Source: an uncultured Nitrososphaerota archaeon (GTDB lineage: Archaea; Asgardarchaeota; Njordarchaeia; Njordarchaeales; Panguiarchaeaceae). From it: 15,096 bases of DNA. Below the pieces are notes generated by a model. The model saw only the letters and a list, made by a program, of their open reading frames with translations. It searched no databases and had not been told where the DNA came from. The stretch is taken from NCBI GenBank assembly GCA_964636085.1, contig CAZWPQ010000046.1, positions 1 through 15,096 on the forward strand, written 5' to 3'. The position numbers were made by a program, and so were the translations under genes. Each line of letters begins with the position of its first letter. The first letter of the stretch is position 1. Of the stretch, positions 1 to 15,096 are shown piece by piece.

Positions 1-1031
1 TGATCTCCACCATGAAGCGGACCATGAAGATAAACACTACCTATAGAGTAGGAAGATCTTACATCAACAAAAGCACTATCATAGGCATCTATAGTAGTGG
101 CATTAGTATTTACCAGATATATCTCCGAGGATCCCTCCCCATGGACATCCATCGATCCACCAACCTCGACATCAGACAAATAGAGGTATGCGGAGTCATG
201 TACATGAAAATTATAGGACTGAAAGCCTCTACATGTATCTATGGTAAGGTTTGAAAAGCCGTAGCCATAAGCATTAAGATTAGGAATACCAGATGTATTC
301 AGCCCGGATATATAAACCCCAGAATACTCACGTACCTCAATACTAAGCGCAGATCCAGAGAAAGTAGACCCAGAAATCCGCAACGAGGCATAATCCACCA
401 ATCTTATGTCAATACCACTCATCAAGGCCCCAGTAATATTAGCGGTCGAATTACCATACATATAGAAATGATTGATACTGATGGATCCCTGTGTTGCCTC
501 AAAATAGGAATAATCATTCATCTCAATCCTCTCCAGATAGGTATCAGAAGACAAGAAATACATGCCTGAGTAATCATGCAGAACAATCTGAGGAGCAAAG
601 TTCAAGGAATCCATCAAAACACCATTAAAAACAACCATAGAGGAATCATACGCTTCCACAAACAATGAAGCATCCCCACCAAACCTAAAAGTTGAGTTCC
701 TTATATATACTCGTGCATTTCCCTTCGTAATTATCAGTGCATATGGAGACTCGGGTTTCGTGTACATAAAAGTAACATTCTCCAACAATACTATTGAATC
801 ACCAAACACATAAATTGGCTCAGAGATGGTCAAATTCCTAATAATAACATCGAACGAATCTACTCCACTTGCCTTGAGCCTAACACTATTATCAAACCAA
901 GGTATGCTACCACCTTCTTTCGTAGGCCTTCCCTCTCCTACACTAAAAAATGGATTACCCTCTACAGAAAAAATATTTGCTGTGGCAACCACCAATAATA
1001 GACATATGATAGCCCCACTATACCTACACAT
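1..1031 (-). CDS. Secreted/surface protein with repetitive beta-strand pattern (beta-helix-like), truncated by the window edge; absent from the ORF track
   Basis: Manual translation from ATG at 1031 is open for 343 codons to the window start: MCRYSGAIICLLLVVATANIFSVEG...LLENVTF...VYIRNSTF...EAYDSS...YMYGNSTANITG...DAYDSAFVDV. It has a hydrophobic N-terminal signal peptide, several N-x-S/T sequons and recurring hxhxDxS/hxNxT turns. A GGTGGGTG SD-like motif lies upstream. Confidence 0.8.
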   Translation of the reverse strand, partial: MCRYSGAIICLLLVVATANIFSVEGNPFFSVGEGRPTKEGGSIPWFDNSVRLKASGVDSFDVIIRNLTISEPIYVFGDSIVLLENVTFMYTKPESPYALIITKGNARVYIRNSTFRFGGDASLFVEAYDSSMVVFNGVLMDSLNFAPQIVLHDYSGMYFLSSDTYLERIEMNDYSYFEATQGSISINHFYMYGNSTANITGALMSGIDIRLVDYASLRISGSTFSGSALSIEVREYSGVYISGLNTSGIPNLNAYGYGFSNLTIDTCRGFQSYNFHVHDSAYLYLSDVEVGGSMDVHGEGSSEIYLVNTNATTIDAYDSAFVDVRSSYSIGSVYLHGPLHGGD

Positions 1032-1053
1032 TTCCTAACACCCACCACATGTA

Positions 1054-1110
1054 GAGAAAGAGCACAACCAGTGCTTCCTTTCTATAGAACCACTAATTGT
1101 GCTCTTCCCC
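1054..1110 (-). promoter_or_regulatory. 5'-leader RNA hairpin of the surface protein gene
   Basis: On the minus strand GGGGAAGAGCACAAUUAGUG pairs with CACUGGUUGUGCUCUUUCUC: 20 contiguous pairs including 4 G-U, which would be A-C mismatches on the plus strand. Confidence 0.7.
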
Positions 1111-1131
1111 CGCAGAAAAAACAAAAATATA

Positions 1132-1141
1132 TATTTATAAA
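1132..1141 (-). promoter_or_regulatory. Archaeal TATA box
   Basis: TTTATAAATA on the minus strand, about 20-25 nt upstream of the hairpin start. Confidence 0.55.
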
Positions 1142-1680
1142 AAATTTTAATTACGGGGAAAATTGATAATCATTCAGAATATTCACAAAAAATCCTGACC
1201 AAAAAAATGTCAGGCTACTGTTGGTTGACGAGGATCTATAAGGAGCCTATATATAAGAATCGCCAAGTAGAGAAAAGTGAAATTAAAGAAGTTTAATCCA
1301 TTAAAACAATTGTTTAAATTTTAAGCAGTTGAAAAAGCAATAACAGTTAGCCATTAAAGGAAAGTGATATATCCATAGTCCCATGTTTTATCTATCGTAG
1401 CCAGTTCATGCATGATTGGGAAGAATCTTGCTTAGTATACTTTTGTGTTTCCGTTTCTTCTGGCGTTCTTTCCGTAGTCTAGGTTTGTAGAGCTAATCAT
1501 GCTACTATTGTTGTCTTTAGCTACTAAGACAAGTCTACAGTAACGAAATTGTAGCTTTAACCCATTTTGCATTTCTCCTTGACAAATCTTATAATATGAT
1601 AAGATTATTTTTATCATGTAGATGGTATTATATTAAGATACCATGATCGTATAGTGCGATAGGGGATTATGTGAGAATCG

Positions 1681-2373
1681 ATGGTTCCCAAGGAGATTAG
1701 ACCGAAAACACTTTTTGTCATGGTCGCGATGGTGGCTGTCGTATGTATGGTGCAATATTTGATAATTGCATATCACTTGTTGAAAATCTACTCGATTTTT
1801 AGAGAACTAGAGTATAAGCGTCTCTTAGAGAGCCAAATGATTGATCAGATAGAATTTTCACTTAACATTCTCAGTATTTTGTGTGTTTCATATGGAGCGA
1901 CATTATTATTGATCCCAGTAATAGTATTCTTTAAGAGGAAATGGTCAATGCTTGGAGACTTAGGGTTTATGGTAATTGTATTGTCTTTTGTACTAGCCTC
2001 CTATATGTTAATTCATGGAGGCATGATGTTAGGGAAATATTTAGATACTTTTCATAGTCAATCAGCGGTGGCTTGGCATACATATGTAGAAGACCCAGAA
2101 AAAGGGATTGATCTCCTTTTGGATGCTATAGATGATCTAAAGAACGCAGTACTCATATACATAAGACTTGGGCTCTTCTTTTGTTTTTATGCATATATAT
2201 TCGCCATTTGGGGTGTCATCGTGGGGGAAGAAAGCGGTAGGAAAATAAGCATAGGTTTTCTATTGCTAGGTTTTGGCCATCTATCTCTAGCATGCCCACT
2301 ACCAATAGTCAGCTGGATTACAATCCTTGGATACTTATATTGGATCTACGGGGTATGGTGCTTCGCCAGGTAA
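1681..2373 (+). CDS. Multi-pass membrane protein of unknown function
   Basis: 230-aa ORF with about 6 long hydrophobic segments; GGGGA purine tract upstream. Confidence 0.75.
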   Translation: MVPKEIRPKTLFVMVAMVAVVCMVQYLIIAYHLLKIYSIFRELEYKRLLESQMIDQIEFSLNILSILCVSYGATLLLIPVIVFFKRKWSMLGDLGFMVIVLSFVLASYMLIHGGMMLGKYLDTFHSQSAVAWHTYVEDPEKGIDLLLDAIDDLKNAVLIYIRLGLFFCFYAYIFAIWGVIVGEESGRKISIGFLLLGFGHLSLACPLPIVSWITILGYLYWIYGVWCFAR

Positions 2374-2400
2374 AAACTTGTTTGGTGGTTTATCTGAGAC

Positions 2401-2506
2401 TTGGGAGTCCTAGAAGAAGAATGCCAGAATAGCGAGAAAAATCCTAATCCAGTAGTTTAGTATGCATTCTTCTTTGGAGGTCCCAACTAAAATGTGGATT
2501 TTTCTC
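2401..2506. other. Two interleaved inverted repeats (pseudoknot-like topology)
   Basis: AAGAAGAATGC 2414-2424 / GCATTCTTCTT 2464-2474, extended by TTGGGA 2401-2406 / TCCCAA 2481-2486, interleaved with GAGAAAAATCC 2434-2444 / GGATTTTTCTC 2496-2506. Confidence 0.5.
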
Positions 2507-2618
2507 ATCTTTTGTTATGAATATTTTTCCCCAAATTTTTTCTATCTGCTACACCTTATTGCTAGTGTCAGGTAAAAATGGATAACATAGACTAGATAGA
2601 ACGAGAGTAATTGCTATA

Positions 2619-3149
2619 TTATGAGATTTTTGCTTTTATTGTCTCTATTATTGCTTTTTCTTGGAGCCTTAGTGCTTGAAGCTCTTGGCTTTTTGAGAGA
2701 ATCTCGGATTTTATTCTGGCTCTATCCTTGGCAAGTTTTAATAATCCAGTGGCATCTATTCTGCCTGCTTTTCCAATTATTTTTTCCGCTCTCTCAAGCC
2801 ATTTTTCGGCTTCTATTATATAGATCACTGTTGCCTCCTCATTAAGCAAACCTTCATAAAAAGACATTCCATGGAGCGTGGATTGCAGGGTATAGTACTT
2901 ATCGAGGAGATCTTTTTCCCTTAGACCAATCAGTATACTGCTAAACACAGGAATGGCAATATTTATTTTCTTTGTCTCTTCATAGGGGATCTTCGCAGCA
3001 ACCATTATTGCTTTTCTCATAGTTTCTACAACCAACCATGCCTTCGCAGCAGCGTCCCTAATATCGCCTTCTTTTAGTAGATTCTTTGCCTCTTCATAGA
3101 CTAGCCAAGCTTCTGAAACTAGCTTATGAACGTCCACATAAGACACCAT
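2619..3149 (-). CDS. PaREP1-family (HEPN-fold) protein with C-terminal coiled-coil-like extension
   Basis: Motifs EEAKNLLKEGDIRDAAAKAW and LHGMSFYEG match the PaREP1 pattern (GD..QA.EK.W ... LH...FYE). Confidence 0.75.
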   Translation of the reverse strand: MVSYVDVHKLVSEAWLVYEEAKNLLKEGDIRDAAAKAWLVVETMRKAIMVAAKIPYEETKKINIAIPVFSSILIGLREKDLLDKYYTLQSTLHGMSFYEGLLNEEATVIYIIEAEKWLERAEKIIGKAGRIDATGLLKLAKDRARIKSEILSKSQELQALRLQEKAIIETIKAKIS

Positions 3150-3399
3150 TTCAGAGAACCCATCAATATATAATAATGACGATTATATCTTTTAAGTCTA
3201 TTCTGAAAAACCTATGTACTCAGAGCCCATACTTATCAAATTTCCCTTTTACAAGCATATGTAGAACATATAGTACTTTTCAAAATAATATCTCCTCTAA
3301 TTATTGCTTTTTTCCTTTAATAAAACATTATTTAATCACACCTTTTGAAGTTCTACAGTGGGTTGGGCAGTAATGATGCTGTATAGAGTGGGATTATCC

Positions 3400-5190
3400 C
3401 TAGGTGCTCTGTGCTGTCTTTAGGTATTTTTCCAAGAATATTATTGTTGGTAGCATTATTTTTACTAGATCGTCCATCCTTAGGATTGCATGTCCAATAT
3501 CTGGGAGTATGTGGGTCTCAAATGTTGCTCCTTTTTGTATCAGTCTTTGTATGTAATCCATTACTGGGATCAGGGGGCATCTGGTATCGTTTTGGGGATG
3601 TATAATGCATATTGGCCTGCTGACATTTTCCACATATTCTATTGGGGATCTTTCTTTCCACAATTCCTTCTTTCCGGCAAATAATATATCTATAAATTGT
3701 CTGAATATTGCGTCACCTAGCTTATACATTTTCCCCCAGTCCACTATTCCGGCTCCCGCAATGCCACACCTCCATAATTCTGGATGCTTACCCATAGCCA
3801 AATATGTCATGTAGCCACCATAACTATATCCATAAATAGCAATCCTTTTTGGATCCGCGATATTATTGTCCATAGCCCATTTAGCAGCATATACAACATC
3901 TTGTAGATCTCCTCCACCTGGATCACCTATATCTGCATTCCTAAAATCATCACCATACCCAGTTGATCCTCTGAAGTTTGGCGCCAGAACGTGAAACCCC
4001 ATCGCGACAAGCATAGCTATGGACATCGACCAGCAATCCATAACCTCTGCCCATGGTCCTCCATGGACATACAAGACTGTGGGCCCAGGTGTTTTTGTAT
4101 TTGCCAAGATTACGTACATCGGTATTTCCAGCATATCAAAGGATTTATACTTTACGAACTCTACCCTTCTAAATTTTTTCTTTATGTAGTCTGGGAGAGT
4201 AGTTTGAAATATTGTTTTTATGGTATCGTCCTTGGTGTCGACCATTATTATTCTTGGTGGATTTATCAGGCTTGACATAGTAATGAAAATTTTGTCCTCT
4301 ACGAATACTGGAAATCCATGTATCGTTCCTTCGGGAATATATATCTCTTTTCCCTCTACGAACAGGCGCGATCTCCCATTCTTCTTTCCTTCAGCCCAGA
4401 TCTCTCCTCTATCCGTCCACCCATATGCTCCATGTTCTATGGGGTCAAATTTTTCGTAGTCTCCATATCTAAATTCCACTTTTGTTATCTCCTTTGTTTC
4501 TGGGTCATAGATATATAGTCTATTTTTTCCTTCATAGTTGCTTTCAAACAATATTTTCCCATTCAATAGTTGTGGGTATTTGTTCTGGGACCCCTCTTTT
4601 GGACTTAAAATTTCGTATTCTCCCTGCGCTAAGTCATAGATGAATAGTTCATACGTGTATGGATTCCCCCTCATATTACCGAACCCAACTATGTATCTGC
4701 CTTCAATATCGCTCACAAACGCAATAGTATCCATAACACACAGCTTTTCTAGGGATCCATCAATCTCCGCAAGATAGAGCGCATTCTCCGCAGCTGTAGA
4801 ACCAACAAAGGCCGTTTTAGATCCATCAAAAACAAGCCCAAATATCCTCATTGGATCCATCTCCACAAACAATTTTTCCTCCTCTTCCCTTAGATCCACG
4901 CAGAAAATTTTATGCTGCTCCATTCCCTTGGTTACATCTCTAATATATATGATGTACGGACTACTCGGCCTAGGCCTCGCCAATCCATGTATGGGGCCCT
5001 TTACTACGCTTCTTCTATCCCCACTATCTAGATCCATGGACCAAATACTCATTATTCCGCCCTCCGTAGTGATATATATGATCCTGTCGCAAGCCCTTCC
5101 CATAAGTGATAAGAGCGGAATCTTAACTATGTCCAATATGACACTAGAGATATACTTTATATCAGCTATATCCTCCTCATCAACAGGCAT
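3400..5190 (-). CDS. S9 family serine peptidase (acylaminoacyl peptidase / prolyl oligopeptidase-like)
   Basis: VHGGP, PNFRGSTGYG, nucleophile elbow GYSYGG, NDTRCP (Asp) and IGH (His), with an N-terminal beta-propeller-like region. Start placed at MPVDEE (5190); the ORF track extends to 5247. Confidence 0.92.
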   Translation of the reverse strand: MPVDEEDIADIKYISSVILDIVKIPLLSLMGRACDRIIYITTEGGIMSIWSMDLDSGDRRSVVKGPIHGLARPRPSSPYIIYIRDVTKGMEQHKIFCVDLREEEEKLFVEMDPMRIFGLVFDGSKTAFVGSTAAENALYLAEIDGSLEKLCVMDTIAFVSDIEGRYIVGFGNMRGNPYTYELFIYDLAQGEYEILSPKEGSQNKYPQLLNGKILFESNYEGKNRLYIYDPETKEITKVEFRYGDYEKFDPIEHGAYGWTDRGEIWAEGKKNGRSRLFVEGKEIYIPEGTIHGFPVFVEDKIFITMSSLINPPRIIMVDTKDDTIKTIFQTTLPDYIKKKFRRVEFVKYKSFDMLEIPMYVILANTKTPGPTVLYVHGGPWAEVMDCWSMSIAMLVAMGFHVLAPNFRGSTGYGDDFRNADIGDPGGGDLQDVVYAAKWAMDNNIADPKRIAIYGYSYGGYMTYLAMGKHPELWRCGIAGAGIVDWGKMYKLGDAIFRQFIDILFAGKKELWKERSPIEYVENVSRPICIIHPQNDTRCPLIPVMDYIQRLIQKGATFETHILPDIGHAILRMDDLVKIMLPTIIFLEKYLKTAQST

Positions 5191-5563
5191 AATAAACACC
5201 AAGTACTCACTAATACAAATAGAACCATGCATAAAAATACGGTGCAATCCACAAAATGAATGTTCGCCAGTAAGGGGATAAATTATGTCTCTTGAGTTAT
5301 TCTAAACTTAGCGGGAACCAGCATAGGTATGCATGGTATCTAGGATTGTTGTTACTGCATCAGAAGTTTTATTATTCAAAAATTTTTTATATTATAATTT
5401 AAAGACTTGTAACCCCCAATTCTACCCCCACTATTTGTTGGTCAATTTCTCCCAATCACTGCTTTTGTCCTTAGTATCATCAAGAGCCATAGGTATATCA
5501 AAAGTATATGAAGGGCATAGTAGATCCGACCATTGCTTCGTTCTATAAGGATAAACTGCGGGA

Positions 5564-6703
5564 TTATTCCCCATATCTATATATGGCATCATTGGGGACT
5601 CTCCTAGGTTTTTCTGTTACGGTAAGCCCGGTGGTTTGATCTATAGTATATGGCATCTTTACTATCCTGTGTAAATCATAGCGACCAGTTTTATCCCGGA
5701 AATTATAGTTGTCTACAAGACGGCCTAGCGCCGATATTATTTCTTCTATTTCCTCTACCCTAAATTCTATGCCATCGGATGGATCACAGATATATATGTG
5801 ATATCCTTTTTTACCACTAAATAAAATCCTAGTGTTGTATCCTAATGACTCCAGATACATCTTTATATGGCGTATCTTCTCTTCCAAATTCTTTTTTATC
5901 ATCTCGACATAATACTTGTAATGAATGGGAACATTCTTGTCAGAGACGTCAACATCTAGAACACCAATAACATATGGCAATGGGTGTCCTCTGCCATAAT
6001 ACTCGGCTATTGGGTTTACCATTCTGGCTATGGAATAGTAGAGCTTTATCGGATAGATCCCCCTCTTGAGTAGCCCCCTTATTTCAATCCTAAATTTTTC
6101 CTCTGGGCTATATTTAGGTGTTTTACTAAGCCTTCTCCTAAGACCGACCCACTGCCCTTTATGTGTTAGTATTCTGATGTGTCTCTTGGCTAAATGATCT
6201 ACGATCCATGCAGGAAAACTGTACTGCGAATAATATCTCTCAATACTGTCCTGGTCTGGTCTGAATATGTATATTTCGGCATGATTCTTTGGAATATCTG
6301 GAGATGTTTCCCTTGCCAATATTATACACCGCTTAAACCCAAGAATCTTCTTCTTTTTCAAGTAATACTTAAGCCAAGACTCATCAAGAACCCCCCAGTG
6401 AACCTCCACCATCGTTTTTTCCCCAAAGTTGACACCATCAATCTCACGCTGGATCCCATTTATATTGAACACAACAGAATGCAGAAATCCCATATCTAAC
6501 AGCTTGCTGACAGCGAAAAGGCCCCTATACTCCAGCCACTCGCTCCGAGTCCGCTCATGCCTATTCTTCTTGTATATCACTATGACCCCATCCTTTATTT
6601 TTCTTCTAAATAGCTCCCCACTTAATGGATCCATGTTCTTACCTTCATAGGTACGATTAATATATGTTAATACATCATCGAGATCTCTTTCCTCGATATT
6701 CAT
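5564..6703 (-). CDS. Fusion protein: N-terminal PD-(D/E)xK-like domain plus C-terminal archaeo-eukaryotic primase (PriS-like) catalytic domain
   Basis: AEP motifs: GVLDVD (DxD at 5948-5956), FSGKKGYH (5798-5818) and DLHRIVKMPYT...TG, plus the PriS-like ERYY and KLYYSIA...P elements. The N-terminus has WLE...REIDGV...MVEVH. Start placed at MNIEER (6703) with GGGTG upstream; a TTG at 6754 is possible. Confidence 0.8.
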   Translation of the reverse strand: MNIEERDLDDVLTYINRTYEGKNMDPLSGELFRRKIKDGVIVIYKKNRHERTRSEWLEYRGLFAVSKLLDMGFLHSVVFNINGIQREIDGVNFGEKTMVEVHWGVLDESWLKYYLKKKKILGFKRCIILARETSPDIPKNHAEIYIFRPDQDSIERYYSQYSFPAWIVDHLAKRHIRILTHKGQWVGLRRRLSKTPKYSPEEKFRIEIRGLLKRGIYPIKLYYSIARMVNPIAEYYGRGHPLPYVIGVLDVDVSDKNVPIHYKYYVEMIKKNLEEKIRHIKMYLESLGYNTRILFSGKKGYHIYICDPSDGIEFRVEEIEEIISALGRLVDNYNFRDKTGRYDLHRIVKMPYTIDQTTGLTVTEKPRRVPNDAIYRYGE

Positions 6704-6849
6704 TGTTAGAGAAACACCCTTGAGTATTATTACCAGCTTCAATATGGGCACCAACCATATAATCTATAGAAATTAGACAAATATATATGGCATAACCCAC
6801 CCATACCATTAACAATAACACATAGATAAGACCACATGCTGATGATTAA

Positions 6850-6886
6850 ACAACATATTAATGTTGTATCTTAAAAATAGTTTTTC
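6850..6886. promoter_or_regulatory. Candidate operator palindrome next to a TATA/BRE-like element in the divergent intergenic region
   Basis: ACAACAT-N4-ATGTTGT at 6850-6867; the minus strand reads GAAAAA-CTATTTTTAAG immediately upstream of it. Confidence 0.4.
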
Positions 6887-6899
6887 ATATATTATATTA

Positions 6900-6994
6900 C
6901 CCCCGTTGGCGGTTTTTTGAAAGATGAGCCCCATCTCGGGGCCGATGATTAGTAAAACCGCTGAAATTCGCGAATTTCCACCCGCCAACGGGGG
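6900..6994 (+). ncRNA. Putative structured RNA or cis-element with K-turn / C-D box-like motifs
   Basis: Perfect 13-bp terminal inverted repeat CCCCCGTTGGCGG / CCGCCAACGGGGG; internal GCCCC/GGGGC hairpin flanked by two GATGA motifs; CTGA at 6961-6964; 16-bp palindrome GAAATTCGCGAATTTC at 6963-6978. It is a GC-rich island in AT-rich intergenic DNA. Confidence 0.6.
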
Positions 6995-7068
6995 CCCTCA
7001 CTTGCAGTTATAAGCATGGGGACTTAGATTTGATAAAGTCCACATCGCTCTATTGCAAACTATACAGA

Positions 7069-7698
7069 ATGACTAAATGGAAATGGGATGAGCTCCGGTC
7101 TATACCTAATGTAGTTGTGGCGAAATTGTACGCCATTGAGAAATTCCCATCAATACTTGGTCTTGGTGAAGATAGATTAAGAAGGATGCTTGATAGGTAT
7201 CCTCCTCCGCTTATCTTTCTTCTGCCCAGAAAACGCGCCATTGCTCTATTCTCAATTTTTGCTGGTCTTGTTGCCGAAATGGAGCACCAAAATCCTCCCG
7301 CAAGTTTTGATCTTATAGCCGATTTCTTTGAGGTTGATTTAGAGCAGGATTTGCAATATTATTTGAGGTATAGACTATGCTTATATAAATTGGTGGCGCC
7401 TGTTAGGCATCTACTTGGACTCCCACAAAGGACAGATCCTTATCGCTATGAAGTGTCCCTAAGTGACGCTGAGGCACATCTCCTCATGAGATTTAGTTCA
7501 CCAGCTAGCATTATGAGGGAGATCTATAATATTGCTAAGCTACATAATATTAGAGGCTCGGTAATATTCACATACTCCCTTGTACATACCTTAGACAGAA
7601 TAGCGCGATACCTTAGAATGCGGGAGGAGGGGCTTATTCATAGGTCAATAGACTACTTGGCTAGGAGATATAGGAGTATTCTTGGGGGACTATACTAG
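7069..7698 (+). CDS. Hypothetical alpha-helical protein (weak resemblance to a TFB/cyclin-like repeat)
   Basis: 209-aa ORF from ATG at 7069 (the track starts at TTG 7030). Basic and Leu/Tyr-rich; PASFDLIADFFEVD resembles the TFB PRTLDEIA...VD segment. Confidence 0.65.
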   Translation: MTKWKWDELRSIPNVVVAKLYAIEKFPSILGLGEDRLRRMLDRYPPPLIFLLPRKRAIALFSIFAGLVAEMEHQNPPASFDLIADFFEVDLEQDLQYYLRYRLCLYKLVAPVRHLLGLPQRTDPYRYEVSLSDAEAHLLMRFSSPASIMREIYNIAKLHNIRGSVIFTYSLVHTLDRIARYLRMREEGLIHRSIDYLARRYRSILGGLY

Positions 7699-7724
7699 TG
7701 ATATTGAATAAATTCTTGACAGAT

Positions 7725-10037
7725 CTATTCTAATCTATACTCTACATATGTAGCGAATCTATTTGATTCACGCAATTTTGCCCCAACCAGCTCGGTGTTT
7801 GGATCCGCATATATTCGAAGACCCTCCATTCTTCTCAGGGGTGAGAGATCAATACTGTCAAGTGTACTTATGCATATCCAGAGCTCCTCAAGGTTTCGGC
7901 ATTCTGCTAATGGGGAAAGATCAAGCTCTTCTATCTCGTTGCCCGAGATGCTAAGTACCCTCAGGTTTCTACAATTAGATAGGGGAGACAGGTCCACATA
8001 TTCTAGGTTGTTCATGTCAAGCCATAAGCATTCGAGTTTAACACAGTCGGATAGGGGTGAAAGATCTATCGTATTTAGCCTATTTCCCGATAATTCTAGC
8101 CATCTTAAATATTCACAATGTGAGAGGGGGGATAGGTCTATTCTTTCGATAATATTATTGCTGAGTGATAATTCCTCCAATCGTTGACATATAGAAAGCG
8201 GAGACAGGTCTATTTCTCTTATCCTATTCCCCGCTAGTCCAAGTATTCTAAGTCTTTTGGAGAGAGGCAAACGGGCTAGGTCTATTTCTTCAAGTTTGTT
8301 ATAATTTAGGTATATCTCCTCTATTGTAGGATACACGGCAAGCACCATAAGATCCACACTAGCGATGCCTAGACCCGATAAGTCTATCCCAAAGATACGT
8401 CCATCCCTAGCCATAATTCTTCTCTTTACTGCATTTGTATCGATTCCTAGATTATTGGATAGGGATTTCAGAATCTCATCTACCTTAACGATCTTCTTTA
8501 TTTTCCCATCAATTATCTTGTATCCAAGTTTCTGTATGATCAATTTTGTATCCTCTGGGTGTATCTTGACCATCTTTACGATGGTATCTATGCTTTTCCC
8601 GTCCAAGTTTAGTTTACTCAGGTATTTTCTAACATTATTAAGGAGGCCCTTCCTATACCATAGATTAGAATTAGATGGCGATCTCTCGGCGTGTTTTTTT
8701 AGTAGGGCTATCAAATCCTCTTTTTCGAGGCCCTCTACTTCACTCGTCAGTATCCATCCTTTCGTTCTTAGTGTATCCAATATGTTGCTCACGCGCTGTT
8801 CCCAGTAGTTCCTGCCGTACCACATGCCACTTCTCAGGGATGGAACCGCAGAATCTTTCAGTATTTCCTCGAGGTCTTCCTTCAATATCTTTAGCTTCTT
8901 TATCTCTATGTCTGAAACGATTATCTTTGGATTATTAACTAATTTCTCCTTAACCTTGTTGATGTGATCTATGCTGTAATATACTCCTGGGCGCTTAGAT
9001 GGGACTGCATATTCGCTTAGAGCCAAATATGTCTCTACATCCTCTTTAGATATGTCCAGTTTTTTCGCCAGGATCCCCACGGTAACAACCTTCATCTGCC
9101 TTAGCAATTTTTCTATGGAGCCCAATGGTCCACTAGAAATTTCTTCATATGTAGGCTCATATTCCTTGGCTCTATGTATTGGTGATCCATACTCTATGGG
9201 TCTCGGAGAAACAATGGATGCATGCCTCTTCAAGGATTCTACTACTATCCCGATATCTAATGGTCTATCCTCCTTCTTCTTCTTTAAGCAGGCCAGAATA
9301 ATTTTTTGGAGCCACTCAGGAGAATGCTCCATTGGTTCGAGCTCTCCCTGCGTTATCTTTGCAATCAATTCTAGAGGAGATAGAAACGATGATATTGGAG
9401 GTTTACCCTCGACCATTTCATATAGGAGACATCCAAACTGCCATATGTCTGTTCGCCAGTCAACTCCACCAAATTTCTTTGGATATATCTGCTCTGGGGC
9501 ACTATAGAGTGGAGTCCCTGGATACTTACTAACCGTCGCTGAGACCTTCAATAACATTACTGCTATTCCAAAATCGGAAATCTTTGGAATATCATTCTTA
9601 AAGAGTATGTTCTCAGGTTTTATATCCATATGTACAATCCCATGGTGGTGTATCTTGCTCAATGCCTCGGCGATTTTTATTCCTATGGCTATGGCCCTAT
9701 CCAGCGGGAGTGGGCCACTTTTAAGTAGTGTTCTCAGGCTATAGTCACAGTACTCCATGGCTATCCATGGAATGGGATTTGTATCGTACTCCTCGACATA
9801 TACTATGTCATCCGGATATTTCTTACTCAATATTTTCCATGTTTGGGCTTCCCTAAGGAATTTTTCGATATCATCTTTTGTTAGTGTCTCCGTCACTTCC
9901 AATGATGGTATCTTGATAGCATACTTTTCTCCATTCTTCTCAGCAAGATACACACTAGAGGATCCTCCTCTTCCAATGCATCTCAGTATTTTATAGCCAG
10001 TGACCTCGGCAAACAACTTTGCCGATATACCTCTCAT
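7725..10037 (-). CDS. Hanks-type Ser/Thr protein kinase with central tandem repeats and C-terminal leucine-rich repeats
   Basis: GRGGSSSVY, AIK, FLREA, HMDIKPEN, SDFG, GTPLYSAPE and DIWQFG kinase motifs; about 8 LRRs of 24 aa (LxxLxLxxNxIxxIDLSPLxxC). Confidence 0.93.
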   Translation of the reverse strand: MRGISAKLFAEVTGYKILRCIGRGGSSSVYLAEKNGEKYAIKIPSLEVTETLTKDDIEKFLREAQTWKILSKKYPDDIVYVEEYDTNPIPWIAMEYCDYSLRTLLKSGPLPLDRAIAIGIKIAEALSKIHHHGIVHMDIKPENILFKNDIPKISDFGIAVMLLKVSATVSKYPGTPLYSAPEQIYPKKFGGVDWRTDIWQFGCLLYEMVEGKPPISSFLSPLELIAKITQGELEPMEHSPEWLQKIILACLKKKKEDRPLDIGIVVESLKRHASIVSPRPIEYGSPIHRAKEYEPTYEEISSGPLGSIEKLLRQMKVVTVGILAKKLDISKEDVETYLALSEYAVPSKRPGVYYSIDHINKVKEKLVNNPKIIVSDIEIKKLKILKEDLEEILKDSAVPSLRSGMWYGRNYWEQRVSNILDTLRTKGWILTSEVEGLEKEDLIALLKKHAERSPSNSNLWYRKGLLNNVRKYLSKLNLDGKSIDTIVKMVKIHPEDTKLIIQKLGYKIIDGKIKKIVKVDEILKSLSNNLGIDTNAVKRRIMARDGRIFGIDLSGLGIASVDLMVLAVYPTIEEIYLNYNKLEEIDLARLPLSKRLRILGLAGNRIREIDLSPLSICQRLEELSLSNNIIERIDLSPLSHCEYLRWLELSGNRLNTIDLSPLSDCVKLECLWLDMNNLEYVDLSPLSNCRNLRVLSISGNEIEELDLSPLAECRNLEELWICISTLDSIDLSPLRRMEGLRIYADPNTELVGAKLRESNRFATYVEYRLE
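7800..8396 (-). repeat. LRR-coding tandem repeat with 72-bp period
   Basis: IDLSPL/VDLSPL/LDLSPL recurs every 24 residues. Confidence 0.85.
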
Positions 10038-10328
10038 ATATCAAACCATAACAACTAACAAAAACTATTAAAAAACAGATAAAAATCGGAAGGAAAGTAA
10101 ACAGAATTTCTATCATCACCCAGAATGGGGCTATCTCAACAAAGTAAATAGATAATGACACCAAAAAACTTACTCCCTATTGATTATAAGGCTCTTTTGA
10201 TCACTATTGACAACATTACCATGATCAGAATGCTTATAAGTAGGGGGCTTAGTAATACACTCAACTGTATTATCGCTGGTATTGTATCCATTCATTCCTC
10301 ATGACTGTAGAGACCCTGTTACATTTTC

Positions 10329-11134
10329 TCATAGATTCAATAATTTTCCAGCGTTTCTGTATAGGATATTTTCTTTGTCCTCCTCGCCTATTGGGAGAGC
10401 TTTTATTATCTCTATCTGCTTTTTTTGCTCCATATTCCTCTGGTGTGAGACCAAGAACATAATCACTCCCAAATATGAACTTTTCTGAGCCAAGGGCCCT
10501 AACATACTCTGCGAACAAGTCCAGACCGATCCTCATCACCGTTGTTATTAGGCTATAAGATGTATCTACATAGACATTGGGATTTGTTGCGATCTCTAAG
10601 GCATCCTCAAAATGAAAAGAACCACCCATATGAGCCAAAATAATTAACGTTTCTGGCGAGATAAAGGGAAGCAAAGCATAGTCCTCAGCACTATTTAACC
10701 AAGGTGCTGGATATGCCTTAAAATATAGTGTAGAGAAATCCCCAAACATCGTATGGATTATAACAGGGACGCCAAGCTCTCCAGAAAATCTAAGAACTCG
10801 CCAAACATGAGGACTTCTCAAACAGAAACCCTGCATTCCAGGGTGAAGCTTAAGGCCCCTAAGCCCCAGTTCTTGTATCGCATACTTAAGTTCTTTTATA
10901 GCAAAATCTGCTGGATTAGGCACAACTGACGCAAAACCAATAAGTCTCTTAGGATCATAATCCACAACCTTCGACACATACTCGTTGGAGATATAGGGCA
11001 CAACAGGCAAAACAACAGCTATCTCTATACCCCCTATTCATCCACTCTATTAGTTGCTCAGCAATCTTTTCAGCACTAATACCCCTTTCTTCGGCATCAA
11101 ATGGTGGATGTACATGAAAATCTATAACCCTCAT
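10329..11134 (-). pseudogene. Amidohydrolase family (Amidohydro_2-like) gene broken by two homopolymer frameshifts; may be sequencing error
   Basis: MRVIDFHVH (HxH), GLKLHP, IIHT, LAHMG, YVDTS and FGSDY motifs. Removing one G from G5 (11030-11034) and one A from A7 (10420-10426) gives one 267-aa ORF ending ...DKENILYRNAGKLLNL*. Confidence 0.8.
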
Positions 11135-11184
11135 CGATAATCCCCTATAGAGTAGCATAAAAAAGTCTTCATTAGAGATCTTGC

Positions 11185-11811
11185 CTATTCAAGAGTCCTT
11201 TTTAGGGCCTCCATCACTATTTTGAGGAAGTCTTTCCGACTTTTCCTCGCGAAGAATTTCTCTAGTGTTGCTAAGAACTCAGATTCTAGAGAATCATACT
11301 CCTCCCTCCACCGCCAAATAAACAACGGAAAACCGAAAACCTCAAGCATTCTTGTACCCTCGGCTTTTGGGGAGTCTCTAAGGTACTTTACTAATTCAAT
11401 AGTGTTGAGCAGTCTATAGCCCATATGAAGCCAAAATTTGATAGCGTTTAGATCCTGTGGAAGAACCATAATGTATGCTGCATTATCCCTAGCCCCTATG
11501 TATTGTTCTGCCGCCTTTACAAGTTCCTTACCAATACCACGACCCCGAAACTCTGGCCGAACAAAGATCTCCTCAATCCAGTATGCTCCCTCTCTTTCGC
11601 TAATCCTTACGAACCCAGCGGGGGAATTATCGACGAGGGCAATAAAGAACTTATCACCCTTCCCGAGAAAACTCTCTATGTCACGTCTATAATCGCTAAT
11701 ATCCCCACTTGGTAGGCCTTGTCTACTTCTCAACTCCTTATAAAACAGGTAATAAAGGGCTACGATGGTATCTTTTGATATACTAGATTCATCAACAATC
11801 TGTATTCTCAA
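11185..11811 (-). CDS. GNAT-family N-acetyltransferase
   Basis: IEEIFVRPEFRGRGIGKELV acetyl-CoA-binding motif A and NAIKFW...GY motif B; TTG start with AGGTGA SD upstream; 50 nt upstream of the amidohydrolase, so probably co-transcribed. Confidence 0.9.
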   Translation of the reverse strand: MRIQIVDESSISKDTIVALYYLFYKELRSRQGLPSGDISDYRRDIESFLGKGDKFFIALVDNSPAGFVRISEREGAYWIEEIFVRPEFRGRGIGKELVKAAEQYIGARDNAAYIMVLPQDLNAIKFWLHMGYRLLNTIELVKYLRDSPKAEGTRMLEVFGFPLFIWRWREEYDSLESEFLATLEKFFARKSRKDFLKIVMEALKRTLE

Positions 11812-12080
11812 TTCTGTTCACCTAGTAAAAAAGCGGTAGGACGTGACCTAAGAGTTCCATAATTTGAATATATAATCCCACATATATAATTAGCCAGACG
11901 ATGTTGCGGGGAGGTATGAAAATATGGGCAAGATATTAATTAAGGTAAGAAATCTGTTTTGGATATGGAAATTGATTTGATCTGACTTTCATGTATTGTT
12001 ATAAGAAATTAAGAGAAAAATAAGGTATTGGAAAGAAAACAACGAAAAAGTAGACTTCGTAATTACGGATGTAGGACACC

Positions 12081-12305
12081 TCATAGCGGCGATATAGGTG
12101 ACAGAAACCCTAAGAGTCCTAGAAACACAAAAAAGAGAGATAAAACCACTAATAAAATAGCGGGCAGGTTCGGAGTAGAAAATCTACTAATAATAACCAA
12201 ACATGAGGAACAAACAATAAATACAGGGATGGCAAAGATAACAGCGATACCATTCTGGAAATTCGCATTAGACCCCTCTAAATATATTAGCCAAGGCCTG
12301 CTCAA
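12081..12305 (-). pseudogene. Possible fragment of a membrane protein gene (two hydrophobic helices)
   Basis: 74-aa ORF with two TM-like segments, a TTG start just after an in-frame stop and no clear SD. Confidence 0.3.
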
Positions 12306-12645
12306 AACCTAGAATTTAAGTGAATCCCCCTGCATAATCATAAGATTGCCACACAAATATTATTAACTCCCTTTCCAACCCAAATTTTATCCCGATGGAG
12401 GATATTTGAGGCTCTCAGAAGAAAATATCCCCCAATTAGGAGCTTTTATGTTCTCCTAAGATATAAACATAGAGGTACTGCTTTGGAATATAATAGTACA
12501 CATATTAGATACGGAGAAGAAGGATCCTCTTAATCAATAGTGCCGCCATTATTTGTATGGGTATAGTGCATGTCCTATGAGCATATCTATAGGATTTTGA
12601 GAAGAGTATAGATATAAATGTATCGTATGTTTTTCTCCAGTTCTC

Positions 12646-13041
12646 CTAATAGCTAATAGCAAGGGGATATAGGTAGGGAATTATGGTCCCATTTTTGTGT
12701 TTTGTCATTACGGTAGCATAGACAATTATTTTATCCCCATATTTTATCCCTTTTGTCCATTGGCCTCTAGCAACAACATATATCCAAGCTGTCTCATCCG
12801 CAATTATCCAGTCGCTCCTAGTTACTGGAGGCCCCGATAAGGCTGGGCCTGGCAGATTACTGGGTATTTTCCATCCGCAATACCAGCCATCAATAAGAAC
12901 TTCTGCTCCATCATAATCCTCAGGATGACTGAGTATATCTATTATCTTTACTCTCTTAGATATATGCATACTTATCGACCAACAGACCAAAACTATAGGA
13001 ACAACCACCAAAAATATCGCACCTAAAGTCCTTCCCGACAT
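12646..13041 (-). CDS. Membrane-anchored OB-fold-like protein
   Basis: N-terminal TM helix, then IIDILSHPEDYDGAEVLIDG ... IIADETAWIYV ... GDKIIVYATV, a pattern typical of extracytoplasmic OB folds. Confidence 0.7.
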   Translation of the reverse strand: MSGRTLGAIFLVVVPIVLVCWSISMHISKRVKIIDILSHPEDYDGAEVLIDGWYCGWKIPSNLPGPALSGPPVTRSDWIIADETAWIYVVARGQWTKGIKYGDKIIVYATVMTKHKNGTIIPYLYPLAISY

Positions 13042-13565
13042 CTTAAGCCCAATAAAAGTTAGAAAATGTATTTTTATAATTAATACTATTTCTCCAAATG
13101 TTGTTTTTATAAAGGTATATGGTAATGAAAAAATTTAATGATAAACGGTTTAGTGATCCAGGGATTTATCTCGGATACATAAAATTTTTCTAGACCCTCT
13201 GGCCAGGATATCGATGTATTACTCGTGATAATCATATTACCAAACATATACACGGATTCCTAAATATACCCTATGAACCCCTCCTTCTTTACCCCCTACT
13301 AACAAATTTGTGCTATTATTCATTATTGTCAAAATTTTCTCTCGTTTCATGAGGCATTTACACATTAGATATTTGTCTGTCTCCTGCCATCCACAAGTAA
13401 TATAACGATATTATGTGTCGTAGATCATTAATCCATTTACAGCCCCAGATCAATTAAGCCATATATCTAAAAATTATTGGGAACATTTAATTAGGCCATT
13501 GAAGTCGATTTGCTTACATGTAGTAATGTTTTTCCTGTACTGGTTACCAGGGTTTTTATGGATGA

Positions 13566-14393
13566 TTATGCTTTTTTAATGAAGTATATCCCTCCTATAT
13601 ACTCTGTTACTATGCCCAATATTCTTATATATTGCAGTAGTGGAACCCAGCCCACGTATCCAATCATATGCCCGATATCTATAACCACGGAGATACACAC
13701 CAACATTGTGATAACTAGACATATTTTGACGATGATTTTGGATATGTATGTATATCCGATACCAACGAGTAATGCGGCAACAAGCAATACTGATCCTATG
13801 TATAGAAAGAACATACAGACTGCGTCCAATATCCTGTTTCCAGCTGAGACCCCCAGCATATTCTTTACAAAATCGAAGATTCTAGGATCACTACTTAATC
13901 CAGCAATCATGGTGACTAAGGAGACTGCTCCAAGTAGTATCGTCCACTTATAGGTTTTGAATGTTGCCATAAATGAAAGCAAAACGCCAAAGCCAACTAA
14001 GCCAACTTCAACACTCAGTATCCTAAATGCGAAGAATAAATTGTTTATATCCTCATACGCCAAACCAACATAGCTCTGTATTATTGGACCCAAGAAAAAT
14101 ATCCTACCAAATAATGAGGCCAGCGATATGCCTGCCCCATAACGTATGAGCCAGACCCCTAGACCTCGTATCTTGGACAATAATAAACTGCCAATTATAA
14201 CCGTAATCCCTCCCCCCATCGCTAAGTAGACAAGAATACTCTCTATTAAGAACCCATAGTTTTCTGATATTAGATTAATATCGACAGCATAGTCGATTAT
14301 AGTACCATAGATCCCCATTGTTCCTGTATAACCAACAACAAGGAGGATTATTCCCCCCGCTATACCCATTATTGTTCTAATCCCAAGCGTCAT
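13566..14393 (-). CDS. Gly-rich multi-pass membrane protein with apparent internal duplication
   Basis: About 8 hydrophobic helices. Start placed at MTLGIRT (14393); the ORF track extends to 14498. Confidence 0.8.
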   Translation of the reverse strand: MTLGIRTIMGIAGGIILLVVGYTGTMGIYGTIIDYAVDINLISENYGFLIESILVYLAMGGGITVIIGSLLLSKIRGLGVWLIRYGAGISLASLFGRIFFLGPIIQSYVGLAYEDINNLFFAFRILSVEVGLVGFGVLLSFMATFKTYKWTILLGAVSLVTMIAGLSSDPRIFDFVKNMLGVSAGNRILDAVCMFFLYIGSVLLVAALLVGIGYTYISKIIVKICLVITMLVCISVVIDIGHMIGYVGWVPLLQYIRILGIVTEYIGGIYFIKKA

Positions 14394-15096
14394 AACTAGC
14401 TTTACTAGAAATTTTATCGGCCTGAGAAGCAACATCTTTATCCTCTTCAATCTACATCCCCGACAGACCTCACTTTGGCTTTTTCGGCGATAAAACAAGA
14501 TATAATCTCAATTATCAGATATAAATGAGAAAAGTAGGGATATCCTTAATGCAATAAAAACTAGAATATGACTGCTTTTATCCATGTTTACTACATTGCA
14601 TATATAAATCTATATGTTTCGCTCTAGATAGGATGATTTACTGGTAATGTTTGCCCCCTTTGGGATATCATCATAAAGACCTTTCACTTATAAGTATACA
14701 TTATCTTAGTTAACTATTTCCACAATGACGGCTTTTTTATTGCCCATCCATCTATGCCAATCTATACTCATTGTCTATCATGGATACCATACATCTAGTC
14801 CACATTAAATACCCTAAGATCCATGGCAAAACTAAGGATACCATCTAACTAGGAACATAATTAACTAGCGCTGATGAATTTCTTCTATAATCTAGCGTAC
14901 ATTTCGTTCATTGTTTTTCTTTATATAATACTCTCATTTCTACTAACTTGTTTTAAAAGATTTTTTCTTATTCTAATCATTTTCGATCCTTTGGGGGTTC
15001 AAATTGAGAAAATACCTGATTTGGACTCTATTGGTCGCGTTGCTGGTAGGTTCTTCCATCGGATCTACCAGCGGACTACATAATATGGATCATCTG

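Follow-up and report, generated by a model that had tools for sequence, protein, structure and literature searches.

The two divergent genes described here most probably form a conserved module of two parts, so far encountered only in Asgard archaea, rather than a three-part system; we put the probability of this reading at about 0.6. Gene A encodes a PD-(D/E)xK nuclease domain fused to a PriS-like AEP primase-polymerase, and gene B a protein that is predicted to be all-helical. In archaea and eukaryotes alike, the primases are AEPs, and no known organisms are closer to eukaryotes than Asgard archaea. Judged from sequence comparisons, what appears to be new is an Asgard-restricted nuclease-AEP with a novel helical partner, next to an orphan GC-rich element that, on present evidence, would lie outside the module. 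A three-part hypothesis drawn from a single genome is thereby replaced by a two-gene module backed by comparative data, and the GC-rich element becomes a separate, lineage-specific feature to be studied on its own.

Genomic context of the gene pair

The sequence analysed, referred to as the window, is a complete 15,096-bp contig (G000:C46) of a 2.41-Mb MAG that is 83% complete and has a mean GC content of 39.3%. Gene A (product P0001) occupies positions 5564-6754 on the reverse strand and encodes 396 aa. Based on the ORF list and homologue alignments, its start codon is TTG 6754 or GTG 6751 and not ATG 6703, because the homologues conserve its first strand (KLVIILKG). Gene B (P0002/P0007) was listed as an ORF of 222 aa at 7030-7698 on the forward strand; alignment with homologues places its start at ATG 7069, so that the gene spans 7069-7698 and encodes 209 aa. 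With the start codons re-set in this way, the divergent spacer extends from 6755 to 7068 and measures 314 nt. The preliminary description was thus right about the divergent arrangement of the two genes and wrong about the length of the spacer, given there as ~365 nt. Its statement that unrelated genes flank the block agrees with the S9 peptidase and the LRR protein kinase that we found on either side. A HEPN/PaREP1 gene is also present in the window. ARAGORN detected no tRNA in the window or in the loci searched, and the sole Rfam match across the window and nine further loci, STnc420 at 14856-14930, was sub-threshold and was discarded as spurious. Comparison within the genus, aimed at an empty site, revealed no synteny, the contig G002:C48 having the peptidase gene alone in common with the window.

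Gene A encodes a nuclease fused to a PriS-like AEP

The N-terminal part of A (residues ~1-170; 6245-6754, reverse strand) is an AF1548/NucS/Can2-like PD-(D/E)xK nuclease domain with a restriction-endonuclease-like fold, and it is fused to a PriS-like AEP primase-polymerase domain (residues ~180-396; 5567-6217, reverse strand). Pfam DNA_primase_S was matched at residues 266-325 with an E-value of 1.2e-5; as a single protein, A scored 26.2 bits against PF01896, for which the cut-off is 26.8, and the score reached 29.1 bits once neighbouring in-frame stretches were counted. The profile built from 21 members of the A family matched PriS of S. solfataricus (1zt2; 2.9e-6), the primase of P. furiosus (7.6e-6) and the CAPP Prim-Pol (1e-3). 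AEP motifs I (DxD), II (sxH) and III (hD/R) are all present in A, and residues D267, D269, S313, G314, G317, H319, D360 and R363 are invariant in the 21 sequences of the family, with H362 nearly so; the AEP active site is intact. The AF2 model of A has a pLDDT of 66 overall and of 77-89 over residues 101-150, and a Foldseek search of the PDB returned weak rows only, with LigD Pol, itself a weak match, among the top ones. Taken together, the AEP motifs, the profile match to PriS and the PD-(D/E)xK fold bear out the earlier assignment of the 396-aa protein as a primase-nuclease.

Two features set P0001 and P0004 apart from most of the family. Most members carry the nuclease motif D106...E117-x-K119, whereas P0001 and P0004 keep D106 and E117 and have histidine in place of K119 (ExH). 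Likewise, an H..C..C zinc knuckle is found in most members between the first two AEP motifs (I and II), but P0001 and P0004 have lost it. Because of the ExH motif in place of ExK and the loss of the zinc-knuckle cysteines, the activities of P0001 may differ from the family norm.

The source genome encodes a canonical PriS (contig C6, 112.6 bits) and a canonical PriL (contig C34, 147.2 bits) elsewhere, and A is therefore an accessory enzyme. In keeping with this accessory status, the A family is rare: judged by strong matches (E < 1e-90), it is present in only 13 of 400 Asgard genomes (~3%), which belong to several families. Among 5.8 billion clustered proteins, only four close relatives of A were found, and the closest relative, P0004, shares 55% identity with it. 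The profile search returned 108 representatives at E < 1e-3, 51 of them at E < 1e-10, and the organism names attached to the homologues were Njord-, Hermod-, Prometh- and Heimdallarchaeota. The homologue from the same genus (Candidatus Njordarchaeota) is cut short by the end of its contig, which measures 2.1 kb.

Recurrent linkage of A and B in Asgard genomes

In the preliminary description, A and B were connected solely by their adjacency in one genome. A tblastn search of the AEP loci with B found nothing at first, and the pairs became visible only with a profile of distant B homologues. The two-sequence B profile yielded weak matches in the 400 Asgard genomes, which covered most of B and were located in longer ORFs, and the search with B alone recovered loci in which an AEP-nuclease turned out to be encoded next door. 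In G183, an AEP that is 40% identical to residues 167-386 of A lies 47 nt downstream of the B match, and in G083 the match overlaps the start of a full-length A homologue by 4 nt. The B HMM also recognises genes located divergently upstream of A at two loci, L026 from Heimdallarchaeota (E = 1.2e-8) and L032 (E = 1.1e-6), and it matches an ORF of 481 aa in G150, from which a full-length A homologue (E = 3.6e-129) is divergently oriented.

Co-occurrence was tallied over the 400 Asgard genomes with an 8-sequence B profile and the 21-sequence A profile, the near-identical loci L032 and L051 being counted once. The B family is present in nine genomes, and in eight of these A lies on the same contig at a distance of no more than 4 kb. 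The two genes are divergent in four genomes (G000, the source genome, G111, G150 and G151) and co-directional, with B first, in two (G083 and G183); they are 3.9 kb apart in G179 and 1.9 kb apart in G165, where an SDR-type gene lies between them. In the ninth genome, G081, B is located on a contig of 2.8 kb. The association once seen as adjacency in a single genome thus recurs, in varying orientation, in eight of nine B-bearing genomes. Viewed from the side of the fusion protein, co-occurrence is partial, given that five of the 13 A-bearing genomes contain no detected B. A can occur without a detectable B, since none was found near A or genome-wide at E ≤ 1e-4 in G226, G247, G077 and G185; at the loci L030 and L034, the 1.9-2.9 kb that lie upstream of A likewise contain no B.

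An all-against-all BLAST of the neighbouring genes showed that A and B alone cluster across loci, and no conserved third neighbour emerged from this comparison. The other neighbours include genes for SDR, NAD synthase, acyl-CoA dehydrogenase, CLP1 and an LRR protein, as well as a Type I restriction R subunit, a STAND NTPase and a MULE-like transposase. In the IQ-TREE phylogeny of 19 A sequences, each of the four main clades contains B-linked members, which are intermingled with B-less loci. As each of the main AEP clades contains B-linked members, the pair appears to be ancestral to the A family, and B looks to have been lost or moved repeatedly.

Such neighbours bear on the idea that A and B serve in defence against viruses, as a nuclease effector coupled to a polymerase. 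This we consider unlikely: the nuclease domain resembles effectors of the Can2/Card1/NucS type, the distribution is patchy, and defence-like genes occur at individual loci (the Type I restriction R subunit in L046, the STAND NTPase in L030, SIR2-TPR in L024 and HEPN/PaREP1 in the window), but neither A nor B is matched in PADLOC, and most neighbours are metabolic (SDR, NAD synthase, acyl-CoA dehydrogenase, peptidase).

B is a divergent, putatively all-helical protein

B has a sole close homologue, P0008, with 67% identity. The distant homologues, of ~290-550 aa, adjoin A genes in G083, G183, G150, G151, G111, G179 and G165, and the length of B proteins ranges from 209 to 546 aa; insertions occur, and the G083 member has a Zn ribbon at its C-terminus. 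Two motifs, LPxRxxI..FS and RxxLxLYxLxxPFRxxLG, are common to the homologues in the B alignment, and the signature LYxLxxPxRxxxG was found in recognised B proteins only. B is a fast-evolving, probably all-helical protein; the AF2 model, of low confidence (pLDDT 43), is entirely helical, the ESM Atlas model has a pTM of 0.25, and a search of the ESM Atlas with B returned no usable neighbour. There was no match to B in Pfam, PADLOC, PHROGs or the JGI metagenomes, and the best PDB match of the B profile was no lower than E = 0.23.

The suggestion that B is PriL/PriX-like finds no support in its sequence: hhalign gave a probability of 0.1% against the PriL of the source genome, the B alignment contains no conserved cysteines for an Fe-S cluster of the PriL-CTD type, and Pfam provided no match. 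AEPs usually need a helical accessory module, namely PriL-CTD, PriX or PriCT (PMC5862659). As A has no such module in cis, B is plausible as a functional analogue of these modules, a proposal that derives from linkage and not from homology.

We consider it quite unlikely that B is instead a transcription regulator of A, with the palindromes of the spacer as its operators. The spacer does contain suitable sequences. An operator-like palindrome of 7 + 7 nt (ACAACAT-ATTA-ATGTTGT, 6850-6867), already remarked upon in the preliminary description and confirmed here by reading the sequence, lies in the AT-rich half, and a repeat search identified a 10-nt inverted repeat (7016-7025 and 7036-7045, 9 of 10 positions complementary) that brackets the TATA-like TTTGATAAA ~30 nt upstream of the B start. 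The repeat at 7016-7045 is a candidate operator over the B promoter, the promoter having been assigned from its position only. Repeats are also present in the L048 spacer. This operator candidate, the L048 repeats and the divergent layout in four lineages would all suit a regulator, but no HTH or wHTH domain was detected in B, the protein varies widely in length (209-546 aa) and contains large insertions, and the co-directional, overlapping genes in G083 suggest co-translated partners.

Proposed function and comparison with known systems

For the two-gene module that we favour, we propose that B would bind A as a dedicated non-catalytic subunit, with a role parallel to that of PriL-CTD, PriX and PriCT in other AEPs, or would target or regulate A. 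The substrates of the A-B complex would be ends, nicks or gaps in DNA, where the nuclease domain would make or trim a 3' end and the AEP domain would prime or extend. That the module is patchily distributed, in genomic contexts that shift, suggests an accessory role in repair or conflict rather than in chromosome replication. The pair could reveal that cleavage of DNA is coupled in a new way to priming or extension, be it in end joining, in nick-primed synthesis or in defence, and B could be a new kind of AEP accessory subunit. A bolder version of this reading, which we regard as speculative and on balance rather improbable, holds that A and B constitute an undescribed, Asgard-specific nuclease-coupled primase-polymerase whose obligatory partner belongs to a new helical class unrelated to PriL, PriX and PriCT, that the system repairs breaks or takes part in conflicts with mobile elements, and that Njordarchaeota may additionally have recruited the structured element as a substrate or regulator.

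Several known systems resemble the module in part. With PriS and its partners PriL and PriX, it shares a PriS-like core with the motifs DxD, SGxxGxH and D-H-R, the Zn knuckle between motifs I and II (kept in most members of the A family) and an all-helical partner that is encoded separately. In contrast to that system, A carries an N-terminal PD-(D/E)xK nuclease, B shows no detectable similarity to PriL or PriX and has no Fe-S cysteines, the A family is confined to ~3% of Asgard genomes, and the source genome has its own PriS and PriL. Accessory AEPs with an adjacent helical partner, with reported roles in replication and end joining, are known among the PrimPols of the MGE type, such as PolpTN2/pRN1 (PMC5862659), and in the pAgo-associated AgaPP the partner, a PriCT-helicase, is encoded next door (PMC11724360); A-B differs from these in that no helicase or PriCT domain and no MGE hallmark was detected and in that the nuclease is fused in cis. 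The NHEJ enzymes of the LigD type likewise combine an AEP polymerase and an end-processing nuclease in one protein, but the nuclease of A is of the PD-(D/E)xK type and not the LigD phosphoesterase, and neither a ligase domain nor a Ku neighbour was seen. Compared with NucS/EndoMS, AF1548 and Can2/Card1, finally, A is without a CARF or NucS N-terminal domain, its nuclease domain is fused to a polymerase, and in P0001 K119 is replaced by histidine.

A lineage-specific GC-rich element in the spacer

The spacer between A and B contains, at 6900-6994, a structured element of 95 nt with a GC content of 55%, which was delineated from its inverted repeat and predicted fold and for which no homologue was found in the searches described below. 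Its closing stem is a perfect 13-bp inverted repeat (CCCCCGTTGGCGG/CCGCCAACGGGGG, at 6900-6912 and 6982-6994), which encloses a GCCCC/GGGGC hairpin of 5 bp, loops in which GAUGA faces GAUGA, and the palindrome GAAATTCGCGAATTTC of 16 nt. The folding energy is -43.3 kcal/mol for the forward strand and -49.8 kcal/mol for the reverse strand (z-scores of -3.3 and -4.2, respectively), the fold of the reverse strand being 6 kcal/mol more stable. Among 999 overlapping 120-nt windows of the contig, the one with the element is the most stable (-50.1 against a mean of -23.8, sd 5.6), so that the spacer does hold the strongest GC-rich structure of the whole stretch, as had been noticed from the sequence. 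Perfect inverted repeats with arms of at least 13 nt and loops of 3-120 nt number only 13 genome-wide, two of which are GC-rich, and only 0.5% of 100-nt windows in the genome reach 55% GC. All stems of the element are perfect Watson-Crick stems without G-U pairs and hence could form in DNA, as a hairpin or cruciform, no less than in RNA, on either strand.

Comparative searches failed to recover this structure elsewhere. The Rfam 15 covariance models gave no match to 6900-6994 at E ≤ 1, and BLAST of the element over 14 genomes of the order produced random short matches only. A covariance model of the element with 24 base pairs found nothing except the element itself in 180 kb of related sequence (22 loci) and no counterpart in the 13 other genomes of the order. 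The equivalent spacer at L032 measures 132 nt with 21% GC, and that of G150 carries two ~55-nt AT-rich direct repeats; in G083 and G183, where B and A overlap by 4 nt or are 47 nt apart, there is no spacer between them and thus, in two lineages, no room for the element. A GC-rich stretch in the L026 spacer was considered as an analogue and rejected (z-scores of -1.3 and -1.6, no sequence similarity). The element was likewise rejected as a dispersed repeat or MITE, being single-copy in the source genome and without flanking terminal repeats.

These results weigh heavily on the earlier proposal that the element is the template, guide or priming site of the AEP, as a single-stranded DNA or RNA hairpin in a three-part system with B as accessory, which we now judge very unlikely. 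Some plasmid primases recognise hairpin sites. Such recognition, the non-random nature of the element, its position between the two genes and the perfect Watson-Crick stems, which suit a DNA hairpin or cruciform as well as RNA, are all in keeping with the proposal; against it, homologues of A occur without the element, which has no counterpart at any other examined A-B locus or in the 13 other genomes of the order, and A and B abut or overlap in two lineages. The expected co-occurrence of the element with homologues of the fusion protein, searched for with the covariance model, was not seen at any examined A homologue locus. Nor did we find evidence for the analogy with retron/DRT systems, in which the likeness, a polymerase gene beside a structured non-coding element, is superficial only: the polymerase of A is an AEP and not a reverse transcriptase, and the element is not conserved beside the polymerase gene.

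In another scenario, which we hold to be distinctly improbable, A and B would replicate a small mobile element, now integrated or degraded, and the structured element would be its origin. AEPs encoded by MGEs are common (PMC5862659), the distribution of the pair is patchy and its contexts are variable, and a MULE-like transposase adjoins A in L034. However, genes for an integrase, a helicase or a capsid were not found, a third conserved gene did not emerge, and the region 5200-7800 is not bounded by terminal repeats; we also found no relatives of A in IMG/VR and no match of the element at the DNA level in plasmid or phage records or in IMG/VR; moreover, the AEP is PriS-like and not a PrimPol-PV1 with a PriCT domain.

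We therefore return to the two-gene module, of which the element does not seem to be a conserved component; the comparisons depict it as a real, lineage-specific feature. Most likely, it is either the gene of a small structured RNA or a local element in the spacer that acts as regulatory DNA or as a leader, and it may have acquired a recent, lineage-specific role with A or B. To judge from position alone, each strand has signals that would be plausible in archaea. On the forward strand, TTAAAAATA lies ~25 nt before the stem, with an internal U6 and no terminator, and on the reverse strand TTTATCAAAT lies ~25-30 nt before the stem, with a T5 run 20 nt after it; the latter signals would give an sRNA of ~125 nt transcribed in the same direction as A. 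Assignment of the element to the C/D or H/ACA sRNAs was rejected, the boxes being internal, with no correctly spaced D' box and no ACA past the stem. Read by eye, positions 6944-6964 comprise GAUGA, a 12-nt spacer and CUGA.

Genomic neighbours of the nuclease-primase fusion

At three loci, the module formed by the PD-(D/E)xK nuclease-AEP fusion protein (A) and its all-helical partner (B) is flanked by sensor-type proteins: the window's LRR Ser/Thr kinase (7725-10037, minus strand), an LRR protein in genome G083 (locus L046, 3296-4684, minus strand) and a 939-aa STAND-like NTPase at locus L030 (3-2819, minus strand), the latter showing BLAST similarity to the kinase-LRR protein of the window. 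In G083 the A homologue is directly followed, on its downstream side, by a convergent gene for HsdR, the R subunit of a Type I restriction system (SWI2_SNF2, T1RH-like_C; L046 7793-10429, minus strand). In the window, a gene for a PaREP1/HEPN-domain protein (2619-3149, minus strand) is located 2.4 kb away from the module.

Two Promethearchaeota/Hermodarchaeota genomes carry an A homologue directly downstream of a Top6A/Spo11-like gene with TP6A_N plus Toprim domains (E 2.5e-53); the loci are L024 8738-11212 and L023 1-1904 (the same as L054 and L052). Neither a B gene nor Top6B is adjacent at these loci, and a Roadblock/LC7-Zn-ribbon gene is found close by at both.

Degraded copies of the fusion gene were observed in G183 (L047 4833-5549, minus strand), where the protein's nuclease domain has lost roughly its first 130 residues, and in G185 (L025/L055), where an in-frame TAG splits the gene into two ORFs. 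The genome that contains the window also yielded a third, weak AEP match (PF01896, 22.7 bits; contig C1, 135741-136175) within a 402-aa ORF, additional to the canonical PriS and A.

Structured elements and repeats

Directly upstream of the ATG of window ORF 3-1031 (minus strand) lies a long, strand-specific hairpin (1058-1107, within 1000-1170) that folds on the minus strand with -55.7 kcal/mol and a z-score of -6.0. In a scan with 120-nt windows, those at this position reached values down to -48 on the minus strand versus about -21 on the plus strand. Since it includes G-U pairs, the hairpin probably represents a genuine RNA structure in a 5' leader.

Elsewhere in the genome that contains the window, a GC-rich segment on contig C40, some 250-300 nt long (about 7020-7320; L064 3520-3780), holds a perfect 13-bp GC-rich inverted repeat, AGGCCGGCCCGGG. 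It had no Rfam match at E<=0.1 and may represent a large structured RNA missed by current models.

The spacer between the divergent B and A genes of G150 harbours two direct repeats of roughly 55 nt (L048, about 9318-9375 and 9536-9592), unrelated to the GC-rich structured element of the window. Each repeat comprises a small GTATC/GATAC hairpin and a tail reading ...TTCGCAAGTA, and the two are candidate operator sites.

Follow-up and report, generated by a model that had tools for sequence, protein, structure and literature searches.

A predicted K-turn RNA of a previously undescribed family accompanies an accessory primase-polymerase module in Asgard archaea

What is the GC-rich, self-complementary element that lies between two divergent genes in the genome of an uncultured Asgard archaeon, and does it act as RNA or as DNA? 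The window analysed here comprises the entire contig C46 (15,096 bp) of the MAG G000 (2.4 Mb, 83% complete), and the element (6900-6994, plus strand) sits in the 314-nt spacer separating the two genes. Its GC content is 56% compared to 39% across G000, and its predicted fold of -42.2 kcal/mol (z = -4.05) was equalled by none of 200 shuffles. Inverted repeats of at least 13 bp with at least 50% GC and arms 20-200 nt apart number about six in the whole assembly, the element among them. A preliminary description of this DNA had pointed to a perfect 13-bp closing stem, to two GAUGA motifs (6923-6927 and 6944-6948) flanking a GCCCC/GGGGC hairpin and to a second hairpin further downstream. All of these are present, the last one as a perfect palindrome. 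The description had recognised no tRNA, SRP, SECIS or riboswitch, and our searches agree with it: ARAGORN detected no tRNA in the element, Rfam 15 gave no match at or above the gathering threshold for the window (chance-level matches only at E up to 10), and the eight loci with family members gave no Rfam match at E up to 0.1. The positions of all features are collected in Table 1.

Table 1. Positions in the window of the predicted RNA, its structural parts, the upstream boxes and the two neighbouring genes
Feature	Position	Strand	Remarks
Accessory primase-polymerase (AEP) gene, 396 aa	5564-6754	-	Divergent from the RNA; weak PF01896/PriS matches
TATA-like box TTAAAAATA	6871-6879	+	About 25 nt 5' of the first P1 base; putative RNA promoter, judged from sequence
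AT-rich block TTTTCATATATTATATTA	6883-6899	+	Directly 5' of P1; one mismatch to L042 while the remaining spacer diverges
P1 5' arm CCCCCGTTGGCGG	6900-6912	+	13-bp closing helix; perfect complement of 6982-6994; same in L042
NC helix 5' strand / P2a UUUUUUGAAAGAU	6913-6925	+	U6925 = 3n, A6924 = 4n, A6921 = 7n
K-turn G(2n) A(1n)	6926-6927	+	Non-bulged strand, abuts C helix 5'; in 13/13 family members
P2b hairpin GCCCC-AUCUC-GGGGC	6928-6942	+	C helix of the K-turn; covarying upper pairs
Extra C6943, bulge G6944 A6945 U6946, G6947(1b) A6948(2b)	6943-6948	+	CGAUGA invariant in 9-sequence alignment
NC helix 3' strand and J2/3	6949-6962	+	Contains conserved AAAAC (6954-6958)
P3 hairpin, perfect 16-nt palindrome GAAATTCGCGAATTTC	6963-6978	+	L042 and L137 counterparts at the same place
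J3/1 CAC	6979-6981	+	ACC motif = 6980-6982; ACC(Y)G invariant in 13-sequence alignment
P1 3' arm CCGCCAACGGGGG	6982-6994	+	Pairs with 6900-6912
Partner protein gene, 209 aa, all-helical	7069-7698	+	RNA 74 nt upstream, same strand

DNA similarity searches of the element found nothing, with 15-23 nt chance matches only in 60 relatives, and we therefore followed the flanking proteins (synteny) and then used a structural descriptor to find homologues. This brought to light 12 further copies in eight other loci, i.e. a small family of 13 copies, some of them closely related and from incomplete genomes. The syntenic metagenome contig L042, whose flanking proteins are 72% and 67% identical to those of the window, carries the element at 1976-2072. 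P1 is identical in the two (100%), P3 of L042 is a different perfect palindrome (GTATTATGCATAATAC) with three pairs altered on both sides, and the pairing of P2b is kept via changes from C-G to A-U and from G-C to G.U; all 58 cells of this comparison are paired compared to 37-61% in slid controls. AEP homologues at 35-39% identity led to L134 (3305-3395, minus strand) and L137 (2505-2598, plus strand), which have a window-like architecture with several compensatory changes and non-conserved irregularities in P1; the P3 of L137 is AAGAACGTACGTTCTT. An Asgard-wide AEP profile search was positive in 15 of 400 genomes, and scanning these loci with the structural descriptor yielded copies in L155/G192 and L135/L136, one in G161, three to four in tandem in G188, and two in tandem plus a distant one in G160.

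Several broader screens were less productive. Protein-guided scans gave no homologue in viral contigs and added, from metagenome and genome contigs, only contigs ending right at the gene. An exact motif scan of genome contigs returned 90 matches, which were taken as chance and none of which scored with our covariance model R1. The phylum-wide pattern GAGT..ACGATGAW..AAAC was too noisy, with matches in 155 of 400 genomes and a similar picture, by eye, for a reversed-pattern control; the 30 loci derived from it all failed the full descriptor, one of them lying within a coding region. A GC-island screen of G000 was likewise unspecific (416 islands). The core motif of the descriptor occurs by chance about once per 155 kb in G000, and its combination with a long GC-rich P1 was found there only at the flagged site. 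Based on the similarity search and this descriptor scan, G000 holds one copy of the element.

All 13 copies fold as a three-way junction in which P1 is followed by P2b, AAAC, a variable P3, ACC and the 3' arm of P1. The family RNAs are 90-129 nt long and are closed by a P1 helix of 7-13 bp. The core has the order 5'-GA, P2b hairpin, GAU, GA in all members, with AAU in place of GAU in one of them, so that GAUGA stands 3' of the hairpin in 12/13 and AAUGA in 1/13. P2b comprises 3-7 bp throughout, and its first pair is G-C in 12 members and G.U in one. In every member, GAUGA is followed 4-7 nt later by (R)AAAC or GAAC, and the one or two P3 hairpins are variable, their conservation being limited to pairing. 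As MAFFT gave no consistent alignment across the clades, family-wide covariation was tabulated with our own script, and only clades B and C entered the second covariance model, R2, which is mostly a sequence profile. In P1 of these two clades, five of six pairs are changed on both sides, 94% of the cells are paired compared to 4-49% in slid controls, and the covariation score was reached by none of 500 shuffles. Pairing is kept through compensatory changes in P1, P2b and P3 alike, which is the outcome of the covariation analysis that the preliminary description had proposed. Since homologues elsewhere preserve the helices in this way, the element is beyond chance. All nine G.U pairs fall on the GAUGA-carrying strand, and GAUGA, AAAC and ACC are strand-specific, in agreement with the plus-strand RNA suggested originally. 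As judged from sequence, 6900-6994 is a conserved, folded plus-strand RNA of a previously undescribed family; the literature searched holds no account of this RNA or of such a module of AEP and RNA.

The preliminary description had also noted a K-turn-type motif for L7Ae. The signature is indeed present in 13 of 13 copies, but the symmetric GAUGA/GAUGA loop drawn for it needs a corrected register: such pairing is possible in the window clade only. In the other clades just GA remains on the 5' side, and for this reason we rejected both the symmetric loop and a K-turn whose C helix is the outer helix. In a standard K-turn, a three-nucleotide bulge is followed on the 3' side by G.A and A.G pairs (PMC4382518). 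In the window register, the sheared pairs would be G6947.A6927 and A6948.G6926, followed by U6949.U6925, U6950-A6924 and U6953-A6921, the last of which is replaced by C-G in L042, a compensatory change. Across the family, 12 of the 13 members have C-G at -1b.-1n, 3b.3n is U.U, A.A or U.C and covaries as U.U or A.A, and 4b-4n is a Watson-Crick or wobble pair in the window, L042 and three G188 copies and U.U or a mismatch in the others. The window and L042 have four unpaired nucleotides (CGAU) compared to the standard three, or else C6943 is bulged within the helix. The conserved core is thus predicted to be a near-standard K-turn, with P2b as C helix, a GAU bulge and tandem G.A/A.G pairs. These pairings argue well for the C helix and, in some clades, weakly for the NC helix. 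Like standard K-turns (Kt-7, U4 snRNA, box C/D), the core would close its Watson-Crick C helix with C-G, have U as the last bulge base, show tandem G.A/A.G pairs of the sheared type and form a non-Watson-Crick pair at 3b.3n, either A.A or the U.U known from box C/D. It departs from them in that its C helix is capped to form a hairpin, its NC helix enters a three-way junction and, in the window clade, the bulge has one more base. G000 encodes two L7Ae-family proteins, and binding of L7Ae to the predicted K-turn is expected in this archaeon. A hammerhead (CUGAUGA...GAAAC) was considered and rejected, given the wrong order of elements and no Rfam match.

The surroundings of the copies suggest how they may be expressed. 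In 13/13 copies, an AT-rich, TATA-like box precedes the first P1 base by about 20-33 nt, and a U-run directly follows P1 in the L135, L145b, L146 and G188 copies. Tandem arrays consist of 2-4 units with a promoter-like box for each. The G161 copy and the third G160 copy stand alone in convergent spacers and precede no gene. No U-run terminator was found 3' of P1 in the window or L042; a U6 run inside the window RNA (6913-6918) could terminate archaeal transcription. About 30 nt before the ATG of the gene at 7069 there is a TATA-like GATAAAG, conserved with L042, which suggests that this gene has its own promoter. A scan for bacterial sigma-70 promoters and terminators was set aside, its consensus being bacterial and the host archaeal.

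We then characterized the genes next to the RNA. The partner protein, often Zn-ribbon-tailed across the module, belongs to no Pfam family, and its confident AlphaFold model (pLDDT 85) has no PDB fold match by Foldseek. In the AEP, the motifs DxD, SGxKGxH and hDxHRI are invariant in 15 homologues. As a canonical PriS is encoded elsewhere in G000 (C6), the product of 5564-6754 is an accessory enzyme. A third, weak AEP-like match in this genome (G000:C1:135741-136175, L203; 22.7 bits to PF01896) lies in a 402-aa open frame, and the descriptor scan of G000 found no K-turn RNA near it. In seven loci (window, L042, L134, L137, L155/G192, G188 and G160), the partner gene directly follows the RNA in the same orientation, with gaps of 14-87 nt in the window, L042, L134, L137, L155 and G160 and of 28 nt in G188. 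The AEP gene varies in position: it may be divergent, follow downstream in an operon or lie a few kb off, as in G188, where 3.9 kb separate it from the partner gene and the RNA array.

Among close relatives, we found the RNA in AEP-carrying genomes only. In counts from few, related and incomplete genomes, with 150 first-pass candidates per genome scored, model R2 found the RNA in 2/2 AEP-positive compared to 0/4 AEP-negative genomes of the genus g62, and in 2/2 compared to 0/5 genomes of the order of G160. Every R2 match was on the AEP contig. With model R1, the RNA was found in G000 only among the 14 genomes of its order; in G003, the other AEP-positive genome of the genus, the contig ends 66 nt upstream of the gene. 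Six AEP-positive genomes had no such RNA in the flanks scanned, where a relaxed descriptor gave nothing convincing, and the module is patchy across several Asgard lineages. The joint occurrence of RNA, AEP and helper protein suggests an RNA-protein machine. Among the three roles offered in the preliminary description (leader of the 7069 gene, atypical C/D RNA, primase-associated RNA), the last fits best.

Some loci contain further elements or genes in or beside the module. At the equivalent place in L140 (1733-1881, = G099:C140), which belongs to an AEP clade without the K-turn RNA, there is a different 149-nt element with a perfect 11-bp closing stem (z = -3.5) and a TATA-like box about 20 nt upstream. 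It overlaps the called TTG start of a 546-aa partner-like gene and may be an analogue of the K-turn RNA. In G188, two genes are located between the AEP gene and the RNA array with the partner gene (L159:2827-5976, G188:C113), encoding a 280-aa HFX_2341-like/winged-helix protein and a 716-aa protein without a Pfam family; in this lineage, the module may include both. In the window, a gene for a 770-aa Ser/Thr kinase with C-terminal leucine-rich repeats (7725-10037, minus strand) adjoins the module, as it does in L042, and has strong PADLOC matches to the kinase models mad6 and PD-T4-6.

With moderate confidence, we consider the element to encode a K-turn sRNA of a new family that has its own TATA box, belongs to a three-part module with the partner and the AEP, and serves as a subunit or scaffold of an RNP. 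The RNA would be transcribed from its own TATA box and fold into a three-way junction closed by the 13-bp helix, L7Ae would fix the kink of the K-turn, and the conserved AAAC/ACC junction would be recognised by the partner and/or the AEP. The RNA would then act together with both proteins and beyond the role of a mere mRNA leader. What the comparisons show is conservation, covariation, the K-turn sequence signature, promoter-like boxes and U-runs, and the linkage and co-occurrence of the genes; that the RNA is transcribed, is bound by L7Ae, touches the partner or the AEP and has any activity is our inference. An RNP subunit is favoured because a promoter-like box and a U-run belong to the RNA itself, because it is found in arrays and also standing alone, and because it is strictly inherited with the module. 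A more specific version, in which the RNA is the template, primer or targeting scaffold of an AEP-based polymerase machine and is held by L7Ae and the helical Zn-ribbon partner, is at present doubtful.

The main rival to an RNP subunit is a purely cis-acting 5' leader of the partner mRNA, to which L7Ae, the partner, the AEP or a small ligand would bind so as to set translation or read-through of the gene, by autoregulation or in the manner of a riboswitch; we regard it as unlikely, albeit a serious contender. Most copies are upstream of and co-oriented with the partner gene at 14-87 nt from its start, and L137 has an SD-like GAGG between element and ATG. In L134, L137 and L155, the element ends only 14-24 nt before the start codon of the partner, so these copies are most simply explained as mRNA leader. 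U-runs after P1 could serve as attenuators, and L7Ae is known to control translation via K-turns in archaeal 5' leaders (PMC5539422, PMC6298567). The leader role suggested for the 7069 gene in the preliminary description accordingly holds for position, most copies being just upstream of its orthologue, but not for those copies that are stand-alone with their own promoter-like box and U-run: the G161 and third G160 copies precede no gene. The promoter-like box of each unit in the tandem arrays and the separate promoter that GATAAAG suggests for the 7069 gene also speak against a leader. The two-state switch proposed for this role relied on a competing stem of GGCGGUUUU (6908-6916) and AAAACCGCU (6954-6962), which is present in the window but has two mismatches in L042. 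With a 13-bp GC helix as stable as P1 and no conservation of the alternative pairing, we see no helix that could switch, and the switch was abandoned.

Alternatively, the element could work as DNA: in single-stranded or supercoiled DNA, its nested inverted repeats would fold into hairpins or a cruciform, which the adjacent AEP would recognise, prime at or cleave. Operators, the single-strand initiation sites of plasmids and the stem-loop origin of the pRN1 type would be comparable. The element adjoins a primase-polymerase gene, the window and L042 share a P1 of 100% identity, more than structure alone demands, P3 is a perfect palindrome, and helix covariation would preserve DNA hairpins equally. 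Yet GA...GAUGA, AAAC and ACC amount to a K-turn signature that is specific to RNA and confined to one strand, on which all G.U pairs fall, a promoter-like box and U-run bracket the element, the G188 array abuts the partner gene 3.9 kb off the AEP gene, and the locus looks chromosomal, without hallmarks of a plasmid or virus. We consider a DNA site very unlikely. The chance is smaller still that the element is a precursor that is cut at a BHB (two 3-nt bulges separated by a 4-bp helix), circularised or permuted, or that it is a MITE or the relic of a solo terminal inverted repeat. This lineage uses long leader/trailer stems in such processing, as in the permuted 5S element on C34 of G000 described below, and the 13-bp inverted repeats resemble TIRs. 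However, P1 is perfect in the window and L042, and no bulge pattern is conserved elsewhere. The preliminary description had named many dispersed copies with target-site duplications as the mark of a MITE; G000 has a single copy and the 60 relatives have no DNA match, no dispersed identical copies with such duplications were seen, and elsewhere the copies form tandem genes at a single locus and show helix covariation.

Least probable of all is an atypical archaeal box C/D guide, composed of a C'-like GAUGA, the 12-nt guide UUAGUAAAACCG and a D box CUGA (6961-6964). The spacing GAUGA-12 nt-CUGA (6944-6964) that suggested it does exist in the window, the element shares the K-turn chemistry of C/D RNAs, and 6939-6997 has a match to snoR11, a plant snoRNA, which is at chance level (21 bits compared to a 50-bit gathering score, E 0.49). 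But CUGA reads UCAG in L042 and is absent in all other homologues, there is no D' box, and the putative guide region varies freely. In the family register, the first GA of GAUGA is bulge and not sheared pair, and 90-129 nt with a closing helix of 7-13 bp is far from the 50-70 nt C/D format. The guide complement CGGTTTTACTAA occurs nowhere else in the assembly, which is a weak test in a MAG whose only rRNA sequence is an LSU 3' fragment. The guide, switch, MITE and BHB readings fail because the features that define them were not found.

Known RNA systems resemble the proposed RNP subunit in part. Archaeal box C/D and H/ACA guides are likewise small RNAs built around an L7Ae-binding K-turn, which H/ACA RNAs carry in a distal arm above a long basal helix. 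Unlike these guides, the family has no conserved D box, D'/C' pair or conserved single-stranded guide, and its genetic ties are to a protein-coding module instead of genes for rRNA modification. The sequence 3' of P1 is different in each member, with no ANA in common, and no H/ACA-type ACA/ANA box was found there. Y RNAs and the bacterial Yrl RNAs beside Ro60 (rsr) share a length of about 100 nt, a long conserved stem of the 5' and 3' ends, variable internal hairpins, a U-rich 3' tail and tandem paralogues beside a protein gene; with no Ro orthologue and no Y-RNA motif (no Rfam match), this is an analogy only. The K-turns of L7Ae-regulated archaeal mRNA leaders also lie upstream of a start codon. 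They are short stem-loops ahead of genes such as those for L7Ae and Nop5 (PMC5539422, PMC6298567), unlike the 90-130 nt three-way junction with promoter-like box and terminator that occurs also away from start codons.

Retron msr-msd with its RT, DRT ncRNAs and telomerase RNA have in common with this family a structured RNA with long terminal inverted repeats, adjacency to a polymerase gene and an accessory protein, and joint inheritance. In contrast to them, the polymerase is here an AEP and not a reverse transcriptase, RNA-templated or RNA-primed synthesis by it is hypothetical, and no sequence or Rfam similarity exists. A retron-type ncRNA is recognised by a reverse transcriptase gene beside it and by a branching G that adjoins the a2 repeat, and no RT domain was found among the window proteins.

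Archaeal K-turn RNPs have so far been essentially the ribosome, RNase P, the C/D and H/ACA guides and a few mRNA leaders. If the RNP reading is true, the family would be a further class of archaeal K-turn RNA, tied to a DNA enzyme instead of RNA modification. Retron-like RT systems and telomerase aside, no polymerase gene is known to us that is inherited with a structured RNA of its own, and the literature searched describes no AEP primase-polymerase travelling with one. Should the reading as an AEP machine be correct, it would be, in principle, an archaeal counterpart of retrons, DRTs or telomerase. Asgard archaea are the closest prokaryotic relatives of eukaryotes, and RNA, helical partner and AEP together provide a three-part testable system in this group. 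The descriptor and the two covariance models can be used to annotate these RNAs, which Rfam and tRNA tools miss.

Other structured elements were noticed in G000. A 161-nt element on C34 (19328-19488; L032, about 229-389) has an 11-bp closing stem and reads as a circularly permuted 5S rRNA, in which the 3' half (GCTAAGCC...GAGTAG) precedes the 5' half (GGCCATAG...CCGAACTCGGAA); no Rfam 5S match was obtained at E<0.01. Two paralogous, GC-rich structured RNAs of about 160 nt without Rfam match are located at C7:2558-2720 (plus strand, L029) and C17:779-936 (minus strand, L030). Their terminal stems of 14-15 bp differ in sequence with the pairing kept, and they contain long conserved interior blocks. 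A 78-nt element at C40:7108-7185 (L028), also without Rfam match, has a 13-bp closing stem of 92% GC (AGGCCGGCCCGGG) and lies in a 250-nt GC-rich island. Finally, beside the LSU rRNA 3' fragment at a contig end, L033:67-120 (minus strand; G000:C1, about 178966-179019) matches the C/D box model sR17 with 26.7 bits compared to a gathering score of 36 bits and is a candidate ordinary C/D sRNA of G000.
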